Shown: piece after piece, positions 1 to 18,551 of the stretch | Layout of the letters: every line of letters starts with the position of its first letter | Position numbering within the stretch: the first letter of the stretch is position 1 | Origin: a virus | Direction: 5' to 3' (one strand) | DNA: 18,551 bases | UHGV virus genome: UHGV-0121047 | Notes under the pieces: generated by a model | Told to the model about the DNA's origin: nothing | Seen by the model: the letters and a program-made list of their open reading frames with translations, nothing else | The model's database searches: none | Position numbers and translations under genes: made by a program

Positions 1-56
1 AAAGAAGGCACTAACTAAACGCCGCAACGGGGCTAAATAGCCCCAGATACCCTAAC

Positions 57-80
57 AGCCCCTACTCAAAGGGGCTTTTT
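57..80 (+). terminator. Rho-independent terminator (stem AGCCCCT/AGGGGCT, loop ACTCAA, then T-run), probably ending a plus-strand gene upstream of the window
   Basis: 7-bp perfect inverted repeat 57-63/70-76 followed by TTTT at 77-80; preceded by a second hairpin GGGGCT-AAAT-AGCCCC at 29-44. Confidence 0.55.
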
Positions 81-377
81 ACGTCTATGTAATAACCTCT
101 ATTAAACCCTTCCCTTTCCTTTCTAGAATCTTATCAGACCTTAAAAGCAATAACTCTATAGTCTACTCTATAGCCTTTTATCAAATCAACTTAAATACAA
201 GCCCATAACCCGAAAGGGAAGGGCAACCCCTTAAACGCTCTATAACAGCCTTATCAACCTAACTTAAGCAATCATATTAACCCACTCTAAAAAGCCCTTC
301 CTAGAGCTTCCCAGAGCCTTAAAAGAATCTTATAAGGGTGTAAGCTTTATCATCTCGTTAGTATTCTTGTGAATATC

Positions 378-1520
378 TAAAAAGGGCTTGTTAGTCACTA
401 AAAAGTATGTTATAGGGGCTATAAAGTTACTTTGAAGTAGCTTAAAAGTTACGTAAATACTAGCCCCCTTAACATTTTCTTAACAAATTCTTAACAAACC
501 CTACATAGTTATGCTTGTTAGCCCCTTGTTAAATCTCTGTTAAGACCACGTAAAAGCCTTGTAAGATTCTTTGACATAGCCTTTAAAGCCCCTGTAAAGC
601 CCTATAAAGAGCTATCCATACAGTTGAGGGGTAGATACTAGGAAGAGGCTTAAAAGGGGCTATACAGAGCTATAGAGAGCTTTTAAGAGGCATGTTTAGA
701 GAATCACTAAGAAAGGAAAGGGAACGATAAGAAAGGAGTAGTGACCATGTTAATAGTTTGTTAAAAAGATTAAACACTTGTTAGAAACTTGTTAATTATC
801 TTAACAAAATAACTCTTTAAAATTAACTTGTTAGCTCTTGTTAGTCACCTGTTAAGCGTCTGTAAAGACTATTCAGCACTTGTTAGAAAACTGTTACAGC
901 CTTGTTAGTTCTGTTAAGAAACTGTTAAGACCTTTGAAGAGTTGTTAAGAAGATGTGAGAACTGTTAATAGATTGTTAAGGATATTTTAAAATTTTGCAA
1001 AGTACTTGTAAGGGAGCTGTTAAGGGCTACCAAGCAGATATACATCCAAGACAGATATTTTTCAGTTCCTTCAAAGACCCTAAAAAATAACTTGATAGTC
1101 CTATTTTATAAAAATTTTAAGATTCTGAATAATTACCTATACAGTCTTTTAAAAATACAGGTAGAAACAGGCTTATAAGATACCTTGTTAGTACCGTGTT
1201 AGACCTTGTGAGATAAGGTCTGTAAAGATATTCCTGTTAAGTTTGTTAAAACAGTCTATATAGAGGCTTAGTAGTACCTAGTGAACACCTATAGAGGGTA
1301 TCATAGGTAACCTAGAGATTAAGAGGTGTATAGGAGCTTCTAAGAGGGTATAGAGAGATGGTTAAGGTGGTTGTATAGGTTGTTAAGAAGGCTTGTTAGA
1401 AGAGTGTTTAGAAGGCTTATACAGAGGGGCTATTAAGACCACTAGATAGATACTAAGATACTATATAGTACTATATAACTATATATAGAGAGTAAGCTTA
1501 AGAAGGTTGTTAAGAAGGAT
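378..1520. repeat. Dispersed array of about 30 short (C)TTGTTA(A/G) / CTGTTAAG boxes, with a dense phased core at 748-1022
   Basis: TGTTA occurrences at 748, 759, 779, 790, 829, 839, 850, 881, 892, 903, 912, 923, 943, 963, 974, 1018; spacings are mostly 10-11 or 20 bp; no ORF of 60 aa or more on either strand. Confidence 0.7.
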
Positions 1521-1580
1521 AGATATTTTATTCACATATGATGGTGACCCAGAGGTTGGGACAACCGATAAAATTTTATA

Positions 1581-1610
1581 AAAATTAAAAAGCCCCCAAT
1601 TAAGGAGGCT
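1581..1610 (-). terminator. Rho-independent terminator at the end of the minus-strand gene train
   Basis: Plus-strand AGCCCCC (1591-1597) / GGAGGCT (1604-1610) imperfect inverted repeat, preceded on plus by the A-rich run 1581-1590 (T-run on minus after the hairpin); lies just past the stop of the 1622-2227 gene. Confidence 0.5.
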
Positions 1611-1621
1611 CTTAAGATATT

Positions 1622-2227
1622 TTAAATCAGACTTTCTAAAACTGTTTTTAGTGATGACTTGGTTGTCTGATAAAAATGAGTGAATCCGTTGTTGTTATCG
1701 AATATCTGCATCATAACAGCATCTCCCTTGATTGGATACACTCGGATATCATAGTGAAACCCATTAAAGACAGCAGAACCATTACAGAATACACTAAAAT
1801 CACTTGCTGAGATATACTCTTCATGACCTGTGATTTTTATACAGACACCTTTACTCGGTCTCTTAGGGTTGATATCTTCCATAATAGACATACTCTGTCC
1901 ACCAAGAGATACCATAGTGACCACTTTACGGTTTTTCTGTTTAAAGTACATTTTAACTTTCTGTAAAGTGTCTTCATAGAACGGATAAGACTTCTCTACA
2001 AAGATTCCTTCTAATGGTTCTTTACCATTCCTAACTTCTCTGATATGACGTACTGAGAAGATAAGTTGCTCTAGTATGTCAAGGCTTTCTTCGGATAGTG
2101 CTTCCCGAATATCATTCCAGTCAAGAACTAGGTAGTTGCCTTCAACTTCTTTTAAGTTATCTTTTTCCATAGCTATCACACCATTATCGTAAGACTTGGT
2201 AATCTGGTACTGCAAACTTGTTGTCAT
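1622..2227 (-). CDS. hypothetical protein (201 aa)
   Basis: Six-frame ORF; last gene of minus-strand operon. Start from the first ATG overlaps the upstream gene by 44 nt; an internal ATG at 2170 is an alternative start. No recognisable motif. Confidence 0.6.
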   Translation of the reverse strand: MTTSLQYQITKSYDNGVIAMEKDNLKEVEGNYLVLDWNDIREALSEESLDILEQLIFSVRHIREVRNGKEPLEGIFVEKSYPFYEDTLQKVKMYFKQKNRKVVTMVSLGGQSMSIMEDINPKRPSKGVCIKITGHEEYISASDFSVFCNGSAVFNGFHYDIRVYPIKGDAVMMQIFDNNNGFTHFYQTTKSSLKTVLESLI

Positions 2228-2648
2228 TGTTTTTGATGAGGTCTTCTTCTGTTACTAAGAATGTAAGACCACATAAGTGTGTATAGCGGCTGTCATACTC
2301 AAATATTTTAAGTAAGTATTTACCATCATGATAAACAGATTCTACTACACCTTTTGCAACAATCTTCCCAGTCTTGAAATCTTTAAGGCGGTATACATTA
2401 CCAACTTTAGGAACTGTTTTCATCTCAGGCTCTTTTAGCTTATCACCAGCTTCTACATCACCTAGCAAGTGAGAACTTTCAAAAGCTACATATTGCATAT
2501 AAGCCTCTGAGCATTCCCAGATAAAACAATGTACAAGAGCCTTAGCAGCATGTCTTGAACAATTCAACTTATCACAAATCTCTTTGTACATTTCATCTTT
2601 AGTTGAGTTGTTAAGCATTGCTTTTTGAACGACTTCTTTAATTTTCAT
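2184..2648 (-). CDS. hypothetical protein (154 aa)
   Basis: Six-frame ORF in the same-strand gene train; no recognisable motif. Confidence 0.6.
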   Translation of the reverse strand: MKIKEVVQKAMLNNSTKDEMYKEICDKLNCSRHAAKALVHCFIWECSEAYMQYVAFESSHLLGDVEAGDKLKEPEMKTVPKVGNVYRLKDFKTGKIVAKGVVESVYHDGKYLLKIFEYDSRYTHLCGLTFLVTEEDLIKNNDNKFAVPDYQVLR

Positions 2649-2700
2649 TTCGCTACCTTCTAAGTTCCTACAAAGGGGCTATCAAGTAACCCCTAAGTTA

Positions 2701-2925
2701 TTACTCAGACTTTTCAGTCTTCTTATCGGATTTCTTACTAGCCTTCTTCTCAGCTTTCTGCTCAGGTTCCTTCTCAGAAGTTGCCTTGATAACCATATCA
2801 AGAAGCTCTGATAGGTCACTCTTCAGCAAAGTAACAGGCTGCTCATTGTAGAAGTTTTTGTCAAGATAAACTTTGAACTTTTCAATAGAAGGAAATCCAA
2901 AAATTGGTACAGGTGTCTTAATCAT
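2701..2925 (-). CDS. small hypothetical protein with Lys/Glu-rich C-terminal tail (74 aa)
   Basis: Six-frame ORF; C-terminus KEPEQKAEKKASKKSDKKTEKSE is low-complexity and basic. Confidence 0.5.
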   Translation of the reverse strand: MIKTPVPIFGFPSIEKFKVYLDKNFYNEQPVTLLKSDLSELLDMVIKATSEKEPEQKAEKKASKKSDKKTEKSE

Positions 2926-3061
2926 TACTTAGTCTCTCCATAGGCATCTTTTAAGATTGCCTTGTTAATCATTTCAGCGATTGCAAAACGAACACATACA
3001 GCTATAATTGTAGGTTGCATTCTTTACTTACCTCTTCAAGTTTAACCTCAGAGTCCTTAAG

Positions 3062-3535
3062 TCATTTCTTATGAACCCTGAACCTTATTAGTGAGATGAT
3101 GATACCAGCTAAAGGAACAGCATACAAGTACCAGATATCGTGTATCTTTGTAGTAATCTGTGTAATTGTCAAATCTTGAGCTATGCAGCTAATTGCTGAT
3201 ACTGCCAGTAACATTGCTAAGAAGAACGCCAGTACCATAACAATACTTAGGCAGCCTCTGGCATGGTGTTCATGCTTAATGCACTTATTCTTTTCGTCAA
3301 CAACTCTGTTGTAGTCATTTGCAAAGTCTCTGTAGAAAGCTTTCAGGTATTTTTGATTGTAACCTTCAAAGCAGCCTGTACCATACCAATAATCACCACC
3401 GAAATGTGCTATGATACCAGTCTCTCCATTTGGTTTCGTCACTCTTAAAGAAGTGTGATGGCGAGTATCCTGAAAATCTATCTTGTATCTTTCTTCGTAA
3501 ATCATTCCCCAACCCCTCTCAATCGTTTGTTCCAC
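3062..3535 (-). CDS. putative membrane protein (157 aa; alternative start at 3505 gives ATGA start/stop overlap with upstream gene)
   Basis: Six-frame ORF; C-terminal hydrophobic stretch LSIVMVLAFFLAMLLAVSAISCIA and a second one YLYAVPLAGIIISLI suggest two transmembrane helices. Confidence 0.6.
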   Translation of the reverse strand: MEQTIERGWGMIYEERYKIDFQDTRHHTSLRVTKPNGETGIIAHFGGDYWYGTGCFEGYNQKYLKAFYRDFANDYNRVVDEKNKCIKHEHHARGCLSIVMVLAFFLAMLLAVSAISCIAQDLTITQITTKIHDIWYLYAVPLAGIIISLIRFRVHKK

Positions 3536-3720
3536 TCAAGGTCAACAAGTCTTTGCAGGACTTTCCCTCTAGGTGTTACACCTTTTAAATCTGCATCGTA
3601 GCAACGGTAAAAGTCACCTTCAGCGTGTTTACCATAGCATTTTCTGATATTCTGGCTTCTGCGATACTGTTCTAACAGGGAAAGTTTGTAGTAATCTTCA
3701 ACTGTAGTTAACTTTTTCAT
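3502..3720 (-). CDS. small hypothetical protein (72 aa)
   Basis: Six-frame ORF in the gene train; a hairpin with an A-rich plus-strand run (3746-3778) sits upstream. Confidence 0.5.
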   Translation of the reverse strand: MKKLTTVEDYYKLSLLEQYRRSQNIRKCYGKHAEGDFYRCYDADLKGVTPRGKVLQRLVDLEWNKRLRGVGE

Positions 3721-3803
3721 TCTTTTACCATGTCTCTTATCTAGAAACTAAAAAGGGAACTACCTCTTGATAGCTCCCATCATAATCAGTTTTGTATACT
3801 CGG

Positions 3804-4385
3804 TCAAGAGTATTTTTTAGGCAGTAATGCACTGCGCTTGTTACTCTCTTCACTCAATAGTGCAATGAAATCATCACTTTTACCTTTCCACGGGCTAAAT
3901 GAAGGGATATGCTCACGGATAGCCTCAATCACTGTTTTAAGTGCTGTGTTCTTCATCCACCAATCAGGGTCTGCTGATGCTACCACGTAGTATCCACCGT
4001 CATCAGTTAAAATTGGCTCTGAAATACATGGTGAAATCAAAGTGGTGATAATTGAACCATTGTTCATGTAGTATGTACGCTTCATAACCTTTTCAAGAAG
4101 CTTGTGAAGGTCACCAAACAGTGTTACAAGTTCTTTGTGGTCGATGTCTTTTTCGAGGCTTGCTCGGTACTTCAATAGTGCAGCATCAACCTCTCTGTCA
4201 TTAAACTTGAAATATTGAACTTCTTCCACAAGGCAAACACTGATATTGTTAACGTTCATAGTCAACTTGCAAACTTTTACAGGAGAATTGATGTTTGGTT
4301 GAAAAAGTGCAACACACCCTTCAATATTTCCAAAGTGTTGTACAAGTGTTACTTGTGGAATGATATCCTGTTGCTCTTCGGACAT
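3804..4385 (-). CDS. hypothetical protein (193 aa)
   Basis: Six-frame ORF; stop overlaps the start of the next gene by 1 nt. Confidence 0.65.
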   Translation of the reverse strand: MSEEQQDIIPQVTLVQHFGNIEGCVALFQPNINSPVKVCKLTMNVNNISVCLVEEVQYFKFNDREVDAALLKYRASLEKDIDHKELVTLFGDLHKLLEKVMKRTYYMNNGSIITTLISPCISEPILTDDGGYYVVASADPDWWMKNTALKTVIEAIREHIPSFSPWKGKSDDFIALLSEESNKRSALLPKKYS

Positions 4386-4729
4386 TACAGTTTCCTCATT
4401 AAATACTTTTTAAGTTGTGTGTTAGGTTTCTCAAAAACTTCTATAGAAGATATCTTGACAGATTCACCACGCATACCAGTATGTTTGAATATGTAATACT
4501 CTAGCATCCCTATGTACTTTGCTGGTAAATCATATTTGACATACACCGTCACAGAATCTTCAAATTCGACAACCTTTGTGCCATCTTTGTAGTTAAACTC
4601 TTTAGGATGGTTGTAGTTGTCTATGTCATACATTAAAAAGAGTCTTTTACGTTGTAAGTCAAGCTTATTTGTTAAAGACTCTTTGATATCTGAGAAGTTT
4701 TTATAGACCGTTACGTGGAGCTTACTCAT
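4385..4729 (-). CDS. hypothetical protein (114 aa)
   Basis: Six-frame ORF; overlaps neighbours by 1 and 8 nt, consistent with translational coupling. Confidence 0.65.
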   Translation of the reverse strand: MSKLHVTVYKNFSDIKESLTNKLDLQRKRLFLMYDIDNYNHPKEFNYKDGTKVVEFEDSVTVYVKYDLPAKYIGMLEYYIFKHTGMRGESVKISSIEVFEKPNTQLKKYLMRKL

Positions 4730-5015
4730 CGTTAAACTCTCTGACGAAGAAATAGTTGACTTTATTATTACCTACCATAAGGTCAAAGCAGGTATTTTCA
4801 AAAGGTTTGTTGTAGGCATCATATGAAACATATGGGTCAGCTACTTGCTTAGTGCTTAACTTCTTACTTGATGGGTTTAAGAGGCCACCATATAGCTTCT
4901 TGATAGCCTCTTCTACAACAGACCAGATGATTTCGTCAGTAATTTCTTCGTACAGGTCAAGTTCACGCTCTAGTGAGAAGTCACAAATAGGGAAAATAAC
5001 CTGCACTTTACTCAT
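4722..5015 (-). CDS. hypothetical protein (97 aa)
   Basis: Six-frame ORF; 1-nt overlap with the upstream gene (TAATG-type junction). Confidence 0.6.
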   Translation of the reverse strand: MSKVQVIFPICDFSLERELDLYEEITDEIIWSVVEEAIKKLYGGLLNPSSKKLSTKQVADPYVSYDAYNKPFENTCFDLMVGNNKVNYFFVREFNDE

Positions 5016-5416
5016 TAACGGATAACCTGTGTGACTTGAATTGCTTCAGTTACTGATAAATCACCTACTTGCTCTTCTTTGATAAAAGTGAAGGTGAGTT
5101 CAACAGGTTCTTCCTCTTCTTCTTCTTGCTTAACTGGAACACCATTAAGCTCATCAAAGATTGATTGAGTTGTCCAGTCTTCTCCACCATCTGGATAGTG
5201 GATTGCATAAAGAGGAAACTCTAAATTGTACCAAGCAAAAACAGGACAACCATCTACATCATCTCGGCATCTGTGGAGATATGTATTTGTACCTTCAAAA
5301 TGCAAATGGAGATTTCCATTCTTCTCAAAGAGAAGAGCATCTTGCAGGTCTAGTTCCTCATTTTCGCTGTAACGACTGACATCAACTTTAACGTGGATAT
5401 GACTGTTATTATTCAT
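5015..5416 (-). CDS. hypothetical acidic protein (133 aa)
   Basis: Six-frame ORF; contains a poly-Glu tract (QEEEEEEPVE). Confidence 0.6.
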   Translation of the reverse strand: MNNNSHIHVKVDVSRYSENEELDLQDALLFEKNGNLHLHFEGTNTYLHRCRDDVDGCPVFAWYNLEFPLYAIHYPDGGEDWTTQSIFDELNGVPVKQEEEEEEPVELTFTFIKEEQVGDLSVTEAIQVTQVIR

Positions 5417-5807
5417 AAAAACCTCTCTCTGCTTGTTCGATTTTTGCTCTTAAAGTTTCGCAATGCTGTAAATGGTAGTTAGCTTCTTGTTCATGTGTTG
5501 CTAACTGCCTTTCCAGAACAGATTTATAGTAACCTGCAAGTTGCTCTTTTGTCAATGGGTGCTCTGAAATAATATCAAGTCCACTTTCACCAAGAGGGTT
5601 GAATTGTCCATGTTCGTTGACATTGTAAGTCTCAAACTTGAACAGGCCATTGTTCACAGACTCAATAGGTGACATCTCAACAAGCTCTACAGTAAACCGT
5701 GTATATACCTTGTCACCTCTTGAAACCACATTGTTCCCGACAATGCGTACAAGCGAGCCATTACGAGTGTACTTAAAAGTTCCAAAGTCACTAGCCCAAA
5801 GCTTCAT
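5409..5807 (-). CDS. hypothetical protein (132 aa)
   Basis: Six-frame ORF immediately downstream (on minus) of a terminator-like hairpin; 8-nt overlap with the next gene. Confidence 0.6.
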   Translation of the reverse strand: MKLWASDFGTFKYTRNGSLVRIVGNNVVSRGDKVYTRFTVELVEMSPIESVNNGLFKFETYNVNEHGQFNPLGESGLDIISEHPLTKEQLAGYYKSVLERQLATHEQEANYHLQHCETLRAKIEQAERGFYE

Positions 5808-5821
5808 AGTTTTCTCCTTAG

Positions 5822-5848
5822 AAAATAAAAAAGGCTCCCGAAGGAGCC
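5822..5848 (-). terminator. Rho-independent terminator (or attenuator) after the lysozyme gene
   Basis: Plus strand AAAATAAAAAA then GGCTCC-CGAA-GGAGCC; on minus this is a 6-bp GC-rich hairpin with tetraloop followed by a T-run. Confidence 0.6.
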
Positions 5849-5858
5849 TATGAAGATA

Positions 5859-6323
5859 TTACTTTGGATATACACTGTCAAGATAAATGTCAGCTTCCAT
5901 TCTACGTCTGTTTTTCAGTCCGTTTGAAGTGACCTTCTGACCTTTGACTGTAACCTTGTTCCACCACTGCATAGCTTCTGCACAACCTACCTTATTACCA
6001 GCATTGTGGCGCTTGATAAATGTAGAATCCTGCATAGCTGTGATACCGATGTTGTATGTTTCACTTACAAGTGCATCGAACTCATTCTGAGAAGTTGGAA
6101 CCTTGATGGCTTTGTTCACTGCTGCAACGAACTTTTCAACATCTGCGAGAAGATACTGTTCAGCTTGTTCAGCAGTAATTTTCATACCCATCTTAACAGG
6201 TTTTCCGTCAATACGGATTGTCCCATACCCAATTGTTGGGATTCCGGCAGAGTCTTCGTAAGCCTCTAACTTCAGACCTTCGAAGAACTTAATAGCATCT
6301 AAACCTTTTCTTGAGAGTTGCAT
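5859..6323 (-). CDS. lysozyme / endolysin, glycoside hydrolase family 24 (T4 lysozyme-like)
   Basis: N-terminal region EGLKLEAYEDSAGIPTIGYG aligns with the T4 lysozyme catalytic region [21 protein letters not shown] (Glu, Asp, Thr conserved); size 154 aa fits. Confidence 0.9.
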   Translation of the reverse strand: MQLSRKGLDAIKFFEGLKLEAYEDSAGIPTIGYGTIRIDGKPVKMGMKITAEQAEQYLLADVEKFVAAVNKAIKVPTSQNEFDALVSETYNIGITAMQDSTFIKRHNAGNKVGCAEAMQWWNKVTVKGQKVTSNGLKNRRRMEADIYLDSVYPK

Positions 6324-7207
6324 TATGCCTCCCCTGCTGGGTTAACTGTAACTGTTGCCGCATTAGATGTTACAGAGCCACCTGCGCCAGTAACTACACA
6401 GGTGTAGCTTCCTGAATCAGCAGCGGTTGCTCCTTCTTTGGTGTAGGTTGCAGTAGTTGCATCGAGGATGTCTTCCTCATCTTTCTTCCACTGATAACCT
6501 GTTGCACCTGTTGCCACAACATTCAACGTTAAGGTCTCACCTTCATTGATTTCTTGATTGGTTGACTGTTGAGTGATGACAGGAAGTGCATTCACAGTCA
6601 CTGTTGCTGCATCTGAGGTAACACTTGTTCCACCCTCTCCAGATACAACACAAGTGTATGAACCAGCATCAGAAGGTGCTACTGACTGTTTTGTGTAAGT
6701 TGCAGAATTGGCACTAGGGATGTCCTCACCATCCTTCTTCCACTGATATCCAGTGGCGTTAGTTGCTAGAATGCTTAGAGTAAGTGTGCCACCCTCATTG
6801 ACTGTTTGACCTGTCGGTTGCTGAGTAATTGCTGGTGGCTTAATAGCATCCTTCAACTTAGCATTCAACATTGAGAACGGCTTAACTCTTGCCAACCATT
6901 CACAGTAAATTGTGTCAACATCTTTACCATTGATGATTGCATACTGCAAATCCATGAAGAAATCAGCAGTTCTCATCTGTGCACCAACACTGTAAAGCAA
7001 TTCATCACTAAATGGAACTTTGTAGTCTGGTTTGTAGTCAAACTTCTCAACTTCTGCAATATCAGCTTCAGGCCAATATGAACTATAGGTAAGTGGTAAA
7101 ATAGCCTCTTGATATGTTCTAAAATCATACCTCTTACCAGCCTTTACATTTGCAATGAAACCCTTCACAAACTCTTTGAAGTCTGGGTAAGTCTTTGCTT
7201 TAATCAT
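6323..7207 (-). CDS. protein with N-terminal domain paralogous to the adjacent gene plus two C-terminal Ig-like repeats (294 aa)
   Basis: Two about 85-aa repeats each containing TGYQWKKDxEDI...SGSYTCVV..TVTVN, typical of Ig-like (I-set/Big-type) domains; N-terminal 120 aa shares the WPExDI...YKP...LLY...FxMDxQY pattern with the 7204-7575 product. Confidence 0.75.
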   Translation of the reverse strand: MIKAKTYPDFKEFVKGFIANVKAGKRYDFRTYQEAILPLTYSSYWPEADIAEVEKFDYKPDYKVPFSDELLYSVGAQMRTADFFMDLQYAIINGKDVDTIYCEWLARVKPFSMLNAKLKDAIKPPAITQQPTGQTVNEGGTLTLSILATNATGYQWKKDGEDIPSANSATYTKQSVAPSDAGSYTCVVSGEGGTSVTSDAATVTVNALPVITQQSTNQEINEGETLTLNVVATGATGYQWKKDEEDILDATTATYTKEGATAADSGSYTCVVTGAGGSVTSNAATVTVNPAGEA

Positions 7208-7575
7208 TTCTTTTTAGCCTCTAAATGTGCGTTTAGTCTAAAATAACCTTTGTGATGCGGAGATACATCACCAACAACAATACCTTTAACCTTATAGCCT
7301 TTACCAATTACATACTGGATATCCATAAGGAATCTTCCAAGTCCAACAATATGGAACATTGGATATAATAGGTTCTCAGAATCTGGAATATTGATTTCAG
7401 GTTTGTAGGTACGCTGTTCGATTGTTGGTGTAATATCTTCTTCAGGCCATTTGCTGAGTCTCCATGTCAAAGGTGTTGGGATAACATCATTAAGGCTGTA
7501 CCTTTCACCATTTTGCACGGAATTGATATAGGATTGTAGGAAGCAATAAAAGTCTTTTGCACTCTTAGCTTTCAT
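7204..7575 (-). CDS. hypothetical protein, paralog of the N-terminal domain of the Ig-like protein (123 aa)
   Basis: Shared motifs with the 6323-7207 product (MxKAK..DF, GxRY, WPEEDI, YKP, LLY, MDxQY, LNAxL); ATGA start/stop overlap at 7204-7207. Confidence 0.7.
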   Translation of the reverse strand: MKAKSAKDFYCFLQSYINSVQNGERYSLNDVIPTPLTWRLSKWPEEDITPTIEQRTYKPEINIPDSENLLYPMFHIVGLGRFLMDIQYVIGKGYKVKGIVVGDVSPHHKGYFRLNAHLEAKKK

Positions 7576-7622
7576 TAAATATCCTTATAAATAGTTAAAG
7601 GGGCATCAGCCCCTATTCACAC

Positions 7623-8213
7623 TTAAGCTTTGGTCTTAAGTAGGTTCTTAAGTTTTTTAAGATTCATACTCTCATCAAACTTAAAACCAAATCCATTGAC
7701 ATAATCAATGAACTCGGATTTCTTACTGAGTGACAATGCGTAACTCATATCAAAGTTCTTACTTGTTTCTGCGTCTGGACTAGAGTTCACATCAAATGAA
7801 ATTTCTGTAGGCTCTTGCTTACTTTTTCTCATATTATCAGTCAACAAACATGTATAGTTTGCTGGATAGAAGTTTACACTCCCATCAACGTAGCTGTACT
7901 TATTATTATGGATAAGGTTGGAAAATACCTTAAGGAATGTTTCTGAGTCGTGGCAAACAAGTTTGAATTGGCTGCTCTCTCCAAGCGCAACTAATGAGTA
8001 CGGACTTTCACTATCAAAGTCATAATTTGGATTTGATGCCGTCACTGTTACACGCATCAAGTTATTAGCAATAGTCTTCTGTTTAAAAGAATTTTGAACA
8101 TAGTGAAGACCCCTCTCACACTGATTGACTAGCTCTTTAAGTAGGTCATTTGCATATGGTGAGTTAATTGATACAGAGCCGTCACTATTGTAATTAAAAC
8201 TTACTGTTAACAT
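7623..8213 (-). CDS. hypothetical protein (196 aa)
   Basis: Six-frame ORF; no recognisable motif. Confidence 0.65.
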   Translation of the reverse strand: MLTVSFNYNSDGSVSINSPYANDLLKELVNQCERGLHYVQNSFKQKTIANNLMRVTVTASNPNYDFDSESPYSLVALGESSQFKLVCHDSETFLKVFSNLIHNNKYSYVDGSVNFYPANYTCLLTDNMRKSKQEPTEISFDVNSSPDAETSKNFDMSYALSLSKKSEFIDYVNGFGFKFDESMNLKKLKNLLKTKA

Positions 8214-8440
8214 TTTTCAGTTCTCCTGCGATTTATAATTTTGCTGCAATAGAGAAACGAAGTAAACTCACTGGAAGAAACCATTAAGTGTTGTTCACTA
8301 GATTGAGCCATTGCCCTGAAATACATTCCAGTCAAAGCATCATAGTGACTATTCTTTCCAATTGAGGTTATATAGCCATGACTCTTTGCAGTTTGATATA
8401 AATCTATAATATCTGCGATTTCTAATTGGGAACTACACAT
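8207..8440 (-). CDS. small hypothetical protein (77 aa)
   Basis: Six-frame ORF overlapping neighbours by 7 and 19 nt. Confidence 0.45.
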   Translation of the reverse strand: MCSSQLEIADIIDLYQTAKSHGYITSIGKNSHYDALTGMYFRAMAQSSEQHLMVSSSEFTSFLYCSKIINRRRTEKC

Positions 8441-8604
8441 AGATAATCCTCTTGTCTTCTGTAATTTTGAAAGAACAGGTACAGACCAATTTCAGAGGAT
8501 GAATAGTAGATTAATTCTACCCTTTTTGATTCCTTACAGTGATTGGTATTCTTACCTTTCTTCGGTTTATTTGATTTTCTCATTAAGTCTCCTTTGTAGA
8601 ACAA
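8422..8604 (-). CDS. small basic hypothetical protein (60 aa), possible first gene of the minus-strand operon
   Basis: Six-frame ORF; Lys-rich N-terminus (RKSNKPKKGKN); weak support. Confidence 0.3.
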   Translation of the reverse strand: MFYKGDLMRKSNKPKKGKNTNHCKESKRVELIYYSSSEIGLYLFFQNYRRQEDYLCVVPN

Positions 8605-8682
8605 GGCAGACCTACAGCTTTAAGTAAGATGGTACAGTAATCCATACAACAAGTCAAGAACTATTGCAAGTTAAAAAAGTTG

Positions 8683-8718
8683 TTGACAAAGTACTTGACA
8701 AGGTGTAGGCTTATAAAT
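8683..8718 (+). promoter_or_regulatory. Candidate sigma70-like promoter region for the plus-strand genes (two TTGACA hexamers and TATAAAT)
   Basis: TTGACA at 8683-8688 and 8695-8700, TATAAAT at 8712-8718; spacing to either -35 is not canonical (11 or 23 bp), so the exact promoter geometry is uncertain. Confidence 0.35.
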
Positions 8719-8762
8719 ACTTAGAAGATAACTTAAAAGGTTCCTCTAAAAAGGCTATTTAA

Positions 8763-8790
8763 ACAGATATCTTTCTGGATATCTATCTTT
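8763..8790. promoter_or_regulatory. Pair of GATATC-type palindromes in the 5' leader of the 8833 gene, candidate operator
   Basis: ACAGATATCTTTCTGGATATCTATC: AGATATCT and GATATC palindromes about 13 bp apart between the promoter-like hexamers and the start codon. Confidence 0.3.
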
Positions 8791-8832
8791 TATCTTAAAA
8801 GCCTTTTAAGAGGTCTTATAAGAGGCATACCA

Positions 8833-13801: not shown

Positions 13802-14359
13802 ATGAGATATTTGAAGTATGCTTCATGGATTTTCCTAGCTTTACTAGAACCATTTGCAGCATCCCTAGCAGTCATCTTAGCACCTTTCGTAGTTCCATTC
13901 TACAGTGAGAAGAAAGGACATCTACCTTTTGGATTCAGATGGATGGAGACCTATGACAACCCGATTGATGGTGATGAAGGCCACGTTAAAAGATGGGCTA
14001 AGATTAGAAAGATTGGTAAGCTGGGTGTCTACATGCAGAGAGTTGGATGGCTCTGGAGAAACAAAGCTTATAACTTCTCTTACCATGTACTAGGAAGAGA
14101 TATAAAAGATGTTACTAAGTGGAAAGGTAATATCAACGTAAGTTCTGACCCTGAAGATAATCAGACTGGTTATCTCCTAATGTGGAACAGTAATGCTTGG
14201 GGATTATTCGCTTTTATCCCATCAATTAAAGTCTTTGGTAAACAGTTTTACTGGAGAATTTATATTGGATGGAAACTAAAAAGTGTTGTCCCAGAAGAAA
14301 GAGCACTCTCAAGGGAAAGAGTTATGTTGGCATTCTTTATTCATCCACTGAGAAAGTAA
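13802..14359 (+). CDS. hypothetical membrane protein embedded in the tRNA array (185 aa)
   Basis: ATG 13802 with AAGAGG 11 nt upstream; N-terminal hydrophobic helix (SWIFLALLEPFAASLAVILAPFVVPF); Trp-rich body; flanked on both sides by tRNA genes. Confidence 0.7.
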   Translation: MRYLKYASWIFLALLEPFAASLAVILAPFVVPFYSEKKGHLPFGFRWMETYDNPIDGDEGHVKRWAKIRKIGKLGVYMQRVGWLWRNKAYNFSYHVLGRDIKDVTKWKGNINVSSDPEDNQTGYLLMWNSNAWGLFAFIPSIKVFGKQFYWRIYIGWKLKSVVPEERALSRERVMLAFFIHPLRK

Positions 14360-14367
14360 AGATTTAA

Positions 14368-14440
14368 AGGGGATTAGTTTACAAGGTTAAAACCTCGGTC
14401 TTTGAAATCGAAGAAGTTGGTTCAATTCCAACATCCCCCG
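14368..14440 (+). tRNA. tRNA-Gln (anticodon TTG)
   Basis: Anticodon arm TCGGT-CTTTGAA-ATCGA, T arm GTTGG-TTCAATT-CCAAC, acceptor AGGGGAT/ATCCCCC with unpaired 1:72, CCA encoded. Confidence 0.75.
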
Positions 14441-14445
14441 CCAAT

Positions 14446-14520
14446 GCTCCATTACTCCAATTGGCAGAGAGGCCAGACTTAAAATCTGTGTTATGTATCG
14501 GTTCGAATCCGATATGGAGT
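14446..14520 (+). tRNA. tRNA with Leu anticodon TAA but class I architecture
   Basis: Acceptor GCTCCAT/ATGGAGT, D region CCAATTGGCAGAG shared with the CAA tRNA, anticodon loop CTTAAAA, T arm ATCGG-TTCGAAT-CCGAT, CCA encoded. Confidence 0.6.
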
Positions 14521-14529
14521 ACCAAATTT

Positions 14530-14602
14530 AGCGGTATAGCATAACTGGCAATGCAGCAGCCTCTGAAGCTGTCCTATTAAGGTTCAAATCCTTATGCCGC
14601 TG
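14530..14602 (+). tRNA. tRNA-Gln (anticodon CTG)
   Basis: D arm GCAT/ATGC, anticodon arm GCAGC-CTCTGAA-GCTGT, T arm TAAGG-TTCAAAT-CCTTA, acceptor AGCGGTA/TGCCGCT, CCA encoded. Confidence 0.8.
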
Positions 14603-14636
14603 CCACTTCTAAGGATTCTTACGAGAGTCCTTAAAT

Positions 14637-14709
14637 GTGGCCTTATCATAAATGGTAATGACCCATGCTGTGAACATGGTCTATACGGGTTCAAATCCCG
14701 TAGGTCACC
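14637..14709 (+). tRNA. tRNA-His (anticodon GTG)
   Basis: D arm TCAT/ATGA, anticodon arm CCATG-CTGTGAA-CATGG, T arm ACGGG-TTCAAAT-CCCGT, discriminator C (bacterial His-type), CCA encoded. Confidence 0.8.
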
Positions 14710-14717
14710 CCAATTTA

Positions 14718-14792
14718 TAGTCCAAGTAGCTTATATGGTTAAAGCGCGTGTCTGAAAAACATGAGAAGAGGGTTCAAATCCCACTGGACTAC
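14718..14792 (+). tRNA. tRNA-Phe (anticodon GAA)
   Basis: Perfect acceptor TAGTCCA/TGGACTA, D arm GCTT/AAGC, anticodon arm CGTGT-CTGAAAA-ACACG, T-loop GGTTCAAATCC; 4-nt acceptor-to-D linker, so exact ends are uncertain by 1-2 nt. Confidence 0.65.
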
Positions 14793-14810
14793 CAATTTCA
14801 AAGGTGCTTA

Positions 14811-15545
14811 ATGAAAGAGATGACAGAACAAGGTAAGGAGATTTTTAATCTCTTAAAAACCGGTAAAGGGTTTTCTAACCCACTTATTACTGGTGCAGCA
14901 GTTCTCGGTGGAACCGTAGCTGCCTCTACATCACTTGTAAGCTCTATTAGCTCTGTAACAGACCCTACAATGAAGGAGAAGCTTGTTGCTGCTGGACTTA
15001 CAACAGTCCTTCTAAACAGCTTTACAACAAGCCTGACAAGCACTACAGCAACTACTAAGACCCTAACAGACTATGGTCAAAAGTCTATTGATGAGTTTTC
15101 ATCACGTATGCAGGTAGCAAAGGGATACTCCAATGTTATGGGTGCAGCAGGAGAACAAGTTGGTTGTACACCATTCAGTGGTATTATGGGTGTTGCTACA
15201 GAATATGGTCAAAAAGCTATTGACATGATGAACAGTACACTAGATAGTGTTAATGGTGTGTTAAGTGACTTACAAGACGCTATTGATAAGGGTCTTGATA
15301 CTGTTTCTGATTTGGCTAACCAAGCTGTTAGCAAGATTAATGAAGGTATCTCAAAGATTACAGCTTATGCAGATGAAGTTGTGCAGATGATTGAAGAAGA
15401 AGCTGCCCTTATTGCAGAGTACCTTAAAACGAATATCAATGGGTTCTTAGCAGGTATCTTACCAGACTGGTTTGATGATGCTTGTAAAACTGGTGTAATC
15501 GACACTATTGCAACACCAGAAATGAAGAACGCATTGCAGAAATAA
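14811..15545 (+). CDS. hypothetical Ser/Thr-rich protein embedded in the tRNA array (244 aa)
   Basis: In-frame ATG at 14811 with AAAGG 6 nt upstream; the six-frame ORF start at 14748 would lie inside tRNA-Phe and is rejected; Ser/Thr/Ala-rich N-terminal half, helical C-terminal half. Confidence 0.7.
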   Translation: MKEMTEQGKEIFNLLKTGKGFSNPLITGAAVLGGTVAASTSLVSSISSVTDPTMKEKLVAAGLTTVLLNSFTTSLTSTTATTKTLTDYGQKSIDEFSSRMQVAKGYSNVMGAAGEQVGCTPFSGIMGVATEYGQKAIDMMNSTLDSVNGVLSDLQDAIDKGLDTVSDLANQAVSKINEGISKITAYADEVVQMIEEEAALIAEYLKTNINGFLAGILPDWFDDACKTGVIDTIATPEMKNALQK

Positions 15546-15546
15546 T

Positions 15547-15635
15547 GGAAGATTAACCCTAAAAGGTAAGGGAGCAGTTTGCTAAACTGCCAGTAGCTGA
15601 GAAATCGGTGTACCAGTTCAAGTCTGGTATCTTCC
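15547..15635 (+). tRNA. tRNA-Ser (anticodon GCT), class II
   Basis: Perfect acceptor GGAAGAT/ATCTTCC, anticodon arm GCAGT-TTGCTAA-ACTGC, 19-nt variable arm, T arm ACCAG-TTCAAGT-CTGGT, CCA encoded. Confidence 0.8.
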
Positions 15636-15642
15636 TCCAATT

Positions 15643-15715
15643 TGAATCCGTGACAGAAATGGATATGTGCCTGTCTGCAAAACAGGTTTATAAGGGTTCA
15701 AGTCCCTTCGGATTC
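15643..15715 (+). tRNA. tRNA-Cys (anticodon GCA)
   Basis: Perfect acceptor GAATCCG/CGGATTC, anticodon arm CCTGT-CTGCAAA-ACAGG, T-loop GGTTCAAGTCC, CCA encoded. Confidence 0.8.
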
Positions 15716-15756
15716 TCCAAGTTATTTTACTCTCTCTCAATTAAAATAATAATAAT

Positions 15757-15816
15757 GCCCTGCTATAAGTATTCTTCCTTTCGCTACCGAAGAGTATTTT
15801 TAGACAGGGCTTTTTT
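15757..15816 (+). terminator. Long imperfect hairpin followed by TTTTTT; candidate terminator of the tRNA transcript
   Basis: GCCCTG (15757-15762) pairs with CAGGGC (15805-15810), inner arms AGTATTCTTC/GAAGAGTATT, then T-run 15811-15816. Confidence 0.5.
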
Positions 15817-15881
15817 ACAGAGTTATACTTTATAGGAAGACTTATACAGTATGTCTCTGACGTACATTGTGGTTTCTCCTT

Positions 15882-15905
15882 GACGGTCTCTGTGCCGTCT
15901 TTTTT
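15882..15905 (+). terminator. Rho-independent terminator
   Basis: GACGG (15882-15886) / CCGTC (15895-15899) with 8-nt loop, followed by TTTTTT (15900-15905). Confidence 0.6.
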
Positions 15906-15941
15906 AAGGGGAAACATGGTTAATTATTTGGAGAAAACATA

Positions 15942-16142
15942 ATGAGCGAGACCGTTTATAAAGAACTTTATGAAGCTAATAAAAAGCTAGAATTTATGCA
16001 GAACACTATCATGGCAATTGCAGATAGATTATCTGTAGCAACAGGTATTGATATTAAAGAAGCATCTATGGATGCACTTCTTGATGCTGTTGATGCAAAG
16101 TTCGAAGTTAAGAAAGAAGAGACTGCTACAGACTCTGAATAA
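15942..16142 (+). CDS. small acidic hypothetical protein immediately upstream of the terminase large subunit (66 aa)
   Basis: ATG 15942 with GGAG about 8 nt upstream; position suggests a packaging-associated protein but 66 aa is short for a small terminase. Confidence 0.55.
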   Translation: MSETVYKELYEANKKLEFMQNTIMAIADRLSVATGIDIKEASMDALLDAVDAKFEVKKEETATDSE

Positions 16143-16163
16143 TTCTATTTGCGGAGGCGCTTA

Positions 16164-17765
16164 ATGGACTTAAATGCTGTTAAGCAGAAGCGAGTGGAAG
16201 ATGTTAGGAAAGTCCTAGCTGGAGAGTTGGGGCTTTCTGATGAAGTAAAAGAAATTATCAAATCATTCGGTAAAGACCCCTCTAAATTCCTTCCAACTCA
16301 AATTCTGACTTTATTAAGATACACACCAGACCAAGTTCGCCTTATCTTTAAATTGATGACTGATAAGAACTATGTAGCCCCTCAACCGGGTTCTCAAGAG
16401 GTCTTTTTAAACACTAATGCTGACTTGGTTCTTTATGGTGGTGCTGCTGGTGCTGGTAAAACTGCCGCATTGTTAATGGACTCTTTAAGATTTATTGAAG
16501 ACCCTAACTATAATGCTGTATATTTCCGTCGAAATACAACACAGTTACAAGGTGGTTTATGGCCTGCTGCAAAGAAACTATTTGGTAAGTTTGGTGGGAT
16601 TCCTCACGAGCAGAAAATGACTATCACATTCCCTTCTGGGGCGACTATCAAGTTTACCTATCTAGAACTTGAAAAGCACGCTGAAGGTCATCAGGGTATT
16701 GAATACTCAGCTATTTACTTTGACGAAGGTACACACTTCTCTGCTTCACAGATTTCATACCTACAAACTCGTCTACGTTCTGGTGCTGAAGGCGATTCAT
16801 ACATGAAGATTTCCATGAACCCAGACAGAGACCATTTTATTTATGATTGGGTAGAACCATTCTTAGATGAAGAAGGTTATCCAGACCCTGAAAAGTGTGG
16901 TCGTATTCGTTGGTATGTAATGAATGATGGTGTGATGGTTTCTGATTGGGAGAGAGACAAGATTCTTGAAATGTTCCCTCTTGAGATTCCTCAAACATAC
17001 ACCTTCATCTCTGGTACGATTGATGATAACCCAATTCTTGACTTCTTAGAACCTAAGTACCGTGGTAAGTTGGAAAACAACACCCCTGTAAACGTTGCAA
17101 GACTTCGTTTCGGTAACTGGAAGGCTCGTGCAGAAGGTTCAAACTATTGGCAAAGACAATGGTGTGAGATTGTTGATTCACTTCCAGAAGATGTATTCGA
17201 TGTTAGAGCATGGGACTTAGCAGCAACTTTACCATCTGAGATTAACCCTAATCCAGACTGGACAGCGGGTGTTAAGATGGGTAAATCTAAAAAAGACGGT
17301 TGCTATTATATCATTGATGTAGTAAGATTTAGAGATAGACCCTCTGGAGTCGAAACACAAATTAATTTGACTGCTGAAAGTGACGGTAAGCGAACTGGTA
17401 TTTTTATCCCTCAAGACCCAGGCGCTGCTGGTAAATCCTACGCAACATCCCTCATCAGGAAACTTGCCGAGAAAGGTTATCGTGCAAGAGCTAAACCAAC
17501 AAATAAAGATAAAGTTACCCGATTTGCGGGGTTTTCTGCTGCTTCTGAAGCTGGACTTGTAAAAGTTTTGAGAGGTAGTTGGAACGAAGCTTATTTCCAA
17601 GAGCTTGAAGGCTTTTGTGGTGATGGCAAAACTAAAGATGACCAAGTGGATGCTACCAGTGATGCTTTCAACAGTCTTAACGAAGTTAAATTATTCAAGC
17701 CACCATCAATGGGTGCTCACACAGACTTAGTGAGAGGAAACCCATATGAGGGGCTTAGACGTTGA
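16164..17765 (+). CDS. terminase large subunit
   Basis: Walker A-type motif LYGGAAGAGKT near the N-terminus and a hydrophobic-DE Walker B-like motif (IYFDEG); about 530 aa; followed directly by a portal-like gene. Start placed at ATG 16164 (GGAGG 7 nt upstream) rather than the in-frame TTG at 16149. Confidence 0.85.
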   Translation: MDLNAVKQKRVEDVRKVLAGELGLSDEVKEIIKSFGKDPSKFLPTQILTLLRYTPDQVRLIFKLMTDKNYVAPQPGSQEVFLNTNADLVLYGGAAGAGKTAALLMDSLRFIEDPNYNAVYFRRNTTQLQGGLWPAAKKLFGKFGGIPHEQKMTITFPSGATIKFTYLELEKHAEGHQGIEYSAIYFDEGTHFSASQISYLQTRLRSGAEGDSYMKISMNPDRDHFIYDWVEPFLDEEGYPDPEKCGRIRWYVMNDGVMVSDWERDKILEMFPLEIPQTYTFISGTIDDNPILDFLEPKYRGKLENNTPVNVARLRFGNWKARAEGSNYWQRQWCEIVDSLPEDVFDVRAWDLAATLPSEINPNPDWTAGVKMGKSKKDGCYYIIDVVRFRDRPSGVETQINLTAESDGKRTGIFIPQDPGAAGKSYATSLIRKLAEKGYRARAKPTNKDKVTRFAGFSAASEAGLVKVLRGSWNEAYFQELEGFCGDGKTKDDQVDATSDAFNSLNEVKLFKPPSMGAHTDLVRGNPYEGLRR

Positions 17766-17781
17766 TAGCTAGGTGAGAAGA

Positions 17782-18551
17782 ATGGCAGATAGAATGGGTG
17801 AAGTAGGTTCTTTGGGTCTGAAGGTTAAGAATGGGAGAATCTATGAAGAACCTCGTCAGGCACTAAGGTTCCCTGAAAGTATTAAAACTTTCCAATTAAT
17901 GATGCGTGACCCTGCTGTAGCAGCATCTGTAAATATTATTAAGATGTTTGTCAGAAAAGTCAACTGGAGATTCGTACCTCCAAAGGGAAAAGAGCAAGAC
18001 CCTAAAATGCTTGAAAGAGCAGACTTCTTTAATTCTTTAATGGATGACATGGAGCATGATTGGGCAGATTTTATTAACTCTGTAATGTCATTCTGCACTT
18101 ATGGATTCTGTGTTAACGAAAAAGTTTATAAGAAGCGTCAGGGTAAGAAAGGGAAGTACCAATCAAAATTCGATGATGGTTTAATCGGATGGGCTAAATT
18201 GCCAATCAGAAACCAGTCAACGCTTGATAAGTGGTACTTTGACGAAGACTTTAGAAAAGTTACTGGTGTTAGACAGAATCTGAGAAATGTTTCACATATT
18301 GCTGGAGCAATTAATCTCGGAGAAAGACCACTGACAAGAAAACTTCCACGAGCTAAATTCATGCTGTTTAAGTATGACGATGAATATGGAAACCCAGAAG
18401 GTCGTTCACCATTACTTAATGCTTATGTGCCGTGGAAGTATAAAGTACAGATTGAAGAGTATGAAGCTGTTGGTGTTTCAAGAGACTTGGTTGGTATGCC
18501 AAAGATTGGTTTACCACCGGACTATCTGGATGAAAATGCAGAACCTGAAAA
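17782..18551 (+). CDS. portal protein (putative), 5' partial, runs off the end of the window
   Basis: ATG 17782 with AGGTGA 5 nt upstream; open frame to the window end (about 256 codons, my own translation); assignment is by position directly after the terminase large subunit. Confidence 0.55.
   Translation, partial: MADRMGEVGSLGLKVKNGRIYEEPRQALRFPESIKTFQLMMRDPAVAASVNIIKMFVRKVNWRFVPPKGKEQDPKMLERADFFNSLMDDMEHDWADFINSVMSFCTYGFCVNEKVYKKRQGKKGKYQSKFDDGLIGWAKLPIRNQSTLDKWYFDEDFRKVTGVRQNLRNVSHIAGAINLGERPLTRKLPRAKFMLFKYDDEYGNPEGRSPLLNAYVPWKYKVQIEEYEAVGVSRDLVGMPKIGLPPDYLDENAEPE

Follow-up and report, generated by a model that had tools for sequence, protein, structure and literature searches.

A recurrent GC-rich word in a Felixounavirus genome is probably shared by stem-loops, terminal-repeat boundary motifs and drifting repeats

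The window, the whole 18,551-nucleotide stretch of virus genome UHGV-0121047 that was analyzed, is Felixounavirus DNA with 94 to 96% identity to Salmonella phage Felix O1 (NC_005282, positions 12299 to 33045) and to Escherichia phage garuso. The GC content of the phage is 39%. Positions 1 to 18 are the tail of the last plus-strand early gene, the homolog of Felix O1 ORF23, with its stop codon at 16 to 18. The sequence that follows, 19 to 1621, is free of ORFs, and no gene is annotated there in any relative examined. This 1.6-kb region sits between two convergent transcription units; minus-strand genes span 1622 to 8604, a tRNA array occupies 10867 to 15719, and the gene for the large terminase lies at 16149 to 17765. 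The terminase is of the T4 type (PF03237/PF17289); no small terminase subunit was recognized, nor was a phage RNA polymerase. To look for a candidate binding protein, PHROGs and Pfam were searched with flanking ORFs and with the small ORF that precedes the terminase gene; only families of unknown function and DUF5681 were returned. The syntenic ORF-free region was sought in Erwinia phage Tian (Kolesnikvirus) and is absent there, with genes running on. Across positions 1 to 1700, Rfam 15 (gathering and E-value thresholds) returned only a chance-level match to Phe_leader (E = 0.15).

An earlier note on this DNA had described a recurrent motif, AGGGGCTA, and an associated palindrome, and had suggested that they represent a shared protein-binding site or a processing hairpin. 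The recurrence is genuine. Seven copies of AGGGGCTA occur in the window against an expectation of 0.35, and seven or more were reached in none of 200 dinucleotide-preserving shuffles (0/200). The longer form AGGGGCTAT is found exactly at 414, 655, 1425 and 2674, so that the half-sites reported at about 411, 653, 1424 and 2664 do exist, although their coordinates were 1 to 10 nt off. Minus-strand copies at 460 to 467 (TAGCCCCC), 519 to 526 and 16375 had been overlooked, as had a GGGCTA at 1024 to 1029. Most GGGGCT hexamers of the window (11/18) fall inside the ORF-free 19 to 1621. The complete Felix O1 genome has 42 of them, of which 27 fall in the 9% of its sequence without annotation. Its first 45 kb carry 13 copies of GGGGCTA against 2.3 expected; in the remainder, there is one against 1.6 expected. 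The enrichment of GGGGCTA is thus real yet local, and it is not a genome-wide regulatory word. A sigma-70 promoter scan of positions 1 to 3000 gave fewer hits than in shuffled sequences, with none at the motif. In IMG/VR, the exact 16-mer was found in about 116 stretches, which comprise one per Felixounavirus contig and many on contigs that match no fetched Felixounavirus relative by name or length; this exact-match scan gave no sign of a wider family.

The palindrome reported at 29 to 44 is exact. It reads GGGGCTAAATAGCCCC on the plus strand (GGGGCT-AAAT-AGCCCC, a 6-bp stem with a 4-nt loop; here called hairpin 1), begins 11 nt past the stop codon, and ends 12 nt ahead of an intrinsic terminator at 57 to 80 on the same strand. 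This terminator, AGCCCC-N7-GGGGCTTTTT with a GGGGCT arm followed by TTTTT, was recovered by the terminator scan and is the homolog of the published Felix O1 terminator t23 (Whichard et al. 2010, PMC3185647), which we therefore call t23 here. Hairpin 1 is predicted to fold with a dG of -11.6 kcal/mol. No U-tract follows it (AGAUACCC comes next), and it is absent from the terminator-scan list. The predicted fold of the 29 to 76 region consists of two independent hairpins. An attenuator built from the four GGGGCT/AGCCCC segments at 29 to 76 was considered and rejected, as 39 to 44 and 57 to 62 both read AGCCCC and cannot pair.

Hairpin 1 is among the best-conserved noncoding blocks in 24 close relatives. 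Its two arms are identical in 23 and 24 of these 24 genomes, the loop is flipped from AAAT to ATTT in three relatives, and the spacer between hairpin 1 and t23 varies. The sequence in SUSP2, Moogle, Sf14 and Sf19 (Suspvirus and Mooglevirus) is GGGGC-AAATA-GCCCC. Here the T.A closing pair is gone, which removes the left half-site GGGGCTA, but the GGGGC/GCCCC stem is retained. Conservation across genera also covers the loop AAATA and the flanking ACGCCGCAAC and AGA, more than a bare stem would require. The loop of t23 differs in both sequence and length among relatives; in three of them, a C-to-U substitution retains pairing as G.U. The Moogle record annotates only the t23 homolog. Among 19 distinct sequences covering hairpin 1 and t23, we found no compensatory pairs, the stems being invariant. 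The structure of hairpin 1 is therefore not provable by covariation, neither this hairpin nor the second palindrome described below being backed by compensatory changes. Since the stems are invariant, sequence-specific recognition stays compatible with the alignment. The RNA reading of the hairpins rests instead on position, loop freedom and variable spacing.

A natural deletion bears directly on the function of this element. Salmonella phages Si3, VSe11, VSe102, ST11, FG1m, FM4b, PMBT20 and SBA-1781 read ATAACTAA joined directly to ATAGCCCCAGATACC, having lost 18 nt between two CTAA repeats; the whole 5' arm of hairpin 1 is gone, and t23 is intact. Because these phages (at least 8) were all isolated and propagated without the 5' arm, hairpin 1 is dispensable. 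The element is therefore accessory, as would be expected with a terminator 12 nt downstream. The deletion is consistent with an accessory element in RNA, made redundant by that terminator, and it argues against hairpin 1 as an essential packaging or replication site. The element at 29 to 44 is an ordinary, dispensable stem-loop beside a known terminator.

Several other copies of the word are arms of comparable structures on the minus strand. The terminator scan identified an intrinsic terminator at 1588 to 1613 on the minus strand (AGCCTCC-TTAATT-GGGGGCT followed by TTTTT) that ends the convergent minus-strand cluster and is conserved in relatives. The convergent terminators at 57 to 80 (plus strand) and 1588 to 1613 (minus strand) flank the region that holds the terminal repeat described below. 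The half-site reported at 7598 proved to be a different hairpin, GGGGCATCAGCCCC at 7600 to 7613 on the minus strand (GGGGCTGATGCCCC plus UUUAACUAUUU; dG of about -12 kcal/mol), which is terminator-like and is the homolog of t38, a second terminator published for Felix O1 (PMC3185647). The copy at 2674 belongs to an intercistronic minus-strand hairpin at 2674 to 2694, AGGGGTTACTTGATAGCCCCT plus UUUGU, that lies a few nucleotides after the stop codon of the ORF at 2701 to 2925. It folds at -13.2 kcal/mol with a z score of only -1.0, and it remains with the upstream ORF where relatives have an extra gene of about 410 nt beside the hairpin. Stem-loops were found at 29 to 44, 57 to 76, 1588 to 1613 (minus strand) and 7600 to 7613 (minus strand), the small ones at -11 to -13 kcal/mol. 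U-tracts follow the stems at 57 to 80 and at 1588 to 1613 (minus strand) and, weakly, those at 7600 to 7613 and 2674 to 2694 (both minus strand). The site reported at 13786, AGAGGCTATTTAG, does lie upstream of the start of the ORF at 13802 to 14359, as had been noted, but it is not a copy of the motif. It is part of a Shine-Dalgarno leader, TTTTAAGAGGCTATTTAG (13783 to 13801, plus strand), that is conserved in Felix O1 and garuso, and it is identical to 11550 to 11568 at 22 of 24 positions, yet not a motif copy.

The second palindrome was reported as a reverse-complement copy of 29 to 44 at 11558 to 11573. It actually lies at 11557 to 11572 (plus strand AGGGCTATTTAGCCCC) and matches the reverse complement of 29 to 44 at 15 of 16 positions, with one mismatch; its placement directly after a tRNA was correct. 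The tRNA, at 11463 to 11545, scores 45 bits with Rfam, and ARAGORN gave no call. Around 11557, Rfam found tRNAs only and no Y-RNA or other family. The full hairpin, GAG-AGGGCT-ATTT-AGCCCC-TC at 11554 to 11575 on the plus strand (hairpin 2), begins 8 nt after the tRNA, folds at -11.6 kcal/mol and is trailed by a further hairpin at 11572 to 11609. As with hairpin 1, no U-tract follows (CCUUAAAG comes next), and the terminator scan did not list it. The stem is retained in 30 relatives with the loops ATTT, TTCT, TTTT, TGTT and TTTTTT, and two single C-to-T changes in the stem among relatives would preserve G.U pairing in RNA. In Suspvirus and Mooglevirus, the counterparts of hairpins 1 and 2 are no longer alike. 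For this reason, the 15/16 identity looks like convergence of small GC-clamped stems and not like a shared site. The suggestion of a processing or termination hairpin suits 29 to 44 and 11557 to 11572, where stems are kept and loops vary.

The remaining exact copies in the ORF-free region lie within or near a dense array of phased repeats. TGTTA[AG] occurs 31 times in the first 1.65 kb against 25 times in the other 16.9 kb, with spacings that are mostly 9 to 11 nt or multiples of these, and it packs positions 463 to 1031. The plus-strand AGGGGCTAT at 655 to 663 is a variant of the 10-nt phased units RRRGCTWTANAG in this stretch. It is identical in only 2 of 24 relatives; most read AGAGCTTAT, and elsewhere the G-run sits in a neighboring 10-nt unit. 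The unpaired half-site at 1425 to 1433 (plus strand; AGGGGCTAT), 394 nt to the right of that stretch, is identical in 11 of 24 relatives. Its G-run varies in length (GGGCTA, GGGGCTA), and three relatives read GGTGCTA, GGGATA and TGGTCTA. The minus-strand AGGGGCTA at 519 to 526, found by sequence scan within CTTGTTAGCCCCTTGTTAA repeat units, is swapped for AGAGAC, AGCACC or AGCCAC in several relatives.

The stretch from 463 to 1031 is the direct terminal repeat of the genome, present in the window as a single collapsed copy of 569 bp. A distant-mode search returned relatives whose records begin or end inside the ORF-free region, and the genome ends mapped in these relatives were projected onto window positions 463 and 1031. 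In the record of Escherichia phage Pr103Blw, a 581-bp "short direct terminal repeat" is annotated at either end; it corresponds to 463 to 1031 and was derived with PhageTerm (PMC8303462). E9 and CRP22 have repeats of 580 bp and 579 bp, respectively, at both ends, with the same ends as Pr103Blw, and the records of pEP20 and NBEco004 begin at the right boundary on the other strand. Taken together, the five GenBank records agree on the ends to the base. The mature left end is 5'-GCCCCCTTAACA at 463, with the cut between 462 and 463, and is identical in the three records that show both ends; the mature right end is GTTAAGGGCTACC-3' at 1031. For UAB_Phi87, a 608-bp repeat was determined by Bal31 digestion and run-off sequencing. 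It supports the same region. In the printed sequence, the start (AACATTTTC) is displaced 8 nt inward and the finish (GGGCTACCAA) 2 nt outward; the left end by run-off thus disagrees by 8 nt with PhageTerm and the record ends.

Both boundaries carry a version of the recurrent word, in opposite orientation. At the left boundary, the motif TGTTAAGGGGGCTA (460 to 473) reads on the minus strand as TGTTAAGGGGGC and then TA across the cut, and TAGCCCCCTT at this end is conserved across Felixounavirus, Suspvirus and Mooglevirus. At the right boundary, a plus-strand block at 1018 to 1044 is divided by the mature right end at 1031 into TGTTAAGGGCTACC and AAGCAGATATACA. All 24 close relatives share this 27-mer, TGTTAAGGGCTACCAAGCAGATATACA, without a change, whereas just 2.2% of 27-mers drawn at random from the region are identical in at least 22; four relatives that belong to two other genera have it unaltered as well. 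The ends therefore form an inverted pair, TGTTAAGGG(GG)CTA, written as TGTTAAGGGGGCTA at the left and TGTTAAGGGCTA at the right. In a post hoc test against random position pairs in this repeat-rich region, the imperfect terminal inverted repeat GCCC(CC)TTAACA gave a P value of about 0.008. The spacing of the boundary motifs is 567 to 658 bp in the 24 relatives and 569 bp here, and the cuts are asymmetric relative to the motif (between C and TA on the left and after CTACC on the right; a 4-nt offset). Copies 460 to 473 and 1018 to 1031 lie at the virion DNA ends mapped in relatives, and those at 29 to 44, 655, 1425 and 11557 do not. The presence of the same motif at both boundaries extends through the 24 close relatives and the four from other genera.

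Folding also revealed a large 70-nt inverted repeat at 405 to 475, ATGTTATAGGGGCTA and TAGCCCCCTTAACAT separated by 38 nt, whose left arm is the half-site at 414 and whose right arm holds the left end of the terminal repeat. It folds at -22 to -23 kcal/mol on both strands (z scores of -3.6 to -3.8). An internal unit is present in 1 to 4 copies among relatives, and the left arm is missing in SUSP2, Sf14 and Sf19.

We consider the recurrent AGGGGCTA and GGGGCT..AGCCCC signal to be, probably, a composite of three classes of element that share one GC-rich word. The first would comprise RNA stem-loops. Within it, hairpin 1 lies in the untranslated sequence 3' of the last early gene and makes up, with the terminator at 57 to 80, a double hairpin at the close of the early transcription unit. 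Its role is likely accessory: it could block 3' exonucleases or back up the terminator, helping to bar early transcription from the terminal-repeat region. The 3' flank that 29 to 44 has in common with early intergenic hairpins of Felix O1, GCCCCAGATA, is in keeping with this class. Hairpin 2 may be the analogous spacer hairpin of the tRNA transcript and is probably a processing or stability element. The minus-strand structures at 1588 to 1613, 7600 to 7613 and 2674 to 2694 would also belong to this class, as terminators or intercistronic hairpins of minus-strand genes. The second class would act at the DNA level: we infer that concatemers are cut or nicked by the packaging machinery at sites marked by the inverted boundary copies, with opposite strands cut at the two boundaries and the repeat then copied as in T7-type phages. 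The half-site at 414 would fall in this class as the outer arm of the inverted repeat that abuts the left end. The third class would consist of the unpaired half-sites at 655, 1425 and 519, which are drifting variants of the 10- to 11-bp phased repeats.

Of the alternatives, the least unlikely is that 29 to 44 belongs to a family of mobile or recombinogenic intergenic hairpin cassettes, similar to the promoter-early stem-loop (PeSL) elements of T4-type phages, and marks early gene-module junctions without an RNA function of its own. In Felix O1, early-region spacers at 8630, 9230 and 10301 contain GGGG(C/T)T..AGCCCC hairpins whose 3' flank, GCCCCAGATA, is that of 29 to 44; they lie between small early genes, and two of them are the published 57-bp repeats. 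Signs of recombination are present as well: a 734-bp deletion in L004 has one of its ends at AACGGGGCT within hairpin 1, CTAA repeats flank the 18-nt deletion described above, and the flip of the loop between AAAT and ATTT is what arm-to-arm recombination would give. Nevertheless, there are only about four such members in Felix O1, no promoter lies beside 29 to 44 whereas PeSL elements are defined as a promoter plus a stem-loop, and the position after the last gene and before the terminator is fixed in all relatives. We therefore regard a cassette of this kind as unlikely.

The binding of all palindromes and half-sites by one phage DNA-binding protein, such as a repressor or a packaging factor, is improbable. 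Such a protein would account for the strong enrichment, for a perfect 16-bp palindrome at 29 to 44 that is invariant in close relatives, and for the occurrence of the same word at both terminal-repeat boundaries. The geometry of the sites speaks against it. Genome-wide, the spacers between inverted GGGGCT and AGCCCC arms range from 2 to 38 nt, including 2, 4, 13 and 38 nt; by site, they are 4 nt at 29 to 44, 4 nt at Felix O1 2305, 13 nt or more at 8644 and 10313, and 38 nt for 414/460. The fixed half-site spacing of a dimeric operator is thus not seen among the copies, and this variation suits stem formation and not a dimeric protein of fixed geometry. Nor are the half-sites conserved as those of a dimeric operator: GGGGCTA has become GGGGCAA in SUSP2, Moogle, Sf14 and Sf19, so that the left half-site of 29 to 44 is not retained in Suspvirus and Mooglevirus, the bases next to the loop vary in the copy behind the tRNA, and the sites at 655, 519 and 1425 drift. 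In addition, enrichment is absent from the latter half of the Felix O1 genome, 29 to 44 is naturally deleted in viable phages, and the flanks of the copies are unrelated. The earlier suggestion of one shared protein-binding site accordingly does not hold, two of the sites listed for it being a terminator and a ribosome-binding leader, and protein binding is plausible only for the copies at the terminal-repeat boundaries. What does stand from that note is the enrichment of the motif over background and the conservation of some of its copies, so that the refuting outcome named in the note did not occur.

It is similarly doubtful that 29 to 44 is itself part of a packaging signal that acts with the boundary motifs 430 nt away. 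It does carry GGGGCTA and TAGCCCC back to back, and TAGCCCC also occurs at the left cut site. Both are located in one ORF-free region, and the sequence of 29 to 44 is conserved with its flanks across three genera. However, the propagated phages that lack the 5' arm (at least 8) still have the boundary motifs, and 29 to 44 lies upstream of the terminator in the transcribed tail. Finally, that the recurrence is a by-product of composition, such that any GC-rich stem in an AT-rich genome resembles GGGGC/GCCCC, is very improbable and already largely refuted for the boundary copies and 29 to 44, because dinucleotide-preserving shuffles never attain the observed counts and these copies are among the best-conserved noncoding blocks; it is a fair description of why unrelated hairpins have the word in common, given that the majority of copies form the arms of hairpin or terminator stems, that many of the roughly 116 IMG/VR 16-mer stretches are on contigs matching no fetched relative, and that the two palindromes, nearly identical here, have become dissimilar in other genera.

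Within the composite of three classes, the motif that brackets the genome ends is the sole new lead, with a role that we infer from the sequence and the record ends. In the library searched, the literature reports repeat lengths, and we found no motif analysis. We tentatively propose, with well below even confidence, that TGTTAAGGG(GG)CTA at 460 to 473 (minus strand) and 1018 to 1031 (plus strand) is the sequence that directs recognition and cleavage by the Felix O1-type terminase. A single strand-specific nicking activity would then work on opposite strands at the two boundaries and the 569-bp repeat would be duplicated by strand displacement, with the inverted repeat at 405 to 475 and the TGTTAAG arrays serving as assembly or fold-back elements. 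If this is true, GGGGCTA would be the core of a previously undescribed packaging site of Felixounavirus, Suspvirus and Mooglevirus. Felix O1-type phages are widely used in Salmonella and Escherichia coli typing and biocontrol, yet descriptions of how they control transcription and of their packaging signal are lacking. We now interpret the 1.6-kb ORF-free region as a genome-end and packaging region whose ends are bracketed by a conserved inverted motif, and the boundary coordinates supply exact positions at which such genomes can be opened and annotated and terminase recognition can be tested.

Among known elements, the closest in sequence are those of Felix O1 itself. The terminators t23 and t38 have the AGCCCC/GGGGCT stems seen at 57 to 80 and 7600 to 7613, and 29 to 44 lies directly upstream of t23. 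Unlike t23 and t38, the hairpins at 29 to 44 and 11554 to 11575 lack a U-tract; they are not listed in the Felix O1 paper (PMC3185647) and are unannotated in the records examined. Felix O1 also has 57-bp direct repeats between genes 15/16 and 19/20, CTTTACATGGGGCTTA..TAAGCCCCAGATAAAGAGC (PMC3185647). Like 29 to 44, these have GGGGCT..AGCCCC arms and the identical 3' flank GCCCCAGATA. Their arms are separated by a 13-nt spacer and they overlap promoter-like hexamers (TTTACA-N17-TAAAGT), whereas 29 to 44 has a 4-nt loop and no such hexamers.

For the genome ends, the closest described parallel is found in Twort-like staphylococcal phages, in which 12-bp inverted repeats, TAAGTACCTGGG and CCCAGGTACTTA, bracket the long terminal repeats (PMC7596081). 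In both groups, a short inverted repeat occurs at both terminal-repeat boundaries and is conserved in the group. The sequence differs, and the terminal repeat is 0.57 kb here versus about 8 kb in the Twort-like phages. In addition, the motif here is imperfect (a GG indel) and fused to a phased TGTTAAG array, with a cut offset of 4 nt between the two sides. The concatemer junction of T7 and T3 offers a second comparison, with a 160-bp direct terminal repeat, flanking arrays of short repeats and duplication of the repeat from staggered nicks. The phage studied here differs from T7 and T3 in its T4-type terminase, in having no recognized small subunit and no phage RNA polymerase, and in its unrelated sequences. 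The likeness is one of functional analogy: both have an exact direct terminal repeat of modest length with short repeats arrayed around it, and an inverted repeat next to one of the boundaries.

Window 463-1031 is the direct terminal repeat of the phage, collapsed into one copy, and homology to five records places the physical ends of the genome at 463 (left) and 1031 (right). The window therefore runs across the point where these two ends meet. An array at window 389-1514 looks like a phased, putatively protein-binding or DNA-bending region. TGTTA[AG] and CTTGTTAG units number 31 in 1.65 kb and are mostly spaced by 9 to 11 nt or multiples thereof, and three copies of the inverted unit (CTTAACA; 469, 480, and 491) lie just inside the left genome end. 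No small terminase subunit was recognized. The factor reading the terminal repeats could be the DUF5681 protein (8833-9204), whose gene is the first in a plus-strand unit, or the product of a 66-aa ORF (phrog_4397; 15942-16142) directly upstream of the large terminase gene.

At least eight isolated Salmonella phages, including Si3 (L021), have lost the 5' arm of the GGGGCT-AAAT-AGCCCC hairpin (window 29-44) through an 18-nt deletion between CTAA repeats, equivalent to window 19-36. In another relative (L004), a 734-bp deletion has one endpoint at AACGGGGCT within the ORF22 homolog and is joined there to this hairpin, which carries the same 9-mer. The hairpin word thus acts as microhomology for deletions. 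In Felix O1 (L002), GGGGCT..AGCCCC arms lie within or around promoter-like hexamers (TTGACA-N18-TAGAAT and TTTACA-N17-TAAAGT; Felix O1 positions 2293-2371, 8630-8716, and 10301-10386). The 57-bp repeats of that phage contain another inverted pair, CTTTACA/TGTAAAG, which interleaves with these arms so that the layout resembles a pseudoknot.

A palindromic mini-insert of ∼24 nt containing TAGATTCTAYCGAATC is present in relatives only and is missing from the window. It occurs in either orientation and at differing places in the relatives' ORF-free region: inside the loop of t23, an intrinsic terminator listed for Felix O1 (L012 and SUSP2); directly after the right end of the terminal repeat (L006, L016, L024, and Moogle); and near window 385 (Sf14 and Sf19). 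This element may be a miniature mobile insertion.

The tRNA at 11463-11545, matched by Rfam (45 bits) and not reported by ARAGORN, corresponds to the tRNA-Asp of relatives with a swapped anticodon loop (CACGTAAAAGGATATTG versus CCTGTCACG in relatives), and it is probably a disrupted gene because of this replacement. Downstream of its ..CCAA end lies TTTTGAGAGGGCTATTTAG (11550-11568), which shares 22/24 identity with TTTTAAGAGG-CTATTTAG (13783-13801), the ribosome-binding leader of ORF 13802, likewise downstream of a ..CCAA tRNA end. The 11550-11568 segment may derive from a duplicated tRNA-leader junction. Felix O1 and garuso carry a tRNA-Arg upstream of ORF 13802, which the window does not have there. 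Further spacer hairpins at 11572-11609 and 14604-14636 have a common core, TTCTTACGAG (CCTTAAAGAGTTCTTACGAGTATTCTTTAAAGG and TAAGGATTCTTACGAGAGTCCTTA, respectively); the former is kept in all 30 of the 30 aligned relatives.

Downstream of the Ro60/TROVE-vWFA gene (9286-10701), repeats of the form CAGAAGACC..(40-130 nt)..GGTCTGG lie between tRNAs (11038-11113, 11207-11275, 11612-11680, and 11697-11832), one of them enclosing tRNA-like arms. Rfam returned no family match for these elements. For this region, Y RNAs have been suggested in a preprint about the related phage Bas63.

Follow-up and report, generated by a model that had tools for sequence, protein, structure and literature searches.

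Which function could keep some thirty copies of a short box in a piece of phage DNA that holds no gene? This question is raised by a gap of about 1.6 kb near one end of the window, by which we mean the whole analysed stretch of 18,551 nucleotides of the viral genome UHGV-0121047 (all positions refer to it). The initial annotation, made from the sequence alone, had described about 30 TGTTA-core boxes in an ORF-free region (378-1520) and had listed a replication origin, a partition site, a packaging-related site and a binding array for a phage regulator as possible functions. We found that packaging is favoured among these, given a direct terminal repeat (DTR) and the bracketing sequences at its boundaries, whereas a partition site remained without support in what is a lytic phage.

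A noncoding gap with helically phased boxes

The gap (18..1621) separates two convergent gene blocks: in annotated relatives the genes on the + strand end at its left side and the genes on the - strand start at 1622. Both blocks are closed by a terminator-like hairpin that faces inward, one ending the rightward block (57..76, + strand; phages Tribble and Michonne have an annotated terminator at the corresponding position) and one ending the leftward block (1588..1613, - strand). ORFs of 60 aa or more had been reported to be absent, and the longest ORF in 20-1615 is indeed only 35 aa. A periodicity of 10-12 bp runs throughout the gap, as base autocorrelation peaked at lags 10-12 in the left flank, in the right flank and in the segment between them that corresponds to the DTR, while coding controls displayed the 3-nt codon period only. 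The indels among nine genomes, over the whole 1.6-kb gap including the flanks of the DTR, also measure about 11, 22 or 33 bp.

The number of boxes is far above that in shuffled sequence. We counted 28 exact copies of TGTTA in 378-1520, against 2.7 ± 1.6 expected (a maximum of 10 in 2000 dinucleotide-preserving shuffles), and 24 copies of the extended box [CT]TGTTA[AG], against 1.0 expected from the same shuffles. Five TGTAA variants and four inverted copies (TTAACA at 469, 480 and 491, with TAACA cores at 470, 481 and 492, and a further TAACA core at 802) bring the total in this region to about 37 sites. The forward array proper, (C)TTGTTAG / CTGTTAAGA, extends over 514..1026 on the + strand with 19 TGTTA and 4 TGTAA cores on one helical face; from 516 rightward every box is forward except the inverted copy at 802.

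The boxes were also said to be spaced by 10-11 or 20 bp and to fall on one face of the helix in the dense core (748-1022), which our measurements bear out. Spacings in this core are 11, 20, 11, 39, 10, 11, 11, 20 and 11 bp and, continuing to the right end, 11, 9, 11, 20, 20, 11, 33 and 11 bp. Phase coherence reaches R = 0.83 at 10.3 bp, a value attained by 4 of 5000 random placements (with a minimum distance of 9 bp between boxes), and for all 23 forward boxes in 500-1031 it is R = 0.75 at 10.40 bp, attained by none of 5000. The phase of the latter set persists over an interval of 155 bp that is devoid of boxes. Coherence at 10.40 bp places the boxes on a single face of B-form DNA for a length of about 530 bp. 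The array is confined to the genome ends, as in the complete genome of vB_EcoM_D4 the first kb holds 27 copies of TGTTA, compared to an interior mean of 1.7 per kb and an interior maximum of 5.

The array within the terminal repeat of Felix O1-type phages

The 1.6-kb stretch matches 267 phage records, of which 208 cover the greater part of it with 80-93% identity. The matching records belong to Felix O1, to other Felixounavirus and Mooglevirus phages and, weakly, to Kolesnikvirus (Erwinia) phages, and on this similarity the window is assigned to a Felixounavirus (Felix O1-like) phage. One record labelled as a 'Staphylococcus' phage matches the Felix O1-type region as well, probably through mislabelling or contamination in the source.

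Several records start exactly at window position 463 (Ro111lw, ZX4221, vB_EcoM_D4, NBEco005 and NBEco004) or end at 1030/1031 (EcSzw_1 and pEP20), and each of these has a second match at its opposite end. In vB_EcoM_D4 a 581-bp repeat is present at both ends with 100% identity and its ends align to window positions 463 and 1031; the perfect 613-bp repeat of Ro111lw has the same boundaries. The DTR of Ro111lw was established at 613 bp by PhageTerm (PMC6454146), on which the ends of D4 are likewise based, and that of UAB_Phi87 at 608 bp by Bal31 digestion and run-off sequencing (PMC4837284). The UAB_Phi87 record is 85.5% identical to the region and has 614 bp between the conserved boundary sequences. 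From homology to D4, Ro111lw and UAB_Phi87 we predict a DTR of 569 bp at 463..1031, of which the window would contain a single collapsed copy and the virion DNA a copy at both ends. The array coincides with the DTR of the relatives and, because their physical ends correspond to 463 and 1031, the dense core lies wholly inside the predicted repeat. The DTR itself is already known for Felixounavirus. In the Felix O1 genome paper 'short terminal repeats' were inferred from size alone and the gap is not discussed (PMC3185647), and two genome papers of Felix O1-type phages present a short terminal repeat without internal structure and without a small terminase (PMC3185647, PMC4837284).

Both boundaries of the DTR carry a box-containing sequence, here called a bracket, and the two brackets are inverted relative to each other. 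The left bracket, TAGCCCCCTTAACA (461..474, - strand), places an inverted box beside the predicted left cut site and is kept in nine genomes; the three inverted TTAACA boxes, 11 bp apart, are found at this left end of the DTR (469..497, - strand). The right bracket, TGTTAAGGGCTA at 1018-1029, is an inverted copy of the left one. Together with the junction it occupies 1018..1044 (+ strand) and reads TGTTAAGGGCTACC followed by AAGCAGATATACA, with the predicted right cut site between the two, after 1031; these 27 nt are invariant in all nine aligned genomes. The lengths of the repeat as defined by the brackets are 569, 570, 571, 591, 613, 614 and 633 bp among the genomes. Since 466-498 and 994-1026, at the two ends of the DTR, are imperfect inverted copies of each other, both virion ends are predicted to finish with ...TGTTAAGGGnn-3', with the outward-pointing box at 6-8 nt from the terminus. 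Boxes adjoin both boundaries in inverted orientation, and clustered short repeats beside the terminase cut sites are a feature of sites of the pac/cosB type.

The initial annotation had proposed to look at the conservation of box positions in related phages. In an alignment of nine genomes from two genera, the box columns in the DTR were 98% conserved versus 84% for the other columns, and most boxes were intact in all nine. The boxes are thus conserved, which points to selection acting on them. In six further genomes, differing in the length of the repeat, the phase of the forward boxes is 10.40-10.45 bp. Erwinia phage M7 has only about 80 nt that can be aligned to the window, yet it has a perfect 444-bp terminal repeat with inverted TTAACA boxes at the left end, TGTTAAGA boxes toward the right end and boundary sequences related to those of the window (TTAGCCACTTTTACA at the left and ...GGCCACTAA followed by GTAGATATACA at the right); its global phase coherence is weaker (R = 0.67, p ~0.08). 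In Erwinia phage phiEa104 the equivalent gap of 1.46 kb holds 21 forward boxes. At each end the M7 repeat, as deposited, reaches 2-3 nt beyond the PhageTerm-based coliphage ends (window 461-463 and 1029-1031), an offset that could reflect either differences in method or a real difference in cut position.

The two flanks of the DTR differ in character. The second repeat family that had been noted, TATAGAG, is real but small: TATAGA occurs five times forward (671-1484) and four times as its complement (97-238), compared to about 0.3 at the frequency found in the remainder of the window. The repeats of this type appear as complements (CTCTATA) in the left flank (97..245, - strand), where the top strand is C-rich, and in forward orientation inside and right of the DTR (671-1490). 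The C-rich part of the left stretch that had been described as CT-rich was also recovered, with a GC skew of -0.28 in 1-500, followed by +0.18 and +0.27 to the right. The orientations of the TATAGAG-type repeats and the flip in GC skew near 500 suggest that the gap is organised as two inverted arms around a centre near the left terminus. In the right flank (1032..1585, + strand) forward boxes continue at 1186-1508, alongside TATAGAG-type repeats, and there is an AT-rich stretch at about 1076-1165, some 45 bp outside the right boundary of the DTR, which might be an unwinding element if the region were also an origin. Furthermore, a perfect 15-nt inverted repeat formed by a polypyrimidine/polypurine run (TTCCCTTTCCTTTCT / AGAAAGGAAAGGGAA) has one arm in the left flank (110-124) and the other inside the terminal repeat (710-724).

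A candidate box-binding protein and the terminase genes

The product of the gene at 8833..9204 (+ strand) had been suggested as a candidate for binding the boxes. It is a protein of 123 aa with a DUF5681 domain (Pfam E = 2e-14) and an AT-hook-like N-terminal arm. The N-terminal motif FKKGQSGNPxGRPKGSRN is invariant or nearly so among its homologues, and the best PDB sequence match of the motif profile was the second AT-hook of HMGA1 (PRGRPKGSKNK), although this match is weak (E = 0.15). In a motif scan of viral contigs outside the Felix O1-type group, a large terminase gene directly followed the motif-bearing gene in at least 51 of 64 loci, a sample that was chosen by the N-terminal motif and so shows the company of the motif and not the identity of the whole protein. 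In 44 of the 64 the start of an ORF resembling a reference large terminase lies no more than 400 nt downstream, and of the remaining downstream ORFs seven were tested in Pfam, all seven being large terminases of other families. Metagenomic contigs with distant homologues gave a similar picture, as in two of three the gene overlaps the start of the large terminase gene. Proteins with the DUF5681 N-terminal motif are thus encoded immediately upstream of large terminase genes. By this position the motif appears to mark small terminase subunits, and the product of 8833-9204 is probably such a subunit, judging from the gene position in other phages; we infer that it may be the protein that binds the boxes.

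Structure and family searches added little to this assignment. The AF2 model shows a disordered arm and two long helices at low confidence (pLDDT 68), and a Foldseek search of the PDB with this low-confidence model gave no significant match, with small terminases appearing only at E ~5. NCBIfam has no family for the protein or its relatives, and PHROGs lists them as of unknown function, with one marginal match to a small terminase (E = 0.009). No box arrays were found within the 4-kb flanks of distant DUF5681 genes at four metagenomic loci. A partial DUF5681 protein identical to that of the window is filed under Staphylococcus aureus, again probably by mislabelling or contamination.

The large terminase subunit, which is the presumed nuclease cutting at the brackets, is encoded at 16149..17765 (+ strand; Pfam Terminase_6N and Terminase_6C, PHROG 979). 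In the papers on Felix O1 and UAB_Phi87 a large terminase was described and no recognisable small subunit (PMC3185647, PMC4837284). The gene at 8833-9204 lies about 8 kb from the array and about 7 kb from the large terminase gene, from which it is separated by a Ro60-like gene, 23 tRNA genes and a few ORFs. The first of these (9286-10701, + strand) encodes a protein of 471 aa with DUF2828/DUF7788 that belongs to a PHROG family named 'RNA-binding protein' and lies directly upstream of the tRNA cluster; its counterpart in Bas63, gp130, is reported in a preprint to be Ro60-like and to counter the ppl defence system (10.1101/2024.10.10.617714). The 23 tRNA genes (10867-15719, + strand) are interspersed with small ORFs and thus lie between the candidate small and the large terminase genes; this region also encodes conserved, functionally uncharacterised proteins with DUF7217 (14748-15545, + strand, similar to a PHROG with a GTP-binding domain) and DUF7338 (13802-14359, + strand). 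The usual position of a small terminase gene, immediately upstream of the large terminase gene, is taken by an acidic ORF of 66 aa (15942-16142, + strand), which belongs to PHROG 4397 (unknown function) and for which no Pfam match and no DNA-binding features were detected.

A probable role of the array in packaging, and alternatives

The array is probably the region by which this Felix O1-type phage recognises its DNA for packaging and defines the genome ends, a reading that draws on sequence comparison and is favoured because the dense core lies inside the DTR and because box-containing inverted sequences are present at both DTR boundaries. In replicating concatemers, a phage protein would occupy the approximately 25 phased TGTTA boxes on one side of the helix. 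The most likely binder is the candidate small terminase encoded at 8833-9204, whose AT-hook-like arm may contact the minor groove at the TTAA of the boxes. The resulting nucleoprotein complex would position the large terminase at the two outward-pointing bracket boxes, where it would nick the top strand before 463 and the opposite, bottom strand after 1031. Strand-displacement synthesis would then duplicate the repeat, so that both ends of each packaged genome carry it. Duplication of the repeat by nicking and strand displacement is the established model for ends of the T7 type. Boxes in the flanks, together with the 11-bp unit structure that runs through the gap, may extend or stabilise the complex. 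The protein bound, the positions of the nicks and the packaging role are in this scheme all deduced from sequence. Points against it include the number of sites, as some 25 over 530 bp far exceed what known pac or cos sites need, the distance of about 8 kb between the candidate small terminase gene and the array, the low confidence of the structure model of the candidate and the weakness of its AT-hook match. In many pac phages the site is located in or next to the small terminase gene, which is common but not universal; here the array (378-1520) lies apart from the candidate gene (8833-9204).

A more specific possibility, which we consider doubtful and put forward tentatively, is that the array is a molecular ruler in which the protein filament itself defines the boundaries and the length of the DTR. 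In this case a small terminase equipped with an AT-hook arm in place of the usual helix-turn-helix would polymerise along one face over the roughly 25 boxes into a nucleoprotein filament of about 550 bp, and the outward-facing boxes at its ends would tell the large terminase where to nick.

Among known systems the CCTAAAG heptamer arrays of T7 and T3, reportedly the SRL and SRR of Dunn and Studier, come closest. In the T7 sequence we located three copies of CCTAAAG within the 160-bp repeat and, at 175-334, an array that has a 13-bp period. Both in T7/T3 and here, a short exact DTR contains short boxes in one orientation and arrays are present in the adjoining unique DNA. The differences are that the T7 box recurs with a 13-bp and thus not helical period, whereas (C)TTGTTA(A/G) recurs every 10.4-11 bp, that T7 has about 12 copies over 160 bp and the array here about 25 phased copies over 530 bp plus the flanks, and that the terminases are of different families. 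The inverted box-containing brackets at the cut sites were counted as a further difference, in a comparison that covered the heptamers of T7. We therefore regard the array as an analogue of the T7 heptamer arrays, the nearest that is known, and as a homologue of none of the systems compared. The ends of the T7 genome tolerate most insertions, with an exception close to where the left repeat ends on its inner side (preprint 10.1101/2024.10.10.617714), and because of this tolerance such end arrays may be redundant or dispensable.

The hexamer clusters of P1 pac, the pacL and pacR boxes of SPP1 and the R sites of lambda cosB are sites of terminase recognition, where the nuclease is positioned through binding of the small subunit to several short repeats that flank the cut site. 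They comprise 3-7 repeats within 100-200 bp and serve headful or cos packaging, whereas here about 25 boxes are connected to the formation of a DTR; their binding is experimental, whereas the array is known from its sequence. A different likeness is found in the tandem sites of the Pho-box type, which are bound head-to-tail by response regulators of the OmpR/PhoB family in 2-4 units. There, a 7-bp direct repeat and a 4-bp A/T-rich spacer also form an 11-bp unit (CTGTTAAGAAA here versus CTGTCATA(A/T)A in the Pho-box), and such a unit fits head-to-tail binding on one face. The contact positions differ, however, and instead of a winged-helix protein there is here a candidate with an AT-hook-like arm.

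The main alternative to packaging and end definition, though an unlikely one, is a replication origin at which a phage initiator would bind the boxes as iterons and the AT-rich segment at about 1076-1165 would be the unwinding element; an origin role could also co-exist with packaging. Phased direct repeats with an adjoining AT-rich segment indeed make up the layout of iteron origins such as lambda ori and plasmid oriV, the array is unique in the genome, and the GC skew changes sign near 500. Iterons, however, are usually 17-22 bp long, occur in 3-7 copies and lie beside an initiator gene, whereas here a core of 5-7 bp in an 11-bp unit occurs in about 25 copies that are tied to the genome ends, and we know of no initiator gene for the array. 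Mapping of the origin by GC skew, as the initial annotation had advised, gave no origin signal at the array, since the cumulative skew over the whole genome follows the direction of transcription. DnaA boxes are not enriched in the window (19 versus 24 expected), the IHF consensus had no matches, and the AT-rich stretch is located outside the repeat. Moreover, the boxes coincide with the DTR and, in inverted orientation, with both cut sites, which an origin does not require.

Quite improbable is a role in the handling of the DNA ends that is unrelated to terminase, with a phage or host protein coating the boxes on incoming linear DNA and so protecting the ends or pairing the terminal repeats for recombination into concatemers. 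The presence of the array at both virion ends, with the same outward-pointing terminal motif at each, is in line with such a role, and a long phased array is well suited to cooperative coating or pairing. The analysis yielded no candidate for an end-binding protein, however, and the boxes reach well outside the repeat into the unique flanks; at the level of the sequence nothing separates end coating from binding by terminase.

Very improbable is a neutral satellite, that is, an 11-bp unit expanding and contracting by slippage or unequal exchange in a dispensable noncoding repeat. Although the 11-bp steps of the indels and the range in DTR length from 569 to 633 bp among relatives would be expected of such a satellite, only the core of 5-7 bp is fixed and the spacers differ between units and between genomes, which makes it unlikely because a homogenising satellite would conserve whole units. 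In addition, the orientation and the helical phase of the boxes are maintained, and boxes survive in the Erwinia genus, where the surrounding DNA can no longer be aligned.

Least probable of all is a transcriptional element (clustered promoters or operators, or a gene for a noncoding RNA), to which the likeness of TTGTTA to a -35 hexamer and the conservation of a noncoding region might point, but sigma-70-like promoters are not enriched in the gap region (5 versus 4.3 expected), the inward-facing terminators close the gap on both sides, an Rfam scan of 1-1700 gave nothing in the array (only a sub-threshold match of a Phe leader to the terminator, at 1583-1643), the fold of the DTR RNA (z ~ -1.8 on both strands) is explained by the inverted repeat of the DTR ends, for which reason a noncoding RNA was dropped, and 11-bp indels fit neither coding sequence nor a fixed RNA structure. 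The location between convergent, terminated gene blocks and the chance number of promoters also make a regulator-binding array unlikely.

In the searchable literature, the coverage of which is incomplete, neither the array nor the brackets nor the small-terminase candidate was found to be described. A phased array of this size and conservation is unusual, yet it belongs to a class of elements that specialists expect near phage termini. Wide use is made of Felix O1-type phages in Salmonella typing, in biocontrol and as an engineering chassis. When these phages are engineered, it is unwise to regard the 1.6-kb gap as free space for cargo, and assemblies are best opened at 463, with the repeat at both ends. 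If the array were a molecular ruler, this would give a concrete answer to the question how phages with a DTR choose their two cut sites, and would identify the small terminase that Felix O1-type phages reportedly lack. The array within the terminal repeat, the inverted brackets and the candidate binder together make the recognition and duplication of the ends of DTR phages approachable in the Felix O1-type group.

Follow-up and report, generated by a model that had tools for sequence, protein, structure and literature searches.

The window analysed here is a stretch of 18,551 nucleotides of a viral genome (UHGV-0121047), which belongs to Felixounavirus and is 99.7% identical to Escherichia phage ekra. 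Three open reading frames follow one another on its minus strand, exactly where an earlier reading, made from the sequence alone, had placed them: a gene for a 123-aa protein (7204..7575), a gene for a 294-aa protein (6323..7207) and a gene for a 154-aa GH24 endolysin (5859..6323). The lysozyme named in that reading is confirmed by PF00959 (E=9e-41) and by phrog_7, an endolysin family. The overlapping codons that it had pointed out were also read directly. The stop of the 123-aa gene overlaps the start of the 294-aa gene by 4 nt in an ATGA (7204..7207, minus strand; ...AAGAAATGATT), and the stop of the 294-aa gene shares 1 nt, at 6323, with the start of the endolysin gene in a TAATG (6321..6325, minus strand; ...GAGGCATAATGCAA).

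Right after the endolysin stop, an intrinsic terminator hairpin with a T-run (5832..5849, minus strand; 7-bp stem with 5 GC pairs, tail TTTTTATTTT) closes the transcription unit. On the other side, a 196-aa gene precedes the 123-aa gene. Between this gene and the ribosome-binding site of the 123-aa gene, a GC-rich hairpin, AGGGGC-TGAT-GCCCCT (7599..7614, minus strand), was read directly; it may correspond to an operon boundary or to an RNA-stabilising element, and was not called in the terminator scan because its T-run is weak. A scan for sigma-70 promoters returned fewer sites than the shuffled controls and does not inform on a late promoter. The 196-aa protein gave no match in the PDB and no significant match in Pfam. 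A 'faint' Phage_Inh_N flag raised on a distant homologue was not reproduced with the window protein and was discarded.

Sequence comparison identifies the 294-aa protein as Hex-Dec, the already described decoration protein, similar to Hoc, that sits at the centre of capsid hexamers. In phmmer searches of the PDB, residues 1–290 aligned with chain S of 9NCF (E=1e-245) and with chain S of 9C2D (E=1.6e-162). The former is the Hex-Dec of Escherichia phage Bas63 (JohannRWettstein) and the latter, also present as chain S of 9C3A, is gp20 of Shigella phage Sf14, both determined by cryo-EM (PMC12609058, PMC11821841). The protein family corresponds to phrog_3995 (E=8e-171). In these structures, residues 1 to about 120 of the orthologue, the capsid-binding domain (CapBD), occupy hexamer centres, and in the T=9 capsid only the 60 hexamers adjacent to pentamers carry the protein (PMC12609058, PMC11821841). 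Arg79 and Arg107 of the Sf14 protein form salt bridges with Asp221 of the major capsid protein (MCP; PMC11821841). Both arginines are present in the window protein (AQMR79TAD, LAR107VKPF) and are at least 98% conserved among 44 orthologues. The CapBD of the window (residues 1–122; 6842..7207, minus strand) has almost the same sequence as the Bas63 domain and shares about 88% identity with the Sf14 one, with a dN/dS of 0.03 versus Sf14. Virions of phage Felix O1 contain the orthologue, gp36, in abundance (score 813, 44% coverage). By orthology, the window Hex-Dec is thus expected at the same 60 sites, where its CapBD of about 120 residues would plug as a monomer into the hexamer centre and be anchored by contacts of Arg79 and Arg107 with Asp221.

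The CapBD is followed by two Ig-like domains, the first at residues ~124–207 (6587..6838, minus strand; Pfam Ig_3 E=1.7e-22, Ig_2, V-set) and the second at residues ~208–290 (6338..6586, minus strand; Pfam I-set at residues 209–283, and repeat alignment), which are identical at 56 of 83 positions. They would form a short fibre that projects outward from the capsid and that, if it works like T4 Hoc and T5 pb10, would allow weak adhesion to surfaces, mucus or cells. The sequence-only reading had recognised the two repeats and found no match for the domain preceding them; Pfam indeed gives no hit for this domain, but both the PDB and PHROGs match it.

That reading had also suggested that the tandem pair could be an accessory module for lysis or cell-wall targeting; in such a module, working with the GH24 lysozyme, the Ig-like domains would bind peptidoglycan or surface carbohydrate. 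This proposal has become highly improbable. The N-domain of the 294-aa protein is the domain that binds the capsid in 9NCF_S and 9C2D_S, that is, a structural-protein domain unrelated to lysis, and such an identity was the outcome that the sequence-only reading had itself named as the one that would speak against a lysis role. The Hex-Dec gene does overlap with that of the lysozyme in the window, and a CapBD gene remains next to a lysozyme gene even in distant relatives. However, the structure of the long protein was solved in place on the capsid, Felix O1 virions contain it in abundance, and neither protein has the equipment of a lysis factor. Pfam detected no LysM, SH3 or PG_binding domain in either of them, and no transmembrane segment, signal sequence or lipobox was found, the maximal 19-residue Kyte-Doolittle hydropathy being 1.0–1.1 for both proteins. 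The TAATG overlap is conserved in close relatives only; elsewhere the Hex-Dec gene and the lysin gene are separated by a spacer (9 nt in Sf14) or by an annotated terminator (Erwinia phage phiEa21-4). During Felix O1 infection, transcripts of the lysin reach their maximum at 25 min and those of ORF36 and ORF37 at 60 min. Finally, the gene order is common to the whole neighbourhood and not particular to this pair. The succession of a 196-aa gene, a CapBD gene and a GH24 lysozyme gene is also found, with a single CapBD gene, in phiEa21-4 and in Hafnia-phage-like and Pectobacterium-phage-like contigs. The endolysin is a positional neighbour of the CapBD genes and not a functional partner, their adjacency being an old conserved gene order. 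Taken as a whole, the locus is very probably capsid-related and expressed late, and consists of Hex-Dec and its paralog lying beside a lysozyme by ancient synteny.

Another possibility, that the 294-aa protein is a tail protein as GenBank and PHROG label it in most relatives, is almost certainly wrong: Ig-like domains do occur on major tail proteins as well, but the matches to phrog_158 and phrog_853 cover the Ig region only (residues ~120–290), maps of two phages have the protein built into the density of capsid hexamers, and the authors of the Bas63 study explicitly call the tail annotation wrong (PMC12609058). The PHROG matches labelled 'Hoc-like head decoration' likewise span residues ~120–292 and leave the CapBD uncovered. 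Most of about 250 related genomes carry the label 'tail protein' for the long gene, for which 'hexamer decoration protein (Hex-Dec)' would be appropriate, and 'hypothetical' for the short one, which would be better named 'Hex-Dec capsid-binding-domain paralog'.

We then turn to the 123-aa protein, which ends directly after the CapBD, at residue 123, and in which Pfam finds no Ig-like domain. The sequence-only reading had suggested a local duplication on the basis of shared motifs, with pairwise alignment and structure prediction as checks, and both bear it out. BLASTP aligned the 123-aa protein with residues 1–100 of the 294-aa protein with 38/101 identities (38%, E=2e-16). The motifs are present in both copies (WPEEDI/WPEADI, YKP, LLY, MDIQY/MDLQY and LNAHL/LNAKL), the first of them differing by one residue. 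Judged from these alignments, the two N-domains are true paralogs. With phmmer, residues 2–117 of the short protein matched 9NCF_S (E=8e-12) and 9C2D_S (E=3.6e-11). An AF2 model built from an alignment of 22 sequences reached a pLDDT of 80.2 and a pTM of 0.79 (an earlier run with 10 sequences, at pLDDT 56, was not usable alone). Searched against the PDB with Foldseek, this model matched 9c2d_S and 9ncf_S with TM scores of 0.75–0.77; these were the sole hits with E<=1e-3, the next one having E=0.5. The paralog is thus predicted to keep the whole CapBD fold. Its orthologues are Felix O1 ORF37, VpaE1 gp40, Sf14 gp21, Bas63 bas63_0125 and SUSP1 agp126, and the family corresponds to phrog_4463. The paralog is mentioned in neither the Bas63 nor the Sf14 structure paper (PMC12609058, PMC11821841), and is an undescribed copy made of the CapBD only.

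Comparison of 49 short and 44 long orthologues showed 33 columns that are conserved and identical in both families, and 38 that are conserved within each family and different between them. The latter include both anchor positions, and 22 of the 38 fall at positions 74–113. In the paralog, the position of Arg79 is occupied by Gly78 (98% conserved) and that of Arg107 by Gln or His107; Lys109 is the only residue common to both proteins among those compared in the anchor region. The 50-residue block 71–120 is the most conserved part of the paralog (91–99%). The anchoring positions have been rebuilt, Arg79 being replaced by Gly and Arg107 by Gln or His, with family-specific conservation around these positions. 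The dN/dS of the paralog is 0.18–0.20 between genera (versus Sf14) and 0–0.08 within the genus, so that the paralog evolves faster than the CapBD of Hex-Dec (0.20 versus 0.03). These ratios indicate purifying selection on a functional gene.

The tandem of paralog and Hex-Dec genes is conserved across Felixounavirus, Mooglevirus, Suspvirus and one metagenomic lineage, with the same order in Sf14, SUSP1, Bas63 and contig L007. A tandem duplication of the CapBD, older than the common ancestor of these four groups, would have produced the 123-aa protein. The sequence-only reading had assumed that the longer copy gained its Ig repeats. The change may have gone the other way, with the Ig-less copy being derived, since relatives with a single copy carry a CapBD together with Ig-like or Big_2 domains, beside the lysozyme. 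P0102, a distant lineage, has a sole CapBD copy that is naturally devoid of Ig domains. Word-indexed homologue searches reached close relatives only, and Kolesnikvirus-, Hafnia-phage- and Pectobacterium-phage-like members were found by an exhaustive profile search. The CapBD, which anchors cargo at defined sites of a T=9 capsid, has a rare fold: this search yielded 14 matching proteins among 1.84 billion cluster representatives, and the fold is shared by two PDB chains only.

A full-length intact paralog frame is present in 234/253 records and also in a lineage that is only 45–49% identical. In the other 19/253 (~7%), Hex-Dec was matched without the paralog. REP9, Z31 and EcF-vB share an identical internal deletion of 226 bp in the paralog and have lost its start codon; the hairpin at 7599..7614 is kept in REP9. 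In a knock-down screen of SUSP1, agp126 and agp125 both scored 'Not Fit', in a screen that has false negatives and in which the endolysin was also 'Not Fit'. The paralog is thus non-essential in that screen and has been lost in one natural lineage. As indicated by the late transcript peak of Felix O1 ORF37, it is expressed late, alongside structural genes. ORF37 is not among the 17 proteins listed for the Felix O1 virion, a list that was cut at 25% coverage and in which proteins of 9.7–13.7 kDa were detected. In the available part of the VpaE1 report, gp40 is not among the extra virion proteins detected. Sf14 gp21 is not mentioned in the mass spectrometry supplement of that phage, whose table gives accepted structural proteins only.

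From these data we infer, tentatively and with slightly less than an even chance of being right, that the paralog is a non-essential late accessory protein whose target, while heads are being assembled, would still be the capsid hexamer or Hex-Dec, and that would not be detectably retained in the mature virion. Its action could consist of transient or competitive binding to a different state of the hexamer.

A rather unlikely alternative is that the paralog has kept its fold and left the capsid for another partner, such as a host factor, a defence system or another phage protein. Both capsid-anchoring arginines are gone, the sequence evolves faster than the CapBD, and the protein is absent from the Felix O1 virion list and from the available part of that of VpaE1. 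Phages in laboratory hosts can also do without it and one natural lineage has lost it, a pattern typical of accessory genes involved in host interaction. Yet its linkage to Hex-Dec is tight. The junction between the two genes, read directly, is close or overlapping in all four paralog-bearing lineages (ATGA in Sf14, an 8-nt overlap in SUSP1 and TAATG in L007), and the late expression together with structural genes also argues against a role away from the capsid.

It is unlikely, too, that the paralog is a second decoration protein of hexamer centres, devoid of Ig domains, placed on the 20 hexamers of the icosahedral 3-fold axes or present in sub-stoichiometric amounts, and overlooked because it is small, has few copies and was averaged out by the imposed symmetry. 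The predicted CapBD fold is complete, the anchoring region is strongly conserved in a form unlike that of Hex-Dec, and the gene is late, with a stop codon that overlaps the Hex-Dec start. In Sf14, the 3-fold hexamers have a shifted Asp221 geometry that excludes Hex-Dec (PMC11821841), and a vacant and different site therefore exists. Furthermore, the main form of a CapBD protein can lack Ig domains, because the only copy of P0102 is of this type. Against this, both cryo-EM studies report no density on the other hexamers, in two phages that encode the paralog (PMC12609058, PMC11821841). Icosahedral averaging could hide a 14-kDa monomer on a 3-fold axis; a C1 reconstruction was, however, also obtained for Sf14 (PMC11821841). 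In addition, neither the Felix O1 virion proteome nor the part of the VpaE1 proteome report available includes the paralog, and phages without it are viable (Kolesnikvirus, the REP9 lineage). A division of labour, with Hex-Dec on the 60 edge hexamers and the paralog on 3-fold hexamers or on those of the unexpanded procapsid, is similarly doubtful. If it were true, paralogous plugs would share out between them the two kinds of hexamer that a T=9 capsid has.

That the 123-aa frame is a decaying and functionless remnant of the duplication is very improbable: its deletion in some records, the lack of fitness effect in the SUSP1 knock-down and its looser constraint relative to the CapBD would fit, but the low dN/dS between and within genera, the intact frames, the conserved 71–120 block and the retained ribosome-binding site and overlapping junction all speak for a maintained gene.

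A natural and divergent copy of the CapBD without Ig domains offers a comparison for the determinants of hexamer-class specificity, and could guide the engineering of capsid display, for which the anchor of T5 pb10 has already been used. Were the paralog to bind procapsids or the vacant 3-fold hexamers, it would illustrate how a duplication enables a phage to address non-equivalent hexamers; should it bind neither, it would be an ordinary accessory gene.

Compared with Bas63 Hex-Dec and Sf14 gp20, the window protein has the same succession of a CapBD and Ig-like repeats, the same anchoring arginines, and a gene likewise located between the short paralog and the endolysin. It differs by the number of Ig-like domains (two, versus four in Bas63 and three in Sf14), which is already documented to vary within the genus (PMC12609058). 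The paralog shares only the CapBD with these proteins (30–35% identity), lacks the Ig domains and both anchor arginines, and is in neither structure. T5 pb10 (5LXK, 8ZVI) resembles Hex-Dec in domain order and logic. Its Ig domain is homologous to those of the window protein (8zvi_a, 5lxk_A; E~2e-12), whereas the capsid-binding domains showed no sequence similarity to each other, the PDB matches spanning residues 129–207 only, and the 123-aa paralog gave no match to pb10 in the PDB sequence search. T5 is a T=13 siphophage whose pb10 carries one Ig domain, versus two here. T5 is not known to have a stand-alone paralog of the pb10 binding domain. T4 Hoc, like Hex-Dec, is a non-essential monomer that sits in the middle of hexamers and extends a string of Ig-like domains away from the capsid. 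Its domain order is reversed, Hoc binding the capsid via its C-terminus and Hex-Dec via its N-terminus. According to the Bas63 authors, the two capsid-binding domains are topologically distinct, that of Hex-Dec having a pseudo-C2 two-lobe architecture (PMC12609058).

Two further features of the short gene were considered and rejected. The paralog of the window is basic (pI 9.1) and the CapBD of Hex-Dec acidic (pI 5.5); charge is not a conserved feature, because the pI of paralog orthologues ranges from 5.1 to 9.1. A T-AAA-AAG heptamer at 7210–7216, just 5′ of the paralog stop, is positioned such that a -1 slip would enter the Hex-Dec frame. Programmed frameshifting from the paralog into Hex-Dec was dropped because the heptamer is confined to Felixounavirus, being absent from Sf14, SUSP1 and L007, and we attribute its presence to the Lys-rich C-terminus of the paralog.

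The window belongs to a Felixounavirus. Over the 1,717 bp from 5859 to 7575 it shares 99.7% identity with Escherichia phage ekra, and at least 80% of this region is covered by 165 phage records. Three genes follow one another on the minus strand, encoding a 123-aa protein (the short paralog, 7204-7575), a 294-aa protein (6323-7207) and a 154-aa GH24 lysozyme (5859-6323; Pfam Phage_lysozyme, E=9e-41). As had been noticed from the sequence alone, they are linked by an ATGA overlap at 7204-7207 and a TAATG overlap around 6323. A strong intrinsic terminator (5849-5832, minus strand) is located downstream of the lysozyme gene. The gene of the major capsid protein (MCP) lies outside the window.

In BLASTP the 123-aa protein matches the first ~100 residues of the 294-aa protein and no other part of it (38% identity across a 101-residue alignment, E=2e-16); this pairwise alignment upholds their paralogy. 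When 49 non-identical short proteins and 44 non-identical N-domains of the long protein were aligned, 33 columns were conserved and identical in both families, and these include the motifs of the sequence-only reading, in the form WPExDI, YxP, LLY, FxMDxQY and LNAxL. The 123-aa protein has no Pfam match. The long protein carries two Ig-like domains (Ig_3, E=1.7e-22; Ig_2; I-set), with repeats 1 and 2 identical at 56 of 83 positions. Since BLASTP, the shared columns and the Ig repeats agree, the observation of a local tandem duplication, with two Ig-like repeats on the longer copy, is confirmed in every respect. A neighbour-joining tree, whose rooting is not robust, groups the short paralogs together and sets the N-domains of the long proteins from the same phages in a second clade, which fits a single old duplication.

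The sequence-only reading had found no match for the shared N-domain. A PDB sequence search aligned the 294-aa protein over its full length with chain S of the Bas63 icosahedral capsid (9NCF, 'Immunoglobulin-like domain protein', E=1e-245) and of the Sf14 capsid (9C2D/9C3A, E=1.6e-162). These orthologues, named Hex-Dec in Bas63 (PMC12609058) and gp20 in Sf14 (PMC11821841), are monomeric, Hoc-like decoration proteins. The first ~118-122 residues make up a capsid-binding domain (CapBD), built of two pseudo-C2-related lobes. Of the hexamers of the T=9 capsid, the 60 next to pentamers hold the CapBD at their centre, and the 20 on the icosahedral 3-folds show no density; the Ig-like domains point outward and are disordered (PMC12609058; PMC11821841). 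In Sf14, Arg79 and Arg107 form salt bridges to Asp221 of three MCP subunits (PMC11821841). Both arginines, at least 98% conserved among orthologues, are present in the window's protein, whose CapBD would plug hexamer centres at 60 sites per capsid as shown in the orthologues. The protein has all testable defining features of the Ounavirinae Hex-Dec family and is a member of it. The shared N-domain is therefore a known structural domain unrelated to lysis, the outcome that the sequence-only reading had itself named as speaking against its proposal. Hex-Dec, the main object of the finding, has already been described since 2025.

The Felix O1 orthologue gp36 (31.6 kDa) was among the best-detected virion proteins in whole-phage shotgun mass spectrometry, and the authors already remarked that this structural gene lies far from the morphogenesis cluster. 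It is annotated as a 'tail protein', a label that the Bas63 authors call wrong; they report one to four Ig domains across the genus (PMC12609058). Going by the analogous T4 Hoc and T5 pb10, the pair of Ig-like domains may serve as a weak-adhesion fibre. T5 pb10 resembles Hex-Dec in its domain order, in sitting as a monomer at the hexamer centre and in having a homologous Ig domain, whereas T4 Hoc, similar in working, has a reversed domain order and another binding-domain topology. The 294-aa protein belongs to neither family, because similarity is limited to the Ig region.

The proposal of a lysis or cell-wall-targeting accessory module is wrong. Hex-Dec is a capsid protein, and neither paralog has a hydrophobic stretch (19-residue Kyte-Doolittle hydropathy peaks at 1.0-1.1) or a wall-binding domain in Pfam. 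The lysin is less tightly joined in relatives: the spacer is 9 nt in Sf14 and 2 nt in SUSP1, and in Erwinia phage phiEa21-4 an annotated terminator hairpin separates the CapBD gene from the lysin. Expression peaks also differ, at 25 min for the Felix O1 lysin (ORF35) and at 60 min for ORFs 36 and 37, alongside other structural genes, on microarrays. We read the adjacency as an old conserved gene order of the subfamily, since the order of 196-aa gene, CapBD gene and GH24 lysozyme is preserved in distant relatives with a single CapBD gene (phiEa21-4, one Hafnia-phage-like contig and one Pectobacterium/Yersinia-phage-like contig). No holin or spanin adjoins the endolysin; within the minus-strand block, ORF 3062-3535 (157 aa, hydropathy 2.75) alone has a clear transmembrane segment.

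The AlphaFold2 model of the short paralog (pLDDT 80, pTM 0.79, 22-sequence alignment) matched in Foldseek, at E<=1e-3, only the PDB capsid chains 9c2d_S and 9ncf_S, over the whole chain (TM 0.75-0.77; next E=0.5). Sequence and predicted fold both place it in the CapBD family, and the model describes a complete CapBD. It does not qualify as a Hex-Dec-type decoration protein, as it lacks a display domain and the anchoring arginines and is not reported in virions. Very few proteins belong to the family: when 1.84 billion cluster representatives were searched exhaustively with a profile, 14 proteins matched. The short paralog lies directly 5' of Hex-Dec, its stop codon overlapping or touching the Hex-Dec start, in Felix O1 (ORF37), VpaE1 (gp40), Bas63 (bas63_0125), the Mooglevirus Sf14 (gp21), the Suspvirus SUSP1 (agp126) and an 87-kb metagenomic contig (only 45-49% identical). 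It is missing from Kolesnikvirus, Hafnia-phage-like and Pectobacterium-phage-like lineages. What is new here is modest: a paralog of a rare capsid-binding fold, conserved, devoid of Ig domains and rebuilt at its surface.

The short paralog is dispensable. In REP9 (L005:2305-2498), Z31 (L004) and EcF-vB (L006), of a Felixounavirus lineage isolated in the USA, China and Egypt, the same 226 bp are deleted from within the gene (window 7278-7503) and the start codon is lost as well, a ready-made natural knock-out. Of 253 matching records, 19 match Hex-Dec only. Genome-wide CRISPRi-ART in SUSP1 scored agp126 at -0.91, agp125 at -0.39 and agp127 at -0.21 in fitness, all 'Not Fit', in a screen with false negatives, the endolysin orthologue, likewise 'Not Fit', probably being one. 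ORF37 was not among the 17 Felix O1 virion proteins, though proteins of 9.7-13.7 kDa were detected, and the VpaE1 study named only gp54, gp58 and gp68 as additions to the Felix O1 set. Most likely, if tentatively, the short paralog would be a late, non-essential accessory protein acting on capsid hexamers or Hex-Dec in head assembly, on a different state or surface, and not kept in mature particles.

The divergence of the short paralog follows a pattern. Arg79 is replaced by Gly78 (98% conserved) and Arg107 by Gln or His, and block 71-120 is the best conserved stretch of the short paralog. Of 38 columns conserved within but different between the families, 22 fall at its positions 74-113, which include the equivalents of both capsid anchors. 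Such a pattern reads as the signature of a rebuilt binding surface, not of decay. Neofunctionalisation away from the capsid is an unlikely alternative to the head-assembly reading.

It is quite improbable that the short paralog decorates the 20 vacant 3-fold hexamers as a second protein at low copy number, an arrangement in which each of the two hexamer classes of the T=9 capsid would have its own paralog. In Bas63 and Sf14, which both encode it, cryo-EM left it unmodelled and the other hexamers without density; neither paper mentions it, 'paralog' and 'gp21' do not occur and duplication wording concerns only image processing (PMC12609058; PMC11821841).

A functionless remnant is very hard to credit: between Felixounavirus and Mooglevirus the short paralog has a dN/dS of 0.18-0.20, and within the genus the value does not exceed 0.08 (0.03 for the Hex-Dec CapBD, 0.09 for the lysin), so that, judged by selection, it is a functional gene.

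A T-AAA-AAG heptamer (7210-7216, minus strand) just 5' of the short paralog stop resembles the dnaX and IS911 -1 slippery sites. A slip there would skip a TAA in the Hex-Dec frame and fuse both proteins; it is probably incidental, because it is conserved only within Felixounavirus. In Z31, the Hex-Dec annotation is split into two ORFs, of 134 and 55 aa (L004:2498-3070; 573 nt vs 882), either a truncated, nearly Ig-less protein or a sequencing error. The 87-kb contig (L007, ENA ERZ28599557 scaffold_93) is Ounavirinae-like and retains all three genes, for paralog, Hex-Dec and lysozyme (5001-6726); it is probably an undescribed genus-level lineage, since its proteins are at most 49% identical (paralog) to the phage collection. 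Protein P0102 (L010:4001-4462 / L011:952-1413; 153 aa), the sole CapBD protein of its lineage, encoded beside the lysozyme, has a Lys-rich low-complexity tail instead of Ig domains, a naturally Ig-less primary CapBD protein; the nearest phages in the collection, of Pectobacterium and Yersinia, are distant (~37% identity).

The 196-aa gene (7623-8213, minus strand; phrog_4034, function not assigned) lies directly 5' of the CapBD gene(s) in every relative examined, distant ones included (phiEa21-4 gp39, L009, L010, L012). Its product has no PDB match and no significant Pfam match; a distant homologue bears a 'faint' Phage_Inh_N flag, and in T4 inh adjoins hoc. On the plus strand, 23 tRNA genes (10867-15719), an array typical of Felix O1-like phages, are broken by a few small ORFs and flanked by a DUF2828 RNA-binding-protein gene (9286-10701) and the large terminase ORF (16149-17765).

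Follow-up and report, generated by a model that had tools for sequence, protein, structure and literature searches.

The window, by which we mean the whole stretch of 18,551 nucleotides analysed here, comes from a Felixounavirus genome with 98.8% identity to Escherichia phage finno, and in a sequence search the region was covered by 216 phage records. ARAGORN placed 23 tRNA genes between positions 10867 and 15719, all of them on the plus strand, and Rfam added two further tRNA-like genes. Two protein genes, here called ORF A and ORF B, are wedged among these tRNA genes on the same strand (Table 1), as the first-pass annotation had described with exact coordinates and lengths. Both start with ATG, and an alternative GTG start of ORF B at 14748 would give a longer reading that overlaps tRNA-Phe; the annotation of Felix O1 uses another start. 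ORF A begins 19 nt after the end of tRNA-Leu(CAA) and its stop lies 8 nt before tRNA-Gln, and ORF B begins 16 nt after the end of tRNA-Phe and stops 1 nt before tRNA-Ser. Since spacers of 16-19 nt to the preceding tRNA are too short to hold a promoter, neither ORF is likely to have one of its own. It is probable that both are transcribed together with the tRNA array, and that the RNase P and RNase E cuts maturing the flanking tRNAs free the message of each ORF. Two sigma-70-like matches are promoter candidates for such a polycistron, and the promoter and terminator matches are no more frequent than expected from shuffled sequence. The GC content of both ORFs is the same as that of the genome.

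Table 1. Features in and around the tRNA array, numbered from the first nucleotide of the window.
Feature	Position	Strand	Description
Sigma-70-like promoter match, TTGACA-18-TAAAGT with TG extension	10811..10840	+	Just 5' of the first tRNA gene; consensus match, promoter candidate
Second sigma-70-like match, 11/12 positions	12229-12257		Consensus match, promoter candidate
tRNA-Leu(CAA)	13705..13782	+	Directly 5' of ORF A; ARAGORN, Rfam
Shine-Dalgarno-like AAGAGG	13788..13793	+	8 nt 5' of the ORF A start; read from the sequence
ORF A	13802..14359	+	185 aa, 21.9 kDa, pI 9.9; Pfam DUF7338 / phrog_2143
Gln-TTG, Leu-TAA, Gln-CTG, His and Phe tRNA genes (n=5)	14368..14794	+	Separate ORF A from ORF B
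Shine-Dalgarno-like AAAGGTG	14800..14806	+	5' of the ORF B start
ORF B	14811..15545	+	244 aa, 25.7 kDa, pI 4.5; Pfam DUF7217 / phrog_2114
tRNA-Ser(GCT), then tRNA-Cys	15547..15719	+	End of the array
Terminator-like hairpin GACGGTCTCTGTGCCGTC, then T run	15882..15907	+	3' of the last tRNA gene, 5' of a 66-aa ORF and the large terminase gene

ORF A corresponds to ORF48 of Felix O1 (NP_944875) and to gp153 of Bas63 (97% identity to gp153), and ORF B to ORF49 of Felix O1 (NP_944879) and gp159 of Bas63 (95% identity to gp159); these are orthologues at 95-97% identity, placed identically with respect to the surrounding tRNA genes. Felix O1 differs in having an additional tRNA-Arg ahead of ORF48, together with three separate HNH genes elsewhere in its array (ORF44, ORF45 and ORF47), all of which the window lacks. 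Both ORFs are intact in more than 200 relatives, and their lengths do not differ among Felix O1, VpaE1, finno and GEC_vB_B1. The dN/dS of ORF A was 0.05-0.32 in nine of ten pairs, the tenth giving 0.64 from just seven differences, and that of ORF B was 0.03-0.16; judged from these sequence comparisons, both are under purifying selection. Against Pfam, ORF A matched DUF7338 (PF24027) with an E value of 4.2e-61 and 206.2 bits (gathering cut-off 27), residues 1-184 aligning to positions 1-176 of the 180 in the model, and ORF B matched DUF7217 (PF23854) with 1.7e-87 and 293.5 bits (gathering cut-off 29) over residues 8-243 and model positions 2-238 of 238. By sequence criteria, both are genuine, conserved genes of the expressed type in a Felix O1-like myovirus and not chance ORFs. 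The find itself is ordinary, as these are known conserved hypothetical genes already catalogued in the Felix O1 genome paper of 2010, in hundreds of annotated genomes and in two Pfam DUF families.

Searches for function gave little for either gene. DUF7338 or DUF7217 was not mentioned in the literature search, a profile search of PDB sequences found no match for either ORF, and profile searches of NCBIfam and PADLOC yielded nothing usable. No HNH, GIY-YIG or LAGLIDADG domain appeared among the Pfam matches of either ORF at E <= 1, which agrees with the first-pass annotation that neither is a homing endonuclease. Its suggestion of a defence-related role found no support, as ORF A matched nothing in PADLOC or NCBIfam and ORF B gave just sub-threshold coiled-coil noise against ZorA and JetC. 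In a published knockout screen of Bas63 in laboratory E. coli, essential genes scored from -2 to -3.5, while the gp153 knockout was viable, scoring +0.75 to +0.9 and, across two hosts, +0.75 to +1.85, and the gp159 knockout was near-neutral (about -0.1 to +0.7). From these knockouts of the orthologues, ORF A and ORF B are dispensable in laboratory hosts.

The hydrophobic N-terminal helix and Trp-rich body previously read in ORF A were borne out: Kyte-Doolittle hydropathy reaches 2.11 over residues 9-27, AlphaFold places a helix at residues 2-33, and the protein has 10 Trp (5.4%). The AlphaFold model (pLDDT 94.8) consists of a membrane helix and an alpha+beta domain, the predicted layout being an N-terminal membrane helix, a helical subdomain and a five-stranded antiparallel sheet. 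The helical subdomain holds the invariant WMETYDNPIDGD...WLWRNxxY motifs, and every invariant motif of the family is kept in ORF A, whose match to Pfam DUF7338 and phrog_2143 is full-length. The invariant polar residues (T50, D52, N53, R86, N87 and Y90) would fit an enzyme as well. No member of DUF7338 has been characterised, and the basic, Trp-rich domain has a predicted fold without a solved or characterised match. The charges flanking the helix (+2.65 on the N-terminal side against +0.7 on the C-terminal side) favour an N-in orientation, yet the C-terminal domain carries +10 to +17. Such a net charge is unusual for an exported domain.

ORF A is absent from the Erwinia Kolesnikvirus relatives, and its family occurs in T4-like, lambdoid, Mu-like and jumbo phages, the carriers including the T4-like RB43, S16, JS10 and Aeh1 and the jumbo Serratia phages. 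Identity with DUF7338 proteins of unrelated T4-like phages is about 60%. On the basis of the absence in Erwinia phages and the sharing with T4-like phages, ORF A is a mobile accessory gene that behaves as accessory cargo. The first-pass annotation had proposed an accessory nature for both genes, which stands for the patchily distributed ORF A and, as far as dispensability in Bas63 is concerned, for both; ORF B, in contrast, is conserved in Ounavirinae and Ackermannviridae and is not an insertion.

We surveyed the neighbours of DUF7338 in 22 lineages, within three genes on either side. The commonest were endolysins, of which there were six from four catalytic families, and proteins of tail fibres or of tail-fibre assembly, and the probability of finding six endolysin neighbours by chance ranges from 2e-2 to 1e-5, varying with genome size. 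In Aeh1 the order is tail fibre, DUF7338, e lysozyme and Rz-like spanin; a Mu-like contig has tail fibre, assembly protein, DUF7338, GH108 endolysin and Rz; another metagenomic phage contig has tail fibre, DUF7338, a hol-like protein, M15 endolysin and an Rz-like gene; and in a lambdoid contig DUF7338 follows holin, lysozyme, Rz and Rz1. While the gene thus mostly adjoins lysis or tail-fibre genes in other lineages, that of the window lies inside a tRNA array, far from the endolysin. Small co-oriented protein genes wedged among phage tRNA genes are also seen in the tRNA region of T4 (tRNA.2-.4 and neighbours), and in JS10, S16 and RB43 it is DUF7338 that adjoins the tRNAs. In T4-like phages the e lysozyme gene borders this tRNA region too, and the link of DUF7338 to tRNAs may therefore be secondary to its link to lysis. 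Unrelated cargo genes generally collect where tail-fibre genes meet lysis genes, and the association of DUF7338 with this neighbourhood is circumstantial.

Taking the two genes jointly, we give our overall best explanation of their roles an even chance of being correct. It holds that ORF A would be anchored in the inner membrane by its single N-terminal helix and carry a very basic, Trp-rich globular domain. Because the usual site of DUF7338 is the junction between tail fibre and lysis cassette, its role would most likely be an auxiliary action on the envelope around lysis, either as a modulator of lysis or as an aid in breaching the outer layers. The lysis-accessory role as such is a tentative proposal, somewhat short of an even chance.

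Several records go further and label orthologues of ORF A as holins (GEC_vB_B1 gp063, Citrobacter phage HP1 and EcoM2, and 'holin*' in the Bas63 screen). A holin of the class III type of T4 T would open the membrane for the endolysin; such a protein combines a large periplasmic domain with a single membrane helix. In gross architecture ORF A resembles T, as an N-terminal membrane helix leads into a domain of about 150 aa (150-170 aa in the comparison of the two). Some DUF7338 members adjoin an endolysin, the gene opens an endolysin and spanin cassette in Aeh1 and two metagenomic phages, and the authors of the Felix O1 genome saw no holin adjoining the endolysin. However, the likeness does not extend to sequence or profile: hhalign gave a probability of 0.2% for ORF A against holin T, and PF11031, to which T4 T scores 394 bits, gave no match with ORF A. 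T and DUF7338 coexist in T4-like phages, the Klebsiella phage PMBT1 having both DUF7338 and a bona fide T holin, and the lambdoid contig has DUF7338 together with a class II holin. The positive fitness of the gp153 knockout differs from the defect of -1.4 to -1.7 of another holin candidate, g29, although redundancy with another holin is possible. Erwinia relatives without ORF A must still lyse their hosts, and the invariant polar motifs and compact domain are unlike typical, rapidly diverging holins. A holin function is therefore very unlikely, and the label is not supported.

Less improbable, but still rather unlikely, is that ORF A serves in superinfection exclusion or receptor masking, its membrane-anchored periplasmic domain blocking DNA entry or preventing progeny from adsorbing to debris. 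HK97 gp15, T4 Imm and Sp, and T5 Llp presumably follow a similar logic. The family is patchy and horizontally transferred among virulent phages of Gram-negative hosts, in Aeh1, Kodama and two metagenomic phages its direct neighbours are tail-fibre or depolymerase-like genes, and ORF A has a predicted membrane anchor; gp153 was also fully dispensable when a single phage was grown in the laboratory. On the other hand, the searches run gave no homology or fold similarity to known exclusion proteins, in the lambdoid contig and S16 DUF7338 adjoins lysis genes and tail fibres are missing from the vicinity, and the membrane topology is itself a prediction. We favour the lysis-auxiliary role for ORF A. 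DUF7338 combines a confident fold without a characterised structural relative with a recurrent position at the tail-fibre/lysis junction of very different Gram-negative phages, and is thus worth considering for an envelope-directed function not yet described.

ORF B is rich in Ser and Thr (19.7% together), as the first-pass annotation had it, and structure prediction, which the same annotation had proposed for both proteins, gave an all-helical model with long helices (pLDDT 93.6). An N-terminal GxxFxNPL motif and two Cys (C119 and C225) are invariant. Many records call it a 'putative membrane protein', and as an integral membrane protein it would act in the host envelope during infection. Residues 25-43 of the Felixounavirus version are indeed hydrophobic (Kyte-Doolittle 1.62), and there are weak profile matches to helical regions of the ZorA/MotA type. 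But the stretch is at the threshold and missing in the homologues of Erwinia phages and Ackermannviridae, AlphaFold packs it confidently within a soluble bundle, the protein is acidic and has no signal peptide, and the ZorA matches are far under the cut-off (16 bits against 100-500). A membrane role is highly improbable and the label is not supported; from model and sequence, ORF B is predicted to be a soluble helical bundle and not a conserved membrane protein. The unsupported 'holin' and 'membrane protein' labels are spreading in Felixounavirus annotations, including those of phages proposed for therapy and biocontrol.

DUF7217 is present throughout Ounavirinae and Ackermannviridae, with full-length homologues of ORF B in Erwinia Ounavirinae (44% identity) and in Ackermannviridae (26-30%). 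In all Ounavirinae the gene sits two genes upstream of the large terminase. The homologue in Erwinia phages lies after the tRNA array, adjoining the terminase genes, and the tRNAs thus appear to have accreted around ORF B. It would have long resided at the margin of the packaging and morphogenesis module, with tRNA genes gathering around it. In all three Ackermannviridae phages examined the homologue is located between the head genes and a gp3-like tail-completion gene. A weak PHROG match was also found to phrog_289, 'GTP-binding domain' (1.5e-18), and a small GTP-binding gene lies two genes upstream in Ackermannviridae. We considered whether ORF B could be the small terminase and rejected this, inferring from the dispensability of gp159, the essential nature of the large terminase and the position of the Ackermannviridae homologue away from the terminase.

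The Ackermannviridae homologues share the GxxFxNPL motif and the two Cys with ORF B (DUF7217 / phrog_2114). One of them, ORF129 of LIMEstone1, at just 26-30% identity, has been detected in virions by mass spectrometry as an 'unknown structural protein' of 25.03 kDa (2 peptides, 18% coverage), and according to the same paper a counterpart of every such unknown structural protein is present in the virion of ViI. The first-pass annotation had held that confident homology to routine structural proteins would speak against its reading; the homologue detected in virions goes part of the way to this, although, lacking an established role, it is no 'routine' structural protein. The sole proteomic claim in Ounavirinae, a sheath-like 51-kDa band assigned to 'gp49' of Felix O1, misfits the 25.7 kDa of ORF B and probably reflects a numbering mismatch; we did not accept it as evidence for ORF B.

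Further connections to the tail come from profile comparisons. The DUF7217 profile matches several giant proteins of the tape-measure type, with E down to 3e-12 and multiple stretches per protein, and one 454-aa relative matches both phrog_2114 and tape-measure phrogs. This likeness may be partly compositional. Tape-measure proteins are long, have their gene flanked by those of the tail chaperones and the baseplate hub, and set tail length by their own length. ORF B has weak sequence similarity to their helical repeat segments, but it is a stand-alone gene far from the tail genes; with 244 aa, a position outside the tail module, similarity limited to segments and a separate tape-measure protein in the phage (gp17 in Bas63), it was rejected as one itself. 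A long form of DUF7217 (550-620 aa) was found at 16 loci, and at all 16 it follows a gene for a PAAR spike-tip protein or PAAR-lysozyme, with translational coupling. The idea that this 600-aa form occupies a tape-measure position proved wrong, its neighbours being an exonuclease, a PAAR protein and a PrkA kinase.

ORF B would be made in the cytoplasm as a soluble protein, non-essential under laboratory conditions, and the chances are about balanced that it is a low-copy virion protein of the tail or ejection apparatus. Alternatively, it could be a non-structural cytoplasmic protein, for example a helper of assembly or packaging by the terminase module, with the detection in LIMEstone1 being carry-over. 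The constant distance to the large terminase across Ounavirinae is in line with this, as is the near-neutral knockout. The LIMEstone1 particles also gave the clearly non-structural DNA ligase, PhoH and clamp loader. ORF B is missing from the cryo-EM structure of Bas63, in which 22 gene products were modelled, matches no PDB chain although chains of Bas63 and Sf14 are in the PDB, and is absent from the table of Sf14 structural proteins. Yet the Ackermannviridae homologue is off the terminase genes at a position constant in the three phages, the ViI counterparts point to true virion proteins, and the PAAR linkage and tape-measure similarity suggest the tail. A purely non-structural role is on balance unlikely, though it deserves serious consideration.

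For ORF B as a virion protein, a specific place can be proposed. The cryo-EM maps of Bas63 and Sf14 contain density at the tip of the tail spike without an assigned protein, and the baseplate components gp17-21 and gp23-25 of Bas63 are each assigned to other parts. We speculate that gp159, and thus ORF B, is the helix-rich three-fold density that rings and passes the tip in both maps, and that DUF7217 is a widespread tail-tip or ejection family, related to tape-measure segments, which partners the spike or PAAR tip and is delivered into the envelope. This reading draws on the all-helical model with long helices, the virion-detected homologue in Ackermannviridae, the PAAR coupling and the free density; we consider it quite unlikely to be right. 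A spike cap could plausibly be dispensable, and the gp159 knockout result is thus compatible with it. DUF7217 is, in any case, a concrete candidate for the Felixounavirus tail-tip density left without assignment by two cryo-EM studies.

The 2.2-kb region carrying the two protein genes of the tRNA array, here ORF A and ORF B, shares 98.8% identity with Escherichia phage finno and matches 292 phage records (216 with near-complete coverage), nearly all from Felixounavirus or other Ounavirinae, a placement with which the surrounding gene content is consistent. ORF A has a full-length match to the curated Pfam family DUF7338 (E 4e-61) and ORF B to DUF7217 (E 2e-87), and both are intact and of the same lengths in the related phages Felix O1, VpaE1, finno and GEC_vB_B1. 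The dN/dS ratio was 0.03-0.16 for ORF B and 0.05-0.32 in nine of ten pairs for ORF A, the remaining pair (0.64) having seven differences only, and the GC content of both genes is that of the genome. ORF A is Felix O1 ORF48 and Bas63 gp153 (97% identity), and ORF B is Felix O1 ORF49 and Bas63 gp159 (95%). Both genes are already known: they have appeared in catalogues since 2010, and each defines a Pfam DUF family. What is new here is the rejection of two spreading annotations ('holin' for ORF A and 'putative membrane protein' for ORF B), together with the placement of DUF7338 among lysis and tail-fibre genes and the links of DUF7217 to PAAR, tape measure and virion. The first-pass annotation had set both ORFs between co-oriented tRNA genes, and we confirmed the coordinates and lengths, the hydrophobic N-terminal helix and 10 Trp of ORF A and the 19.7% Ser+Thr of ORF B; it was also right that neither is a homing endonuclease, while nothing points to the defence-related role it had raised, nor to counter-defence.

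Features of the window around the tRNA array
Feature	Coordinates	Strand	Remarks
Divergent early cluster			among the surrounding genes
DUF5681 gene	8833-9204	+	123-aa protein; opens rightward transcription unit
vWFA/Ro60-like gene	9286-10701	+	471 aa; also 'RNA-binding' / DUF2828; directly upstream of tRNA array
Sigma-70 consensus match	10811-10840		before first tRNA
tRNA array	10867-15719		23 co-oriented tRNA genes (ARAGORN)
tRNA-Met	11123-11199		below Rfam gathering score
tRNA-Tyr	11370-11457		below Rfam gathering score
tRNA-like gene	11463-11545	+	Rfam model only, 45 bits
Spacer	11546-11978		433 nt
Four-hairpin element	11735-11850	+	inside the 433-nt spacer
Sigma-70 consensus match	12229-12257		
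tRNA-like gene	12462-12540	+	Rfam model only, 33 bits
ORF A	13802-14359	+	185 aa; ATG start, Shine-Dalgarno-like sequence
ORF B	14811-15545	+	244 aa; ATG start, Shine-Dalgarno-like sequence
Terminator-like hairpin	15882-15907		3' of last tRNA
66-aa ORF	15942-16142		after tRNA array; followed by large terminase and portal

The AlphaFold model of ORF A is confident (pLDDT 94.8) and has three parts: a helix (residues 2-33), a small helical subdomain with the invariant motifs W-M/L-x-T-x-D-N-x-x-D-G-D and W-L-W-R-N-x-x-Y, and an antiparallel sheet of five strands. The protein is strongly basic (pI 9.9), with a C-domain net charge of +10 to +17 across the DUF7338 family; the flank charges mildly favour an N-in orientation, which is at most a tentative topology. 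The gene is patchily distributed, occurring in Felixounavirus, Suspvirus and Citrobacter relatives and being absent from Erwinia Kolesnikvirus, where ORF B is kept. It is also found at 55-62% identity in many T4-like phages (RB43, S16, JS10 and Klebsiella, Enterobacter and Cronobacter phages), with more distant copies in Aeh1, jumbo Serratia phages and metagenomic phages. In JS10, S16 and RB43 it lies directly downstream of tRNA genes, in a region that adjoins the e lysozyme gene, and the order in Aeh1 is long tail fibre, DUF7338, e lysozyme and Rz-like spanin. Similar neighbours recur in a Mu-like contig (tail fibre, tail-fibre assembly protein, DUF7338, small membrane protein, GH108 endolysin, Rz), in another contig (Gly-rich tail fibre, DUF7338, hol-like protein, M15 peptidase endolysin, Rz-like spanin) and in a lambdoid contig (holin, lysozyme, Rz, Rz1, DUF7338, terminase). 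Grouping 97 loci at 70% identity gave 24 lineages, and 22 of these were scanned for three genes on each side (128 proteins). The commonest Pfam families were Phage_lysozyme and the tail-fibre Gly-rich domain (three each), with one match each to Amidase_3, GH108, Peptidase_M15_4, Rz and LysC, and the commonest PHROG annotations were endolysin, tail fibre and tail-fibre assembly. Six endolysin neighbours among 22 lineages have a chance probability of 2e-2 to 1e-5, varying with genome size, and since these endolysins span four catalytic families (Phage_lysozyme, Amidase_3, GH108 and Peptidase_M15_4) the linkage is not one inherited block. Separately, a protein from a 1.2-kb metagenomic contig (P0034) joins an N-terminal DUF7338 half to a C-terminal Gp53-like tail-fibre tip domain, being an artefact of contig assembly or a genuine fusion of two genes that adjoin in related phages.

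In our reading, ORF A is an accessory membrane protein directed at the envelope; it belongs to the lysis/adsorption neighbourhood and has moved into the tRNA array of the Felix O1-like phages. Within this reading a lysis-accessory role can be proposed tentatively. Superinfection exclusion or receptor masking by such a protein seems unlikely. A few GenBank records and the Bas63 screen, a published gene-knockout screen on laboratory Escherichia coli in which negative scores mean impaired fitness, label the protein a holin, which we consider very improbable, as the label failed the similarity, co-occurrence and knockout-fitness tests applied. ORF A has no similarity to the T4 holin T (hhalign probability 0.2%), PMBT1 carries DUF7338 alongside a true T holin and the lambdoid contig carries it alongside a class II holin, and knockout of Bas63 gp153 gave positive fitness (+0.75 to +0.9 in MG1655) whereas that of another holin candidate, g29, was impaired.

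ORF B is predicted with confidence to be an all-helical bundle (pLDDT 93.6, helices of 30-57 residues). The 'putative membrane protein' annotation is unsupported, since the one hydrophobic stretch (residues 25-43) is borderline and not kept in homologues, and the protein is acidic (pI 4.5) with no signal peptide. Full-length homologues occur in all Ounavirinae, including the Erwinia phages (44% identity), where the gene lies 3' of the tRNA array just before a small ORF and the large terminase. Ackermannviridae throughout carry homologues (26-30%) between head genes and a gp3-like tail-completion gene. The suggestion that the two genes are accessory holds for ORF A, and for both as regards dispensability, but ORF B is not inserted cargo: it is an old gene, conserved widely, and the tRNAs have accumulated around it. 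An N-terminal GxxFxNPL motif and two cysteines are invariant and persist in much more distant members. An exhaustive profile search gave 181 cluster representatives, mostly stand-alone proteins of 220-300 aa, as well as multi-stretch matches to giant tape-measure proteins and a form of 550-620 aa with DUF7217 at its N-terminus. In 16 of 16 viral contigs the long form has a PAAR or PAAR-lysozyme gene immediately 5' (at most 10 nt away or overlapping), although these contigs are one diverging lineage and count as one conserved association. In these IMG/VR contigs (L153-L168, about 5200-7900) the pair stands between an upstream gene with an Mtd_N (tropism-determinant) domain and a downstream gene for a PrkA-type kinase. 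The DUF7217 gene of Ackermannviridae has a small 'GTP-binding protein' gene two genes upstream (Salmonella phage kage, L005 6289-6961); the 500-aa phrog_289 ('GTP-binding domain') aligns to ORF B over its C-terminal half (E 1.5e-18), which hints at a fused form elsewhere.

Our best reading, at about even odds, is that ORF B is present in the virion at low copy number, as a non-essential protein connected with the tail or ejection apparatus. Its Ackermannviridae homologue, LIMEstone1 ORF129 (25.03 kDa, 'unknown structural protein'), was detected in virions by ESI-MS/MS (2 peptides, 18% coverage), and the authors reported virion counterparts in ViI for all such proteins. However, no PDB chain matches ORF B, though the PDB includes virion chains of both Bas63 and Sf14, its orthologue is neither among the 22 of at least 23 gene products modelled in the Bas63 structure study nor in the Sf14 structural-protein table, and knockout of Bas63 gp159 had a near-neutral score of -0.14 to +0.71, where structural genes scored -2 to -3.5. 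The main rival, a non-structural helper protein, is rather less likely. The Felix O1 paper lists Gp49 as structural in its abstract (PMC3185647), 'gp49' being a 51-kDa major band judged sheath-like 'by synteny and mass'; such a band is incompatible with the 25.7-kDa RefSeq ORF49 (244 aa, Felix O1 locus L006 8772-9506, inside the tRNA array), so the report was not counted, and the conflict is probably a numbering mismatch. Cryo-EM of Bas63 and Sf14 left unassigned a three-fold density, rich in helices, that encircles the tail-spike tip and reaches past it, and the named Bas63 baseplate components (gp17-21 and gp23-25) are each assigned to other parts. Being helical, with a virion-associated homologue in a sister family and a PAAR-linked long form, ORF B is a candidate for this density, albeit a speculative and quite improbable one.

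The 471-aa vWFA protein is a homologue of Bas63 gp130, which passages of a preprint describe as Ro60-like and countering a host defence system (called ppl in one and hhe in another), adding that some 'tRNAs' might be Y-RNA-like partners. Bas63 g129, the counterpart of the DUF5681 protein, ranks with the most essential genes, scoring -3.1 to -3.5 in MG1655. No small terminase subunit was seen in the annotated regions viewed, and the DUF5681 gene and the 66-aa ORF are candidates for it.

Spacers to the flanking tRNAs are very tight (19 and 8 nt for ORF A, 16 and 1 nt for ORF B) and too small for a sigma-70 promoter. Good consensus matches were found only at the two positions in the table, at a frequency not above that of shuffled sequence, and terminator-like matches are likewise no commoner than in shuffled sequence. 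The simplest reading of this anatomy would be that both ORFs and the tRNAs are transcribed as one or two polycistronic tRNA/mRNA precursors, in which the RNase P and RNase E cuts maturing the adjoining tRNAs would create the ends of the ORF A and ORF B messages.

The array itself is a site of frequent gain and loss. Felix O1 (L006 4531-7227 vs window 11457-13127) has three HNH endonuclease genes within it (ORF44, ORF45 and ORF47) and a tRNA-Arg just before ORF48, all of which the window lacks. Relatives carry tRNA-Asp and tRNA-Arg where the two tRNA-like genes missed by ARAGORN sit, and the Felix O1 listing gives the Tyr gene as a pseudo-tRNA. Suspvirus loci match the 433-nt spacer at 92% identity, whereas the best matches of the two other spacers to Felixounavirus loci reach 96-98%, which suggests mosaic exchange. 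The four successive hairpins in the 433-nt spacer resemble a circularly permuted tRNA, in the order T-arm (GAAGG-TTCGATT-CCTTC), 7-bp 'acceptor' (ACTCGAC-AGAT-GTCGAGT), D-arm-like hairpin and long arm; the folding energy is unremarkable (z -1.1), and the element may represent a small, stable RNA or the remains of a tRNA.

Follow-up and report, generated by a model that had tools for sequence, protein, structure and literature searches.

A predicted terminator–promoter–terminator junction between the tRNA array and the packaging genes of a Felixounavirus, and a DUF5681 protein as candidate small terminase

The window analysed here (the whole stretch of 18,551 nt) was assigned to Felixounavirus and is 98–99% identical to Felix O1, momo, and wV8. 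In its list of open reading frames, a single strand carries every gene from 8833 onward. The tRNA array ends 222 nt before a 66-aa ORF, which in turn precedes the gene for the large terminase (TerL). The features considered are as follows.

8833–9204, plus strand: DUF5681 protein (Felix O1 gp41, the 'GRPKG protein'; PF18932, 2e-14)
15644–15719, plus strand: tRNA-Cys, end gene of the 23-tRNA array (ARAGORN; Rfam tRNA, 56 bits)
15757–15816, plus strand: T1, predicted strong intrinsic terminator; interrupted 54-nt hairpin (15757–15810), then U6 (15811–15816)
15801–15829, plus strand: P, predicted sigma70-type promoter, TAGACA-17-TATACT, with its –35 within the 3' arm of T1
15818–15859, plus strand: H2, 42-nt dyad or hairpin overlapping the –10 and the predicted transcription start of P
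15849–15865, plus strand: H3, small hairpin GUAUGU-CUCUG-ACGUAC
15872–15915, plus strand: T2 module, with an outer helix of 5' arm GUUUCUCCUU (15872–15881) and 3' arm AAGGGGAAAC (15906–15915)
15882–15905, plus strand: T2, predicted weak intrinsic terminator; hairpin (15882–15899), then U6 (15900–15905)
15942–16142, plus strand: 66-aa ORF (Felix O1 ORF51, phrog_4397), with Shine-Dalgarno (SD) sequence GGAG at 15930–15933
16153–16157, plus strand: SD sequence GGAGG of TerL, 6 nt 5' of the ATG
16164–17765, plus strand: TerL, large terminase, 533 aa, with ATG at 16164–16166

The 149-nt block from T1 to T2 (15757–15905) is 88–97.5% identical across three genera (Felixouna-, Susp-, and Mooglevirus), compared with 52–75% at nearby third codon positions and 53–64% in the 36 nt right after T2. 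In an alignment of 32 distinct relatives (Felixouna-, Susp-, Moogle-, and L093-type sequences; L093 and similar labels denote lineages compared), on which pairing and covariation were scored, at least 95% of the cells are paired in every helix of the block. Judged from these alignments, the junction before the packaging genes is under strong selection. It is extremely improbable that a minus-strand protein gene (ORF 15917–15741, 58 aa) accounts for this conservation: the frame is open in Felixounaviruses, UAB_Phi87 carries it as an annotated hypothetical protein, and several other records have a 'hypothetical protein' under the match to this stretch (strand not checked), but relatives do not share its start codon, L034, L093, and Mooglevirus have frameshifts or stops in it, and the variable columns are spread evenly over the codon positions (11/13/14). 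A minus-strand mini-ORF of 14 aa with a perfect SD sequence at 15867 was rejected by eye, having no coding signature and no conservation. Also rejected was a plus-strand 8-codon mini-ORF at 15917, overlapping the start of the 66-aa ORF; its ATG is missing in Felix O1 itself. With Rfam 15, only tRNAs passed the gathering score, and 15700–16200 gave no credible match at E ≤ 10; Y RNA and YrlA, included in the search because a Ro60-like gene is present, had no match in the window.

The preliminary description had placed hairpins followed by T-runs at 15757–15816 and 15882–15905, and both structures were borne out: the coordinates are exact, the folds beat those of shuffled sequences, and the pairing is kept in relatives. 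Folding free energies were compared with those of 200 shuffled sequences and expressed as z-scores. T1, which begins 37 nt past tRNA-Cys, folds at –25.4 kcal/mol, versus –10.7 ± 2.4 for the shuffles (z, –6.2; 0/200 as good), and its hairpin without the flank at –24.2 kcal/mol. Across the 32 relatives, 99.1% of its cells are paired, with compensatory double changes in two pairs (UA to CG and UG to AU, in either direction), and its identity to Susp- and Mooglevirus is 95–97%. The T2 hairpin by itself reaches –7.4 kcal/mol, with G-C in four of its six pairs, and together with the 10-bp outer helix –18.8/–20.2 kcal/mol (z, –4.5; 0/200 as good); it is 95–97.5% identical across the three genera and 100% paired in the 32 relatives, its apical pair being UG, UA, or CG. 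A consensus scan of 15700–16200 found four terminator-like sites versus 0.2 expected and called T2; T1 was missed solely on account of its 11-nt loop. Both T1 and T2 are annotated as terminators in the record of Citrobacter phage Michonne. Like intrinsic terminators at operon boundaries, T1 and T2 are stem-loops with G+C-rich closing pairs and U6 directly after, on the sense strand. Compared with usual intrinsic terminators, however, T1 has an unusually long stem (20 pairs, 54 nt) and a loop that is itself conserved in Felixouna-, Susp-, and Mooglevirus, whereas T2 follows a predicted promoter and is enclosed by a longer helix, the 3' arm of which is past the U-run. The idea that the T1 loop is conserved for recognition was rejected, the apical part of T1 being replaced in L093. 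At the T1 position, L093, L095, L100, and P778 have another hairpin with a T-run and a different sequence; among the lineages compared, Erwinia FIfi106 is without one. As a predicted strong terminator, T1 would close the transcription unit of the tRNA array.

Between the two hairpins lies the putative promoter P, which matches the consensus at 10 of 12 positions in a promoter scan and is invariant across the 32 relatives, L093 included. A promoter-like site occurs at the equivalent place in four of six lineages compared. The scan called promoters at the same relative place in L093 (TAGACA-17-TATACT), L095 (TTGACA-18-TATTGT, with TG), and L100 (TTGACA-18-TAGAGT, with TG), where 0.2–0.5 sigma70-like sites are expected by chance per region scanned; TTGACA is visible by eye in P778 and L096. 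At the corresponding locus the scan gave no call in P778 and none in the Erwinia phages. The start of transcription from P is predicted at ~15836. Past this position there are –10-like hexamers (TATACA, 15843–15848), which form part of the H2 dyad. A second promoter directly 5' of GTTTCTCCTT, as seen in L095 and L100, was dropped for the window on inspection by eye for its poor –35, and a promoter upstream of T1 (TTTACT-16-AATAAT, 15726–15753) was rejected as not conserved in Mooglevirus. The overlap of terminator and promoter at T1 and P recurs in the window at 10712–10748, where a hairpin contains TTGACA; this hairpin is t42/t43 in the list of the Felix O1 paper.

H2 folds at –14.9 kcal/mol and is recovered independently by RNAalifold, with 99.4% of its cells paired in the 32 relatives and double changes in two pairs, including a series AU (18), GU (9), and GC (5); the centre of its loop varies freely (A/G/C/T). 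This covariation implies an RNA starting upstream of the predicted start of P, and therefore either some functional transcripts must read through T1 or H2 works at the DNA level. H2 may be either an RNA hairpin of read-through transcripts or an operator-like palindrome. H3 and H2 are mutually exclusive, and transcripts started at P can form H3 only. Variation in H3 is confined to U-A/U·G changes, and an equivalent hairpin is present in the Erwinia phages and L093.

A hairpin and T-run with different stems occupies the T2 position in L093, L095, L100, P778, and the Erwinia phages, the T-run being kept in all these lineages even where the stems differ. Folding of the window, L095, L100, and Erwinia predicts an outer helix that closes past the U-run; for P778 the folded sequence ended before the 3' arm, and AAAGGGGAA comes after the U-run there. 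In L095 and L100 the –10 ends just 13–14 nt before the T2 hairpin, which would put T2 nearly at the 5' end of the RNA and leave the predicted outer helix incomplete. T2 is absent in L096, which has the promoter, and L069/L070 are without T2 and without the promoter, whereas the Erwinia phages (Kolesnikvirus) have T2 without a recognisable promoter or T1.

The preliminary description had read the two structures as tandem terminators separating the tRNA array from the packaging module. Both appear to be good intrinsic terminators, and this part stands; they do not seem to act back-to-back on one transcript, however, and with the predicted promoter P between them, T1 would end the tRNA unit while T2 would lie within the leader of the packaging operon. 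A true fail-safe pair, in which T2 catches the transcripts escaping T1, P is unused, and the packaging genes are served by residual read-through from the tRNA-array promoters, is unlikely. It agrees with the RNA-type conservation of H2 and the outer helix, which requires transcripts from upstream of 15818, with the Erwinia phages retaining T2 in the absence of a detectable promoter, and with the one strand shared by all genes from 8833 onward. On the other hand, sigma70-like sites with 17–18-nt spacing and a –35 of TTGACA or TAGACA recur between T1 and T2 in lineages whose flanking sequences cannot be aligned, serial terminators before essential genes without a later promoter would starve the operon, and phage Bas63 tolerates disruption of the scored tRNA-array genes.

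We also considered that the 149-nt block encodes a small stable RNA, either of ~70 nt from P to T2 with a single-stranded anti-Shine-Dalgarno seed GGUUUCUCCUU, or of ~150 nt (T1–H2–T2) processed from the tRNA precursor. The nucleotide conservation equals that of the neighbouring tRNAs and is far above that of neutral sites, compensatory changes occur in three helices, and the layout, in which a promoter and a 5' hairpin are followed by an unpaired CU-rich stretch and a terminator, is typical of an sRNA. All 32 Felixouna-, Susp-, Moogle-, and L093-type sequences share the CU-rich motif unchanged, and P778 and L095 have it too; L100 and Erwinia retain a shortened form, whereas L096 has lost it. 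Nevertheless, we regard such an RNA as rather doubtful: no Rfam family matches, in any transcript that passes T2 the CU-rich stretch is predicted to pair with the sequence beyond the U-run, and the RNA would be just ~35 nt long in L095 and L100. The tRNA cluster of T4 is co-transcribed with small stable RNAs, species 1 and 2. The present phage resembles it in having a conserved, structured, non-coding stretch right after the last tRNA of the array; unlike the species 1 and 2 RNAs, to which the block has no relation in sequence or in Rfam, a stable RNA here is putative.

The late switch of lambda combines the constitutive promoter PR', a promoter-proximal terminator, tR', yielding 6S RNA, and the antiterminator Q. 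The layout at the present junction is similar, with a host-type P, an intrinsic T2 within ~70 nt, and the packaging genes from 15942, and the short P–T2 product would, like 6S RNA, be a small RNA made without read-through. The likeness rests on this order of promoter, terminator, and genes in the 18.5-kb window and the short loci covered, and, unlike in lambda, some relatives are without T2 or without the promoter. A terminator as weak as T2 may need no more than passive, partial read-through here, in contrast to antitermination by Q. It is conceivable, at rather long odds, that P–T2 is a gate of the PR'/tR' type, at which a ~70-nt RNA would be made constitutively up to T2, the packaging and morphogenesis operon would open only through a phage factor or an H2/H3 RNA switch, and the RNA may itself act through the invariant seed GGUUUCUCCUU. 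A literature search found neither transcriptome papers on Felix O1-like phages nor, in the searchable literature, mapped transcript starts or ends for them. An RT-PCR timing table for Felix O1 gives ORF48/49 as early and ORF51/53 as late, which fits a boundary at the tRNA/packaging junction, but the table is too noisy to be relied on because the capsid gene is also entered as early.

TerL is of the T4 type, with an N-terminal ATPase domain (Terminase_6N, 2e-43, 148.9 bits; cut-off, 22) and a C-terminal RNaseH-like nuclease domain (Terminase_6C, 4e-33, 114.9 bits; cut-off, 22.6) that both exceed the Pfam cut-offs, a match to phrog_979 (4e-233), and a Walker A motif, GGAAGAGKT, in the alignment. 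Its start had been described as ambiguous between a TTG at 16149 and the ATG at 16164 indicated by GGAGG, and comparison with relatives removes the ambiguity. The N-terminus M(D/N)L..(V/I)KQ.R aligns from residue 1 in every lineage, and a GAGG/GGAG/AAGG core is kept in all of them, whereas the codons that an upstream start would require are not. The public TerL coding sequences that were checked are 1602–1605 nt long and begin at the homologous ATG; a 1602-nt gene from this ATG is annotated in Felix O1, momo, CHB7, EcSzw_1, Mordin, Sf13, P778, and UAB_Phi87. Initiation at TTG 16149–16151, giving a 538-aa product, is very improbable. The frame is indeed open from 16149, and the UAB_Phi87 paper gives TTG for orf144 (TerL), but the GenBank record of the same phage uses the homologous ATG; the TTG has no upstream SD sequence, GGAGG being placed 6 nt before the ATG instead, and it is present only in the closest relatives and missing in P778, Erwinia, L093, L095, L096, L100, and L069. 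Across the 21-nt junction of the 66-aa ORF and TerL, just two substitutions occur (in Moogle), both of which would be non-synonymous, with GAGG retained. The comparative evidence thus indicates that TerL starts at ATG 16164 and that the in-frame TTG is unused. Fusion or read-through of the 66-aa ORF into TerL, which are in frame here and apart by a TAA and seven codons, was rejected because in other lineages, where the stop of the small ORF is merely 14–32 nt 5' of TerL, the frame offset is 0, 1, or 2. The longer N-termini in phrog_979 belong to phi92-like TerL with an intein after Walker A, and have no similarity to the 66-aa family.

The small terminase (TerS) was not recognisable in the Felix O1 genome (Whichard et al. 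2010), and the preliminary description had judged the 66-aa ORF short for one and named the GRPKG protein as an alternative candidate. Every Ounavirinae-like lineage examined has a homologue of the 66-aa protein (phrog_4397 match, 6e-41) 14–32 nt before TerL, and this includes L069/L070 (TerL 59% identical), which are without the terminators. The AF2 model (pLDDT, 81.5) has two helices (residues 3–34 and 43–54), and a search of this fold against the PDB gave nothing significant. The protein has a pI of 4.4, and the family is acidic in every lineage (pI, 4.2–4.9; net charge, –3.5 to –10), which makes it an unlikely DNA binder. No relative was found in Pfam, NCBIfam, or the PDB, nor any TerS-family match or DNA-binding motif; a match of its profile to GldM among PDB sequences (E = 0.0011, 30 residues) was taken as coiled-coil noise. 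Among 1.84 billion representatives, the family search gave just 23 matches at E ≤ 0.001, of which the convincing ones are 60–96 aa long, and six long proteins with multiple matching stretches look like coiled-coil noise. T7-type small terminases are only ~89 aa long, and the 66-aa protein takes the canonical TerS position in each Ounavirinae-like lineage examined, with or without terminators; its predicted long and short helices could moreover oligomerise. That it acts as the small terminase, alone or with the DUF5681 protein, is nonetheless improbable in view of its strong acidity in all lineages, the missing DNA-binding motif, the absence of any relationship to a TerS family or solved structure, the confinement of the family to this phage group, and the HNH-endonuclease remnant that stands before TerL instead in the marine lineage L162. 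The earlier doubt about this ORF is thereby upheld, and we propose that its product is a conserved, acidic, helical partner of TerL with a packaging-related role, unlikely to bind DNA and not the DNA-recognition subunit.

The DUF5681 gene heads the rightward gene block to which TerL also belongs, ~7 kb before TerL itself. Its product has a pI of 9.95 (11.8 for the first 40 residues) and an invariant motif, K-G-x-S-G-N-P-x-G-R-P-x-G-S-x-N, in which GRPKGS equals the AT-hook core of HMG-I(Y) (PDB ID: 2EZD); this match, at motif level only (E = 0.18), was the sole one of the DUF5681 profile among PDB sequences. In four distant lineages (L153–155, L156/157, L159, and L164) the gene abuts or overlaps TerL, and in marine L162/163 the order is DUF5681-like gene, tRNA array, TerL; beyond Ounavirinae, no DUF5681 gene was found upstream of TerL in the phages with the closest TerL (Nankokuvirus RP12, ICP1, and phi92-like PD06). 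In Bas63, the homologous gene 129 is essential, with fitness values of –3.1, –3.2, and –3.5 in MG1655 that are as bad as those of TerL, portal, and capsid, while the Ro-like gene and all scored tRNA-array genes are dispensable (10.1101/2024.10.10.617714). The protein belongs to no recognised TerS family: Pfam gave DUF5681 only, PHROGs families of unknown function, and NCBIfam nothing, and one DUF5681 relative has a weak match (0.009) to phrog_24579 (TerS). A weak structure model (pLDDT, 66) had no significant Foldseek match in the PDB, with TerS of G20c/P74-26 at E about 4. Compared with known small terminases (lambda Nu1, SPP1 G1P, Sf6 gp1, T4 gp16, T7 gp18, and P74-26/G20c TerS), the DUF5681 proteins are alike in their length (110–135 aa), in a basic N-terminus with helices behind, in a gene position right before TerL, frequently with overlap, in several phage lineages, and in the essentiality of the Bas63 gene. 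They differ in sequence and fold, neither of which shows detectable similarity to a TerS family, in a putative DNA-binding element that is an AT-hook-like GRP motif on a disordered arm rather than a helix-turn-helix, and in the 7 kb that separate the gene from TerL in this phage. With the TerL-adjacent family, the AT-hook-like motif, and the essentiality in Bas63, the alternative candidate proves to be real and better than the 66-aa protein, and it is most likely that the DUF5681 protein, as the best candidate, is the missing small terminase.

Altogether, a junction of terminator, promoter, and weak terminator, with TerL starting at the ATG and the DUF5681 protein serving as TerS, is the best joint explanation, to which we assign a probability of about 0.6. 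T1 would end transcription of the tRNA array, and the sigma70 promoter P, overlapping its 3' arm, would start the packaging/morphogenesis transcript. T2, reached ~45–70 nt into this transcript, may stop some transcripts and pass the rest, and would thereby attenuate or gate the late operon. In the read-through RNA, the CU-rich GUUUCUCCUU would pair with AAGGGGAAAC past the U-run, giving the 5' UTR a compound hairpin of 16 bp. Translation would begin at the 66-aa ORF and restart at the TerL ATG, each from its own SD sequence. DNA would be recognised by the basic, AT-hook DUF5681 protein, whose family is normally encoded directly upstream of TerL and which would here have come to lie apart from it, with the Ro-like gene, the tRNA array and the physical ends of the genome in between.

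The region is ordinary yet informative; nothing in it is surprising in kind, and public records of relatives already carry the terminators as annotations. Felix O1 is a classic typing and biocontrol phage of Salmonella. The TerL start is fixed here, and the findings as a whole are useful for the annotation and engineering of these phages. If the P–T2 gate were true, it would provide a defined late switch for Felix O1-type phages, in which temporal control and the handling of terminators were left as unknown in the genome paper (Whichard et al. 2010). The role proposed for the DUF5681 protein, if confirmed, would assign a function to one of the DUFs in Pfam and would mean that the terminase gene pair of these phages is split by a tRNA array and the genome ends.

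By megablast, 215 phage records cover at least 80% of 15500–18551, nearly all with 95–99% identity, and all of them are Felix O1-like myoviruses (Felixounavirus, Ounavirinae), for example, momo, Felix O1, and FO1a. The tRNA array is followed on its 3′ side by a 222-nt gap, an ORF of 66 residues (Felix O1 ORF51), the gene for the large terminase TerL (ORF52), and the 5′ end of the portal gene. The features considered here are as follows.

8833–9204: ORF of a DUF5681 protein (the GRPKG protein)
9286–10701: ORF of a Ro60/TROVE-like protein (DUF2828 and DUF7788; phrog_850, 'RNA-binding')
10867–15719: 23 tRNA genes
15740–15756: A/T-only tract
15757–15816: terminator T1
15801–15829: predicted sigma70-type promoter
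15818–15859: hairpin H2, 42 nt
15849–15865: smaller hairpin H3
15882–15905: weak terminator T2
15741–15917, minus strand: 58-aa ORF
15942–16142: 66-aa ORF
16164–17765: TerL gene

Two further tRNA-like genes, unreported by ARAGORN, were detected with the Rfam tRNA model at 11463–11545 (45 bits) and 12462–12540 (33 bits); the former may be the tRNA-Asp annotated directly after tRNA-Tyr in the Felix O1 record, as judged from position only and unaligned. An exact 542-bp repeat at both ends of the UAB_Phi87 GenBank record maps to 14027–14568 (possibly to ~14634), and a direct terminal repeat of 608 bp was determined for this phage in its paper by run-off sequencing and Bal31 digestion. In these phages, the tRNA array therefore contains the physical ends of the genome. 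They span the DUF7338 gene in its 3′ portion and tRNA-Gln/Leu/Gln, and fall between the DUF5681 and TerL genes, 1.3–1.9 kb upstream of the latter. The Bas63 homologue of the Ro-like protein, gp130, counters the Ppl defence system according to the PhageMaP preprint, which also speculates that some of the 'tRNAs' are Y RNAs. Rfam returned no Y RNA or YrlA; a hairpin of ~100 nt (13032–13131) abutting tRNA-Leu, with a miRNA-precursor-like score in Rfam (34 bits; E = 2e-4), could be a Y-RNA-like stem.

The preliminary description placed tandem terminators after tRNA-Cys, and all its coordinates were correct on the sequence. T1 (15757–15810 followed by T6) has a folding energy of −25.4 kcal/mol, compared with −10.7 ± 2.4 in dinucleotide shuffles (z, −6.2; 0 of 200 as good), and T2 (15882–15899 followed by T6) was detected in a consensus scan that yielded four terminator-like sites within 15700–16200 against 0.2 expected. 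Folded alone, the two hairpins give −24.2 and −7.4 kcal/mol, respectively; T1 is therefore strong and T2 weak. The record of Citrobacter phage Michonne carries 'terminator' features at the homologous sites of both, and neither is among the terminators tabulated in the Felix O1 genome paper. The two hairpin and T-run structures probably do not form a simple pair, as a predicted promoter lies between them.

This promoter (TAGACA-17-TATACT; 10/12 matches in the scan) has its −35 element within the 3′ arm of T1 and is invariant throughout an alignment of 32 distinct relatives. In more distant relatives taken from IMG/VR and metagenomes, whose surrounding sequence is unalignable, the same order recurs: last tRNA, hairpin with T-run, sigma70-type promoter, CU-rich stretch, second hairpin with T-run, small ORF, and TerL. 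The scan, with 0.2–0.5 sites expected per region, predicted TAGACA-17-TATACT in L093, TTGACA-18-TATTGT in L095, and TTGACA-18-TAGAGT in L100 (all distant Ounavirinae-like loci), and TTGACA was found by eye in P778 and L096. The arrangement is incomplete in some lineages; in Erwinia phages, T2 is accompanied by an additional terminator, with neither promoter nor T1 detected at the locus, L096 lacks T2, and all the intergenic elements are missing from L069/L070 (TerL, 59% identical). The same terminator/promoter overlap design is seen at 10712–10748, 3′ of the Ro-like gene, where a 12-bp hairpin (AAAGGGTATTGACA...TACCCTTT), described in the Felix O1 paper as the bidirectional terminators t42/t43, contains the TTGACA −35 element of a TTGACA-17-TAATAT promoter. 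The RT-PCR table for Felix O1 (ORF45, 46, 48, and 49 at 5 min; ORF52 at 25 min; ORF51 and 53 at 60 min) fits a temporal boundary at the junction, and is given little weight here because the capsid gene is also entered at 5 min. A late gate similar to λ PR′/tR′ with a conserved short RNA is considered improbable.

T2 is also part of a compound hairpin, in which GUUUCUCCUU (15872–15881) pairs with AAGGGGAAAC (15906–15915), located directly 3′ of the U-run, to give 16 bp with −18.8 to −20.2 kcal/mol (z, −4.5). An outer helix closing only past the U-run is also predicted, from different sequences, in L095, L100, and Erwinia phages; P778 has the same complementary stretch AAAGGGGAA 3′ of its U-run, the folded P778 sequence having ended before AAAGGGGAA. 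The 3′ arm of the outer helix is reached by the polymerase only past the U-run, so this helix cannot compete with termination and can form only in read-through RNA. We infer for T2 that it may act as a partial stop, and for the compound hairpin that it would be a 5′ UTR feature of the packaging mRNA.

On alignment of the gap with Suspvirus (CHB7 and EcSzw_1) and Mooglevirus (Mordin, Sf13, and others), identity was 95–97% in T1, 88–94% in 15817–15865, and 95–97.5% in the spacer and T2, while the third codon positions of the flanking genes were only 52–75% identical, the 36 nt from T2 to the 66-aa ORF 53–64%, and the 66-aa coding sequence 67–73%. The block 15757–15905 is therefore constrained as much as the adjoining tRNAs, and the comparison points firmly to strong selection on the gap. 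Rfam gave no family match for it. A coding origin of this conservation, in the minus-strand 58-aa ORF that the UAB_Phi87 record lists as a hypothetical protein, is rejected; the ORF has no conserved start, it is interrupted by a frameshift or stop in L034, L093, and Mooglevirus, and variable sites are even over its codon positions (11/13/14), with no coding signature. Lying wholly inside the conserved non-coding block, it is probably an annotation artefact.

In the alignment of 32 relatives, 95–100% of pairing is kept in every helix. Double changes occur at two pairs of T1 (UA↔CG in five sequences and UG↔AU in one) and at two pairs of H2, including the series AU (18), GU (9), and GC (5), and the apical pair of T2 occurs as UG, UA, and CG. 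RNAalifold independently recovered T1, H2, and T2 nested within the outer helix. H3 is mutually exclusive with H2 and varies by U-A↔U·G changes only.

The TerL protein shows strong matches to Terminase_6N and Terminase_6C. An ambiguity between TTG 16149 and ATG 16164 as its start had been raised, and is settled in favor of the ATG. All public TerL CDS features checked begin at the homologous ATG (1602–1605 nt), including that deposited for UAB_Phi87 (1364–2965; 1602 nt), contrary to which the UAB_Phi87 paper gives TTG as the start of orf144 (TerL). The motif M(D/N)L..(V/I)KQ.R stands at residue 1 in Felixouna-, Moogle-, and Kolesnikvirus, P778, L069, L093, L095, L096, and L100, and the DNA of Suspvirus CHB7 and EcSzw_1 matches the window across the start. 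The in-frame upstream TTG is confined to the closest genera; in other lineages the small ORF stops 14–32 nt upstream of TerL in any of the three frames. A fusion of the 66-aa protein with TerL is rejected because the in-frame arrangement is not conserved. The 21 nt that separate the stop of the 66-aa ORF from the TerL start codon (16143–16163) are 100% identical between Felixounavirus and Suspvirus, and show only two substitutions, in Mooglevirus, both of which would be amino-acid changes and retain the GAGG core; GGAGGCGCTTAATGGA is retained even in L069 with its 59% identical TerL. Such conservation exceeds the need of an SD alone. In the phi92-like phage PD06 (L079 1629–3713), TerL has 694 residues with a Hint/intein-like insert past Walker A (YGGAAG followed by CVSAETEYLTRDGW...), which accounts for the long phi92-type TerL and for the additional N-terminal positions in the phrog_979 profile.

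In this phage group, homologues of the 66-aa protein (60–114 aa) are always found immediately 5′ of TerL. The family is very small, with 23 matches at E ≤ 0.001 from 1.84 billion representatives; the matches that convince are short, at 60–96 aa, and six long multi-stretch matches look like coiled-coil noise. AF2 predicted a long helix (3–34), a short helix (43–54), and an acidic tail (pLDDT, 81.5). The earlier doubt about this ORF as the small terminase (TerS) is borne out by a pI of 4.2–4.9 across all lineages and by searches of PDB, Pfam, and NCBIfam that returned no relative. The protein is a conserved, TerL-linked gene product, implausible as a DNA-recognition subunit.

The DUF5681 protein, previously named as the alternative, is in our estimate the best small-terminase candidate, with a probability of about 0.6–0.65. 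It is basic (pI, 9.95), and its invariant motif KG.SGNP.GRP.GS.N resembles the second AT-hook of HMG-I(Y), PRGRPKGSKNKG, in a motif-level match (PDB ID: 2EZD; E = 0.18). In the weak AF2 model (pLDDT, 66), three helices follow an N-terminal arm that is disordered, and Foldseek found no significant match. The telling evidence is genomic context: the DUF5681 gene abuts or overlaps the TerL gene in four distant lineages, the adjoining TerL having Terminase_6N/3/3C domains in L156/157 and L159 and matching phrog_38 TerL in L153–155 and L164 (2e-99 and 5e-72). In the PhageMaP screen of Felixounavirus Bas63 on MG1655, gene 129 (DUF5681) scored −3.1 to −3.5, like TerL, portal, and capsid, and the adjoining Ro-like gene and every scored tRNA-array gene were dispensable. 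Homology to known TerS families was not found, and the protein is therefore described as one that would work like a TerS, outside any named family. A marine lineage (L162/L163; TARA and ENA contigs) shows the same split as the window, with a DUF5681-like gene, eight tRNAs interspersed with HNH endonuclease genes, TerL, and a Mu-type portal; tRNA arrays seem to have settled repeatedly between the candidate TerS gene and TerL.

The terminators, promoter, and TerL start are ordinary and largely in public annotation already. Modestly new are the reading of the gap as terminator, promoter, and weak terminator, and the unusual strength of conservation and covariation in the leader. Modestly new as well, where the 2010 Felix O1 genome paper stated the absence of a small terminase as a gap, DUF5681 is likely the small terminase that Felix O1-type phages had seemed to lack.
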